From positions 143,964,001-144,028,000 of the forward strand of contig OX597814.1 of the NCBI GenBank assembly GCA_951406725.2: 64,000 bases of DNA. Direction: 5' to 3'. This DNA comes from Octopus vulgaris (lineage: Eukaryota). A model generated the notes under the pieces. That model searched no databases. It had not been told where the DNA came from and worked only from the letters and a program-made list of their open reading frames with translations. Shown here one piece after another: positions 1-64,000 of the stretch. The translations under genes were made by a program, and so were the position numbers. How positions within the stretch are numbered: the stretch's first letter is position 1; each line of letters starts with the position of its first letter.

Positions 1-990
1 CTCTTTGGTAACGTAGGTGCTTTTTGCTGGACATCCTGGAGGACGAGAAACAAAACCTGTCCAAGGACGAATAAACTCCACAAAGTTGTCGACCATCCGA
101 CTGCGGGCAGTGAAGGACTTCTGACCACTGGGAGTGAGGGACTTTTGTCAATAGGGAACTACTAAACCCCATTTGAATCTGCTGTTAAGCAGGGCGGAGT
201 TCCTACATTGTTCGCCATCTTCTTTGCTAGCGTTATCATGCAAACCTTTACGCATAGCAATGCTGGTATCTACACCCTTTACAGTACAACAGGAAAACTT
301 TTCAACATCCCTCGTTTACTGGAGTATCAATAACTTTTATAACTGTCATTCGTGATCTCCTTTAAGCTGATGATTGCGATCTTGTAACCTACCTTGCGAA
401 AGATCTGTAGCTTTTGATGGACTGCTTTTCAGCCGAGTGTGATGAATTTGGATATGCAATCGGTCTTAAGAACACTGTAGTCATGTTACAACAAGCATCA
501 GACAAACCATGTATCCCCACTCTACATTATCTAGAGTAAAATGTTAAAAGTTATAGATACCTTTGTCTATCTTGGTAGTACTCAATCTGGGTTTAATACA
601 CTTAACGAGGAGGTCAGTTATAGACTTTCACAGGTCAGTGGTACATTTGTACATTTATAAAGCATGAATCGAGAATCTAACCGCAATCAGATATCAAGGT
701 GGTAACAAAATTTGAGGTTTGCCAAGCATGTGTCTTAACAATGTTGTTGTATGGATGCGAGACTTGGACAACCTACCGTAGGCATATCCAACGTTTCAAG
801 CGATTCCACTAGCGATGCTTGCGTAATATCCCGAAGATATGATGGTGATCTCATGTACCTTACATAAGGGTTTTGCAGCAGGCAAAAATGACAAGTATTG
901 AATACACGTTTAGTAAATACCAACTTAGAAAGTCTGGCCATAAAGATTGTCTGTTTAGAGGATATCTGCATACCAAAACAGGTGAACATT
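1..990 (+). mobile_element. Decayed RTE (BovB-like) LINE: 5' UTR remnant joined to RT C-terminal half
   Basis: Broken frames give GKLFNIPRL, RDLL*ADDCDL (~352-383), VIDTFVYLGST and TMLLYGCETWT (~738-770), which are RTE-clade RT/thumb motifs. Bases 1-150 resemble the minus-strand element at 38601-39156. Confidence 0.85.
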
Positions 991-1310
991 CACTTATTTC
1001 AAATACAGTTGTAGACCTACAATTGCTCCTAGATAGGGAATATATAATTTTCTACATTATTTACATCTGGCGGATATTTGTCCTCATCTTGTTTGTTGTT
1101 AACGCAATGTTTCGGTTGATATATCCTCCAGCCTTCATATGATGTCTTGGAGAAATTTTGAACCTGGGTTCTTATTCCTAACGTATTTTTCGATGTTGTT
1201 GTTGTTATTATTATTATTATCATTATTATTATTACTATCATTATTATTATTATTATTATGGTCACTGCCTGGAATTGAACTCGGAATCTTGGGGTTAGTA
1301 GCCCGCGCTC

Positions 1311-1425
1311 TTAGAAGAAAGTTACTCATATAGTGAACGTAGCATGCTGGCACAGAAAGAATACAAGAAAAGAGATGACAACCTAGGGAGAGTGATCCAC
1401 TGAGAGTTATGTAGAGAGCTAGAAG
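1311..1425 (+). mobile_element. Dong/R4-type LINE fragment (region just after the CCHC motif)
   Basis: Translates as SERSMLAQKEYKKRDDNLGRVIH*ELCREL, matching the LAQxEYKxRHD..IHW.LC motif also seen at ~9240-9330 (minus). Confidence 0.7.
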
Positions 1426-1432
1426 ATGAACC

Positions 1433-1492
<60 letters not shown>

Positions 1493-1530
1493 TTGATAGA
1501 CAGGCAGATATATATGTATATATATATGTA

Positions 1531-1561
<31 letters not shown>

Positions 1562-1574
1562 TCTTTTTTTTTTG

Positions 1575-1860
1575 ACCGACCAGGCTATCAGATGTTGCTA
1601 CACATCGCTGGTCACAATGCGCTTCGCATTGTTTTAGCCTTCAAATGACGCCACCCCGCTGGCTAAGCGACCAGGCCAACAGAAGAAAGAGTGGGAGAAA
1701 GTTGTAGCGTAAGAGTACAGAAGGGATACCCCCCCTGTCGGATCCTCATGGAGCTTTAGGTGTTTTCGCTCAATAAACACTCACAACGCCCGGTCTGGGA
1801 ATCGAAATCGCGATCCTACGACCGCGAGTCCGCTGCCCTAACCACTGAGCCGTTGCGCCT
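1575..1860 (-). mobile_element. tRNA-derived SINE; a tail-only copy lies at 53750-53865
   Basis: Minus-strand head has A box GGCTCAGTGG and B-box-like TTCGATTCC. The body GACCGACCAG...CACATCGCTGGTCACAATGCG...GGCTAAGCGA recurs at 53760-53863. Confidence 0.75.
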
Positions 1861-1997
1861 CTACACACACGCACACACACACACACACACACATATATAT
1901 AATATATATATATATATATATAAATAATTTAATAAATAAAATATATGCATACGTACATACATATATGTACGTACATACATCTACATGTATATATACA

Positions 1998-2067
<70 letters not shown>

Positions 2068-2071
<4 letters not shown>

Positions 2072-2345
2072 TACAGGACACCACAAATGAACGTAGAACA
2101 CAACGAGAAACGAAAACATAAAAACAACTAGGAAACGGACTTTTTTTAACAACGAAAAAACAAAATACAAGACAAACAATACAAGGAATATCCCCCCTTC
2201 ATCAGCTGTCCCAGGATCGACTCAATGCGTGTTTCGAAGGTAAGGACAGAACACGACCCGTCGATCCAGTCCTTCCTACAAAAGAATTAAATAAAATTCC
2301 TTTGCAGAGGGGTAAAAACAAGGAAAGAAAAAAATGTGACAAGAA
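2068..2345 (-). mobile_element. Probable Penelope-like pLTR fragment
   Basis: Unique segment between microsatellites. Minus strand has CGAAAC...CTGATGAAG hammerhead half-motifs and a T-rich tail like the other pLTR relics. Confidence 0.4.
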
Positions 2346-2435
2346 CATGACGTAAAAGCAATACTAATAAAATACAATTACAAATAAAAATACAAATACA
2401 AAATAAAAATACAAATACAAAAATACAGTACACAT

Positions 2436-2486
<51 letters not shown>

Positions 2487-2842
2487 CACTGTTTATTCGA
2501 AATATAATGAAATGAAGTTAAAATTCTTTCTGAAAGCCGCTACGATGCAAGCTGGAAACAAAGGAATGAAAATAAAGCAAAATAAAAGCATATCCCCATA
2601 TTTAAAACAAATAAAAAACAACAATAAAACACTGTAACTGTTCGTGACCTTTATGACTTTTGGATTTGATGCCGCTAACAAGCGGAACGGAGAGCAAGAG
2701 TGAGTGAGTGAGAGAGAGAGATAAAGAAAGAGAGAGAGAGAAAAAATGTGAATGGTATTGCGTGTGCGTGGGATTCTAGTCTGGTTAAGGAAGATGTAGT
2801 TTTGATGTATTTCAAACAATACAGAAGCTACATATGTATGTG

Positions 2843-2899
<57 letters not shown>

Positions 2900-3017
2900 T
2901 CACACATACACACACAACACACACACGCACACACATATGAATAAATGTGCTCCAGCATGGTCGCAGTCAAGTGACTGAAGCAAGTAAAATAAAATACAAT
3001 AATGGTATATATGTATG

Positions 3018-3055
<38 letters not shown>

Positions 3056-3566
3056 CACTATGATCGTTATTTTTATTATGATTTTATCTTTATTTATGTA
3101 TACATATTTATTCACTCCAATAATCATTATATTCACTGCGGTACTATTTTGATCAAACAACGTACAAGAGATGATTACTTATTAACTATGTGACTTCTGT
3201 TGGCTTACAGCCGTTTCGCAACCTTTTTCATGTAATATTAATTTCAGTGTGGAAAAAATTACGTGTATATGTTAGCATTAATATGTAGGCTCAGAATTAT
3301 ACAATTGTATTTTCACAAATTAATGCAAAGAAAGCTAGCTAGATATGAACTCTTTGCGTTGTCAAAAATTTGGAATAAATAGCAGAGCTCTTCTTGTCTG
3401 ACGTTTTTAGAGTCCACCATTACACAGACTTGGATTGATGCTTTTTATCGACCCAGAAATGATGAACGGTAAAATTGGTCTCAAAGGGATTTGAACACGG
3501 ATTACGAAAAGTCGAAACAGATGTCACGCAGCATCACTATTGAATCTGCTAATATGCCACATATGT

Positions 3567-3950
3567 AAGGCGGCGAGATGGCAGAAACGTTAGCACGCCG
3601 GGCGAAATGCTTAGCGGTATTTCGTCTGCTGTTACGTTGTGAGTTCAAATTCCGCCGAGGTCAACTTTACCTTTCATCCTTTCGGGGTCGATAAATTAAG
3701 TACCATTTACGCACTGGGGTCGATATAATCGACTTAATCCGTTTGTCAGTCCTTGTTTGTCCTCTCTGTTTTTGCCTCTTGTGGGTAGTAAAGAAATAGG
3801 TATTTCGTCTGTCTTTACGTTGCCGAGGTCGACTTTGCCTTTCATCCTTTCGGGGTCGATAAATTAAGTACCAGTTGCGTACTCGAGTCAATCTAATCGA
3901 CTGGTCCCTCCCCGCAAAATTTCGGACCTTGTGCCTAGAGTAGAAAAGAA
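3567..3950 (+). mobile_element. Dimeric tRNA-derived SINE (family A) with target-site duplication (TSD)
   Basis: Head AAGGCGGCGAGATGGCAGAAACGTTAGC...GAGTTCAAATTCC; two copies of GCCGAGGTC(G/A)ACTTT(G/A)CCTTTCATCCTTTCGGGGTCGATAAATTAAGTACCA; TSD AATATGCCACATATGT (3551-3566) / AATATACCACCTATGT (3949-3964). Other family A copies are near 6005, 10566, 16270(-), 19850, 34148, 49312, 50075(-) and 60953. Confidence 0.85.
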
Positions 3951-4367
3951 TATACCACCTATGTATATGCGCGTTATTGTGTGTGAGTGTATGTATGTGT
4001 ATATGTGTGCGTGTGCGTGTGTATGTGTACAGAGAGAGAGTGAGAGGGAGAGATAGAATTGGAAAGAAATGCATATATATATGTGTGTGTGTGTGTATTA
4101 ATATGTATGTTTTTATCTTTTTACCTATTACTTGTTCAATCATTGGACTGTGGCCATGCTGGTGCACCACCTTGACGGGTTTAGTAGAACAAATCGGCCC
4201 CGGTGCTTATTTTTAAACCTGGTACTTAACCTATCGGCCTTTTTCGCCGAACCTCTTGGTTACGGGAATGTAAACAAAGTGACACCGTTTATCAAGTGAT
4301 GGCGGGAGAACAAACACAAAGACACACACATTAATGCATACATATCTTCATACACACACACACGCAT

Positions 4368-4429
<62 letters not shown>

Positions 4430-4440
4430 GGATGGATATA

Positions 4441-4806
4441 GGAGCAGGAGTGGTTGTGTGGTAAGTAGCTTGCTTACCAACCGCATGGTTCCGGGTTCTG
4501 TGTCCCACAGCGTTGCACCTTGGGCAAGTGTCTTCTATTATAGCCTCGGACCGACTAAAGCATTGTAAGTGGATTTGGTAGCTGGAAACTCAAAGAAGCC
4601 CGCCGTGTGTGTGTGTGTTTGTGCGTCTGTCCCTCCACCATCGCTTGACAACCAATGCTGGTGTGTTTACGTACTCGTAACCTAGCGCTTCAGCAAAAAA
4701 AAAACCGAGGGAATAAGTACTAGGCTTACAAAGACTGGGGTCGATTTGTTCGACTAAAGGCGGTGTTCCAGCATTGCCGCATTCAAATGACTGAAACAAA
4801 TAAAAG
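4441..4806 (+). mobile_element. tRNA-derived CORE-like SINE (family B, the most abundant in the window)
   Basis: Head GGAGCAGGAGTGGTTGTGTGGTAAG...GGTTC, core CACCTTGGGCAAGTGTCTTC, internal (TG/TA)n linker, tail ...CAAATGACTGAAACAAATAAAAGA. More than 15 copies occur on both strands, e.g. near 10895, 12185, 12845, 14610, 16612, 29910, 30422, 34935, 35805, 36842, 39915, 40985, 52600, 55345 and 59795. Confidence 0.9.
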
Positions 4807-4912
4807 ATTAAAATAATATACACACACGCACTCACACATAACGCACGCACACATACGCGCACGCACACATACGCGCTCGCACACATGCATATACACACCC
4901 GTATGTGTGTGT

Positions 4913-4982
<70 letters not shown>

Positions 4983-4996
4983 ATGTATGTATGTCA

Positions 4997-5105
4997 TTAT
5001 TCCGTTTATTTCAAGAATTCTTGCCAATAGAGAAAGAACCGGTTTCTAACCTAGATCCAAGTTTGCTTCATTGAAATTTCAACATCAATAACAGGGTATT
5101 CTGTT
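4997..5105 (-). mobile_element. Penelope-like pLTR fragment with degenerate hammerhead
   Basis: Minus strand reads GAAATTT CAATGAAG ..AACTTG GATC TAGGTT A GAAA CCGG TT CTTTC ... AATAAA: stem II, GAAA, palindromic helix III and a poly(A) signal. The CUGA core is mutated. Confidence 0.45.
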
Positions 5106-5206
5106 TGTTTGTTTGTATGTATGTATGTATGTATGTATGTATGTGCCGATTTGTATGTTTTATGTATATATTCTCGTGCACATAGTAGCATATCTAGATA
5201 TCTATG

Positions 5207-5240
<34 letters not shown>

Positions 5241-5622
5241 TGTATGTATGCATGTATGTATGTATGCATGCCTGTATGTATGTATGCATGTATGTATGTA
5301 TGTATGCATGCATGCATGTATGTATGTATGTATGTATGTATGTATGTATGTATGTATGTATGTATGTATGTATGTACGTATGTATGCATGCATGCATGTA
5401 CGTATGTATGTGTTTGGCTAAAATCCATGAATTAGTCAGTTAATAGCTTCGGTATATTATTATTATTAATATAATTGAATATTATATTCTCATATAATGA
5501 GAGGTCTAAAATATCTTTATATCATTATAATTCCTCTCAGTAGATGATAGCGGTGATTATCTCAACTCCTGATATCAAATGAATTGGTAAAGTGGCTAAT
5601 AGGATATGCGGTTTCTGTATCT

Positions 5623-5696
5623 GGCTCCGTAGCTCAGTTGGTTAGAGCGCCAGTCTAGTAAACTGGAGGTCGAGTGTTCGAATCTCTCCGGAGCCT
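5623..5696 (+). tRNA. trnT-AGT: tRNA-Thr (anticodon AGT)
   Basis: Full cloverleaf GGCTCCG TA GCTC AGTTGGTTA GAGC G CCAGT CT-AGT-AA ACTGG AGGTC GAGTG TTCGAAT CTCTC CGGAGCC T, with intact A and B boxes and one T-T mismatch in the T-stem. Confidence 0.9.
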
Positions 5697-5704
5697 TAGC
5701 ATTA

Positions 5705-5710
5705 TTTTTT
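5705..5710 (+). terminator. Pol III terminator (T6) of tRNA-Thr
   Basis: TTTTTT starts 9 nt after the discriminator base. Confidence 0.7.
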
Positions 5711-6207
5711 CGTTCTCTTTTTTACTTTAGGGCGCAAGCAAGACTTCAACAACATAACGTAGAGGCTCTATCATCGGTTCGCATTGTTGAAAGTTCCCAA
5801 CATAATTTCTATGTTATCTTAACATAATATTTCGGCTTAGGTCTCCACTCTATAAATCTAACACTGCAATATTGATTATATTTGGGTCAACAGATGTTCA
5901 GGGTTTAAGTTGAATACTGGGGTCGATTTAATCGACAAATCCACTCCACTCAAAATATTTCAGACTTTGGCCCTATATTGGTAAGAATTATTATTGTTAT
6001 TATTAAGGTAGAATAATTAGCACGGCGGACAAAATGCTTAGCAGCATTTAGTCTGTCTTTATGCTCTGAGTTAAAATTCTGCCGAGGTTGACGTTGCCTT
6101 TCATCCTTTCGGGGTCTATAACTTAAGTACCAGTTGTGTACTGAGGTCGATCTAATCAACTTGCCCCCTCCCACCAAATTTCAGGCCTTGTGCCTATAGT
6201 CGAAGGG

Positions 6208-6277
<70 letters not shown>

Positions 6278-6278
6278 C

Positions 6279-6324
<46 letters not shown>

Positions 6325-6325
6325 G

Positions 6326-6810
6326 GGTGAGAGAGTGATACCATGAAAGAGACACAGGGATACAGATATACGAAAACCAGTATAGCCCTCATGATTACTC
6401 GTCTGATAAGGGTACACCAGGCACATGCACCACGACCATATATGCGCGACATGGTGATCTCATATCAAGATAAACAGCGCATTACCTTGCAGGTGGGGCT
6501 TTGTTTCAGTCATTGGACGCTGAGGTACCACGTTGAAGGGTTTAGTCGAGCATATCGACCGCAGTATCAGTCTCTTTTGCTGAACCGCTGATGAATGAAC
6601 CACCAATGTTTTCAGAGGTGAATTATTGAAACCCCAAAAGTTTCCTTTCAACACATTGCTGTGATGCTCCCCCACTTCAGCTCGTGATCAGAGGTGCACA
6701 TATCGTTAGCCACAAAGGGACGTGTTTAACTGTTTATCTTCAAACAAATGACAAACAAATCTGTGTTATTGAGCAAAATATTTGCTTTAGCCCATCTTTT
6801 ATACCAAGGC
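6326..6810 (-). mobile_element. Non-coding (TAA)n-associated retroelement, copy 1 (diverged; ~6500-6590 replaced by a SINE B tail fragment)
   Basis: Shares CCGTCTGATAAGGGTACACCAGGCACATGCA...GCCCATCTTTTATACCAAG-like sequence with copies 2 and 3; flanked by (ATT)n. Confidence 0.75.
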
Positions 6811-6880
<70 letters not shown>

Positions 6881-6890
6881 TATTATTATT

Positions 6891-7482
6891 GAGTGAGCGA
6901 GCAGAGCATGCCATCAAAGTGACACTGGGGTAAAATATACGAAGCCCAGTATACCCATCATGACTACCCGTCTGATAAGGGTACACCAGGCACATGCATC
7001 ACAACCATATATGCGCGACATGGTGATCTCATATCAACATAAACAGCACATGACCTTGCAGGTGGAGCCCAGTTAGAATTTTCTTCAGATCGAGTAACCC
7101 ATCCCGCTCAAAAGGTCCCTGAATAAGGGTTGTTTAAGGACGTTGAACGAAACACCCATGTTTCCGAGGTGAATTATTCAAACCCCAAAGAATCCTTCTC
7201 AACACATGGCTATGATGCTCCCCCACTACTTCTGCTCGTGATCAGAGATGCACATATCGTTAGCCACTAAGGGACATACTCAACTGGTTATGGTCAAACA
7301 ACTGACAAGCAAATCTGTGGTATTGAGCAGAATATTTGCTGTAGCCCATCTTTTATACCAAGACAAAACAATGTACATGATAACACTTCCAATCAGTTAA
7401 GATCAGAAGCCATGAGAGCCACTGCCTGGTACTGCATCAGGGCTAGGTCCTGCATCAGGGCTAGGTACTGCATCAGGGCTAT
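6891..7482 (-). mobile_element. Non-coding (TAA)n-associated retroelement, copy 2 (longest, ~590 bp)
   Basis: Closely matches 8244-8750; flanked by (ATT)n; the right end carries three copies of the 18-bp unit GTACTGCATCAGGGCTAG. Confidence 0.8.
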
Positions 7483-7502
7483 TAAGTGATGAATGATAAA
7501 TG

Positions 7503-7567
<65 letters not shown>

Positions 7568-7599
7568 CATTATTATCATCATTATTATTATTATCATTA

Positions 7600-8139
7600 T
7601 TCAGTAGTTTTATTTTTATAGCGTGCTTTCACTTCACTACCGAGCACAGCTCTGTGTGCCTTGGGTATGTGCTGTGATTTGTTGTGATGCTCTGATGGTT
7701 ATTGTATGGAAAGTGTTCTGCGTAGGATGTGTGCAGTGCCTAGTAGTGCAATTTTCTGTATGTTATATGTGTTTGTAAGTCCTGGTGTTTTTGTTATGTA
7801 TTTGTCTGAATATTTTTTTATCATGCCTAATGCACCTACTATGATAGGAATTGTTTCTGTTTTCAGATTCCACATTCTAGTTACCTCTATTTCCAGGTCT
7901 TTGTATTTTGAGAGTTTCTCCATTTCTTTTAGAGACACGTTGTCATCAGTCGGTATTGATACATCAATTAGAAAGCATTTTTTTTTCTTCATGATCTCTG
8001 ACAACTATATCTGGTCTGTTGGCCTTAATTTCTCTATCTGTGTGTATCGGCATATCCCAGACAGAGTATGGTTGCTTTCTCGTTTTCTGTGACCTTTTCT
8101 GGTGTGTGCCTATACCATCTTTTTTCTGTTGTTATTCCA
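7600..8139 (-). mobile_element. 5'-truncated Dong/R4 LINE: REL endonuclease C-terminus plus 3' UTR
   Basis: Translates as WYRHTPEKVTENEKATIL..DMPIHTDREIKANRPDIVV..KCFLIDVSIP..EKLSKYKDL..IVGALG..IQKIALLGTAHILRRTL*, a PD-(D/E)xK restriction-like endonuclease, and has an (AAT)n tail. The same 3' end recurs at 34352-34500. Confidence 0.9.
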
Positions 8140-8144
8140 TAATA

Positions 8145-8243
<99 letters not shown>

Positions 8244-8750
8244 GGTGAGAGAGCAGTGCATGCCATCAAAGTGACACTGGGGTACAAATATACGAAGCCC
8301 AGTATACCCATCATGACTACCCGTCTGATAAGGGTACACCAGGCACATGCATCACAACCATATGTGCACGACATGGTGATCTCATAACAAGATAAACAGC
8401 ACATGACCTTGCGGGTGGGGCCCAGTTAGAATTTTCTTCTGGTTGGATAACCCATCCCACTCAAAAGGTCCCTGATTAAGGGTTGTTTAAGGATGTTGAA
8501 AGAACCACCCATATTTCCAGAGGTGAATTATTCAAACCCCAAAGAATCCCTCTCAACACATGGCTATGATGCTCCCCCACTACTTCTGCTCATGATCAGA
8601 GATGCATATATCATCAGCCACTATAGGACATGCTCAACTGGTTACGGTCAAACAACTGACAAGCAAATCTGTGGTATTGAGCAGAATATTTGCTGTAGCC
8701 CATCTTTTATACCAAGACAAAACAATGTACATGATAACACTTCCAGTCAG
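8244..8750 (-). mobile_element. Non-coding (TAA)n-associated retroelement, copy 3
   Basis: Matches 6891-7398 along its length; flanked by (ATT)n. Confidence 0.8.
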
Positions 8751-8764
8751 TTATTATTATTTAT

Positions 8765-10550
8765 TGTGTCAGTTATCCACAGCCAGCAGACTAAGGTGAC
8801 ACTCGTTTATTGGTCATACTTCAAGAACCCTGTGAAGAATTCTTGCAGTTCCAAGCAATGCTGATTTTTGTAGGTGTTCTACCTTCACACTTGCACCAAT
8901 CTTTTTCAGCCATCTTGGTAGTTGAGGGCTGATACTTCCAAGTGCACCAATTACTGTTTGTATCACGTCTACTCCCTTCATTGACCACAACATTCGTACT
9001 TCCTCCTTTAAATCGCCGTAGTTGTTTATTTTTTCTTCTTCTTTCACATTGATACTGTCGTCACCGGGGCATGATATGTCGATAATCATACATGTTCTTT
9101 CTTTTTTATTCACCACAACAATGTCCGGTTTCTTATGTCTAGTGAGGTGATCGTACTGGATCATTACATCCCAGAGGATTTTGCAGTTCTCATTATCGGG
9201 GGTTTATTCATACCACGTCTTTGCTTTTTGTAGGCCGTGATTTTCACAGAAGTCTCAATGGTTCATTCTTGCCTCGTTGTCATAGCGTCCTTTGTATTCG
9301 CGTTGTGCCAATTTCGGGCATTCGCTAACGATGTGTTATACCATTTCACTCCTCTCACCACACATTCTGCATTTGTCTCTATCGGTAGTGTTGTCAATTC
9401 TGCATTTTATATAATTGGTCCTTAACGCTTGTGCCTGAGCTACGCATATAAGTGATTCTGTCTCTATCTTCAGGTCACTCCTCCTCATCCATAGCCACCG
9501 GTGCTCTGTATTTGTCTTGGCGTTCACATTTCTTGCAAACTGACCGTATATTTATCCTTTTTGGCATTTTTTTGTCGATTTCTTGTTTAAATTTGTCATT
9601 AGTTACACGATTTTCAGTTTTGATGACGCCGGCCTTCTTCATGTTTTTCAACAGTGGCTCCACGGTATTTTTTTATATATCACCCTAAGCCATTTTCCTC
9701 TGCTTCGATACAGTTCTGGCAACTGATCAAACCTCTCCCACCCTTTCTTGTGGACAAGTACAACCTATCGGTGTCACTCTTAAGGTGGAAGGCTCCGTGC
9801 ACTGTCAACATTTTTCTGATCTTGGTATCCATTTTCTTCATTTCTCTCTTTTGCCATTTTATAACTCCCGCTCCATAACGAAGTGATGCTATCGCCCACG
9901 TATTAACTGCTTGGATTTTATTCTATCCAGTCAATTTTGAGCGCACAGTACCAACTTCAGTCTTCGGAAGTACTCCATCCTCAGTTGCTCTTTCATTTCG
10001 TTTTCCATTATCTCGTTGCACTCTAGTACACCAACGTATTTGTATCTTTTCTGTTTCAATTTGCTAAGTCAAGTCTCTATTCGGTAATTCTGTCCTTGCT
10101 AGGGACTGTACTTTGCTTCTTTTTTTTTTTTTTTTGGTAGATTACTCCGCACTTATTGAGTCCAAGTTCCATTCTAATATCAGTACTAAAACAGTTGACC
10201 GTGTTCACCAAGGAACTTACTTGTGTCTCATCTTTGCCATATAGTTTCAAATCATCCATGAAGAGAAGATGGTTGATATTTGGGATTTTTCTTTTAGCTG
10301 GGGACCCCAGGATCATTTTCTTGAGTACCAGGGACAGGGGTATCATGCAGAGGACATGCTGTCACCATGGAAAATCTCTCTTCTGATACCCAGGGTGCCC
10401 AAGCTTTTTCCGTAAGATGTCAGTTCAGTTTTCCATCCCACCATACTTCTCTTCAGGAAACACGTTACATTCATCGCAATTCCAAACAGGCATAAGCACT
10501 CGATGATCCACGAATGTGGAATTATGTCATAGGCTTTCCGATAGTCAATC
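8765..10550 (-). mobile_element. Decayed Dong/R4 LINE (second subfamily): RT, CCHC and REL endonuclease
   Basis: Frameshifted motifs IDYRKAYDIIPHSWI, INHLLFMDDLKLYG, RLYLSTRKGGRGL, KCRMCGERSEMV*HIVSECPKLAQREYK and KKPDIVVVNK..IIDISCP..IGALG..LLGTARIL. Confidence 0.92.
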
Positions 10551-10774
10551 GTGTTATAAATATTTAAGGCGGCGAGCTGGCAGAAGCGTTAGCGCGCAGG
10601 ACGAAATGCTTAGCAGTCCATCTTTACGTTCTGAGTTCAAATTCCGCCGAGGTTGACTTTGACTTTAATCCTTTCGGGGTCGATAAAATAAGTACTAGAT
10701 GTAATCGACTTAACCCTATCCCAAAATTGCTGCTCATGTGACTAAATTTGAAACCATTATTATTATTATTATTA

Positions 10775-10806
<32 letters not shown>

Positions 10807-10813
10807 GTTATTA

Positions 10814-10865
<52 letters not shown>

Positions 10866-11022
10866 CATTATTATTACTTTTTACTTTTTTACTTTTTTAC
10901 TTGTTTCAGTCATTTTGACTGCGGCCATGCTGGAGCACCGCCTTTTAGTCGAGCAAATCGACCCCGGGACTTATTCTTTGTAAGCCCAGTACTTATTCTA
11001 TCGGTCTCTTTTGCCGAACCGC

Positions 11023-11081
<59 letters not shown>

Positions 11082-11314
11082 CTTCGTAACTCAATGTAGG
11101 TAAAAATGCACAAAAATGTGGTCATCTGTCAAGTCACAACAAGGACCTCAGACAGATAATATTTTCCTTAAGATGTGTGCGTTGTGCCCGATAAGGCTGC
11201 TTTTTACAAAACAATCAATCTTTCCAGTTGCCTTAAGAAGTTTTAAAGTTTCAATGGGATTGAGCCCAACGCTTCGATCACCACTGGTATTATTATTATT
11301 ATTATTATTATTAT

Positions 11315-11378
<64 letters not shown>

Positions 11379-11684
11379 TCATCTCAGTTATAATCTAAGG
11401 ATTGACGCAATTATTGTGTCTCCTTCCTTTTCTTAAGACGGTGGAGAATTATCATATGAGAGAAATTTTTGCAGATACTTCTAGCAGGCTGACCGTCCAA
11501 TTTCGAAGCTCCCCCACCCCCGCTCCACATACAAGGAAAAAACTAACTTAAAAGAAACACGTTTTCTAAAGAAATGGACGATATATATAAGTAAGTATAA
11601 GTAATAAAAAAAAATAATAATAATAAAATAATAATAAAATGTTTTTTTCGAGTGAATAAATCAAATGTTACACACGCCACGGTA

Positions 11685-11890
11685 GATCCTCTTATCCAAT
11701 GAAACAATAAACGAAACAACAAAAAGGTCAAGTGATTACTTTAGATAAAGTAATTGGTGTTTGCGTATTACTAACACAGGAGGCAATTGGTTAGGTCAAA
11801 GGGTAAGGAAATCCGAGAAATTGTCATCTTGTTCATTAAACAGAGTAAGTCGACAAGTGATTAGTTTGCTGTCGCCAAATATGGCCCAAA
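11685..11890. promoter_or_regulatory. Candidate enhancer (motif cluster in non-repetitive DNA)
   Basis: Perfect CArG CCAAATATGG at 11875-11884, DR1-like AGGTCAAAGGGTA at 11793-11805, AAAGGTCA overlapping TCAAGTG at 11723-11734, plus GATA and AACAAT motifs. Confidence 0.3.
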
Positions 11891-12123
11891 GAAAACAAAC
11901 CACGAACTCGGACCACCTGCTTCGTCTAATCCGTTCAGAAGGCATACTTACTGAAGCGCAATTCTTTCTTAGTCCATTGTGCATTTTATATTTTTATATT
12001 ACATTATATTATACGTATACAACACACATCATATACTACAGATGTTTATATACAATATATGACGAACATGCGTGATGTGTTTGCGTGCGTGCGTGCGTGC
12101 AAGTGTGTGTGTATGTGTGTGTG

Positions 12124-12161
<38 letters not shown>

Positions 12162-12758
12162 AGTGTGTGTGTGTGTATCCAGTATCTTTTACCTGTTTCA
12201 GTCATTGGACTGCGGCTACGCTGAGGCTCCACGTTGAAGGGTTCAATCGAATATATCGACCCCAGAATCAATTCTTTTGCTGAACCGCTAGATCATGGGA
12301 ACGTAAACAAACCAGCACTGGCTGTCAAGCGGTGATGGGGATAAACACTAAGAGAAAGGTACATACATAGCTATATGCATATATGTGGCCGACAGGATTC
12401 TTTCAGTTTCCACTCACAAGGCTTTTGTAGAACCGGAAATATAGTTGAATACACTATCCAAAGGCGCAACGCTGTAGGACCGAACCTTGAACTATGTGAT
12501 TGGAGATCAAACTTCTTACCACACAACCACGCTACATAATTGTTTTTAACTGTAGAACTCGAAGTAGGTAAAAGTTACTCTCAGTTTCCATCTACCAAAT
12601 CCAGTGGGCCCGAGACTATCGTAGAAGAGACTTGCCCGAAGTGCTGCACAGTGGGACCGAACCCGCAAACGTGTGGTTGGGAAGCAAGCTTCTTACCACA
12701 GAGTCACGTCTGCGGCTGTAGCCACGTCTACGCCTACATATACATACGTACATAATAC

Positions 12759-12825
<67 letters not shown>

Positions 12826-13089
12826 CATATTCTTTTATTCTTTTATTCTTTTACTCGTTTCAGTAATTTGACTGCGGTCATGCTGGAGCATCGCCTTTAG
12901 TCGAACAGATCGACCCCAGGCCTTGTTCTTCGTAAGCACAGTACATACTCTATCGTTATCTTTTGCCGAACCGCTAAATTTCGGTTTGTGAAGTGATAGT
13001 GGCGAGACAAACACAGACACACAAATACATACATACATGCATATATATATATATACACACACACACATATTTATACATACATACATACA

Positions 13090-13170
<81 letters not shown>

Positions 13171-13240
13171 GACGGATTTCTTTCAGCTTCCCTCACCAAA
13201 TCCACTTACAAGGCTTTGGACGGTCCTATATACATATATA

Positions 13241-14545
13241 CAGGAGCAGTGAAATAATTGTTTAAATTATGCAAAATGAGGATAACACTAGCATCCCGTT
13301 TTAACTGATATATTTTCCATGATTACATAAAAATATCTTGAAATACTAAAGAGTAAATTTATTCAATAAAATCGCCATTGGCTTCAACCACGACCTCCAG
13401 ACAACTTCGGAATCTCCTGCAACTCTCCTGGACGGTTTCCTTGTTTAAATGTGTGAATACTGCCATAATCCTTGCCTTCAGTTCATCTTTGCTGTTACAA
13501 GTTTTGTTGGTCTCTCGCTCAACATAATAATCTCACGCATAATAATCAAGGGGATTGCAATCTGTTGGAGTTAGGTGTCCAGATTTTAGGGGTGATGTGG
13601 TCGCAGAAATTGTCTTACAGCCATGACTGGGATTTCCTGCTTGTGTGGCACGGTGCAGAGTCCTGTTGCCGGACATAGGGTCTTCCAGTAGCCACCCTCT
13701 TGACCTAGGGCAGCACTACCTCCTCCAGGCACTTGATGTAGTCCTCCGTGTCGAGTGTGAGGCCGATTGGCAAGATGAATGGGGGCATAACGTCGGCATC
13801 ACTAGTGATCACTCCAAACACCATGATGTTGACTGGATGTTTGATTTTTTATCATTCTGGGTATAGTTTTGGGAGAATACAGCAAACCAGCGGTTGTTCT
13901 GTGTGTTCACCATCTGATCTTGGCAGAAACTTTTCTCGTCTGAGAAAAACCAAAGCATGTTTGGTTAGAGGCGATGCTTGAGTTTGTCCAAAAGCTTCGT
14001 AATGCGATCATTCCTCTTGTCCTTGATAGCTTGAGTTAAAAATTGGCTCTTTCTCATCTTGTATGAGAAATACCGAATGTCTTCATGCACCACTTGCCTG
14101 ATAAGAAACTCAAACACATGTCCTGGCGAATACCTTAATTGACCTGGAGAGGGATTGTTGTCAATCATGGCCTGGAACTCACCAACAAATTCAGGAGTTC
14201 TTTTCTTATCAGAACGATGAGAGTGAGTTTTCCGAGCAACCGTACCTTTGTAATCACCATTAGACTCAACCAACTCTTTCCAAATCCTCTGCACTGTCCT
14301 CAGATTAACATGCAAACACTCTGAAATGCTCATATTAGAGTTTCCGGCGCGAATGCCAAGTAGTACAGCATGTCGTTTCTAAATTTCTGGCAGAGTGAAT
14401 TGTTACATGGAGCTGTTTTTCTCACAGACGGTGCCCAACTGACCCTATTATATTGTGCGGTCGACAAAATCAAAAACAAACAATGCGCATGCGTGAAATT
14501 AAAATTTTAAAATGGCGACAATCTATTAATGAGTCCTACGCACTG
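13241..14545 (-). mobile_element. Tc1/mariner-superfamily transposon (maT/DD37D-like) with a decayed transposase
   Basis: HTH ECLHVNLRTVQRI; catalytic motifs FFSDEKSF, VMVFGVI-like and WQQDSAPCHTS-like; WTPNS (WPPNSPDLNP-type); C-terminal VVEANGDFIE*; CAG...CTG ends with TA on the left. Confidence 0.85.
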
Positions 14546-14825
14546 TGTGTATATATATATATATATATATACATATATATGTATCTGTACATATACATAT
14601 ATATTTTTATTCTTTCATTTGAGTCGGTCATTTGACTGCGGGCATACAAGAGCACCGCCTTGAAGGATTTTAGTCGCACAAATCGACACCAAGGCCTGAT
14701 TTTTAAAGCTTAGAACTTATTCTATCGGTGTGTTTTGCCGAAACGCTAGGTGACGCGGACATAAACACACCAACACAAGTTGTCAAGCGGTGATAAGAGC
14801 CAAATACAGACACAGACACACACAC

Positions 14826-14864
<39 letters not shown>

Positions 14865-15104
14865 ATTCTTTTAGTTTCCGTATACCAGATCCACTCACAA
14901 GGCTTTGGTCGGCCCGAACTTATAGTAGAAAACACTTGATCAAGGTGCTACGCAGTGGAACTGAACACGGAACCGTCTGGTTGGGAAGTTAGTTTCTTAC
15001 TACTCAGGCACGCCTGCACCCATACATACATACATACATACATACATACATACATACATACATACATACATACATACATACATACATACATACATACACA
15101 CTCA

Positions 15105-15164
<60 letters not shown>

Positions 15165-16772
15165 TCATACTACTTATATTTACATACATATAACTACTTC
15201 AAGTGCATAAATATACCAACGCGTTTAGATACACGCATCACACGCATATATATATATATACAGTTAAATTTCATTTTCATAATTAGTATACAAAATTTAA
15301 TCCATAATAAATTTGAAAACAACTGGAACAAAATAGTAAACAGTTACGAAAACCACAAAGTTCCCCAGTAAACTACTGAGGTCGAATCAATCGACTAACA
15401 CGCATTCTCTCACTTGATGGGCTTGTGCCTATATTAGAAGCACTTGTATATTTCTAGTGACATCATATATTACTAGCTATCAAAATCTTTCCTCGTCCAT
15501 TTCCGATCTGCCTCGGAGAATCTGCGTCATTGTATCTGTCAAAGTCAATCGTTGACCAGAAGCCTCATAAGATTTGCTGTTCGCTTTTTTGAGTTGCCTT
15601 TTTTCTCTCTTCAACTATTTTTCTCTCATTCTGTTTCTTTAAATTTTCGTTCCTTCTTATCCTTTTGTCTCTCTACGCCTGCTTATTTCTCTGTCTCTAT
15701 CTCTCCCCTTCTCTCTTTATCGTTTCTTCCTTTCTATTATTCTCTTTATCTTTTCCGTTTCTTTTCTTGTTGATGTTAGACAAAAAGAGTGGGGTATCTA
15801 TTCTTTCGGTTTTTATGTTAAACTTGAAAGAAATATATATCCTTCATTTTTTGGTCTAACCAGACATCAACAAGGAAAGAAAATTTATCAAAAGAAACTG
15901 AGGGATAAGGAAACAACAAAGAAAGACAAGTAGAGAGATTTGGCAATAGAGGGACAGGGAGGGGGAAATAGAGAAATGGGAGAAAAACTTAAAAAAGAAT
16001 AAGAGGACAGACTAAACGGAAACTTGTAAACCTAGCACAAAACATACTCATATGTAATATCACTGTCCAAAAGATCTAGCCAATAGGTGACTTTAACAGA
16101 TACAATAGATATATACATATTATTATTTATTTCATTAGTGTAGCTTTGTTATTCTGCGAATAAAAATAACGTAAATATAAAGATAACTGCCATTTGTTAG
16201 AAGTTTCAATTTAACTATGGTGTCTTATTTTGGGACGAGACCACCAGCTTTTAAAAATGGGAGATTCGCTCCAGAACTTGACTGATATATTATTTTATCA
16301 ATTCCAGAACAGGAAAGGGTAAAGTCGACCTCAGCGGAATTTAAACTACGAACAGAAAGAGTCGGAGAAAATACCGCTCAGCATTTTGTCCGATATTCTA
16401 ATGATTCTGCCAGCTCGCCGCCTTAAGTTTTAATTTTATAATGGCTTAAAATTTTGGCACAGAACTAGTGGCTTTTGAGGGGAGGAGTTAAGTCGTTTAC
16501 ACTGACCCCCAGTACTTGACTGGTACTTATTTTATCGACTTCAATGGCATTTGAACTTCAATGAAATGCAAAAATAATATTCTTTCTGAAATTATATTAA
16601 TGACATAATTTGACGTAGGCATGGTTGTGTGGTGATAAGTTTGCTTCCCAACCACATGGTTTCGCGTTCAGTCCCACTGCGCGGTACCTTTGGCAAGTGT
16701 TTTTTTTCTATAACTTCGGGCCAAACAAAACCTTGTAAGTGGAATAGGTAGACAGAATCTGAAAGATGCGCG

Positions 16773-16821
<49 letters not shown>

Positions 16822-16822
<1 letters not shown>

Positions 16823-17122
16823 GAGACCACCTTCGGTCATGACAAAGACCATGGGATTGAACCTAGAAAGTTAACCTCCCAGGTACAAGTCCGGGCAATA
16901 TTGTTTATGGAAGACCAGCAGTCGCCCATGCATACCGGCCTCCGCTCTCCAAAGAAAAGGCAAGAGCAGATACAGCTTGGCACCTGTGACGTCGCAACTC
17001 ATTTCTACAGCTGAGTGAATTGGAGCAACGTGAAATAAAGTGTCTTGCTCGGTCCGGGATTCGAGCTCACAACCTCACGATCGTAAGCTCGATGCTCTAA
17101 CCACTGAGCCATGCGCCTTCAC
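16822..17122 (-). mobile_element. CORE-type tRNA SINE (family C) nested in the linker of a family B SINE
   Basis: Head GTGAAGGCGCATGGCTCAGTGGTTAGAGC...CGAATCCCGGACC. A fuller copy is at 38236-38576 and a tail copy at 22940-23125. Confidence 0.85.
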
Positions 17123-17124
17123 AT

Positions 17125-17178
<54 letters not shown>

Positions 17179-17465
17179 CTTTTCCTCCATCAGCACATGA
17201 TAATTGGTGTTGGTGTGCTTACGTTCCTGTAATTTAGAAGTTAGGCAAAAGAGACGGAAAGAATTAGAATGACTTTAAAAAAATAGTACTGGGATCGAGT
17301 CATTCGAGCAGAAGCTCTTCAAGGTGATGCTCCAGCATGGCCACACTCTATTGACTAAAACAAGTAAAATATATCTTTAAAACGGTTCATTAAAACCTGT
17401 TGATTTTCTTTTTAATAAATCGAAACTTTATATATTTGATATTTGCTTTCAGTTAAACACATACA

Positions 17466-17500
<35 letters not shown>

Positions 17501-18529
17501 CATGCATGCACACATACACACACACAGCACGCACGCACACATGCACAGCACACACGCACACACACAGCACGCACGCACACACACAGACGCACGCATGCGC
17601 ACAAACGCACACAAATATGCGGTGTTTCTTCGTTAACATAATACACATACAAACACATATATACACATATATATACACATACAAATATGATATACATACA
17701 CACTCACAAACACATGTACATATTTGTACGTGTAATTTCAGGCGTGTATGTATGTATGTATGTATGTATGTATGTATGTATGTATGTATGCATGTATGTA
17801 TGTAACTGCATGCATACGTATGTTTAAATTCATATGTGAATGTGTGTGTATAAGTATTTATGTATTGAGAAACAGACATACTATACTTACATAATACCCA
17901 ATTTCCATACTATTTGAACAGCTACTTTTTCTTGTTTATTTTTTTTTTGTATGTCAGGTAAAAAGAAAGGAGAGACAAGAAACAAGAGAGTCGGTGAGAG
18001 GCCAGTGGGGAACATGGAAAATATTTCACCGGTCGTATGTTAACAGAAGAAACACTTGGTCGACGGCTCGGTGATAAAACAGCTTCTGTTACCCTTTGAT
18101 GTGGTGACTAAGTTTAGTGAATCACATCATTCTGTTGACCGTATGTCATATCAGTTATTTATTTGACAATGAAACACTTGGCCGCTGAATTACCAATTTT
18201 CTCTTTAAAAAGTACATGTATCTGCTAGTTAAAAGAAAGAAACAACAAAAGAAAAACAACAGCAACAATAATAAGACCAACAATGAAAGCGCATTTCCAG
18301 AGAGGCCTTATCACGTGACCAAGTAGGTAATAAACACATATGAGAACTGTCTTTATATAGATGCTAACGAAAAAGATTGTTTTATTTTGAAGCACAAAAG
18401 ACATATTTTAAGGGAAGGGAAATACACGGTGTGATGGTAATGCCTTTCATAAATGTATTAGCAGTGCTTGTTTTAATAAGTGGCTATCATGAATCTCTTT
18501 CTCGCTCTGAAAAATGGCCATTTTAAAAA

Positions 18530-18975
18530 TATTGTTTTAGAAATATGTCTAGAGTACGCTTGAGAATACAACTGGTCAAAATGGAGGCCTCTCCAAAGGA
18601 TCTCTGCTGTAATGTTACTCGATAGGAAACGTAGTTCAGAGATTAGGGTATGTCTACAAGTCGAGCCACTATTTCTCTGTATTGTGAGATCACAGCTCTG
18701 ATATTATGGGCATATGGTCAGAATGTTGCAGGAAAGGATCGCATGACAGCTTCTTCAAGCTGAGTTAACCGACAAGAGACCCCGGGGTAGACCAAAAGCG
18801 AGATGGTTAGATGATATCCATAGTTTCAGTTGGTCACGATTGGGAATCCAGAAGGAAATTGTAATGATGGTTGCTTGTAATAGGACCCTAAGGAAGGAGA
18901 TGCTTGAGGATTCGAACCTCAGAACTCTCCCCGGAATAACAGGCAGAGAAAATGGATGGATGGATGGATGGATGA
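18530..18975 (+). mobile_element. RTE-clade (Expander/Rex3-like) LINE 3' end
   Basis: Translates as IVRSQL*YYGHMVRM..RIA..KRPRGRPKARWLDDI and ends in a (GATG)n tail. Confidence 0.8.
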
Positions 18976-21837
18976 AGATGTTTTGAAGCGTATATTTCTG
19001 GATTGAAACATGCACGCAGATGATTTTACTTTGGGTTGTTCCAGATGATTGACAAGAGCATCAGAACGGCTGATGGCTGAATTAGCAGAGCATCGGATCA
19101 AAGTACCTTGCGGTACTTAGTTACGCTCTTTTACGCATTGAGTTTCCATCCCACTGAAGCCTGTTTCATCGCTTTTCATCTTTGCCTGTGTTGGAAAAAT
19201 ATACCAGTTGTAGTTTTTGTCCCAAATCAACCCTGACGAGGCAAGGCTGTGATTAAAGGATTTCAATCCATAACCATCTCATTTATTTCTCATGTTACGT
19301 ACATAGTATTACATTAACCAACATGACCTTCGTTTTTTAAACGGTATAATCTGGTGTAAGAGAAATTTGGCTACTTTTTCTGAGGTATCAAGTGACCACG
19401 TCGAGGTTTTTCTTTGGCTCTTCTGTTTGAAGGAAGACTTCTGACTATGGAGATAAGATCTAGATGAAGTCCATAAGCAAGTATCTTATTAACAAGATTT
19501 CATTTCCATAGACATGGCAGCTAAATCTCCCTCAAATCATAGCCAACTGTTTTGAAAAATGGATACACAGGATAATGGACACACAGGAAAGATTGTCCTG
19601 ACAGTAACGCCTTTCAGTGTTCATAGTTTTGCTCGATTATGGTCACCAAAGAACAACAACAACAGCAACAATAACAACAACAGCAACAACAACAACACTA
19701 CAAGGTGTTAGCAGAGAAGTATGCTGTAATGTAGTCTTATTGTTGTTTAGCCCGATGCCATCTCTGATTAAATGAATCTATTATCAAAGACGTTATCAAG
19801 GCCGGATACAAAAAGTGACAGAACCCTGGGACCGTTGGCGTTCCCGTCCGTCTTCACGTCCTTGGTTCAAATTCCGCCGAGGTCGACTTTGCCTTTCATC
19901 CATTCGGAGTCGATGAAATAAGTGCCAGTTGAACACTGAGGTCGATGTAATCGACTTAGACCCCACCCTAAAAAATGCTAGCCTTGTGCCGAAATTTGAA
20001 ACCAATATTCCTCCATTCTCGTTTGACCTGTATCTTACACAAATACAAAACCATATGAAATGAAAGCGAAAATCGGACAATGATCAGTGTGAAGTCGCTA
20101 GGTGTTTGGCGAATGTAAAAATCGTGATTCCCGTCCTACAACTTCAATGGTCATCACAAAACCCAAATCTTTGCAGGTTTCGGGTACAAAGGAGATGTTT
20201 ATTTATTTGTATATTTATTCATTATCCTCCAATTTTCTCCACAACCTTCTTTCCTCTTCTATGCTCTTTTCTACACCCTTAACTGACAAGCTATATCGCT
20301 ACAGCGGTCCAATTCAGGTGACAAGATGCAACGGTGTCTAAAATGGATTAAAGAAACACATATACGAAACAAAAAAAAAAGAAGAAAGAAATGAATAAAA
20401 TCAACAAAATTTACAAAAACAGAAAACAACAAAAACACACAGCAACAACAACAACAAACTGTATAATCAATCCGTGTAGATTAAAGTGTCTGCCAGCGAC
20501 AAGTAATTATATAAAGAAATTGAACAGGAAAGTTTAGAAATAACATCAAAGATGACCATCATAGATGATTATGGTGATGTCAATAAATATAATCGAGATG
20601 GGAAATGTTGATGTTGGAAGAGATAAGAATATGAAAGAGTTGAGGTGTGGTGTTGGTGGTGGTGGTGGTCGCCGTCGTGTTGGTGGAGGTGCTGGTGTTG
20701 TTGTTAACTCTACCTAAACTACCTATCACCTCTAATATCACTACTAACAAAACCTAGCGGAGAGCTTTCTCATTATCACCATCATCATTATCTTCTTCTT
20801 CTTCTTCTTCTTCTTCTTCTTCTTCTTCTTCTTCTTCTTCTTCTTCTTCTTCTTCTTCTTCTTCTTCTTCTTCTTCTTCTTCTTCTTCTTCTCCCTCTCT
20901 CTTTCTCTCTATATGCACACAATTACACATATACATACCTACATACATATGTATGCACATATATATATACGAACCCCTCCTCCTTCCATATTTTATCCTC
21001 TTCTTCCTCCTCCTTTTCCTCACCTTCATCCCGGCACCGCCGCCATCATCCTCATGTCCATCATCATCATCATCATATCGTCGCCGGTGTCGCTGCCTTC
21101 TTCACTATATTTTACAGTTCTTTCTCTTTCTTTTTCAGAAACTTCCTTTATTTTTTTATAATTATTGAATGCATATATAATAGATATTTTGTGTGCGCGC
21201 GCGCGTGTATGTGTGTGTGTGAGAACGTGCGTGTATGTGTATGAAAGCGCGCGCGTTCGTGTGTGTATATATAGATAAACACACAGACGCATAAATGTAC
21301 ACACGAACTCACTCATATATATATATAATTAAGTTCGGCCAAGATATAAACTATTCAAAAACGAAGTAGAGAGTAATTATTAATTATAAATACTGCAACT
21401 ATTATTTCTTCCTCATCCGAGTTCCGTGAAACAGGTTTTCAAGAGGACAAAATTCTACGCAGGAACAATGTTTCAGAATGACGAAGGTGGGAAGTGACAA
21501 TTCTTATTAATTTTGAAACAAAATCAGCAGTTCTGAATGGAATGACGGTAATCGATATTGGTTTGAAACGGAATTCTTGAGAACTGAAGTGACAAATTTA
21601 CCTTATCTTGGCTTACTCATTTTGCCCCAGCTAAATTTGTCCTTTATACCCTCAAAGAGGACGGTGGTAATATTTTCGGAAATAGTGCTAAGATTATGTT
21701 ATAATTGTTTTTAATTCAGAGAAGGACCCTAAATTTGTAAGATATTGAACGTTTGTAAAAAATATTGTTTTCTCAAAGCCCAAAAATACTGTAAAAGTTC
21801 CTCATTGTGCCCTGCCCCCATACCCCTATATATATAT

Positions 21838-22240
21838 AGCAATAATAAATCTCTGAACGAGATATAAACAGTAACTGCACGACAATGTGAGGTATACTTG
21901 CCATCTCAATATGGCTAACCACTAAGGGTGGGTGTTACTGTAGCTTGTAGCCCTTGGAGAACACCGTCTCCAGCTGGCATTAGGCACACTTTCTGTGCCC
22001 TTATGGTATTTGAAAAGGGAGGTCATCCTTCCTCGTCAACCCAAGTGATACGCACGGACTGCAGTTTCTAGGTTTTGACCTGTCCTCAGCGTACGACAAT
22101 CACCGGTTGTCGATGAAGGGAGGTCCCAATATAAATTCTTATATCGTTTTTCCAGTAATTTATCGTCACTGATTTCGAAAAACTGTCTGCAAGCAATAAT
22201 AAATCTCTGAACGAGATATAAACAGTAACTGCACGACAAT
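21838..22240 (-). mobile_element. Retrozyme-/pLTR-like 354-bp monomer with 49-bp terminal direct repeat
   Basis: Identical 49-mer at 21838-21886 and 22192-22240; contains an intact hammerhead; a diverged relative lies at 44065-44315. Confidence 0.7.
22051..22095 (-). ncRNA. Minimal type I hammerhead ribozyme (intact core)
   Basis: CGTACG CTGAGGA C AGGT CAAA ACCT A GAAA CTGCAG TC CGTGCG: 6-bp stem I, CUGANGA, 4-bp stem II, GAAA, palindromic helix III, GUC cleavage triplet. Confidence 0.8.
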
Positions 22241-22305
22241 TGTACCGTATTTTACAATCCTGTAAATAATAATGATGGTATTTTTATATAAGCTTAAATC
22301 TTATG

Positions 22306-22715
22306 GCGATCACCGTGCAATGACTATGGAAAATAGTCTAATAAAAGGGCATATAAGACCCCAACAGAAAAAAAGAAGGCTTTCCTATCCGTGTGAGACG
22401 CGAACGCACATCCTTTGTTCACACGACTGTTACCTTTACACCAGTGGGTGTAAAGGTAACACACTTAGTCGCGGATAGGAAAGCCTTCTTTTTTTCTATT
22501 GAAGGCTTATACGCCCCTTTATTAGACTATTTTCCCTAGTCATTGCACGGTGATCGCTTGCTTTACAACATGCCAAAATTTAGAAATAGCAGTTAAATAC
22601 TATTCTACTACCATAAGATAGCTCCCAGACAGCAATATTCTCGCTGTCTGGGAATCTTATGGTAGTAGAATAGTATTTAACTGCTATTTCTAAATTTCGG
22701 TATGTGGTGAAGCAA
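22306..22715. repeat. Two abutting long inverted repeats (hairpins) with a tRNA-like core
   Basis: Outer arms 22306-22393 / 22470-22557; inner perfect 15-bp hairpin 22428-22461; second hairpin 22558-22633 / 22643-22715. Confidence 0.9.
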
Positions 22716-22864
22716 TTTTGCTAAGCCCTAATTATAATTATGTTTATAATTATAATAATTTTTGTATAAGTTTGCCAATAATGCTTCTTTTAACATACCG
22801 AACTACTTGGTAAGATTATTAATTATAAATTGATTAATTAATTTTACCCTTTATTATTATTGAT

Positions 22865-22901
<37 letters not shown>

Positions 22902-23129
22902 GTGTGTGTTTGTGTGTATGTATGTATAAAGAATAAAAGGTCCCCATTGATCAAGAATGACCATAGAATTGCACCTACAAAGTCCCCACCGATGTACAAG
23001 TCCGAGCAAGATTGTTTGTGGAAAACCAGCAGTCACACATGCGCACAAGTCTTCCCTCTTTACACCACCGATGTTGTCCAAGGGAAAGGCAAAAGCCGAC
23101 ACAGTTTGGTAACAGTGACGTCGCGATTC

Positions 23130-23490
23130 AGAGTGTCTAGTAGCATGTATTTGAACAACATAGACAAATACTGCTATATCAAATACCATATCTGTATTTG
23201 TACTAATCATTAGAACTAATTCTACTATTGAATCATTAATACTAATTGATTCTCTGCCTGAAGAATTCCTAATACGACATATCTTACAAATTTTCTCCTA
23301 CATGTGCAAGTTTGTAACTCCTATTACCAAATGAAACACGTGTAATGGTGAATAAAAAGTACTAAAATATTTTCCAGCATTTTCAACTCCTACATAAAAG
23401 TCACACAAATATAACTTCTACATACAGAATTGAAATACTGAAATAAACATGTACTTCAAGAGACACAGCTTGGATTTTAACCCTATCACC
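23130..23490 (+). mobile_element. Penelope-like pLTR relic with hammerhead motif
   Basis: CTGAAGA (23258) ... long stem II ... GAAA CACGTG TA (23333-23344), then AATAAA (23351). Stem I is decayed. Confidence 0.6.
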
Positions 23491-23504
23491 ATGATATATA
23501 CATA

Positions 23505-23558
23505 TCAATACACACACACACACGCACACTCACATATATACATATGTATATACATACA

Positions 23559-23595
<37 letters not shown>

Positions 23596-23606
23596 GTGTA
23601 TATATA

Positions 23607-23679
<73 letters not shown>

Positions 23680-23684
23680 TTATA

Positions 23685-23745
<61 letters not shown>

Positions 23746-23765
23746 GCACACACACATACATACAC
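23505..23765. repeat. Compound (TA)n/(CA)n microsatellite, representative of >80 simple repeats
   Basis: (TA)n, (CA)n, (TATG)n, (GATA)n, (ATT)n, (CAT)n, (AGT)n and (CTT)n tracts are directly visible throughout the window. Confidence 0.97.
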
Positions 23766-24652
23766 TCTTTGCCAGATGGAGTGTTGATTTCAATGTCAAC
23801 GAGATGAAATAATGTCGTTGCTCGTTCTGCCTTTATCGGGCATTTTACACATACCTACCTAAACACACCTAATTGTTTGTAGTGAAAATAGCGTATCAAA
23901 TGAAAGGGAGAACTTGGGTATCTAATTTCAAATCGATAACAAAGAGAAAAAGTGAGACAGATTACTGTACTCTAAGAGCTCCTCTTCACCCATTTCAATC
24001 AATTCTCTTCCTTAAACCGTTGTTTCGGTCGCTTATATAGCGATAGAATAGCTTTAGTTGGATTGTTTCTATTTAGGTATACAACAGATATCACAATAAA
24101 CTGCTCATATTTCTGTCCAACATCTCTCGGTAAAATGTACGAAACGGGGCTACTTCTAACTTCATGTTTATCTTCAGAATTAGTGTCACAATCATTACTA
24201 TATTTTAACAGTATATCCCTTGTCGTATTTTATCTATCCAGTGTGATTGATAGTGTATTAAGAAAGAAAGGTGTTCACATCAACCAAAATACACCGAAAA
24301 AACATGTCAGTCGGTTTTTGTTTTAAATGAATTTCTCATCGTTGTAATTAAATAATCAAGATTGACTCATAGAAGTTGTTTATTTTTTGGCAAGATATGA
24401 CTGAACTACGTAGCAACATTATTTTAGAATAGCTTTAAATGTATAGTGGTTATTGGTAAGATCAACAGAACTCATATGTAGAAATATATTTGTTTAACGA
24501 ACTGACAAGCATTCAGCACCGAGGGACACACACACACACACTCTTACAGTACAAAGACATGTATAGACACACACGTTTGTATGTAATACTATTACAGGTA
24601 TTGACACACATATATCTACGTATGTATATGCATAAAGATGTATGTATGTATG

Positions 24653-24705
<53 letters not shown>

Positions 24706-25142
24706 GCATACATAATATATGGATATACATACATATACATACATATATATATATATATATATACATATATACATATACATACATATACATACATATACAT
24801 ATATACATACATACATATATATATATATATACATATATATACATGTGTTTGTGTATGTATTTGTCTGTATATATATATATATACATGTGTTTGTGTATGT
24901 ATTTGTCTGTATATATATATATATGCAGACGTATAGATACACACACATACAGACGCACAAACACAGACACACACACATACATATATGCATATATACTTAA
25001 ATGTATAGATACACATATGCATATACCCTTGCATGTATGAGAGTATGTGTGTATGTGTCTGTTAATGTGTGCCTCTAGTTAATACAAAAATTGGTTTACT
25101 GGCGGTCTCTCTTCAATAATATGAACAATGCTAGTAGGCAAA

Positions 25143-25208
25143 TTGTCGCTGAAGAATTTCACTCAATGTGTATACAGTATAGTTAGGAAAGTGAAATATT
25201 GTAGACAA
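25143..25208 (+). ncRNA. Hammerhead-like motif in a PLE relic
   Basis: TTGTC G CTGAAGA ... GAAA TATTG TA GACAA. Stem I TTGTC/GACAA is perfect; stems II and III are eroded. Confidence 0.55.
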
Positions 25209-26193
25209 TTCCACCCAGGTAAAAAAAAAAGTTGCGGTAGAAATGTCAAGTAGGATAGATTTCTTTTTACGCATGATATGTTGATACTATTACTCACAGT
25301 CTGTTCATCTACATAGACAACAATATTTATACGAAATGTTGTAAATGAAGGTTTGACATAGAAATATGGCCACCTCGTCTGTAATATAATTGCCTGTCTT
25401 AGCAAGAAGAACATACTTTGTAATGTTTAACAAATTATCGCGTACGTTTTCACATTGACGCTAATTTTAATCTTATACTAAAATACTCGCATTGATATAT
25501 ATGTATGTATACACGCATACGCATATATATATCCAAGGGAGTGACAGAGAGAGAGGGGAGAAAGATGAGCTGTCTCTCCTTGTTAGTTGAAGAAGTGTAA
25601 ATACGTCAGAATAAGCTAAAAGTTTACGCAAGCAACGTACAGCTCCAAAGGGATATTGTCAGACGAAAAGAAAAAGTGGCATAAAACTAAAAAATAATTC
25701 TTTCTAATTTTGGCACAAGACCTGCAATTTTGAAAGAAGAATACAACGACTCCAGTACTTGACTGGTACTTTAAGTTAACGACCTCGAAAAGATGAAATG
25801 CAAACGTCATCTTAACAGAATTTGAAGTCACAAGGTAAAGAGCCAGAAAAAAATAATTCTTTCTAACTTTGGTACAAGGAAAGCAATTCTAATAGAAGGG
25901 GTAGCCGATTGCATCGATTCCAATATACAACTGTTACTTAATTTAACGAACCCACATCTCCTGCAGACATGGCTAAATCAGTCATTCGAATTTCTCAAAC
26001 TATTTTAGAAACTATAATTTTACCAGCGAAAATTGTATGTTGTTGGCGTCATAAGAATTGTATAAACTTTTCACTAATACGTTCACTCTCGTAGTGCTTG
26101 CTGTGTCATCTGCCAGAGAAAAGAACCTTGAATTTCTTTAGAAGAGATGAATTAGTAAACTAAACGAAAATATTTGAGTATAGACATGTAAAA

Positions 26194-26470
26194 ATGTTCT
26201 CTTTGAAAGATAGTTCTTCAGGATGTCAAAGATTTGCTTTCAGAAGCCTTCATGGAACAGTAAGTTCAACAGGAAAAAGTTTACAAGCTATGGATTCACA
26301 ACATGATAATTGGCTTTCGGTATTATTACGTGCAGAGGGACTTGATACTTACAGATGCGATCACAACTTGTCAATGGGCATCAGCCTGCAATGATGATAT
26401 AATCACAGTGAAAGCTGAAGATAATGTTCATGCGGTCACTTTAGCTTTTGAATCTACAAGTCAAGAAAAA
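26194..26470 (+). pseudogene. PCNA: PCNA pseudogene fragment (about residues 1-110)
   Basis: Frameshifted translation [67 protein letters not shown] matches PCNA [51 protein letters not shown]. It has internal deletions and no intron. Confidence 0.92.
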
Positions 26471-26511
26471 GACTGCTTATATATATATGCATGTATGTAT
26501 GTGTGTGTGTG

Positions 26512-26570
<59 letters not shown>

Positions 26571-26679
26571 GTATGTATGTATATATATATATATGTATGT
26601 ATATATATGTGTGTATATATGTATGTATATATGTATGTATGTATGTATGTATGTACGTATGTATGTGTGAGTATGTATA

Positions 26680-26892
26680 CGAGGGGTGCTGAACAGTCTC
26701 TGGCTTTAAGGGTATCGTGAAATGCTTGATTGGAGCCCAGCCATCCGATTTCTTTTACATGGGTTAGAAAATCCGAAGGACCGTTGCAATGAGCGTGTGA
26801 AACCGAGAGGGAAATATGTTGAATAGAATCGTAATGAAATGATCCTCTAGTATTTTCTTTTACCCAAAGCCAAAAACTTTTCAGCACTCGTC

Positions 26893-26893
<1 letters not shown>
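26680..26893. mobile_element. Mariner-type MITE
   Basis: TA-flanked imperfect terminal inverted repeats (TIRs): CGAGGGGTGCTGAACAGTCTCTGGCTTT / AAAGCCAAAAACTTTTCAGCACTCGTCG. Confidence 0.75.
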
Positions 26894-26950
<57 letters not shown>

Positions 26951-27817
26951 TAAAATAGAAAGATGAATAATCTTGTTGCAGATTAATCAAAAGTTTAACC
27001 GATACCTTGGTAGCAAAAATCACAGCAGAAGACAGCACGGTTGGAGTTACAACCATATGGTGTTGCAACCCTGCGTTGGTGCGGATAATTGAATTTTAAT
27101 ATTATTAGTGAATTGAAGAAATGGAGTTGAACGAAGATTGAACAGAAATCGTTTTATTGCATTCTACACGTGTTTCGAAAGGCACAATTTACCAAATTCC
27201 GATTGAATAAGGAGACCATATTGTGTCTTTCTCTTCAGGAAGAAATAGGAAATCCGTTGGAAAAAACAAAAACAGAACAGAGGCGGAGCAAAACAAATCG
27301 AACGAGGCTCCTAAGAGCCCATGGCCAAACTGTTTATCAATGTATGTTGAAAACTGGTGGTGGGTGCGTTGAAGGTTTTGATGGGTCAGGCAGCGGTCAT
27401 TCCGGTGCTTAGATGTTCCTTTGTGACCGAGACTAAAGTTCTGACTATTTAAAGAATATTAGGTGTATTATATGGGGCGGGACAAAATCTACTTAGAAAC
27501 ATGTGTGTGTGTGCTGTTCTATGTGTTCGTATGTGCGTTTGATCACGTGGCCGTCAGTTGGTAAACAGCCCTACCCACTGGTCACTGCTGTAAAATCCGT
27601 CGGGTGGCAGAAAGAAATTTTTTATGTGTGCGTGTGTTCGTCTAAACCTGCCTTGTCAAAGAAACCCCCGTCGTCAAGACAAACCCCCATTCGTCTCCCA
27701 GGAGTAATTCCCCTTGCAATGGTTAATCATAATTCTCTTAAAGGTTATTCAGAATTTATTTCCAAGGGCTATTTTCATATAAGTAGTGTAACCGGGTGCA
27801 GGTATTATTTATAAGCG

Positions 27818-28435
27818 TTATTTATAAGCAAGATAAGTATAACGCCGCCAGTGGGGGCATCGAAAAGCCGACTGTAAAAGTCCGTTTACCATCCGGTCTC
27901 TGGCGAACAATATATGGAAGAGTTCGGAGACACAAAGGTTGCACTTCCTTCTGCCCCTGTCAAATGGGAGGGCCACCGACAAAATTGACCATTCCAGGCT
28001 GTAGCTTGAGTTCGTATTCTTCAATCGCCATATTAGCTTGCTAAGTCCCGTGGTCTGGCATTTATTCACGTCTCTAAAAGTTGCGTAATGGTTGGAGATT
28101 CTTGAGGACAATCTTGAGGATGAGGCCCCGACATAAGAGTAGACATCTGAGTCCGTGTAAACCTTACATTGGTAGACGGCGTTTCTGATCTTGGAGTTCA
28201 CCGACGAGAACCTTATTCTATTAGGATTAGTGTCTGAAATTAGAACTGCGTTGCTGTTACTATATTTGTTGCGAGAACTGCAGCCGCTTACTACTTTATT
28301 TTCCACTACGTCACTATTAACTAACGGAATAACCCCTGATTCTACACTATCACACAGAGTGCTGTCATTGCTAGTGCCCGTGGTGCTGCCATTGCCGGAA
28401 ACGGTGCTGGAGTTGCTATTGGGACTCGTCAATAT
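27818..28435 (-). CDS. GIY-YIG endonuclease domain (C-terminus of the PLE ORF; RT absent)
   Basis: Open frame to the stop: NAVYQCKV..YSYVGASSSRLSSRISNHYATF..TGLSKLIWRLK..WSIL..KCNLCVSE..N..RCPH, the PLE (Penelope/Neptune-type) endonuclease with Cys/His motif. The 5' end is truncated by the inverted pLTR. Confidence 0.85.
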   Translation of the reverse strand: MLTSPNSNSSTVSGNGSTTGTSNDSTLCDSVESGVIPLVNSDVVENKVVSGCSSRNKYSNSNAVLISDTNPNRIRFSSVNSKIRNAVYQCKVYTDSDVYSYVGASSSRLSSRISNHYATFRDVNKCQTTGLSKLIWRLKNTNSSYSLEWSILSVALPFDRGRRKCNLCVSELFHILFARDRMVNGLLQSAFRCPHWRRYTYLAYK

Positions 28436-28586
28436 TGCCTGACCCGTCAAAACCTTCAACGCACCCACCACCAGTTTTCAACATACATTGATAAACAGTT
28501 TGGCCATGGGCTCTTAGGAGCCTCGTTCGATTTGTTTTGCTCCGCCTCTGTTCTGTTTTTGTTTGTTCCAACGGATTTCCTATTTC

Positions 28587-28666
28587 TTCCTGAAGAGAAA
28601 GACACAATATGGTCTCCTTATTCAATCGGAATTTGGTAAATTGTGCCTTTCGAAACACGTGTAGAA
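28587..28666 (+). ncRNA. Hammerhead ribozyme in the pLTR (mirror copy at 27162-27241, minus strand)
   Basis: TTC CTGAAGA GAAAGACACAAT..ATTGTGCCTTTC GAAA CACGTG TA GAA, then AATAAA at 28670. Confidence 0.8.
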
Positions 28667-29834
28667 TGCAATAAAACGATTTCTGTTCAATCTTCGTTCA
28701 ACTCCATTTCTTCAATTCACTAATAATATATATATATATATATATAAACTAGGGTGCGTTGCGTTTCGTTACATAATAAATGAAAAAGATGTATAGTAAA
28801 TGCACAAACAAAAGTAAAAAACGTATAATGAATGCACCTTTTTTTCTCTCCCCCTTTTTTTTTATACCGGTTGCGTAGTTGACCGGTCTTCTATTTGTTG
28901 CTTTTCTAATGCTTTAGGATTGCCCTCTAAGCGTTACTAAGGCTGTAATCTTTCCGTTTCATATTTATCTCGTCTGTGTCCTTCGTCCATCGTCTTGAAT
29001 TACACTCATTCACTTTTGTATGTCTACTTCTGCATCGCCTGTATTCCATGTATTTTCTGTTCTCGGTCCAATATTCTCCGCAACTTTCGCGGTCACCGCC
29101 AGCATGAGAAGCATCTCAGTCTTATTAATGGTACGAAACTGAGTAATACCATCTAGCTGATAACTGATGAAGAATAAGGGACCTTCTCGTTTTATTTTCC
29201 GTCCGTTTATGCACTCAATATACGTCTTTTACTTTTCGTTTCTACATTTACTATACATTTTTCACTTATATATATATATATCAGAGGCGACCCCGGGTCA
29301 CCAGCGCCACTCGGGCTCATCACAGGTTTCGCATAAGACACAAGCCTACTCGAAGTGTTTCACATTTTCCCGCTTTATTTTTAGCCCCAAATAGCTTATT
29401 TTTTTTATACCTAACACTGTCTTTCTCCATTTCTAAGTTAAGGGTTAAAATAAAGCAACCCTGCCAAACACAACTGATCTTCGCACAGAGACGCACAGAA
29501 TAACAGCAATCAAATAACGAGAGCGGAGTCCACAACAAACATCAGCGATCTGACTGTCACCTGTACTCTTGACAAGAGATGCCAGTTAGTCTTTTACACC
29601 TATTAGGCTCATTCGTATTAGCCAGAGTTACTGGATAAATTTTCGTTCCTTTAAGAATATTGTAGAACGCAAACTTTTCATAGATTGGAATTTAAATCTT
29701 AATCTCTATAGAAATTTATTGTTTCAAGAAAATATTAAATTTGAATTACTTTTAACTTTTACGATTCTATGATAACAACACGAGCTGTAACTTATGAGCC
29801 CGAGTCAGGCGCGTGTGAACGATGTCTCTCTCTC

Positions 29835-29870
<36 letters not shown>

Positions 29871-29909
29871 TGTATGTATGTATGTATGTATGTATGTATG
29901 TATGTATGT

Positions 29910-30318
29910 AGGCGCAGGTGTGTCTGTGTGGTAAGTAGCTTGCTTACCAACCACATGGTTCCGGGTTCATTCCCACTGCGTGGCACTTTGGGCAAGCGTC
30001 TTCTACTATAGTCTCGGGCTGACCAAAGCCTTGTGAGTGGATTTGGTAGTCGGAAACAGAAAGAAGCCCGTCGTATATATGTATATATATATATTTGTGT
30101 GTGTGTTTGTATGTCGGTGTTTGCCCCCCCCCCCCCCCAACATCACTTGACAACCGATGCTGGTGTGTTTACGTCCCCGTAACTTAGCGGTTCGGCAAAA
30201 TAGACCGATAGAATAAGTGCTAGGCTTACAAAGAATAAGTCCTGGGATCGATTTGCTCGACTAAAGGCGGTGCTCCATCATGGCTGCAGTCAAATGACAG
30301 AAACAAGTAAAAGAGTAA
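29910..30318 (+). mobile_element. Full-length SINE family B
   Basis: Complete head-core-linker-tail structure. Confidence 0.9.
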
Positions 30319-30421
30319 AATAGTATGAGTGTGTATATATGTACGTACGTACATATGTGTGTATGTATTTATGTATGTATGCAGATCATGGTTAGTGAGC
30401 GAAGTACCTACTCTCAGCCCT

Positions 30422-30868
30422 TTACTCTCTTTTACTTGTTTCAGTCATTTGACTGCAGCCATGCTGGAGCACCGCCTTTAGTCGAGCAAATCGACCCCGG
30501 GACTTATTCTTTGTAAGCCCAGCACTTATTCTATCGGTCTCTTTTGCCGAACCGTTAAGTGACGGGACGTAAACACACCAGCATCGTTTGTCAAGCAATG
30601 CTAGGGGGACAAACACAGACACATAAACATATACACACACACACATTTATATATATACATGCATATATACGACAGGCTTCTTTCAGTTTCCGTCTACCAA
30701 ATCCACTCACAAGGCATTGGTCGGCCCGGGGCTATAGCAGAAAACACTTGCCCAAGATGCCACGCAGTGGGACTGAACCCGGAACCATGTGGTTGGTTAG
30801 CAAGCTACTTACAACACAGCCACTCCTGCGCCTATAGCCACTCCTGCGCCTATAGCCACTCCTGCGCC
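30422..30868 (-). mobile_element. Full-length SINE family B, inverted relative to its neighbour, with a triplicated 5' end
   Basis: Reverse complement of 29910-30318; about three copies of the 18-bp unit AGCCACTCCTGCGCCTAT at 30818-30868. Confidence 0.9.
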
Positions 30869-32064
30869 CTGTCAATCTTTTCTACCAATGTACGTCTCAT
30901 CCACAGATCAGATATTCTTCCCTAGTCTTCCTTAACAAGCATCATCATCATCATCGTTATCCCCATAAGTAAAGACAGCATTGCCAGAAATATCAGAACT
31001 AATCGTAGACTTAATCTTATTGAATCTGACGCTACGTTCTGAGTTCAAATTCCGCTACTAGTTACGCACTGGGGTCGATGTAATCGACTGTCTCCCTCCC
31101 CTAAATTTCAGGCTTTGTGCCTATAGTAGAAAGGGTTGTTTTATTAAGTTTATGATCAGAAATCATCGAAGGCTTAATATGGTGTCTACAATAGTTACAA
31201 TGACAGCAATGATTATGGAGATGACAACAGCGGCAACGACCATAAAAACTACTGCAAACAACTACAGTAGCAACAATTTCAAGAAGAGCGAGTTTCTATT
31301 TGTCACTCAATCCTGTAGAGAGGCTGCTAAACCTCCTTCAAATCACCCTACAATCCGATAATGGAAAGGGCACATTAGGTAAATGTAGATCAACATATTT
31401 TTAATAAGACGTGATGGTCACTATCGCGGAATGCCTTTGATCATAAGTCTTGCACGATTATGGTTGATCTAGAGAGAGCTACAGAACAAAAAAAATATAC
31501 ATAAATAAAAGTAAAGGAACAAGAAGCAAAAGCCCATTTTTTTCTCCTTTGTGTTCTTTCTTCCTTTAATCATATAACTAATATAAAAGTTGGTAAGAAA
31601 CACGAACAAATGCGACAACAGGGAACTTTTATGTCATGCGACGAATAAATAAATTGTACAAGAAACAAGTGTGAATATGAAATGACGAAAGACGAAGATA
31701 AAGGAAGATATATGCTTGCTGTTGACTGCCCCGGAAAAGCAGGCGGAAGACCGACAGTTTGCTGAGTGGTGGTGATGGTGGTGGTGGTGGTGGTGGTGGT
31801 AGTGGTGGTGGTGGTAGTGGTAGAGAGAGAGAGAGAGAGGTGGGATCAATGAATGACTAGACAGCATTCGAGTAGCCTTTGACTTAAATAATTATTACAG
31901 ACAGATTATTTTTCAGTTTAACTCCCCAACCCCACTTCTTGCTGTCATATATGTCATTTTTCTGACATATAGACATCAGGCTTAATGTATCTCAAGAAGC
32001 GTTCCTTCATTATGCAAATCTACGTTATGAGAATAATGAACAAGTTAGAAGTAAAAGAAATAAA

Positions 32065-32144
<80 letters not shown>

Positions 32145-32185
32145 GACAAAAAGAATAGATTGAAGAATGAAATAATTAGGAAGTA

Positions 32186-32301
<116 letters not shown>

Positions 32302-33755
32302 GATAATGAGATGTTGTCAATTAATGAATACGTTATCGTTGGTTTAATAATTTGGTAAATTTTATTTTATTTTTTGCATTTATTGTTTATGTTGTTGTTT
32401 AGTTTTAATGAGTTTCATCTCACGATCCGCAATCCACTTTCGTGTCATTTCACTTTCGGATTATCTACAGAGAGGAAGTTCGTATATTTTGTTATATTTT
32501 ATTTTAGTATTACTAATATTGTTACGTTTATGTGTTCCTGACTTTACTCTTATATGCATGTATGTCATGCGTGCACGCGTACATACATACGCACATCCAC
32601 ACACATGTACGTTCGTACATATAGACACTTAATTATTTTCGCTGTCAGTGGCTTCTAAGCTCTTTTTTGACATCTTTCATATCGCAAATGAAAATCTCGA
32701 TTTATTTTTCGGTAGATCAATAGTGTAGTTTCCATACAATTCTACTTAACATTAGTATGGGATAAAGGTAGCACATGTTTTATACATAGATAGTTATCTA
32801 ATCATTCTGTGTTCAATTCTCGACACTATTTAGGGTTATCAGCTTGGTTCCACTGAATCATTACAAATTTCTATTGGTGAAAGATTGATCACAAGCCAAT
32901 ACAAATAGAATAACCCACATCTGTTTACTAGACAGAATCGTTGCAACATTAAATTGCTTAGCTTGATTCGCATTTGCATCTCTGTAGTTTCTTAAGGTAT
33001 TTAATTAATTATGAATGAAATAGCAATCTGTATATCATACGTAAAATAGATGCATCGTTCAAAGCCTTATAAACTGCGGTATTCGTCTATAGAAAGTATC
33101 TCTTATAGACGTATGGTGTTAAAAAGCACAGAAATATGTCAGCAACTGACGAAAGTCGTACAGCAGCACTGGCAGCATTGCTAAATACATATTTCTATCT
33201 CCTTGTGCTTCGTCAGTAACAAGTGTCCACTGGTAGCCGCATGCGGCTTCTTCAACTTAACTACGAGCCAAAGATGTTTCTACAATGAAAATACATTTCT
33301 CCACAATATATAATATTCTGATACATCACTTTCAAATATTATATGGCCACTTTGGGCTCTCGTCATCGACGCTAAAATATTATTGATCTTGAGGCTATAA
33401 TACAGCCTCGACCCTGATGATTTGCACTAACTAAAGACCTAAACAAAATTAACTATGTTATACTTTTCTTTCAAAATATTCTTATTCCAAAATACGGTCC
33501 AGTTCTCAGTAAAACTCACACAATCATTTTTTTAATGAAAATTAAGTCCATTAGAATAACATCAAACGCAAATTCAATGTTGTCTTTGTTCATTAAACCT
33601 ACATCTGTACTGATTTGGCAGATCTATCATCAAAGACGTTCGAGCTATGATAAGAGGCTACGTTATCCAATATCCTTTCTGTTTTGAAAGACAGTAGGAT
33701 ATGCATTGAGGGAAATTTCTAGCCAGCCGAATCTTTTTCATTGATGTAGTAGTAA

Positions 33756-33816
<61 letters not shown>

Positions 33817-34043
33817 TCTTGTTATTTTTATTTTAGTTTGGCTCAGGTTCGGTCTCATTCCTTGAAGGAATTATGTGGATAGCAGGTACCCTTATTTGCC
33901 CACAAATTTTCAGCAGTCTTTCACGTGCTTAGAACTCTTCCGATAATCATTGCTGTCCCTAAGAGACAAACTTTCTGTAGGAACTCTACTGGGCATTTTA
34001 TTTCAGTCTCCTTCAGCCATTTATCTCTCTCTCTCTCTCTCTC

Positions 34044-34144
<101 letters not shown>

Positions 34145-34351
34145 CATTAAGACGGTGAACAGGCAGAATCCTTAAAAGGCCGCTCAAAATGATTAGCATT
34201 TCGTCCGTCTTTGCGTTCTGAGTTTGCTTTCTTACTCTCGGGGACGATAAAATAAGTACCAGTTGAGTACTGGGGTCGATGCAATCGACTTAATCCATTC
34301 CCCCAGAATCTGAGGACTTGTGCTTTCAGTAGAAAGTATTATTATTATTAT

Positions 34352-34500
34352 TCAGTAGTTTTATTTTTATAACGCGCTTTCACTACCGAGCGCAGCTCTG
34401 TATGCCTTGGGTATGTGCTGTTGTTTGCTGTGATGATCTTATGGTTACTGTATTGAAAGTGTTTTGCGTAGGATGTGTGCAGTGCCCAGTAGTGCAATTT
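34352..34500 (-). mobile_element. Dong/R4 LINE extreme 3' end
   Basis: Close match to 7600-7755 (IALLGTAHILRKTL plus 3' UTR), with an (AAT)n tail. Confidence 0.85.
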
Positions 34501-34597
34501 TCTTCTTCTTCTTCTTCTTCTTCTTCTTCTTCTTCTTCTTCTTCTTCTTCTTCTTCTTCTTCTTCTTCTTCTTCTTCTTCTTCTTCTTCTTCTTCAT

Positions 34598-34722
34598 TTT
34601 CTATCGAAGAGCGTAGGCTTGAAACGTAAAAGACTTTCTCACTTCCCGAGCGTTAAACTAATATATCTGATTGTTGTTTACACATCCATCTTCGTCTTTT
34701 CTTTTGTTTGTAAATTCTCACT
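34598..34722 (+). mobile_element. Probable PLE pLTR 3' fragment (relative at 53550-53660)
   Basis: TCGAAGAGCGTAGGCTTGAAACGTAAAAG is a degenerate hammerhead; CCCGAGCGT.AAACTAATA..TCTTCGTCTTTT is shared by both copies. Confidence 0.5.
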
Positions 34723-34794
34723 ATATATGCATATATATATATGTTTAAATATTTGTTTATTGGCTAAACTGGCAATATGACCATTCCGATATAT

Positions 34795-34843
<49 letters not shown>

Positions 34844-34852
34844 TATATACAT

Positions 34853-34890
<38 letters not shown>

Positions 34891-35656
34891 GTATATGTAT
34901 ATATAAATAAATATATATATATATATATATACATATACGACGGGCTTCGTCTACTAAATTCACTTACAAAGCTTTGGTCGGTCCGAGTCTATTGTAGAAA
35001 ACACTTGTTGCCCAAGGTGGCATGCAGAGGCACTGAACCCGGAACTATGTGGTTGGTAAGCAAGTTACTTACCACACACCCACTGCGCCAACACAGCCAC
35101 ACCTGTGTGTCTATGCGTGTACATACATATATGTGGGATAGTGTATCTTGTATAGTTCATAGTTGCTTTATATGCAGATGATTTATGCTCTTGATTGTAG
35201 TAGAAATATAGGTGCGTCACCTCCGAGGAGTGTTCAACCAACCATAAAACGGCCCGTCAGGAGACACCCACCTCCTTTTGCTGCACATCAATAATACAGA
35301 ACGGAAGTGCTTACATTCTTATACTTATTTAAACCAGCAAGTGAAGTTTTATATTATATTAGTACTTTTAATTTACGATGGTTCGTGTGTAAATAGATAT
35401 GGTTAAATATAATGACGAGCTGTGAAAAGCACAAATATGCAAATTATATCACTCACTAAAATGTTATCCTAATTTATGAGCTCTTTATAAGCAACTGATC
35501 TGTAGTACTGACTGAGAAGGAAGACGGGCACGTCTTCTTTGTGTGGGAGTGGTCAAGAACCATAAAATGTCTGTCAGAAAACTCCTTCCCTTTTTCCCCA
35601 TACATCACTAGTATAGAAGGAATGTCTTTATTTAATTTCAATGCATACATACAAAC

Positions 35657-35730
<74 letters not shown>

Positions 35731-35760
35731 ATATATACACATATATATATATGTATATAT

Positions 35761-35803
<43 letters not shown>

Positions 35804-36150
35804 GGAGGAGTAGCTTGCTTACCAACTACTGCGTGGCACCTTGGGCTAGTGTCTTCTACTATAGCCTCGGGCCGACCAAAGCATTGTGAGTGGATTTGAT
35901 AGATATATAGATATATGTGTGTGTGCGTGTGTGTATGTTTGTGTATCTGTGTCCCCTCGACATTGCTTGATAACCGATGCTGGTGTGTTTATGTCCCCAT
36001 AATTTAGCGGTTCGACAAAAGATACCGATAAAATAAGTAATAAGCTTACAAAGAATAAGTCCTGGGGTCGATTTGCTCGATTAAAGGTGGTACACCAGCA
36101 TGGTCGCAGTCAAACTACTGAAACAAATAAAAGAATATATATATATATAT

Positions 36151-36734
36151 ATATATTAATAAAAAGAATTCCAACCTTGTCTGATTTTCACGTTTTATTT
36201 ACAATCTTATAATGATATATTATAAGATAATATATTATAATTGAATAAAATAAAATGAAATAGTAGAATGTTAAATATTCATTCTGATTGAACTAGTACT
36301 TTCATGCATTGAATTCTGCAATCTTCGGGTTCATGTAGTAGTGTTGACAGTCATGCTTCACAATTTTTGACTGTAGCAAGATGAGTGATTCTGTGCTATA
36401 AATACAGCTGGGTAGGCTCCAGAGTGCTAGGTTTTGCAAACTGTATTCTGACCAATCAGTGTGTAGTATCACTCAATTACTTAAGCTGATTGGTTGGTTG
36501 AGCTGATTGGTTTAGGCATCACGCTTTGTTGGACAGGTCAACACTACTACATGAACCCGAAGATTGCAGAATTCAATGCATGAAAGTACTAGTTCAATCA
36601 GAATGAATATTTAACATTCTACTATTTCATTTTATTTTATTCAATTATAATATATTATCTTATAATATATCATTATAAGATTGTAAATAAAACGTGAAAA
36701 TCAGACAAGGTTGGAATTCTTTTTATTAATATAT
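36151..36734. mobile_element. Coding-less PLE-derived element with 198-bp inverted repeats
   Basis: Arms at 36151-36348 and 36537-36734 look identical. Each carries TGAAC CCGAAGA T TGCA..TGCA T GAAA GTAC TA GTTCA. The spacer has a TATA motif and three CCAAT boxes. Confidence 0.85.
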
Positions 36735-36758
36735 TCTTCTATACACAATCACACACAC

Positions 36759-36819
<61 letters not shown>

Positions 36820-36989
36820 CACAAACACACACACACATACAGACGTGGATGTGTGGTAAAAAGCTTACTTTACAACCACACGATACCGGGTTCAACTCCA
36901 CTATGTGGCACCTAGTGCAAGTATCTTTTATTATAGCTGTGTGAGTGGATTTGGTAGACGGAAATTGAAAGAACTCCGTCGTTTATATA

Positions 36990-37865
36990 CAGGGTGGGTG
37001 GAAAGTACCGAGGTATTAGAAATTGCTTATAGAACTTTTAGTATCACTGAAGTCATGGGGAAAACATTTTTTAAACAGACAACATTAATGGGGGATTTCT
37101 TATTGTCTTATTTCTTTTTTTTTATTTTCCAGATAGCTGGTCTCTTGACTGTTCAGGAGCGAGCTAAGAAGGTAGCACGCTATGAAGTGTGGAATTCCAT
37201 TGTTTTGGCCCAGAGATGGTGGCATTCATAGAAAGGTAAGCATGCAACACTACATTCGGAGATTTTGAATAGCTGTCATACAAAGCTGATGACCATGGGC
37301 TCTGTGAAAGATGCAAGAAGTGGCCGTGCTTGTCCAACCACATCCCGATCAGCGGAGAACGTGTCAACAACGATGGAAATGTTTAATCGCTGCCCATAAA
37401 AATTAACACGTCAAGCAGTTCATAAAAGTGAACAAGACACACAATACGTACAGTGTCGCATAAAGAATTGAATTTTTGTCCGTAAAAACCCCATTACGCG
37501 CAGGAGCTAAAACCAGAAGATTGTGACAGCAGAAGTCCAGATCTCACTGCATGTGATTTTCATGTGTGGGGTTACACAAAATAAGAGCTGTACAAAACAA
37601 AACCTCGCACACTGGTGAACTTGGAGACACGGATTCAGGAGGTTCTCAATGATATCCAGGACGACGTCCTTCAAAAAGTTCATTCCATCCCTGACCGTTT
37701 GAAGAAAACGGTAGACGTCACCGGTGCTTACGTTGAAATATGAAGGTTTACTTTCATTTTCCCATGTAATAAAGAAAATGTATAATTTGTTTCAATAAAT
37801 ATATGTAAAAGGAATATGGATTTTATTACCGATTTTTAATGCCTATTTACTTTTCACCAACCCTG
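36990..37865 (+). mobile_element. Internally deleted Tc1/mariner-superfamily transposon inserted in a SINE B linker
   Basis: TA-flanked TIRs CAGGGTGGGTGGAAAGTA / TACTTTTCACCAACCCTG; remnants LTVQERAK..SIVLAQRWW and RSPDLTACDFHVWGY..KPRTLVNLETRI. The SINE head (36842-36985) and tail (37880-38078) flank it. Confidence 0.85.
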
Positions 37866-38075
37866 TATATATGTATATGATTGTATGTGTGTCTGTGTTT
37901 GTTCCCCCACCATCGCTTGACAACCGATGTTGGTGTGTTTACGTACCCGTAAGCTAGCGGTTTGGTTTGAGACCAACAGAATGAGTACTAGGCTTACAAA
38001 GAATAAACCTTGGGGTCGATTTGTTCGACTAAAAGCGAAACTCTAGCATGGCCGTAGTCAAATGACTGAAACAAG

Positions 38076-38127
<52 letters not shown>

Positions 38128-38183
38128 AAATACAAAATGGGATATGAACGCAAAACATCCGGACAACTAGGTGATGCAAAAAG

Positions 38184-38235
<52 letters not shown>

Positions 38236-38239
<4 letters not shown>

Positions 38240-38576
38240 GGTAAAGACCCCCTTCGGTCATGAATGACCATGGGATTGCACCTAGAAAGTTACCCCCCTA
38301 GACACAAGTCCGGGCAAGGTTGTTTATGGAAGACCAGCAGTCGCCCATGCATACCACCCCCTCTCCACGCCACCAGTGTTATCCAAGGGAAAGACAAAGG
38401 CCGATACAGCTTGGCACCTGTGACGTCGCAACTCATTTCTACAGCTGAGTGAACTGGAGCAACGTGAAATAAAGTGCCTTGCTCAAGAACACAACACGCA
38501 GCCCGGTCCGGGATTCGAGCTCACAACCTCACGATCGTAAGCTCGACGCTCTAACCACTGAGCCATGCGCCTTCAC
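38236..38576 (-). mobile_element. Full-length SINE family C
   Basis: tRNA head with A/B boxes and CORE-like TTCTTGAGCAAGGCACTTTATTTCAC; matches 16822-17122. Confidence 0.88.
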
Positions 38577-38600
38577 ATGCACCATATATATATATATATA

Positions 38601-39154
38601 TGGTGGCTGACCCCTCGTTATCGAGTATGGCCATTGCACGAAGCTTAATCAATGTTGTTATCGTGCAATGCATGTGCAAGAAGATTTTTTGTTTAAAGTG
38701 AGGAAAGGCTGTGCACTGAGTCAGTCGCACTCACTAAGCAACAGCAGCCATAATCCGAAAAGAAGAACAAGTCAAAATCATCGGTAACCACTGAGCCGCA
38801 GGTTTTATGTCGGAGTTATTCCAGTTACCTGAGTTACCTTCTCCTAGAAGGATGCCCTAACATAGGCTAGGAGTCCTTCACTCCCAATGGTATAACCACG
38901 CGATCGTGTATTCAGTCCGATTATTTCTATGTCCCCGCGCATGATACAGCCTTAAGACATTTATTGGATGGCCGTTGACTCTCAAGAGTTCCTCCGCCCT
39001 TTGACGGGTTTTGTTTTTCATCCCGCAGGGTGTCCAATAAACACCCTTCTCACCAAGCAAGCTTGATGGGTTTGCCGGTTTAGTCGCCGGCGACCCGACC
39101 ATGCAACAGGTTGTACTGGGTTACATGTTACCAGTAGCACTCGAAAGTGACCTG

Positions 39155-39156
<2 letters not shown>
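38601..39156 (-). mobile_element. Non-autonomous RTE-derived element (structured 5' UTR, no ORF)
   Basis: Minus-strand GGACACCCTGCGGGATGAAAAACAAAACCCGTCAAAGG and CCATTGGGAGTGAAGGACT resemble positions 29-66 and 125-143; flanked by TA/CA repeats. Confidence 0.65.
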
Positions 39157-39233
<77 letters not shown>

Positions 39234-39285
39234 ATATATATATTTATTTATATATATATATTTATTTATATATATATATATATGG

Positions 39286-39348
<63 letters not shown>

Positions 39349-39568
39349 CAGTCGTCCCCATATATATGTTGTAAATTTATAAATAAAGGGAAGTGTTGTG
39401 GTATTTTACTCTTCAAATCAGATGATTAATACATGGAAGATAATGATATACCTTGGATATACAAATTTTGTTTGTCTCAAGAAATTAACAACGGATAGGG
39501 TACCATTCGCCCGGATTTACTTAAACTTTATTTTCCTTCGTTATATAGATAGAGAGATAGATAGATAA

Positions 39569-39599
<31 letters not shown>

Positions 39600-39617
39600 C
39601 ATACATACATACATACA

Positions 39618-39651
<34 letters not shown>

Positions 39652-39734
39652 CATACATACATATATACATACATACATGCATAAGTAATACATACATAGC
39701 TATATTGGCATATGTGTATGTGCGAGTATATATG

Positions 39735-39782
<48 letters not shown>

Positions 39783-40334
39783 GAGAGAGAGAGAGACACA
39801 GACAGACAGACAGACAGACAGACAGAGAGATGGATAGATAGAGAGATAGGTAGGTAGATAGACATGAATATAAAGATATACTCAGAAACATACTGACATA
39901 TATATCTATCTCAGACGTTGTTGTGTGGTAAAAAGTTTGCTTCCCAACAACATGGTTCCGTGTTCAGCCCCACTGTGTGACATTTTGAGTAAGTGTATGC
40001 TGAGCCAACCAAATCCTTATGAGTTGATATGGTAGACAGAAATTGGAAGAAGCCCGCCGCACTCACGGACATATATATATTTAATCTTGTACTTGTTTCA
40101 CTCATTAGACTGCGGTCATGCTGACTCACTGGCCTGACATATTTTACTCGAACAACTCGACCCCAGGAGTTATTATTGTTTTAAAGCCTAGTACTTATTC
40201 TATCAATCGCTATTGCCGAACAACTACGTAACAGGGACGTAAACACACCAACACCAGTTGTGAATAGCTGATTGGGGTGAACAACCAAAGACTCAAAGAC
40301 ATACACATAGATATATACATACATAGATATATAC

Positions 40335-40389
<55 letters not shown>

Positions 40390-40951
40390 CACACACACAC
40401 AATTTAGTGGACTGACCACTAAAAGCGGACAGCCTATACGCTAGATATAGACGTCAAAATCGCCATTTTCCACGAAAAATGTGTTCTCAAGAAAAAAATC
40501 AGCAAAAAATTAAAGTGTAAAAATAAGCAAGACAAATGAAAATATACAAAATAAAAAACGATTACCTATGTACTAATTAGTTTCACTTGTTAATATTTAC
40601 GTATATGGGTACGCAATATCTGCAAAATCATCAGCATAGTCTGTCGTTTACAAAACACAATTTCCAGAACTAGATATAGAACGCTCAACCGAAATCCAGT
40701 ATGTATAAAGTTCTACAATTTATATTTATGTGTATCTTTCAAATGCCTTTACTTTGGTACGCTGAGATCGGAAATTACTCTGCAGTTAATAAACTGCGGC
40801 AGTCAATTTACATTTTTTTTTATTTAAAATTAAATAAGTGGTCAGTTCTCTAAATTTTGTATGTTAAAAAATTTTTAATCTTCGGATTTTTTTTAAATAT
40901 GCTAGGCCACTGGTTTTAATTGATTAATATCCATTTCTACCCTAATTGAAT

Positions 40952-40986
<35 letters not shown>

Positions 40987-41404
40987 GACGCTTTTCTTTC
41001 AGTTTCCGTCTGCTGAATCCACTCACAAGGCTTTGGTCGGCCCAAGGTTACAGTAGAAGACACTTGCCCAAGGTGCCACGCAGTGCGACTGAACTCGTAA
41101 CCATGTGGTTGTGAAGCAAGCTCTTTATCACACAACCACGCCTACTCCTATGTATGTATATATGTATATATATTTATAAATGTATGTGTTTGTACGCCTT
41201 TATGTTTGTACTCCACCATCTTTTGACAGCAGGTGTTAATTTACGTCCCTGTAGCTTAGCAGCTCGGCCAAAGGCACGATAGAATAACAACCAGCCTTTA
41301 AAATAATAAGTAATGGGGTCGACTAAACCCTTCAAGGCGGTGCTGCAGCGTAGCCGCAGTCCAATAATTGAAACAAGCAGAAGACAAATGATAAAAGACT
41401 TTAC

Positions 41405-41620
41405 ATATATGTTCAGCAATAGCTTGGAATTCAAGGGCCCAAAGCTATTTAATAGTCTGCCAAAAAAAAAAAATAATAATAAATAATAAAACCTGAGAGA
41501 CCTACAGAATAGGGGTAAATGTTTTCAAGAATCAACTTGACCTCTTTCTATCCAAGGTCCTAGAAGAACCTACATCACGGAAAGAAACACAAAAGACGGT
41601 GGCAATATCGAACTCCTTCC
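41405..41620 (+). mobile_element. CR1-type LINE 3' end interrupted by a SINE
   Basis: Translates as FSNSLEFKGPKLFNSLP..LRDL..VNVFKNQLDLFLSKVLEEP..ISNS, a typical CR1 ORF2 C-terminus. Confidence 0.7.
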
Positions 41621-42028
41621 AAGTCGGCGTGCTGGCAGAAACGTTAGCACGCCGGGTGACATGCATAGCGGTATTTCGTCTGTCGTTACGTTCTGAGTTC
41701 AAATTCCGCCGAGGTCGACTTTGCCTTTCATCCTTTCGGGGTCGATTAAATAAGTACCTGTTACGCACTGGGGTCGATGTAATCGACTTAATTCCTTTGC
41801 CTGTCCTTGTTTGTCCTTTCTGTGTTTAGCCCCTTGTGGATAGTAAAGAAATAGGTATTTCGTCTGTCTTTACGATCTGAGTTCAAATTTCGCCGTGGTC
41901 GACTTTGCCTTTCATCCTTTCAGGGCCGATAAATTAAGTACCAGTTGCATACAGGGGTCGTTCTAATCGTCTCCCCACCCCCAACCACCAAACAAAAATT
42001 TTCGGGCCTTGTGCCTAGAGTAGAAAAG
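41621..42028 (+). mobile_element. Dimeric SINE family A with a perfect 17-bp TSD
   Basis: AATATCGAACTCCTTCC at 41604-41620 and 42029-42045; same dimer layout as 3567-3950. Confidence 0.9.
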
Positions 42029-42458
42029 AATATCGAACTCCTTCCTTCGCCAAAAGCCAATCGCATAAGAATTGTCATTCACTGACAGTACCCAAGCATG
42101 GCCATAGCCTTTGGGCTGAAACGCATCAAAGAATAAAAGAATACACGCACACATACACGCGCGCGCGCTCACATATACACACAATACATATACAGTTAAA
42201 ACATATACGTATGGTAGCTTGCTTAGTGTACTCTATCGAAAACCGCTATTTGGTCCAGGATGTTGTCTTCATATAAACTAAACGAACAATACTGACTGGT
42301 ATAGTGGCCGAAAATCCAACCCATGTTTAATGTTTTTTTTTATGCTTTTTTATTGCTTTGTTGTTGCTCCTATTGTTAAAGCTTTCTGCTTTTCCCTCTT
42401 TTTTTGTTTTTTGGCATACGGTAAAATTAGTGTTGTTACTGTTGTTGTTGTTGTTGAC

Positions 42459-42500
<42 letters not shown>

Positions 42501-42829
42501 GGTGGTGGTGGTGATGGCGTTGGTGGTTTTCGTTGCATCCCCCATGACGACTGAAGCGCTAGAAAGCTATTAAAATTGTCAGCTAGGGCATCATGCGTAT
42601 AGAGTCCATATCAGGTTACCTACGAAATGAGGGCCCATTTTTTTAAAATTTATTTTTTTGTTTTGTAAGCCTCAAAAAAAAAAGATAAATGAAAAAAAAG
42701 TTACCTTTATACGCAGTAACAAAGCACGAGTCGTAACTATGATTCTTACCCCACCGGGCCACGCCATCAACTCTCCTATCCACACCGCCTATCAATGTAC
42801 ACAGTAGCAGTGCTTTCAAATAGCCTATC

Positions 42830-43112
42830 ACCACACTACACTACACCGCAACCACCACCAACACCACCATCATCACAACCACTACCATTACGACGACTAT
42901 CACCGCCATTATCATCAGTATAACCGTCATCAACCTCCTAGCTCTCCACTTCATCATTATCACTATCACCAACTATATCATAGTCATCAGCATCTCCACA
43001 TCCTCCGCTTCCTCCTCATCATCATCACCACCATTACCATCATCACCGTCATCAACATCTTCCTGCACATTACCATCGCCACCACCATCATTATTTATAC
43101 TGTGCTTTTCCC

Positions 43113-43147
<35 letters not shown>

Positions 43148-43360
43148 ATACCACCACCACCATTATCATCGCCATCGTCATCATCACAATCATCACCACC
43201 ATCGTCATCGTCGTCGCCATCATCATGATCATGATCATCATCGCTATCACCGCCAAAATCGCCATCATCATCAAAAATATCATCGTCGTTTGACCACCGC
43301 CGGCTCTCCGCTGCCATTGTCGTCATCATCACCATCGTCATGATCACTCACCATCATTCA
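42830..43360. repeat. Degenerate (CAT/CAC/CGT)n trinucleotide low-complexity tract
   Basis: Compound triplet repeats that give poly-Asp, poly-Ile and poly-Met pseudo-ORFs. Confidence 0.85.
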
Positions 43361-43743
43361 AAGCAGAGCTAGTTGTAAGCAACACGAGCTCCCTTCCCCG
43401 CCGTCCCTCCATACTACATTTACCCTACTCTTTACCTTGACTCACATTTAAATTAACGCTATCATTTATGCTATAACGTTCGCTACTGACTTTTACCGTA
43501 ACGACCACCTAGCCTCCAAAATTTACACCCCTTAGGAAACATTCCATTTCCACAACTTTTTGCTTCTACTCTTATACTAAAATAAAACGAAGTGGTCCTC
43601 CAGCTCGATGTCATAGCCAAATAGTAATGAAACCACACTCTACTGACTTCATGTAAAGAAACGGATTAAAAAAAAATTCTAGTTAATGAAATCGAAAGCA
43701 AGTTTCTTGGTTGGCTTGCACTTTTGATTATAGAAAGGAATAA

Positions 43744-43786
<43 letters not shown>

Positions 43787-43972
43787 ATAATAATAATAAT
43801 AATAATAATAATACCACCACCACCACCACCACCACACCACAATCACCACCACAATCACCACCACAATCACTACCACAATCACCACCACTACCACATGATA
43901 ATGTGTCGGTGAAGAAAATAAGTGAGAAAGAGTGGGTAGCACGCTTCATTTTTCTTTCGCTCCCATGATATA

Positions 43973-44058
<86 letters not shown>

Positions 44059-44064
44059 GGGTGT

Positions 44065-44315
44065 ATTAAATCTCTGAGTGAGAGGTAGAGAGTAAAATAA
44101 ATTTATCAATTAAATGTGGCGGTCCCATAAAGGACGATGTTACTGTTGTTTTTAGCCCCAGGAAGACATCTTCTCTAGTTGGCTAACGACACACTGTCTG
44201 TGTCCGATTAGTATTTGTGAAGGGAGGTCATCGCTCATGTCTCTAGCCTTACATGATACACACAAATTCGGGTTTCTGAGTAGTTACCCGTTTTCAGTGT
44301 ATGATAATAACCAGC
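44065..44315 (-). mobile_element. Diverged relative of the 21838-22240 hammerhead element
   Basis: Shares TAAATCTCTGA, TGTTACTGT..TAGCCC and GTATTTG..AAGGGAGGTCATC; the hammerhead is degenerate (TACA CTGAAAA..GAAA..TT TGTG). Confidence 0.65.
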
Positions 44316-44364
44316 TAGTGGTATATATATACACACACACACATATATATATAAATATACATAC

Positions 44365-44402
<38 letters not shown>

Positions 44403-44477
44403 AAGTGTGTGTATATATATATATGTATATATGTATATATATGTATGTGTATGTAAGCATCACTATATATACATGCT

Positions 44478-44549
<72 letters not shown>

Positions 44550-45529
44550 CATACATACACACACGTACATATATGTGAGATATTATACACACACACGCAC
44601 GCACTCATATATGCACAAATATAAAACTATTTTTGTACACATACTTGCTAACACGCACACTTATACACACATACACACAGTATCTGGGGTTGCATCATGT
44701 TTGTCTTAGTCGTTCCCAAACACTTACCCATCAGCTCACAACGCCATCAGAATATTAAGGGAAATTATTTGAACTCACTCTTTAGTAATAAGTTAATAAA
44801 TAAGTTCGCTTTCCTATATTTTTTCTGTGTCACAGTGTTGAAGTTTATGGCATGTTTTTTTTCTCTTTGGCTGCCAATTTCCAGTCTCTTCAATTTCTAT
44901 TCGAATTGATTTCATATTCGGCGTTATGATATAGTTTTATATGCTAATCAATGCCATGAAAAGATCCAGATACAGATTCGCAAAAATTCCCCAAAATATC
45001 AAAAGTTATGAGGTGTTATATGGCGTGGGTAAAGTAGAATTCTGCCAGTATTTCGTTTGTTTACATTTGACAACACGTACTGTCACGCACAAAATGATAG
45101 CTTCCAAATCATATTTTCTGACTTTAAACTTCTATAACTAATTTTTTAAAAAAGTGAAATATCTCCTGAGATTCAGCTTGGAAAATTACATTAATACACC
45201 AAATTTTAAAATTTTCAATACACTCAGAAATTTCCGCAGATGTTGCCAAACAGAACAGATTAATCGGGGATGTCCTCTTTTTCAATATTCATGCTTCACC
45301 TATTAAAAAAAACCCGGTTTATGTAACCATTCAGTTTGCTGAAATTGGAGCCAAATCTCCCAGCAGTTTCATTCCCTTTAAGGTGATAATATTCATTAGA
45401 AAACTCAACGAATATTACAGACACTCACTTCCCCATCACTAATTGTATTAGTTACAGATCACATGTCCTCCAAATTATGATGTTGTCAGGTTTGCCTAAC
45501 TGCCCGGTATGTACATACGTACGTACGTG

Positions 45530-45561
<32 letters not shown>

Positions 45562-45678
45562 TGTATGTATGTATGCATGTATGTATGTATGCATGTATGT
45601 ATGTATGTATGCATGTGTGTATGTATATTATATCTATCTATCTATATATATACACACACATACATACATATATACATA

Positions 45679-45714
<36 letters not shown>

Positions 45715-46028
45715 TATATATGTATGTATGTATGTGTGTATGGTTGATGAGATCCTAAAACATCTTTACAGCTGTTTCGAATATTCAGTGAATAGTTAAT
45801 ATTAAAATGCATGCAATGCAAATAGGTGTGCATTATGAAGCAATATAAATCAAAATCATATAAGTAAACATATATCAACGCACATTAATCATGACACATG
45901 AGTACCTTCATCCGACAAATACAGAACACTATCTTGGGAAGCAAGAGTAGCAAATATAGACGCACATCTATATATGTGAGGATGTATGTATGTATATATG
46001 TATGTATGTGAAGATGTATGTATATATG

Positions 46029-46089
<61 letters not shown>

Positions 46090-48236
46090 ATACATATGTG
46101 TCTCTATGCATGTGTATACTCCTGTAGATACATACGTTTAAATGTTTATTTCCACAACAATGTCGCTTTTATTCAGCAACAATATCTTCACGCATTACGA
46201 AATATTATTATAATCGCCAACAAGACAATAACAACAAATAAATGCCTTTCTGCCTGTTTGTCTTTCTCTGTCTCTGTCTCTCTCTCTCTCTTACCCCTTC
46301 ACTCTTCATTTATCGTCATCAATGACACCATAGCCAACACCTGTACCAGGAGTGCCATCAGTGTCTTACTCTGAGTTACTTCCCTTAGTTACATATATTC
46401 TTTGCGTTCTAAAGATAGAAGGATATTAACGAGTATGTTGATCATGTCACTCGATAGCGAGTATATATTGCTTTTTATTTGTTTCCTTTAATGACACATA
46501 TTTGTTTAATAAATCTACGCGCTAATATCTATAGATAAATACTGCAGATAATAGATAACTACAGATAAAAGCGTGATTCTTGAATCTGGATATGTATCAA
46601 CATATAAATGGGTATTATAAACACGCATACAGAATTACTCACATGGATATATACGGATTTCAGTATATGCCTATATACCTGAATTTGTTTGTATGTGTTT
46701 GTGTAATTTTAGTAGCCATCAGCCATGTTTTGTAGCTTGAACAAAATTTTGGATGTGCAGGTTGAAATTATAGGAAAAGAGTTATAGACGTTTTCTGTAC
46801 GGTACATAATACAGTATATTATGCATGACTAGAAACAATGGTTTTTTTCTTCTCTGTCATTCATATTGTTTTATATTAAACCACGAACAGGAACATTAAG
46901 ATTACGGTGACACCTTACACCATTATTTTACAGCGTAATGAAAGGGAGACCTGATCATGCTTTACCAATAAAAGTATTCCTTCTGACGTTCTAATTTACA
47001 CTTTAAAGATCAGTCTACATTCGTATATGCTCTCATACTCCCATCATTGTGTCAGCAAATGTCGGCGAGGTCTCAAAATGGGTGACCAGATCTTTATTTA
47101 CGTATAATGAATGAGTTTCCGCATGCATTCCTATTGTGAGCTTTGTTACCTTGAGTAACTTAAGAAAGCTACACCTGCACAGGATATGGATAGAAGACAA
47201 AAACCAGTAAGTAAAGTAATAAAAATAAATAAATAATAAAATACAAAACTTACTTTATACTTAGAAATATCTTGACAGATTAGATAAATAAGAATTGGAT
47301 AATTTCTTGAGCAGATATTTAAATTGTATAAACTTTTATAAAGGTTAACACTATTAAAGCGGGGGAAAAAATCAGCATTGATTCTCTATCATTACACCGA
47401 CTAACATTAACAATGTAAAATAGTAAAGGTTAAACAAGAAAAAGAATAGCTTTGTTGGGGGTATATTACTGTGGAGGAGACGAAAACACAACAATCTGTT
47501 CCAAACATGATTTATTGCCAGGATGCACCGTTAGCTATTCCACAAGTGTCTGTTAACAAGATAAATATCATACAAAATAAGAAAGGTATCCAGCTGTGTT
47601 TGCGGCTTAAGTGTTAAAACTTATGGTGGGATTGAAACCTTATGTACCTACAGCAGCGTTCCCTATGATAAATATTCTCTTGGCGAAGCCTGTTGAAAAG
47701 CCTGACAGATAAAACAGATTTTCAAACGAATGAAAGAGCATCTCGATGTAGTCACTCAACCTACCAGATATAGCAACTAAATCCCAATTGAACTACACTC
47801 TACTAATTTTTTAAAAGGACACGATAGATAATGTAGTCCTGTGCGCATCATAGTAGGTGGAGTTGTTGTGGTTAGAATGCATTGGCTGATCCACTTGTTC
47901 AGTCAGATCCGACTTGGCGCTAAACAGCATGAATGATTACTAATGTTACAGATATTTTTTACGCACTATTTTTATGAAGTAGCCTATATGACATTGGTAT
48001 TTCAAAATAAACGTTCTGACTATAGTCATAAAGGAAACAGTATGACCGGAGTTTCATACTCTTGTCACTTTTGTCAAATATGAACTATTTCAAATCACAG
48101 ATAACGAACTGTAAACCCAAATTCTATGCATCATAGTCTGTCAAGTTTAAATATCATGTTTTAGATAGTTATTAATCCAATGACTTTAGATAAAAAGAAG
48201 TGAGATAAAATACCTCTGCACCTAATAAACACACAC

Positions 48237-48267
<31 letters not shown>

Positions 48268-49246
48268 CATGCAGTCATACATACACACACACATATATAT
48301 ATATACATACATACACACACATATATATATATATATATACATACATACATACGTACATACGCATATATATATCCAGGTCTATTCCTCATTTTTTTAGGAG
48401 GGCTAGCCACAACAAGACACACACCAGGCATTCCATTCGTTTCCCAGCTCAAAGAGGCGAGCCCCATCCTATGCTCGGGTCAAGGCATAGAACGTAACCC
48501 CCAATATCAGTAGCGGGGCTCGACAACAAATGCTGGGTTACCCCCGCCGCATCATGCTGGTTCCGAATACCTTTCAGCAACTTCAAACTCATCCGTCTAC
48601 AAACACTCTCCAAGCTTTCCTATCCTTTATTAACACTCTGCGCCTGATAAAGTATTTGTAAATGTGTTTAAGAGCACCAGTACCAGTTGCAGTTCCGATG
48701 GCTTGTTTCAAACTACGAAGGAATACATTAATACTAATACTGATTTGTGATATACGTAAAAGGCATGAAATTCAAAGGAGAGACTTAGTCGATAAAACCA
48801 TCACCTGTACGTCTGGTACTGTTTCTATCGACTCTAGAAAGGTTGAAATCCCTAGATAAATTCAGTGAAATTTACACTTACAACGTAAAGTGTGAAAATA
48901 TATACCACAAGTATCAAACGATTCTGCCAATCTTTAGAAATCAGCTGAATTTTGCACAAAACAAATAATACGGAAACAGGCAACGTCGATTTGATGAAGG
49001 GAGTGAGATACTGTACGGCACATGCATTTGATCACTATAAATAAATCATTTCTGCAGATCGTTCGGCAAAAAAGGTGAACATTAATACGTCACCTTCAAC
49101 GGGAGAGTCCAGCACACACACACACACACACACACATACACACACACACATGCACGCACACACACGTACGCACACACACACACGCACATTGTTGTCTTAA
49201 GAGGGCTATTACGCGAATATGTTTATCATCATCATCATCATCATAA

Positions 49247-49316
<70 letters not shown>

Positions 49317-49433
49317 TCCTTTCCTCCTTTCGGGGCCGATAAATTAAGTACTAGTTGCGTACTGGGGTCGATCTAATCGACTGGCTCCGTCCCCCAAAAT
49401 TTCAGGTCTTGTGCCTAGAGTAGAAAAGAATAT

Positions 49434-49850
49434 TTTGGAGAAAGAATTATTTCCCACTACTGCAATGTCAACCGGCCGTCGCGTTATCCAGACTTGACAA
49501 GCTCCGACTTGTTAGAGTACCTCAAGGAGATGCTTTATGTCAACAAACTAGAAACCCTGGAGCACTTAAAGGAGAATATCACTAGAGAAATCAGGGAACT
49601 GGGCCTTGCAACCCTTACAGCTGTCATAGAGCATATTTTGGAAAGGGCATGGATGTGTGAACCTGAAAATGGATGCCATTTAGAATATGTAATTTTTCAT
49701 ATGTAATGCAGAGGTATGATGAAAAAGGACTAATGCGAATTAAGCTCTATTGTCTCCTCTATATTGAATTAAAATTTCATACACCTGTTTGTAAAAATAA
49801 GGGAGTTATTAAAAATTAAAACACCCTTCAGTTACTTTTGGGCCACCCTG
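49434..49850 (+). mobile_element. Tc1/mariner transposon 3' fragment
   Basis: Translates as RIISH..RPSRYPDLTSSD..YLKEMLYVNKLETLEHLKENITREI..NGCHLEYVIF; right TIR TTACTTTTGGGCCACCCTG followed by TA. Confidence 0.8.
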
Positions 49851-50279
49851 TATATTCATCTATTCACAGATAATTCCCTTTAATAGTAAAAACTTGTCGA
49901 CTTCAATATAGATCTACATGAATGCAGGTAACAAAACACACATACATTAATCAATTAGTTGAGTAATTAACTAAAAAGTAAATGATTAGTCTATCAATCT
50001 TCTACCTCACAAATGCAGCTCGCAACATTTTACCGCCATTTTGTGCCTTGCATACACTGGTTTAAAATGTTTTACAAGGCCAGATGTTTCAATAGGGGAA
50101 TTAAGTCGATTACATCGATCCCAATGTTCAATTGCTACTTATTTTATTGAGTCCGAAAGGATGAAACGCAAATTCGACCTCGGCGGAATTTGAACTCAGA
50201 ACGTACAGACGGGCGAAACGCCGCTAAGCATTTTGCCCGGCGTGCTAACGATTCTGCAAGCACACCGCCGTATATCTTG

Positions 50280-51797
50280 TCTATATTATAATGGAGAAAG
50301 CTGCTTATTAATTAGGTATGTAACAGTTACTAAAAGAAAGTAATTATTAACGACTTGACCGTCTGGAAATCCTTTTATAAATTCATCTAAGAAATTTCTT
50401 TTAATTTCGTTTCCTTTAATTTCGTTTATTGAATATTTGAGCTACAAGTTTTTCACAAATTTAAATATTCGTTGCATTCACTGCAGAGTAGATTTTCATG
50501 TTTAATAAACAATATTATTCATTTGCTACAGTCTCTCGCCTCTATTTTCATTAATTATAATTTAATATATATTCACTTCAATGTTTTCATTTCAAGTTTT
50601 AATTCGCTATTTCCAAAATACACAGTTTATTCTATACATGTTAGGTAAAAAAAAATATTTATTGAATGAATGAATGCTATTAGACTGTATAACTTTGAGC
50701 CTTATGATACAAGGCACAATTTCAATAATAATATCAGTTTCTGGAGTTTGTAAAATGAATATTTTTGATAAAATGAAAATATATTAATATATACCGTTAT
50801 AATGTTTTTTAAATTAAGAAGTGATTTTGTTGGTATGGCTATCTTGAACGCTATGAGCCTTACAATAATAACTATGCGATCGCTGATATTTCTAGCAGCT
50901 AAACGTAGTTGGGTTACCTTGAAGTTTGTTTAAATTAGAGATATATTACAACTACGATAAATTACTGAAAGAAATATTTACTAAGCAAGTAATATTTTTT
51001 ATGAATTGAAGTTTTCAGGAAAATTTATTTTCTGAACTTCCTTTTATTATTGAATATTTCAAGTTCACAGATTTAAATATTCGGTGCAAGATAGTTTTTA
51101 ACGAGCTTTTACAGGTTTGACTCTCTGGAATTTTATAATTCCTCTGTTAATACATATCGATAAAAAGACAATTTCGAAGCGTCTGTTATAATTTAATATC
51201 ATATATTTAAATATTCGTTGCCATGCTTTATGGTCTCTGCAGAGTAAGTTTTAACATTTGATAAACAAAATTAATATGTTCGGGCGAAATTTTTTGTTTT
51301 CATTTGCAACACAGTCTCTCACTCTCACTCTCTCTCTCTCTCGCCTCTAACTTTTTTCATTAATAATAATTTACTTAAATCATTGCAATTTTTTCATTTC
51401 AAGTTTTATTTCGTAATTTTAGATGAGGATATCAGGTGTTTTGTTGACTTAAATTCGCTGTGTAAATGCCTTCAATTTATTGTTTATACATACTGGAAAA
51501 AATTATATTGGACAACTTGCTATGGCTATTTGATACGCTAGAGGTATTAAAATATCTCAATGTGATCAGTGCTATTTTTGCTCGCTAAACATAGTTGGAC
51601 TGCCCTGATATTTGTTTAAAAAAGAGAGATTATGACTGCAATAAAATAATGAAAGCGATATTTATTAAGCGATTGAGCACTATTATACAAAGAATAATTA
51701 GACGTAAAATATCATTAAAATTATTAGAATTAGAAATCAAATGTGAAAATATTATCAACTGGCTAGCAGAAAACCGCCCGGAGGGTGGCCTTTCTGG
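50280..51797 (+). mobile_element. Non-autonomous Helitron-like element with an internal diverged duplication
   Basis: 5' end TCTATATTATAA; 3' GC hairpin CCGCCCGGAGGGTGG followed by CTGG|T; ~50425-50990 is repeated imperfectly at ~51045-51680. Confidence 0.6.
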
Positions 51798-53667
51798 TAC
51801 TATATATTAATGCATTTAATTGTTTTTGTTTGCTTGTTCATCAGTATATGCGCGTGTAATTGTAAATGCGATGATGTGTTGTCCGTGTTTATGGTGGTGT
51901 ACATGGGCCTCGTGTGAACGAAATTATATGTGTGTGTGTGTGTGTAAGGTCTGTGGATTCATTTATGTATACGTGCGTGTGGAAGTGTGAGTAGAGGTGT
52001 GTGTGGAACTGTGTAATAGATAATAATAATTACCTATAAAATTATATAATTTACAATAAAGATTAAGACAAACCAAAATTAGGCGCAGGCATGGCAGGTT
52101 AAGAAGCTAGGTTTTTAACCACAAGGCTTTAGGTACAGTCCGTCAGCGTGGCCTCTGCTAGAAATATCGACCAAATCTTCGAATGGCTGCATGTCGTCTT
52201 AACAACGGACTACTTAGGCAACGTGATCCTAAATAAAATGTCTGAAAAGAGAAAAATATGAGAATTTTAAGACTTAAATGTTTTCGTATTAAAAGAGTAT
52301 TTTTGTATTAACCTGAGGCTAAACAAAAATAATAATTATTCAATCATGTAAACTTATTTTGTATTATCCATATTAATTTAGAGTTTATTTTGATTATTTT
52401 ATTGTGTTAAATAAACAATGACTATCTATGCATACTGACAGCCAATTCCAAGAGACAGTAATTCATACTTTCATTCTGTATACTTTTAGAGTTTTCAGCC
52501 ATTGGATTGCGACCATACTGAAAACCGCCGTCACTATACATACATACATACATACATACATATGCACATATGATATATGGATGTATTTTATTCTTTTATA
52601 CTTTTACTTGTTTCACTCATTTGACTGCGGCTATGCTGGAGCACCACCTATAGTCGAAGAAATCGACCCCAGTACTTATAAGCCTAGTACTTATTCTATC
52701 GTCCCTTTTGCCGAACTGCTAATTTCCAGGGACGTAAACACAACAACATCAGATGTCAAGTGATAGTTGGGGGACAAATACAGACACACATATACGCACA
52801 TACATAATATATATATTCATATACGACGGGCTTCCTTCAGTTTTCGTCTACCAAATTCACTCACAGGCTGTAGTAGAAGACACTTGCCCCAGTGTCAGAC
52901 ACTGGGACTAAACCCAGCTATCCGGTACTCCTGGCCAAAAGGTACTTCACAGATACTCCAAAAGTGAACAGGGACACAGTAGCAGGAACACAGCTTCAAA
53001 TAAAAAAAATCCACCACAAATTGGTAAAAATTCAGGAAAATTTTTCACAATGTTTGGAGGCGAGATACGCCCCCAAAACAACACAAATTTTACAATTAAG
53101 TGAGACAGCGCAACTATAGGCAGACAAATGCCCCGGAATCCAGTGGGGATTTTTTGTTCAAAAAAGAAATGGACAACAAACAACAAACCCCCAATGAATC
53201 CCCCCCCCCAAAAAAAATGCCTTACCTTATAGTTCCGCCTTCACAGTTCTTCAGTTCAAGATCACTGCAAAGAAACGTCTTGACATCACAAGTACAGAAG
53301 TAAAACTAACACATGCGCGTAAATGAGCTACTTACCACGCAGCCACTCATGTACCTATATATGTGCGTCTATATATATATATATATATATACATGCATGT
53401 ATGCATGCATACACGTACATACGCGCACACACATACACACTCACACATACATATACACGCACATACACATGTATGTATGATAAATGAAGATGCATTGATT
53501 GCCTATAGTTCTATCCTTGCTACAAATTTTTCAATAGTATGGTAATAGTAGGTTCGAAACGTGAAAGACTTTTCCATTTTTCCCGAGCGTCAAACTAATA
53601 CACTTGGTTGATGTTCACACACCAGTCTTCGTCTTTTGTTTTTTTTATAAATTTCAGCTATATATAG

Positions 53668-53753
<86 letters not shown>

Positions 53754-53861
53754 ATCACGTGACCGACCAGTCCATCAGATGTAGTTACACATCGCTGGTC
53801 ACAATGCGTTTGCATTGTTTTAGCCTTCGAATGACGCCACCCCGCTGGCTAAGCGAGCAGG

Positions 53862-53967
<106 letters not shown>

Positions 53968-54109
53968 CATATATATGACTGAGGGCGTTATAAACAAATA
54001 CATTGCTAGATATAAGAGCTAAACACTCTAATTCTGCACTCAAACCACATAATTGTATACATACATGCTGACAGAGCTCGTAACCACTCGAAAAGAAGCA
54101 GTCGAGATA

Positions 54110-54162
54110 TTCCCGGACTGATCAGTCAGTTTTGGCTTTCGATGTAGCCTCTTCAGTGGGAA
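54110..54162 (-). ncRNA. Hammerhead motif (G12A mutant) in a PLE relic at ~53975-54360
   Basis: TTCCCA CTGAAGA GGCT ACATCGAA AGCC AAAA CTGA CTGA TCAG TC CGGGAA. Confidence 0.6.
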
Positions 54163-55629
54163 CGGCCCGACTCGGTAGATTCTGGACGATGATCACTCTC
54201 AGCGTATATGTCTACGCCATAGAAATTTAGGGATGATTTAGCGAATCGCTAATGTGTATAAAAGCTAGGAAAATGTTATCAACGAGCCATCATTAATCAT
54301 AACTTTGCTTCTAATCCACAAGTTATGTACTGGAGAATGTAGAAATGGATTACCTGAGTGCAACAACAACAACAACAAAGTACCCCATTCCCGGACCCTT
54401 TTAATACCAACCCGCCTGAAACAGCCCTTGTTTCTATATTACAAATTATGTTTTAAAGTGATCTAAATTAACACTTGTGTGTTCTAAACACTAGCTTGAT
54501 AATAACAAACTTATTTAAAACTAAATTCTTCGTTATTTTCAAAGTTAATTGAAACAAAGTCAGTGCATGTTGAAAAGAATATGGTGGCAAAATTGTTATC
54601 AAATGAGCTCAATCAGAATGTATTGCAATTAAAAATAGTGTATCATCACTAAATCTTAAGCACAAACAATCTTTGAAATTTACACCAAACATATCGAAAG
54701 ACTACATACTGGGAAGGCCCAAGAAGGAGACTTTTTAGTGGTATACTAGTGGATTTTAACGCTCTACGAAGTTACTAATATGTATAAATAAACATATGGA
54801 AAGTTAAATTAAAATTAAAATTTGTCATACCTTAGCATGGATAAATCTTCTAGCTGAGGTGTCCTTATTAATTCCTTCAAGACCAACCTAAGTCCAGTAT
54901 GGTAGTGACTGTTGAGCAGGCAGAGGGAAAAGGAACGTAGAAGAGGATGAACCGTGATTCTGATGAATGAAAATACTGTAGAAACCTAGCGATGATTCAG
55001 CTTGTATACTGAAAGATGTCATTCTGTTTTTCATTCTGGATTACTGGGGTCACTGCAATTGGAAAAACTACCAGTTACTTAATTTGAAAGTATATCTAAC
55101 CACTAGAGTCAAGCCATCCGTAACAAAAACTGTTTTGGAGAAAATATAGAAATTGCATTTCTTGTTGAAGACATGCAAATATATCAACACAAAAAAATAC
55201 TTGGGGAACATTTTCATTAAAACTTCCGTCGGGTGGAAATGTATCAAGCCTTGGTAACATTTCTTTCAAAACTGGTAAGAATAAGAATATAAATTAAAAA
55301 AAGGAAAACTACTTCGAAATCTAAATCTTTTTTGTACCAATATTTCCCAACCACATGATTCCAAGTTTAGTTCCACTGCGTGGCACCTTGGTCAAGTGAC
55401 TGCGACTATAGCCTCGGGCCGACTAAAGCCTTGTCAGTGGATTTGGTAGACGGAAACTGAAAAAAGTCAGTCGTACATACATATAAGTGTGTGTGTGTGT
55501 GTGTGCCTGTGTTTGTCTAGCCACCACTACTTGTCAACCGGTGTTGGTGTGTTCATGTCCCTGTAACTTTGCGCTTCTGCAAAAGAGATGGATAAAATAA
55601 GTACCACGCTATGTATGTATGTATGTATA

Positions 55630-55701
<72 letters not shown>

Positions 55702-55702
55702 G

Positions 55703-55747
<45 letters not shown>

Positions 55748-55750
<3 letters not shown>

Positions 55751-55933
55751 TAAAAACGGTAAGATAACAAAAGAAAGAAAGAGACCTCAATATTATGTAA
55801 ATAGAGGAATTTATCTGTAAAATAATATGTGACAATTATTCGGTAGCCAGATAACCGAAGAGATGGTGGTGTGGATTTCCACCTCGGCATCCGAAACTCA
55901 GAGTTTTATCTTGGCTACCGAATAATTGTCACA

Positions 55934-55937
<4 letters not shown>
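55748..55937. mobile_element. Short inverted pLTR relic enclosing a hammerhead variant
   Basis: Inverted repeat 55824-55854 / 55906-55937 around CCGAAGA GATG..CATC C GAAA CTCAGAG TT. Confidence 0.65.
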
Positions 55938-55997
<60 letters not shown>

Positions 55998-56800
55998 AGA
56001 CTGAGGTCGATTCATTCGACTAAAATTTTTTGAAGGCGATGCCCTAGCATGGCCACAGTCTAATGACTGAAACAAGTAAAAGATATATTTATTTCTATCT
56101 AAAATAATTGGTACATTTGGTAATTGGCAGTAAATGTATAAGTGGCAATTTCGTAAAGCTGCTGCTTTCTGACAAAAAAATGGAAAAAAATGATTAGCCA
56201 ACACATACTTATGAAATATAATCTATAAGCGGAACCGGAAAAATATTCAGCACTTTTCTAAAGTTTAACATGTTTATTGTTATTATTATTACGAAAATTC
56301 TAATGATAGAAGACTTGTACCTTGCTATAACGTAGTCCTTTTCTTATAAGATGAATTCAAATTATTAAAGAATAACACACACATATAGTATCTACATACA
56401 TACTTATATACGCATGTGTGTGCTTGCATGCACGTATATGTGTGTGTGCATTGTGTATATATGTGTGCATGTATGTGAATCAAAAGGAAAAAGAATATAT
56501 AAGAGAGGAAAGAGAAACAAATTTCTGAGTTTGCGTGTGAGCGTTAGTATTCGTATCTGTATACATGTTCGCTCGCCCAGTCAGGTGTCGCACCTTCCCC
56601 TCCGTTTCAATGCCGTGATCTTACAACTCTTGCCCTATCAAGTTAACATTTACCATATCAAGTGATACATTTGAGAAAACTACCTTTGACTCATTTATGT
56701 GAACTTAGATGGTGTTATATTCTTCCACAATGCTTGTATGTGTGTGTGTGTGCATGTGCGTGTTGTAGGTCTGTTTGCACGTGTGCCTTCGCCTAACCTC

Positions 56801-56901
<101 letters not shown>

Positions 56902-57114
56902 TCGTAATACAAGAGCTGAAAAGAATATTAAAATATATTTTACGTAGAGTAAACATTATCTGATATAGAACTTAATACGTTGCGTAGAATGGATGTATAT
57001 GTTTATTACATCAAATGTTCTCTGGCCGCTCCGAGTTTCGCTCCGTGCCGGGTTGATCATGAATGTGAGGCAGACGAAATATTTCGCAGGTAGGTTCACT
57101 CATACTGATATATA

Positions 57115-57159
<45 letters not shown>

Positions 57160-57182
57160 TCACACACACACACACACACACA

Positions 57183-57950
57183 AGCAGAAATACCCGGCGT
57201 TGTCCGGGTTAAAGAAAGTAATAAAATTTTAAAACGCTGTCTAGATTACGCAGGTCTCAACTGCTAGTAGCTGAAAAACGAACTTTCTACATTAATAACT
57301 CTCCAATCTATGCCAGCATGGAACATAGACGTGAAGTGGAATGTTAAAAGAAAGTTTTCAGCTCATATATGTATATTGAGTACACGTCATTCAAAAACAT
57401 GTTTTGTCTAGTCTATTTCATGCAGAAATACACAGATGCAGAAGATAGTAAACAATGAAAACAACTTTGTAACGGAAATTATGTTTCTCAATACGACGGG
57501 CTGAAAGTAAATAAAACTTTTTTAACGGAAAATAAAGAATTGTACGAGTTGAAGCAAAATTTGTCACTCAGTGAACCAAAGAGCCAGTGTCGAAGAAACC
57601 TGACAAAAAAAAAACGTCAATAGAAAAACACAAAACTGTTGCAAAAGTAAATAGGAATTTTTTAGGGAAATTTACTAAGTGAACGGATTTAAGTAAGAAT
57701 TTTTAAGTTACTTCTGTCAGTAAATCTTGAATTTACTTTCATCAGTAATTCCGTCAACAACACATAAACATTGTAAAAGTAAATAAGAAATTTGCAGGCA
57801 AATTTAACGAAGTATACTGAATGAAGTGAAATTTATGAAGTTACTTCTGTCAGTAAATTATAAAATTACTTTCATCAGTAATTGTTAACTTCTTTCTGTC
57901 AGTAATTTGTCGTTGTTGTTTGTAAATAACAATTGAAAACTTACAGAGAA
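57183..57950 (-). mobile_element. Helitron-like element (3' hairpin end at left)
   Basis: AGCAGAAATACCCGGCGTTGTCCGGGT is a typical subterminal hairpin; an internal ~130-bp tandem duplication carries AAGTTACTTCTGTCAGTAAAT at ~57705 and ~57838. The far boundary is uncertain. Confidence 0.5.
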
Positions 57951-58006
57951 AAGAATAGCGTCTGAAAAATGAAAGTGAAAACAATAGAGAGTGAGATATA
58001 GAGAAC

Positions 58007-58063
<57 letters not shown>

Positions 58064-58279
58064 AGACAGACAAATAAGATAAATGTACATAGATAAGATA
58101 TAGACAGATAGATACAGAGAGATAGAGATAGAGTGAAATAGACAGATAGAGAGATGGATAGAGAGATATAGATAGATAGATTTGTGTGTGAGTGCGATAT
58201 GTCCCGTGTTTATAAGCCATAAAACCGAAAGTAATATAGGGTCTAAGAGAGAAGGAGAGAGACAGAGAAAGAAAGATAG

Positions 58280-58362
<83 letters not shown>

Positions 58363-58425
58363 CATACAAAAGATAGAGATGAACAGATAGAGACAGATAA
58401 CGAGATATAGATAGAAGATATATTG

Positions 58426-58493
<68 letters not shown>

Positions 58494-58720
58494 GGATGGA
58501 TGGATAGACAGACAGACAGACAGACAAACAGATATATATATATAGATAGATAGATTTGTGTGTGAGTACTGAACTAAAACCGAAATTAATATCGGGTCTA
58601 GAAATTATTGTGGGACACTTTAGTTGTTTTTTTAAAGTTCGAATTAGTAATAGAAATCCTTTGAAGAAACACAAAATACGTAGTTCCCAAAAATTTGAAC
58701 GTTCCTTTATTTACGATACG

Positions 58721-58771
<51 letters not shown>

Positions 58772-59270
58772 GAAAAGTTTCTATAAGGAAGGTGAAGAAT
58801 AGAATTTTGAAGAAAGAAATATATAAGAAGTTGTAACATTCATGACAAAAACAAAAAACAAAAAAAAAAAACAACAAACAAACAATAATGCGACTGAAAT
58901 TAAGAAGTGGTTTAAATGTAAATATTCAATACATGTTGTTGTTACGTCAATGACGCTAGAAAACCGGAAGTAAATATTTTAAAGAACTTTCAAAGACGTG
59001 AATATAATATAAAAAGCAATATTACTTATTTTTAATAAAAAAATCAAATGAATAACCTACAATGTGTCCGAGGTCAAATTATTCATGCATCACAAGTATG
59101 AAAGTAATTGGTTAAGCCATTTTCACGTAGAAATCAATACACACACATCTCTATTTTACATATTAGATATATACATGCATGTATGTATATACATACACAC
59201 ACACATATACACACATATACATATATATATATATACTTATATATATATGTATATATATATGTATGTATGC

Positions 59271-59333
<63 letters not shown>

Positions 59334-59378
59334 AGCACTCACATAAATAAAGAAGAAAATAAAGATGTATTCATATAC

Positions 59379-59432
<54 letters not shown>

Positions 59433-59434
<2 letters not shown>

Positions 59435-59752
59435 TGAAGGCACGTGGCATAGTGGAAAGGGTATTCCGCTCACGATCATAAGACCATGAGTTTGATTTCC
59501 GTTGGCTCGTTGTGTCCTCCGGCAAGTCACTTTATTTGGTCCAGTCCCCTCAGTTGGCAAAAATGATTTGCACCTGTTATTCAAAGGACTGGCCTTGTCA
59601 TATTCTGCGTCACCCTGAATTTCCCTGGGAACTACATTAAGGGTACGCTTGTTCGTGGAGTGCTCAGTCATTTGCACGTTAATTTCACTTGCAGACTTTT
59701 CTGTAGATCGGATCAACTGGGACATTCGTCGTCGTAATCGACGGAGTACCAG
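59433..59752 (+). mobile_element. SINE with a family C-like head/core and a different tail
   Basis: Head GTGAAGGCACGTGGCATAGTGG..GGCAAGTCACTTTATTT; the tail is unrelated to 38236-38430 and ends in (GTTA)n. Confidence 0.7.
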
Positions 59753-59924
59753 TTAGTTAGTTTGCATGTACGTACAGCTATCAGCTTCAGTTATTAGGAG
59801 TGGTGAGAAGTTTGCTCCCCAACCACATGGTTCTGCGCTCAGTGCCACTGCGTGTCACCGTGTGGAAGTGCCTTCTACCATAACTCCTGGCCTTCTGAGC
59901 GGATATGGTAGATATATATGCATA

Positions 59925-60014
<90 letters not shown>

Positions 60015-60016
<2 letters not shown>

Positions 60017-60232
60017 TATTTCTATTCTAATTCCCTTTATACTTCCTATATCCACCCTTTCCCGAAATAACTACTTGTATTGAACTCTACTAATTCCCTC
60101 TAGTTAACTCTCCCATATCGTCTCTGATGAAGGGACATTCCAAATATTCCAGGAACAGCTGTAAGACTACCTTTCTCTTTATAAATGTCCTATGAATTCT
60201 ACACACCCTTGGTTTGTTGTCTCATTATATTT
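60015..60232 (+). mobile_element. PLE pLTR relic with hammerhead, inside a SINE B linker
   Basis: GTCT CTGATGA AGG..CC A GGAA CAGCTG TA AGAC (60120-60167); GAAA is mutated to GGAA. Confidence 0.65.
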
Positions 60233-62400
60233 AACACACACACATATATATATGTATATATGTATATATATATATATATATATGTGTGTGTACATATCTA
60301 CGTGTGCGAGTCTTATTGTGTAGGTTTGACACACCACTGCCGCTTGGCCACCGGTGCTGGTTTGTTTATGTCCCCATAAGTTAGCAGTTCGGAAAAAAGA
60401 ATGGTAGAATAAGTACCATGAGTACAAAAAATAAGTGCTACGCTCGATTTGTTCGACTAACCCTTCAAGACACTGCCCCACCAAAATCGCAGATTTGTGT
60501 AGGTTTACAACTATTCGTACTGATGTATTTGTAGAGACAACTTCATAAGCTGCGAGCTGTGACGAAACAATTGACCATCGAAATCATTTTTGACATAAAC
60601 TGTATTCAGTGGAATTCATTTTCTGTATTTAGTAAATTTTGGAAACTTCAACCAAAAAGTGTGTGTGTGTTGGGAAAGGTACGGCCGAATGTTTAAGAAG
60701 CTTTGTAACGATGAGGTCACGCTCGATCCCACTATTTGACGTAACGGGCTATTGTCGTCTGCTGTAGCCTGAGATGTAGTCAGACATGAGTGAAAATGGA
60801 CAGACGACAACTTGCAGGGTATCAGTCGAGTTGGTTACACTTGTATTTCGAAAGAACATCATGTCACGTTGATTCTACACAAGGCTTACGTTAAGGGAAC
60901 ACATATCTGCAAGGTAATCATCTTTACACTTATATGCTTAAAGTATAAGCACGTAAGGTGGCGAGATAGGAGAATCAGTAGCGCGCCGGGAAAAATGCTT
61001 AGCTACATTTCTTCCGATTTTACGTTCTGTGTTTAAATGTCGCCGGAATATTCATTGCCTTTCATACTTTCAGGGTCGATAAAATAAGTATCATTTGAGC
61101 ACTGAGATCGATGTAATTGACTTACCTCATCCCCTGAAATTGCTGGCCTGGTGCCAAAATTTGATATCAATACTATGAGCTGGTGATTAAGATTATCAAG
61201 CAAGTGAAATTCTTATCGTCGAAACTGACGGAGGATATTTCTTTTATTTTTTTCAATATAGAAAATCTGTGTAATCTGGGAAAAGAAGCAAAAATCAGCT
61301 TTGAAAAGGAATCAATGACTTCCGGATTCAAAGTATACGAAGATCCATCTGGCCTCTGTAACAATGAATACAAACAGGCGAAGTTTTGGACTTTGGACAC
61401 ACCTTATCTCAGTTCTCTCTCTACTGTATACGGTTAAAAAAAAAAACGTGCGACGATTAAAAACCTTTCTCTCAGGTAATTCAATCCTGGTTTATTTAAC
61501 ACTATTGTTACTATCTCTGCTTTAACACCTGTTGAATATGCTTGATATCTGACGATCCGCCTAACTGAAAAAACAAAAAAAAAATTGAAAATAAAAATAA
61601 CCATCAGGTGAGATCGCTTGATTTCTTACTCGCAATGATATCGACACCAGACTAGTGTTGATTACAAGATCTGTCGGAATTTTCCCTTTGAAATATTTTT
61701 ACAGCATTGATTTCTCGTCTTTGAAAACATCTGAATTTGATCCCCATTTTTATAGTTCCACTTATTTATCTGTCTTGTGTATTCACTTGATGTTGGATGA
61801 AAACGAAGAAAAACCAACGAAAACAAAGTAAAAAAAATAAACAACAACAAAAACATTGTTTCTTAGAGTAAAAAAGCGGAAATCAGTTTGATAGTTATAT
61901 ATCTATGTATCTAAGTTTTATTATCTTCTGTGGGTCACTAAACATATGCTCTTCATTGTAGTTATTTTGGTAGACATACAAAAAAATGCATAAACGAGTA
62001 TACACACAGAAATACACACATGAACATACGCTTACACATAGTCGGTAGCTTTGTACTTCCACGTGACTTCTTTTTTTTTTACATCGTCTAAAAGAAGAAA
62101 TAAAGAAGTGAATATATGTGTAGGTGTGTATTTATATATTAAGTGCTAGTAAGGACACGGTATTTCGTTTTGCAACCATAATATACTTCCAATTATATTA
62201 AAGGCTTATAAGTCAGTATTGTGTCCTACTTTTGTGTTAGCAATGAGTTGTCTTCATTTTAAAATTATCTCTACAGATTTTCAATAGAATTTAGAACCAG
62301 CACTGGAAATTACGACGTTTTGTATATAAATACGTGTATGCAAACAATGCGATCGAATATAGATTAGATATTTGTTGAATATACTAGCATTTAGTATATA

Positions 62401-62909
62401 CCGTAAATCATCGAGTATAGTCCGCCCTTGAGGGGATTTTAGGAGGCTGTACCTCTAAAATCCCTAAACCTTGTGTATAATACGCACCCCTTCTCTAACT
62501 TGAGTCGTGCATAATTAAGTCAGCAGCACCTAGTCGAACAAACACTTCCGTGTATGCATAATACAATAACGGCGATGTTCTTAACTGTTATATGGGAATG
62601 TAAATATGTTTGCAAATTGTTTTTGTAATATGTTATTCTGTGTTCTGAATACTTTTATTTTAATAGATATTGCTTACTGCAAGTTATGGATGATTCTTTT
62701 ATGACTTCATTGCTTTCATGCTTAGCTTAATGTATTTTCGCGCCTGACATCACAAAATGCGTCTGAATAAACATTGCCGGACAGCAAATATAGACTCGGA
62801 CATTGCTTAGAAAATATTTTTCGTTTTTAACCTCGTATATTGTACGCACTAGGGATTTTGACCTTTAAATTTTGGGGAAAAAATGCGGATTATACTCGAG
62901 GATTTATGG
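62401..62909. mobile_element. pogo/Tc2-like MITE
   Basis: TA-flanked TIRs CCGTAAATCATCGAGTATAGTCCGC / GCGGATTATACTCGAGGATTTATGG, with subterminal repeats. Confidence 0.8.
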
Positions 62910-63062
62910 TACGTACCAGTTGTTAGGAATATTTATATGTTTAACATGGAAATTGATCTATCCAGTTAAACATAGCCGCTATTTTAGCAGTGCATTTGTG
63001 GAAAGTTGATGGGTTGTATTCGGTGCTGAAGAAGGAGCAATAATTCCTGAAATATGCGTATA

Positions 63063-63140
63063 CAGTAATCCCTCCACTATCGCGGATGTTACGTTCCAAA
63101 AAGCCCCGCAATAGGTGAAAATCCGCGAAATAGAAACAGT
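63063..63140 (+). mobile_element. Tigger/pogo-like terminal fragment
   Basis: TA|CAGTAATCCCTCCACTATCGCGG..CCGCGAAATAG is a typical Tigger end; the other end was not found. Confidence 0.55.
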
Positions 63141-63698
63141 ACTGTACTATATATATATATATTTTTTATTTTTGTAATTTGTATATATTTATTTTATTAT
63201 AAATGCACAACAACGCCACACACTCACCTCCAGAATTTCCTTTTTCATACAATATGTGCGATTCTTTGTTTACTCATCTACGGTGTGTGCGTGTGTGTAT
63301 GTATGTGTATAGAGAGAACAGAGTGAGTGTTAGACGTCACCCATGTTAGAGAAGCTCCTGTGTAGGAATTCCGGACTTACGAAAAGTGTAATGCATGACA
63401 CTAACTTCAGGACACGGCTTTTAATCCTCCCCTTAAGAATTTTAGCCTCTAGCTCACCAAACAAATTCTTTGAATTACAATAAAAAAAAAGTTTTCAATT
63501 GTTCTCAATATTCTTGCCCACGTCCTCTTCGACACCTTATTTGTACGTGCACCAGTCAAATTATTTTGTCCTAGTATTGTTGCCAACATTTATTCGTACC
63601 CTCCCCCTTCATTTGTGTGTCCACCAATTCAATTTTTGTTCTCGCCAGATGTCTCTGTATGTGTGCGTGTGTCTGTAGGTGTTTGTGTGAGTGTGTGC

Positions 63699-63772
<74 letters not shown>

Positions 63773-64000
63773 TTGTTTATCTTTCTGTAAATTAGGGTTT
63801 CAGTAGAAAATATGACGGAAAGCTTGTGGGGGTCGATCTGACCAACTATTGGCTGAACTAAATAAAAGTACAAGGTCTTTCTATTAATTTTTTTTTGTAT
63901 AACAGTTACTCCCTCGTTGTTTAGTTTTCTCCCTTTGAAATCACATTTAATTTGGTAAAACTTTAGTTATATTCAATATATGCCACTTGTGTGAGAGAAT

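Follow-up and report, generated by a model that had tools for sequence, protein, structure and literature searches.

A covarying RNA fold predicted 3′ of the hammerhead in a non-coding repeat of Octopus vulgaris

We observed that a non-coding repeat of the Octopus vulgaris genome, found in nine families, carries on the 3′ side of its type I hammerhead what is predicted to be one common RNA fold, whose pairs have been kept by compensatory changes. The two copies described first lie in a 64,000-nt stretch of genomic DNA (hereafter the window). For these, the original prediction had proposed a selected RNA module carried by a hammerhead retroelement; the covariation across families bears this out, and the motifs that it listed are present in both copies where it had placed them. 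The element class, the retrozymes, is already known. Judged from the sequences, the conserved, covarying 3′ fold is the new part, and no description of it was found in the literature covered, outside of which most subscription journals lie.

The repeat, its families and its hammerhead

Copies 1 and 2 of the window derive from a ∼354-nt non-coding repeat (Table 1). Both are decayed, and each belongs to a family of its own, with 95% and 91% identity to the consensuses of families A and B, respectively. The 41-nt tandem piece of copy 1 precedes the unit and comes from the tail of a previous unit, and the 3′ end of this copy adjoins (TA)n. In copy 2, a 16-nt deletion near 44090 has removed the small hairpin Pf together with some of the Pc 3′ arm. 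Genome searches gave 3671 first-look candidates with copy 1 and 2987 with copy 2, of which 40 were scored each, and these counts are not copy numbers. Seven further families, with 750–3446 candidates each, were reached through diverged neighbours and through 60 round-coordinate stretches of 10 kb. The unit measures 351–361 nt in eight of the nine families, whose consensuses are 46–84% identical over the unit. Family D is the youngest, its copies being 96–100% identical to the consensus, one older copy excepted. Matches to a covariance model were found in 6 of the 60 stretches (E up to 0.01), one of them being a captured fragment; a loose extrapolation from this gives insertions numbering a few tens of thousands.

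Table 1. Features of the two copies in the window (1-based positions; RNA sense is the minus strand)
Feature	Positions	Strand	Basis
Copy 1, whole insertion, family A (354-nt unit and 41-nt tandem piece)	21838..22240	-	
Conserved hairpin 5′ of the hammerhead arm	22153..22171	-	predicted
Long hammerhead-bearing helix, 5′ strand (partly decayed in copy 1)	22119..22138	-	predicted
Type I hammerhead, core CUGA(G)GA ... GAAA-C-UGCA-G-UC	22051..22095	-	sequence
Long hammerhead-bearing helix, 3′ strand (GTATTTG..AAGGGAGGTCATC block)	22005..22028	-	
Hairpin Pa, 6 bp (stem 3 of the original prediction)	21983..21999	-	
Hairpin Pb (4-bp lower stem, internal loop, 5–6-bp upper stem, conserved GAUG loop)	21949..21979	-	
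Helix Pc, 5′ arm, 7 bp	21934..21940	-	
Hairpin Pd (stem 1 of the original prediction), variable, absent in family D	21919..21931	-	
Hairpin Pe, 4 bp, 8-nt loop with invariant UU	21900..21915	-	
Small hairpin Pf, weakest (75% of cells paired)	21878..21889	-	
Helix Pc, 3′ arm	21869..21875	-	
Tail hairpin Pg; invariant UUA and the tail-end site (21838) come after it	21850..21862	-	
Copy 2, family B, 5′-truncated, between TA/CA microsatellites	44064..44327	-	
Copy 2: Pa, Pb, Pc 5′ arm, Pd and Pe	44105..44204	-	

Inspection of the list of open reading frames revealed no coding frame common to the units. An ORF with RT and GIY-YIG domains is absent from the repeat, and what lies upstream of the units is other units, microsatellite or unique DNA. 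About two units are held by 42 of 185 insertions and about three by 2 of them; two hammerheads in tandem occur, for example, at the loci L028 and L062, and the window copies have one each. With its length of ∼354 nt, its type I hammerhead and an insertion footprint of the Penelope type (see below), the element is by anatomy probably a non-LTR retrozyme. It shares with the metazoan non-LTR retrozymes (Cervera and de la Pena 2020, PMC7229834; Li et al., bioRxiv 10.64898/2026.07.22.740005) an ORF-less unit of ∼350 nt (350–390 nt in mussels), one type I hammerhead per unit, the occurrence as monomers or short tandems and copy numbers in the thousands. Mobilisation of such retrozymes by Penelope-like elements has been proposed in the same two reports, the accessible text of which describes neither a conserved 3′ fold, nor a cephalopod family, nor two copy-end sites. 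A parent element sharing the octopus unit is absent among the loci sampled.

Of eight sequencing runs compared, all of them assembled contigs, four with other organism labels cover 26–27 of the 29 bins of copy 1. Relatives outside this animal group were not found: at least 118 metagenome stretches hold the 15-base pattern that was searched, and the profile match never went beyond this pattern. Another repeat with nested inverted arms adjoins copy 1 (22245–22720) and is also covered by contigs of the sequencing runs.

The RNA sense of the repeat was assigned to the minus strand of the window because the hammerhead sits there; covariation alone leaves the strand unfixed. In copy 1 the hammerhead has an intact core, a 1-bp stem III and a palindromic loop, and the cut is predicted between 22057 and 22056. 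The adjacent hammerhead had thus been correctly recognized for this copy, whereas in copy 2 both the core and the cleavage triplet are mutated. The core and stems were found in all eight consensuses and also in copies of a ninth family, J. Core variants comprise U3-A8 in families D, F and G and U4C in family C; with the U3-A8 exchange in these three families, the hammerhead core covaries as well and appears to be under compensatory selection. The U3-A8 variant, a short stem III and a palindromic loop have been described for the type I hammerheads of metazoan Penelope-like elements (PMC4209133). The octopus motif has the same short stem III and palindromic loop, with U3-A8 in three families, but differs from those described in the accessible text of that paper by its location at the tip of a long conserved helix within a larger conserved fold. 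For this helix, 15–25 long-range pairs are predicted in each of the eight families. The block GTATTTG..AAGGGAGGTCATC, noted earlier as conserved, is the 3′ strand of this predicted helix.

The same strand (22005–22028) can alternatively pair locally with 22029–22035, and this hairpin was predicted in all eight consensus folds; a conformational switch at 22005–22035 is possible.

A predicted fold kept across families

In the sense direction, the predicted fold consists of the long helix with the hammerhead at its tip, the hairpins Pa and Pb, a multiloop of 72–80 nt that contains Pd, Pe and Pf and is closed by the 7-bp helix Pc, and finally Pg. Since the window copies are 5–9% decayed from their consensuses, a fair test of covariation is the one between families. 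All helices were scanned without guidance in an alignment of the eight consensuses made from sequence only; Pc ranked first, the upper stem of Pb second and Pa third. All 56 cells of Pc are paired and five of its seven pairs show double changes, compared with at most three doubly changed pairs in 300 column-shuffled controls; family H exchanges four of the seven. In the upper stem of Pb, four of the five pairs are doubly changed.

We also counted pairs in 24 genomic copies (three per family). Over 33 pairs and 789 cells, 92.3% were paired, compared with 86.1% after shuffling (none of 500 shuffles as high) and 31–50% when the structure was slid along the alignment, and 15 of the 33 pairs were doubly changed, a number reached in 3 of 500 shuffles. 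These shuffles ignore the relatedness of the families, and the structure had been drawn from the same families on which it was counted. Family J, which was not used in drawing the structure, folds alone to the same layout and adds new double changes in Pa and in the lower stem of Pb; it was found last, with the model, through its multiloop half. When each of the eight consensuses was folded alone as a circle, largely one layout was obtained, the minimum-energy structure of family D being different at Pa and Pb, and the sense strand folded more stably than the antisense strand in all eight. These results indicate that one predicted fold is common to the nine families. In family D, for example at the locus L067, a C-rich run (G-rich on the other strand) is seen in place of Pd.

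The structure drawn in the original prediction had three stems and lacked Pc, the best-supported helix, whose 3′ arm lay outside its coordinates. Its stem 3 corresponds to Pa and is well supported, with all six pairs formed on the sense strand in seven of eight consensuses and four of six in family E, and with two pairs doubly changed. The GA-N-A-G loop ascribed to this stem is seen in the window copies and is not kept in all families (in J, the loop is a 4-nt GCUG). Stem 1 corresponds to Pd; a hairpin exists there in seven of eight families, with sequence and register shifting, and none is formed on the sense strand of family D.

Stem 2 (21931–21936 with 21960–21965) did not survive. It forms all six pairs, G-U included, on the plus strand only in families A and B, with four of six in C, five in D, five in E, four in F, three in G and two in H. 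In the 24 genomic copies, 75% of its cells are paired, compared with 73.2% after shuffling (74 of 500 as high), and its apparent G-C to A-T exchange depends on C21964, which is present in 2 of 30 family A copies. Both of its arms are moreover taken by the better-supported helices Pc and Pb, which it would break. As evidence in its favour, its covariation score and its number of doubly changed cells were reached by 4 and 5 of 500 shuffles, respectively; by inspection, we attribute this signal to shifted or gapped rows of families E–H.

Pistol ribozymes have a pseudoknot formed from the first hairpin loop, and a pistol-like pseudoknot had been suggested for copy 1. This pairing requires TT at 21954–55, where C and A are found in 28 and 25 of 30 family A copies, respectively. 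The partner of the loop is made by bases private to 2 of these 30 copies, lies on the strand opposite to that of the hammerhead and is lost in the other families, so that we regard the likeness, which concerns one hairpin loop of copy 1, as due to chance. The module could not be assigned earlier to a known family, and the Rfam searches agree with this. With the whole window, the best 150 of 302 rows held microsatellite-driven miRNA matches and one tRNA; with copy 1 and two near-consensus units (E up to 10), there was no pistol match and nothing relevant; with eight family loci at the gathering score, nothing relevant and no tRNA. The models of twister, twister sister, hatchet, HDV-like and hairpin ribozymes gave no match, in searches that also miss the hammerhead that is present.

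Next, we compared substitutions at paired and unpaired positions within families, using 330 pieces of the repeat. The rates were alike (A>G, 0.0151 paired and 0.0150 unpaired; C>T, 0.040 and 0.041), which indicates that the fold mattered to the master RNAs and not to the host copies. As the host copies appear to decay neutrally, the fold would belong to the biology of the element and not to a host function. No scars of A-to-I editing were found in these pieces (A>G against T>C, p 0.58 and 0.30), and no A>G strand bias directly marks an RNA stage.

Copy ends and the search for an autonomous partner

We mapped 264 outward 3′ ends in the 185 insertions, loci that are the best matches to queries ending near these sites and do not form an unbiased sample; 112 ends fall at an internal site, 116 at the tail end and 36 elsewhere. 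The internal site lies 2–17 nt before the 3′ arm of Pc, inside the multiloop and in or just 5′ of Pf, and is spread over about 15 nt, shifting between families. The tail-end site lies 28–56 nt after the Pc 3′ arm and 45–60 nt downstream of the internal site; the two sites are about 170 and 220 nt from the hammerhead cut. We observed that 79 of the 185 insertions are two-ended, consisting of a partial tandem and an inverted 5′-truncated copy. Both ends are clustered in 55 of the 79, and in 52 of these 55 an internal end is matched with a tail end; about half would be expected if ends were paired at random. A (TA)3 sequence was found within 6 nt of 101 of the 228 clustered ends and of 3 of the 36 other ends, against a background of 4.6%. 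The 5′ ends, on the other hand, showed no peak at the hammerhead cut: 244 of them are spread over the unit, with 9 and 4 in the flanking bins.

By comparison with Neptune- and Naiad-type pLTR insertions (Craig et al. 2021, PMC8557442), this footprint is of the Penelope type. Partial tandems, the inverted 5′-truncated copy, the tail at one end only and microsatellite targets are shared. In contrast to the elements described in the available text of that paper, the octopus repeat has no RT or GIY-YIG ORF, and it has a canonical hammerhead, which the Naiads lack.

Penelope-type coding pieces with a Neptune-type CxxC linker number in the thousands in this genome. Among the loci sampled from these thousands of candidates (30 + 30 Penelope-type loci and 20 further 10-kb stretches), none had the domain as its own 3′ end. 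Two Penelope families with readable hammerheads differ from the repeat in both hammerheads and 3′ ends, and the sampled autonomous elements end about 70–110 nt after their hammerhead, without such a fold. At two loci considered as partners, L450 and L458, the match lies apart from the end that belongs to the coding element. The parent element could have died out or have escaped the sampling; alternatively, the unit could live purely as a parasite.

A young Neptune-type Penelope family (L395, L400 and others) has intact 781-aa ORFs, a U3-A8 hammerhead and (TA)n targets. Its tail, of about 35 nt, holds a small hairpin and then an AT-rich stretch, in loose resemblance to the retrozyme tail, and this family is a candidate source of the enzyme. 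At two other loci (L036:780-1790 and L357:700-2600), a decayed Neptune-type fragment is adjoined on its 3′ side by the unit, in sense, and the fragment's remainder does not follow. These junctions may reflect a template switch or a nested insertion with deletion; there are two cases, and chance could give them.

A 64-nt piece of the family A multiloop region was found inside another repeat, which we take to be Helitron-like (L283:3270-3415; G000:C5:120003270-120003415). The piece stops at the internal site and carries a remnant of an inverted tail. This host repeat has been amplified together with the piece (1174 candidates, the best matches being 95–98% identical), and it probably explains a peak of depth at 21896–21943 of the window.

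Possible roles of the fold

Of the three functions offered in the original prediction, which were a second ribozyme, an RT-recognition or packaging element and a scaffold for circular RNA, RT recognition fits best, because the copy ends map into the module and just behind it; no support emerged for a second ribozyme. We consider it fairly likely, by analogy, that the domain is a binding and initiation platform for a Penelope-like RT/endonuclease borrowed from another element. The analogy is with Poseidon of the lizard Anolis carolinensis (Frangieh et al. 2024, PMC11167929), the protein of which, in vitro, cuts both strands of DNA at AT-rich sites and extends them. Synthesis begins within a stem-loop on the 3′ side of the hammerhead, at two sites bounding the genomic tail; the protein requires the RNA 3′ of the hammerhead, hammerhead cleavage being dispensable. 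The platform reading is suggested because the octopus domain lies between the hammerhead and the tail, like the Poseidon region, and because Pc straddles the internal end site.

According to this model, a tandem or circular transcript would fold, and the protein would bind Pa, Pb and the multiloop. The enzyme would nick AT-rich DNA on both strands and prime cDNA at two sites. A start inside the RNA would need no free 3′ end, so that a circle or an uncut multimer could be the template, and such templating would yield partial tandems. Selection would act on the ability of the master RNAs to be copied, and not on the host copies. Internal initiation would let a circle serve as template, a step left open for metazoan retrozymes (PMC7229834).

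The likeness to Poseidon (PMC11167929) extends to the post-hammerhead region, the two sites bounding a tail, the stem-loop at the start and the AT-rich targets; that the protein needs this region and is independent of cleavage are data from Poseidon. Poseidon is autonomous, and its region overlaps its ORF and has no covarying structure reported in the accessible text, whereas the octopus repeat is ORF-less. Its tail measures 30–40 nt, compared with 45–60 nt here, and its starts are closer to the hammerhead cut. The longer tail speaks against the platform, as does the spread and shifting of the internal site. Furthermore, adjacency to copy ends is no proof of binding, since any retained 3′ part would lie there; Pf, at the internal site, is the weakest helix; and the sampled Penelope-type loci lack this domain, with readable ends that are different.

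A more detailed form of the platform can be put forward tentatively, as a compact, tertiary-folded RNA "origin". In it, the GAUG loop of Pb would kiss the loop of Pe, and the multiloop would be closed by Pc. This origin would recruit the Penelope enzyme in trans and fix two start sites on a single RNA, each serving one strand of the DNA, while Pc would play the part of a template-boundary helix. The Penelope enzyme group is sister to telomerase. If true, the copying of animal retrozyme circles into the genome would for the first time be linked to a defined RNA structure.

The field has yet to explain the choice of RNA by Penelope-like enzymes and the mobilisation of animal retrozymes. A single in vitro study has located a binding region and two start sites and, in its accessible text, gave no structure (PMC11167929). 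The nine families offer a structure with natural compensatory pairs and two end sites recorded in the genome, which can be tested with a 170-nt RNA.

Alternatively, the fold may be a general scaffold that stabilises the monomer or circle, aids ligation by a host ligase or export, or spaces the hammerhead, and the enzyme would recognise a short tail region only. The whole unit is 61–68% paired in every family, metazoan retrozymes accumulate as circles (PMC7229834), and the ends of the sampled autonomous elements would agree with such a role. We nevertheless think it rather unlikely, as a scaffold needs pairing but not a fixed order of hairpins, constant spacing and conserved loops (GAUG, UU) at about 50% identity, and as the best-kept helix, Pc, straddles the internal end site.

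It is improbable that the helices act in DNA, as single-stranded cDNA or extruded hairpins serving as endonuclease target or in second-strand priming. Most pairs are Watson-Crick and would work on either strand, and the tail of Drosophila Penelope is needed for endonuclease recognition of plasmid DNA (cited in PMC11167929). However, the domain is part of one fold with a hammerhead that appears to be under compensatory selection (U3-A8 in D, F and G), and the more stable fold is that of the sense strand in all eight consensuses.

We hold a second ribozyme, of a new kind that cleaves or ligates itself, to be a very improbable explanation of the domain. A branched fold, a possible loop–loop contact between Pb and Pe (pairable in 95.8% of cells) and 13 invariant unpaired columns speak for this reading. 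But the Pb/Pe contact is not above shuffles (38 of 500 as high), the unpaired bases that never vary are dispersed among loops and tail, and the 5′ ends form no peak inside the domain. The core motifs of hammerhead, twister and pistol, as we know them, are not common to the nine families on either strand. That no Rfam family was matched is a weak point of this argument, as Rfam misses the hammerhead too.

An internal promoter or 3′-processing signal, possibly of tRNA-like ancestry, is just as doubtful: the layout is cloverleaf-like, with a 7-bp closing stem and, in most families, three inner hairpins, and Penelope pLTRs hold promoters (PMC6765202), yet ARAGORN and Rfam find no tRNA at the element, no shared A or B box or T-loop is visible by eye, and the exchange of four closing-stem pairs in family H would not be explained by a DNA promoter. 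A tRNA or tRNA-derived SINE was rejected, as the D-loop and T-loop consensus (A and B boxes) and the 7-nt anticodon loop are absent.

In the window, ARAGORN reported only an unrelated tRNA-Thr(AGT) gene or tRNA-derived copy, at 5623–5696. Long inverted repeats were also observed at 27099–28729 (294 nt at 99%) and 36142–36743 (207 nt at 98%).
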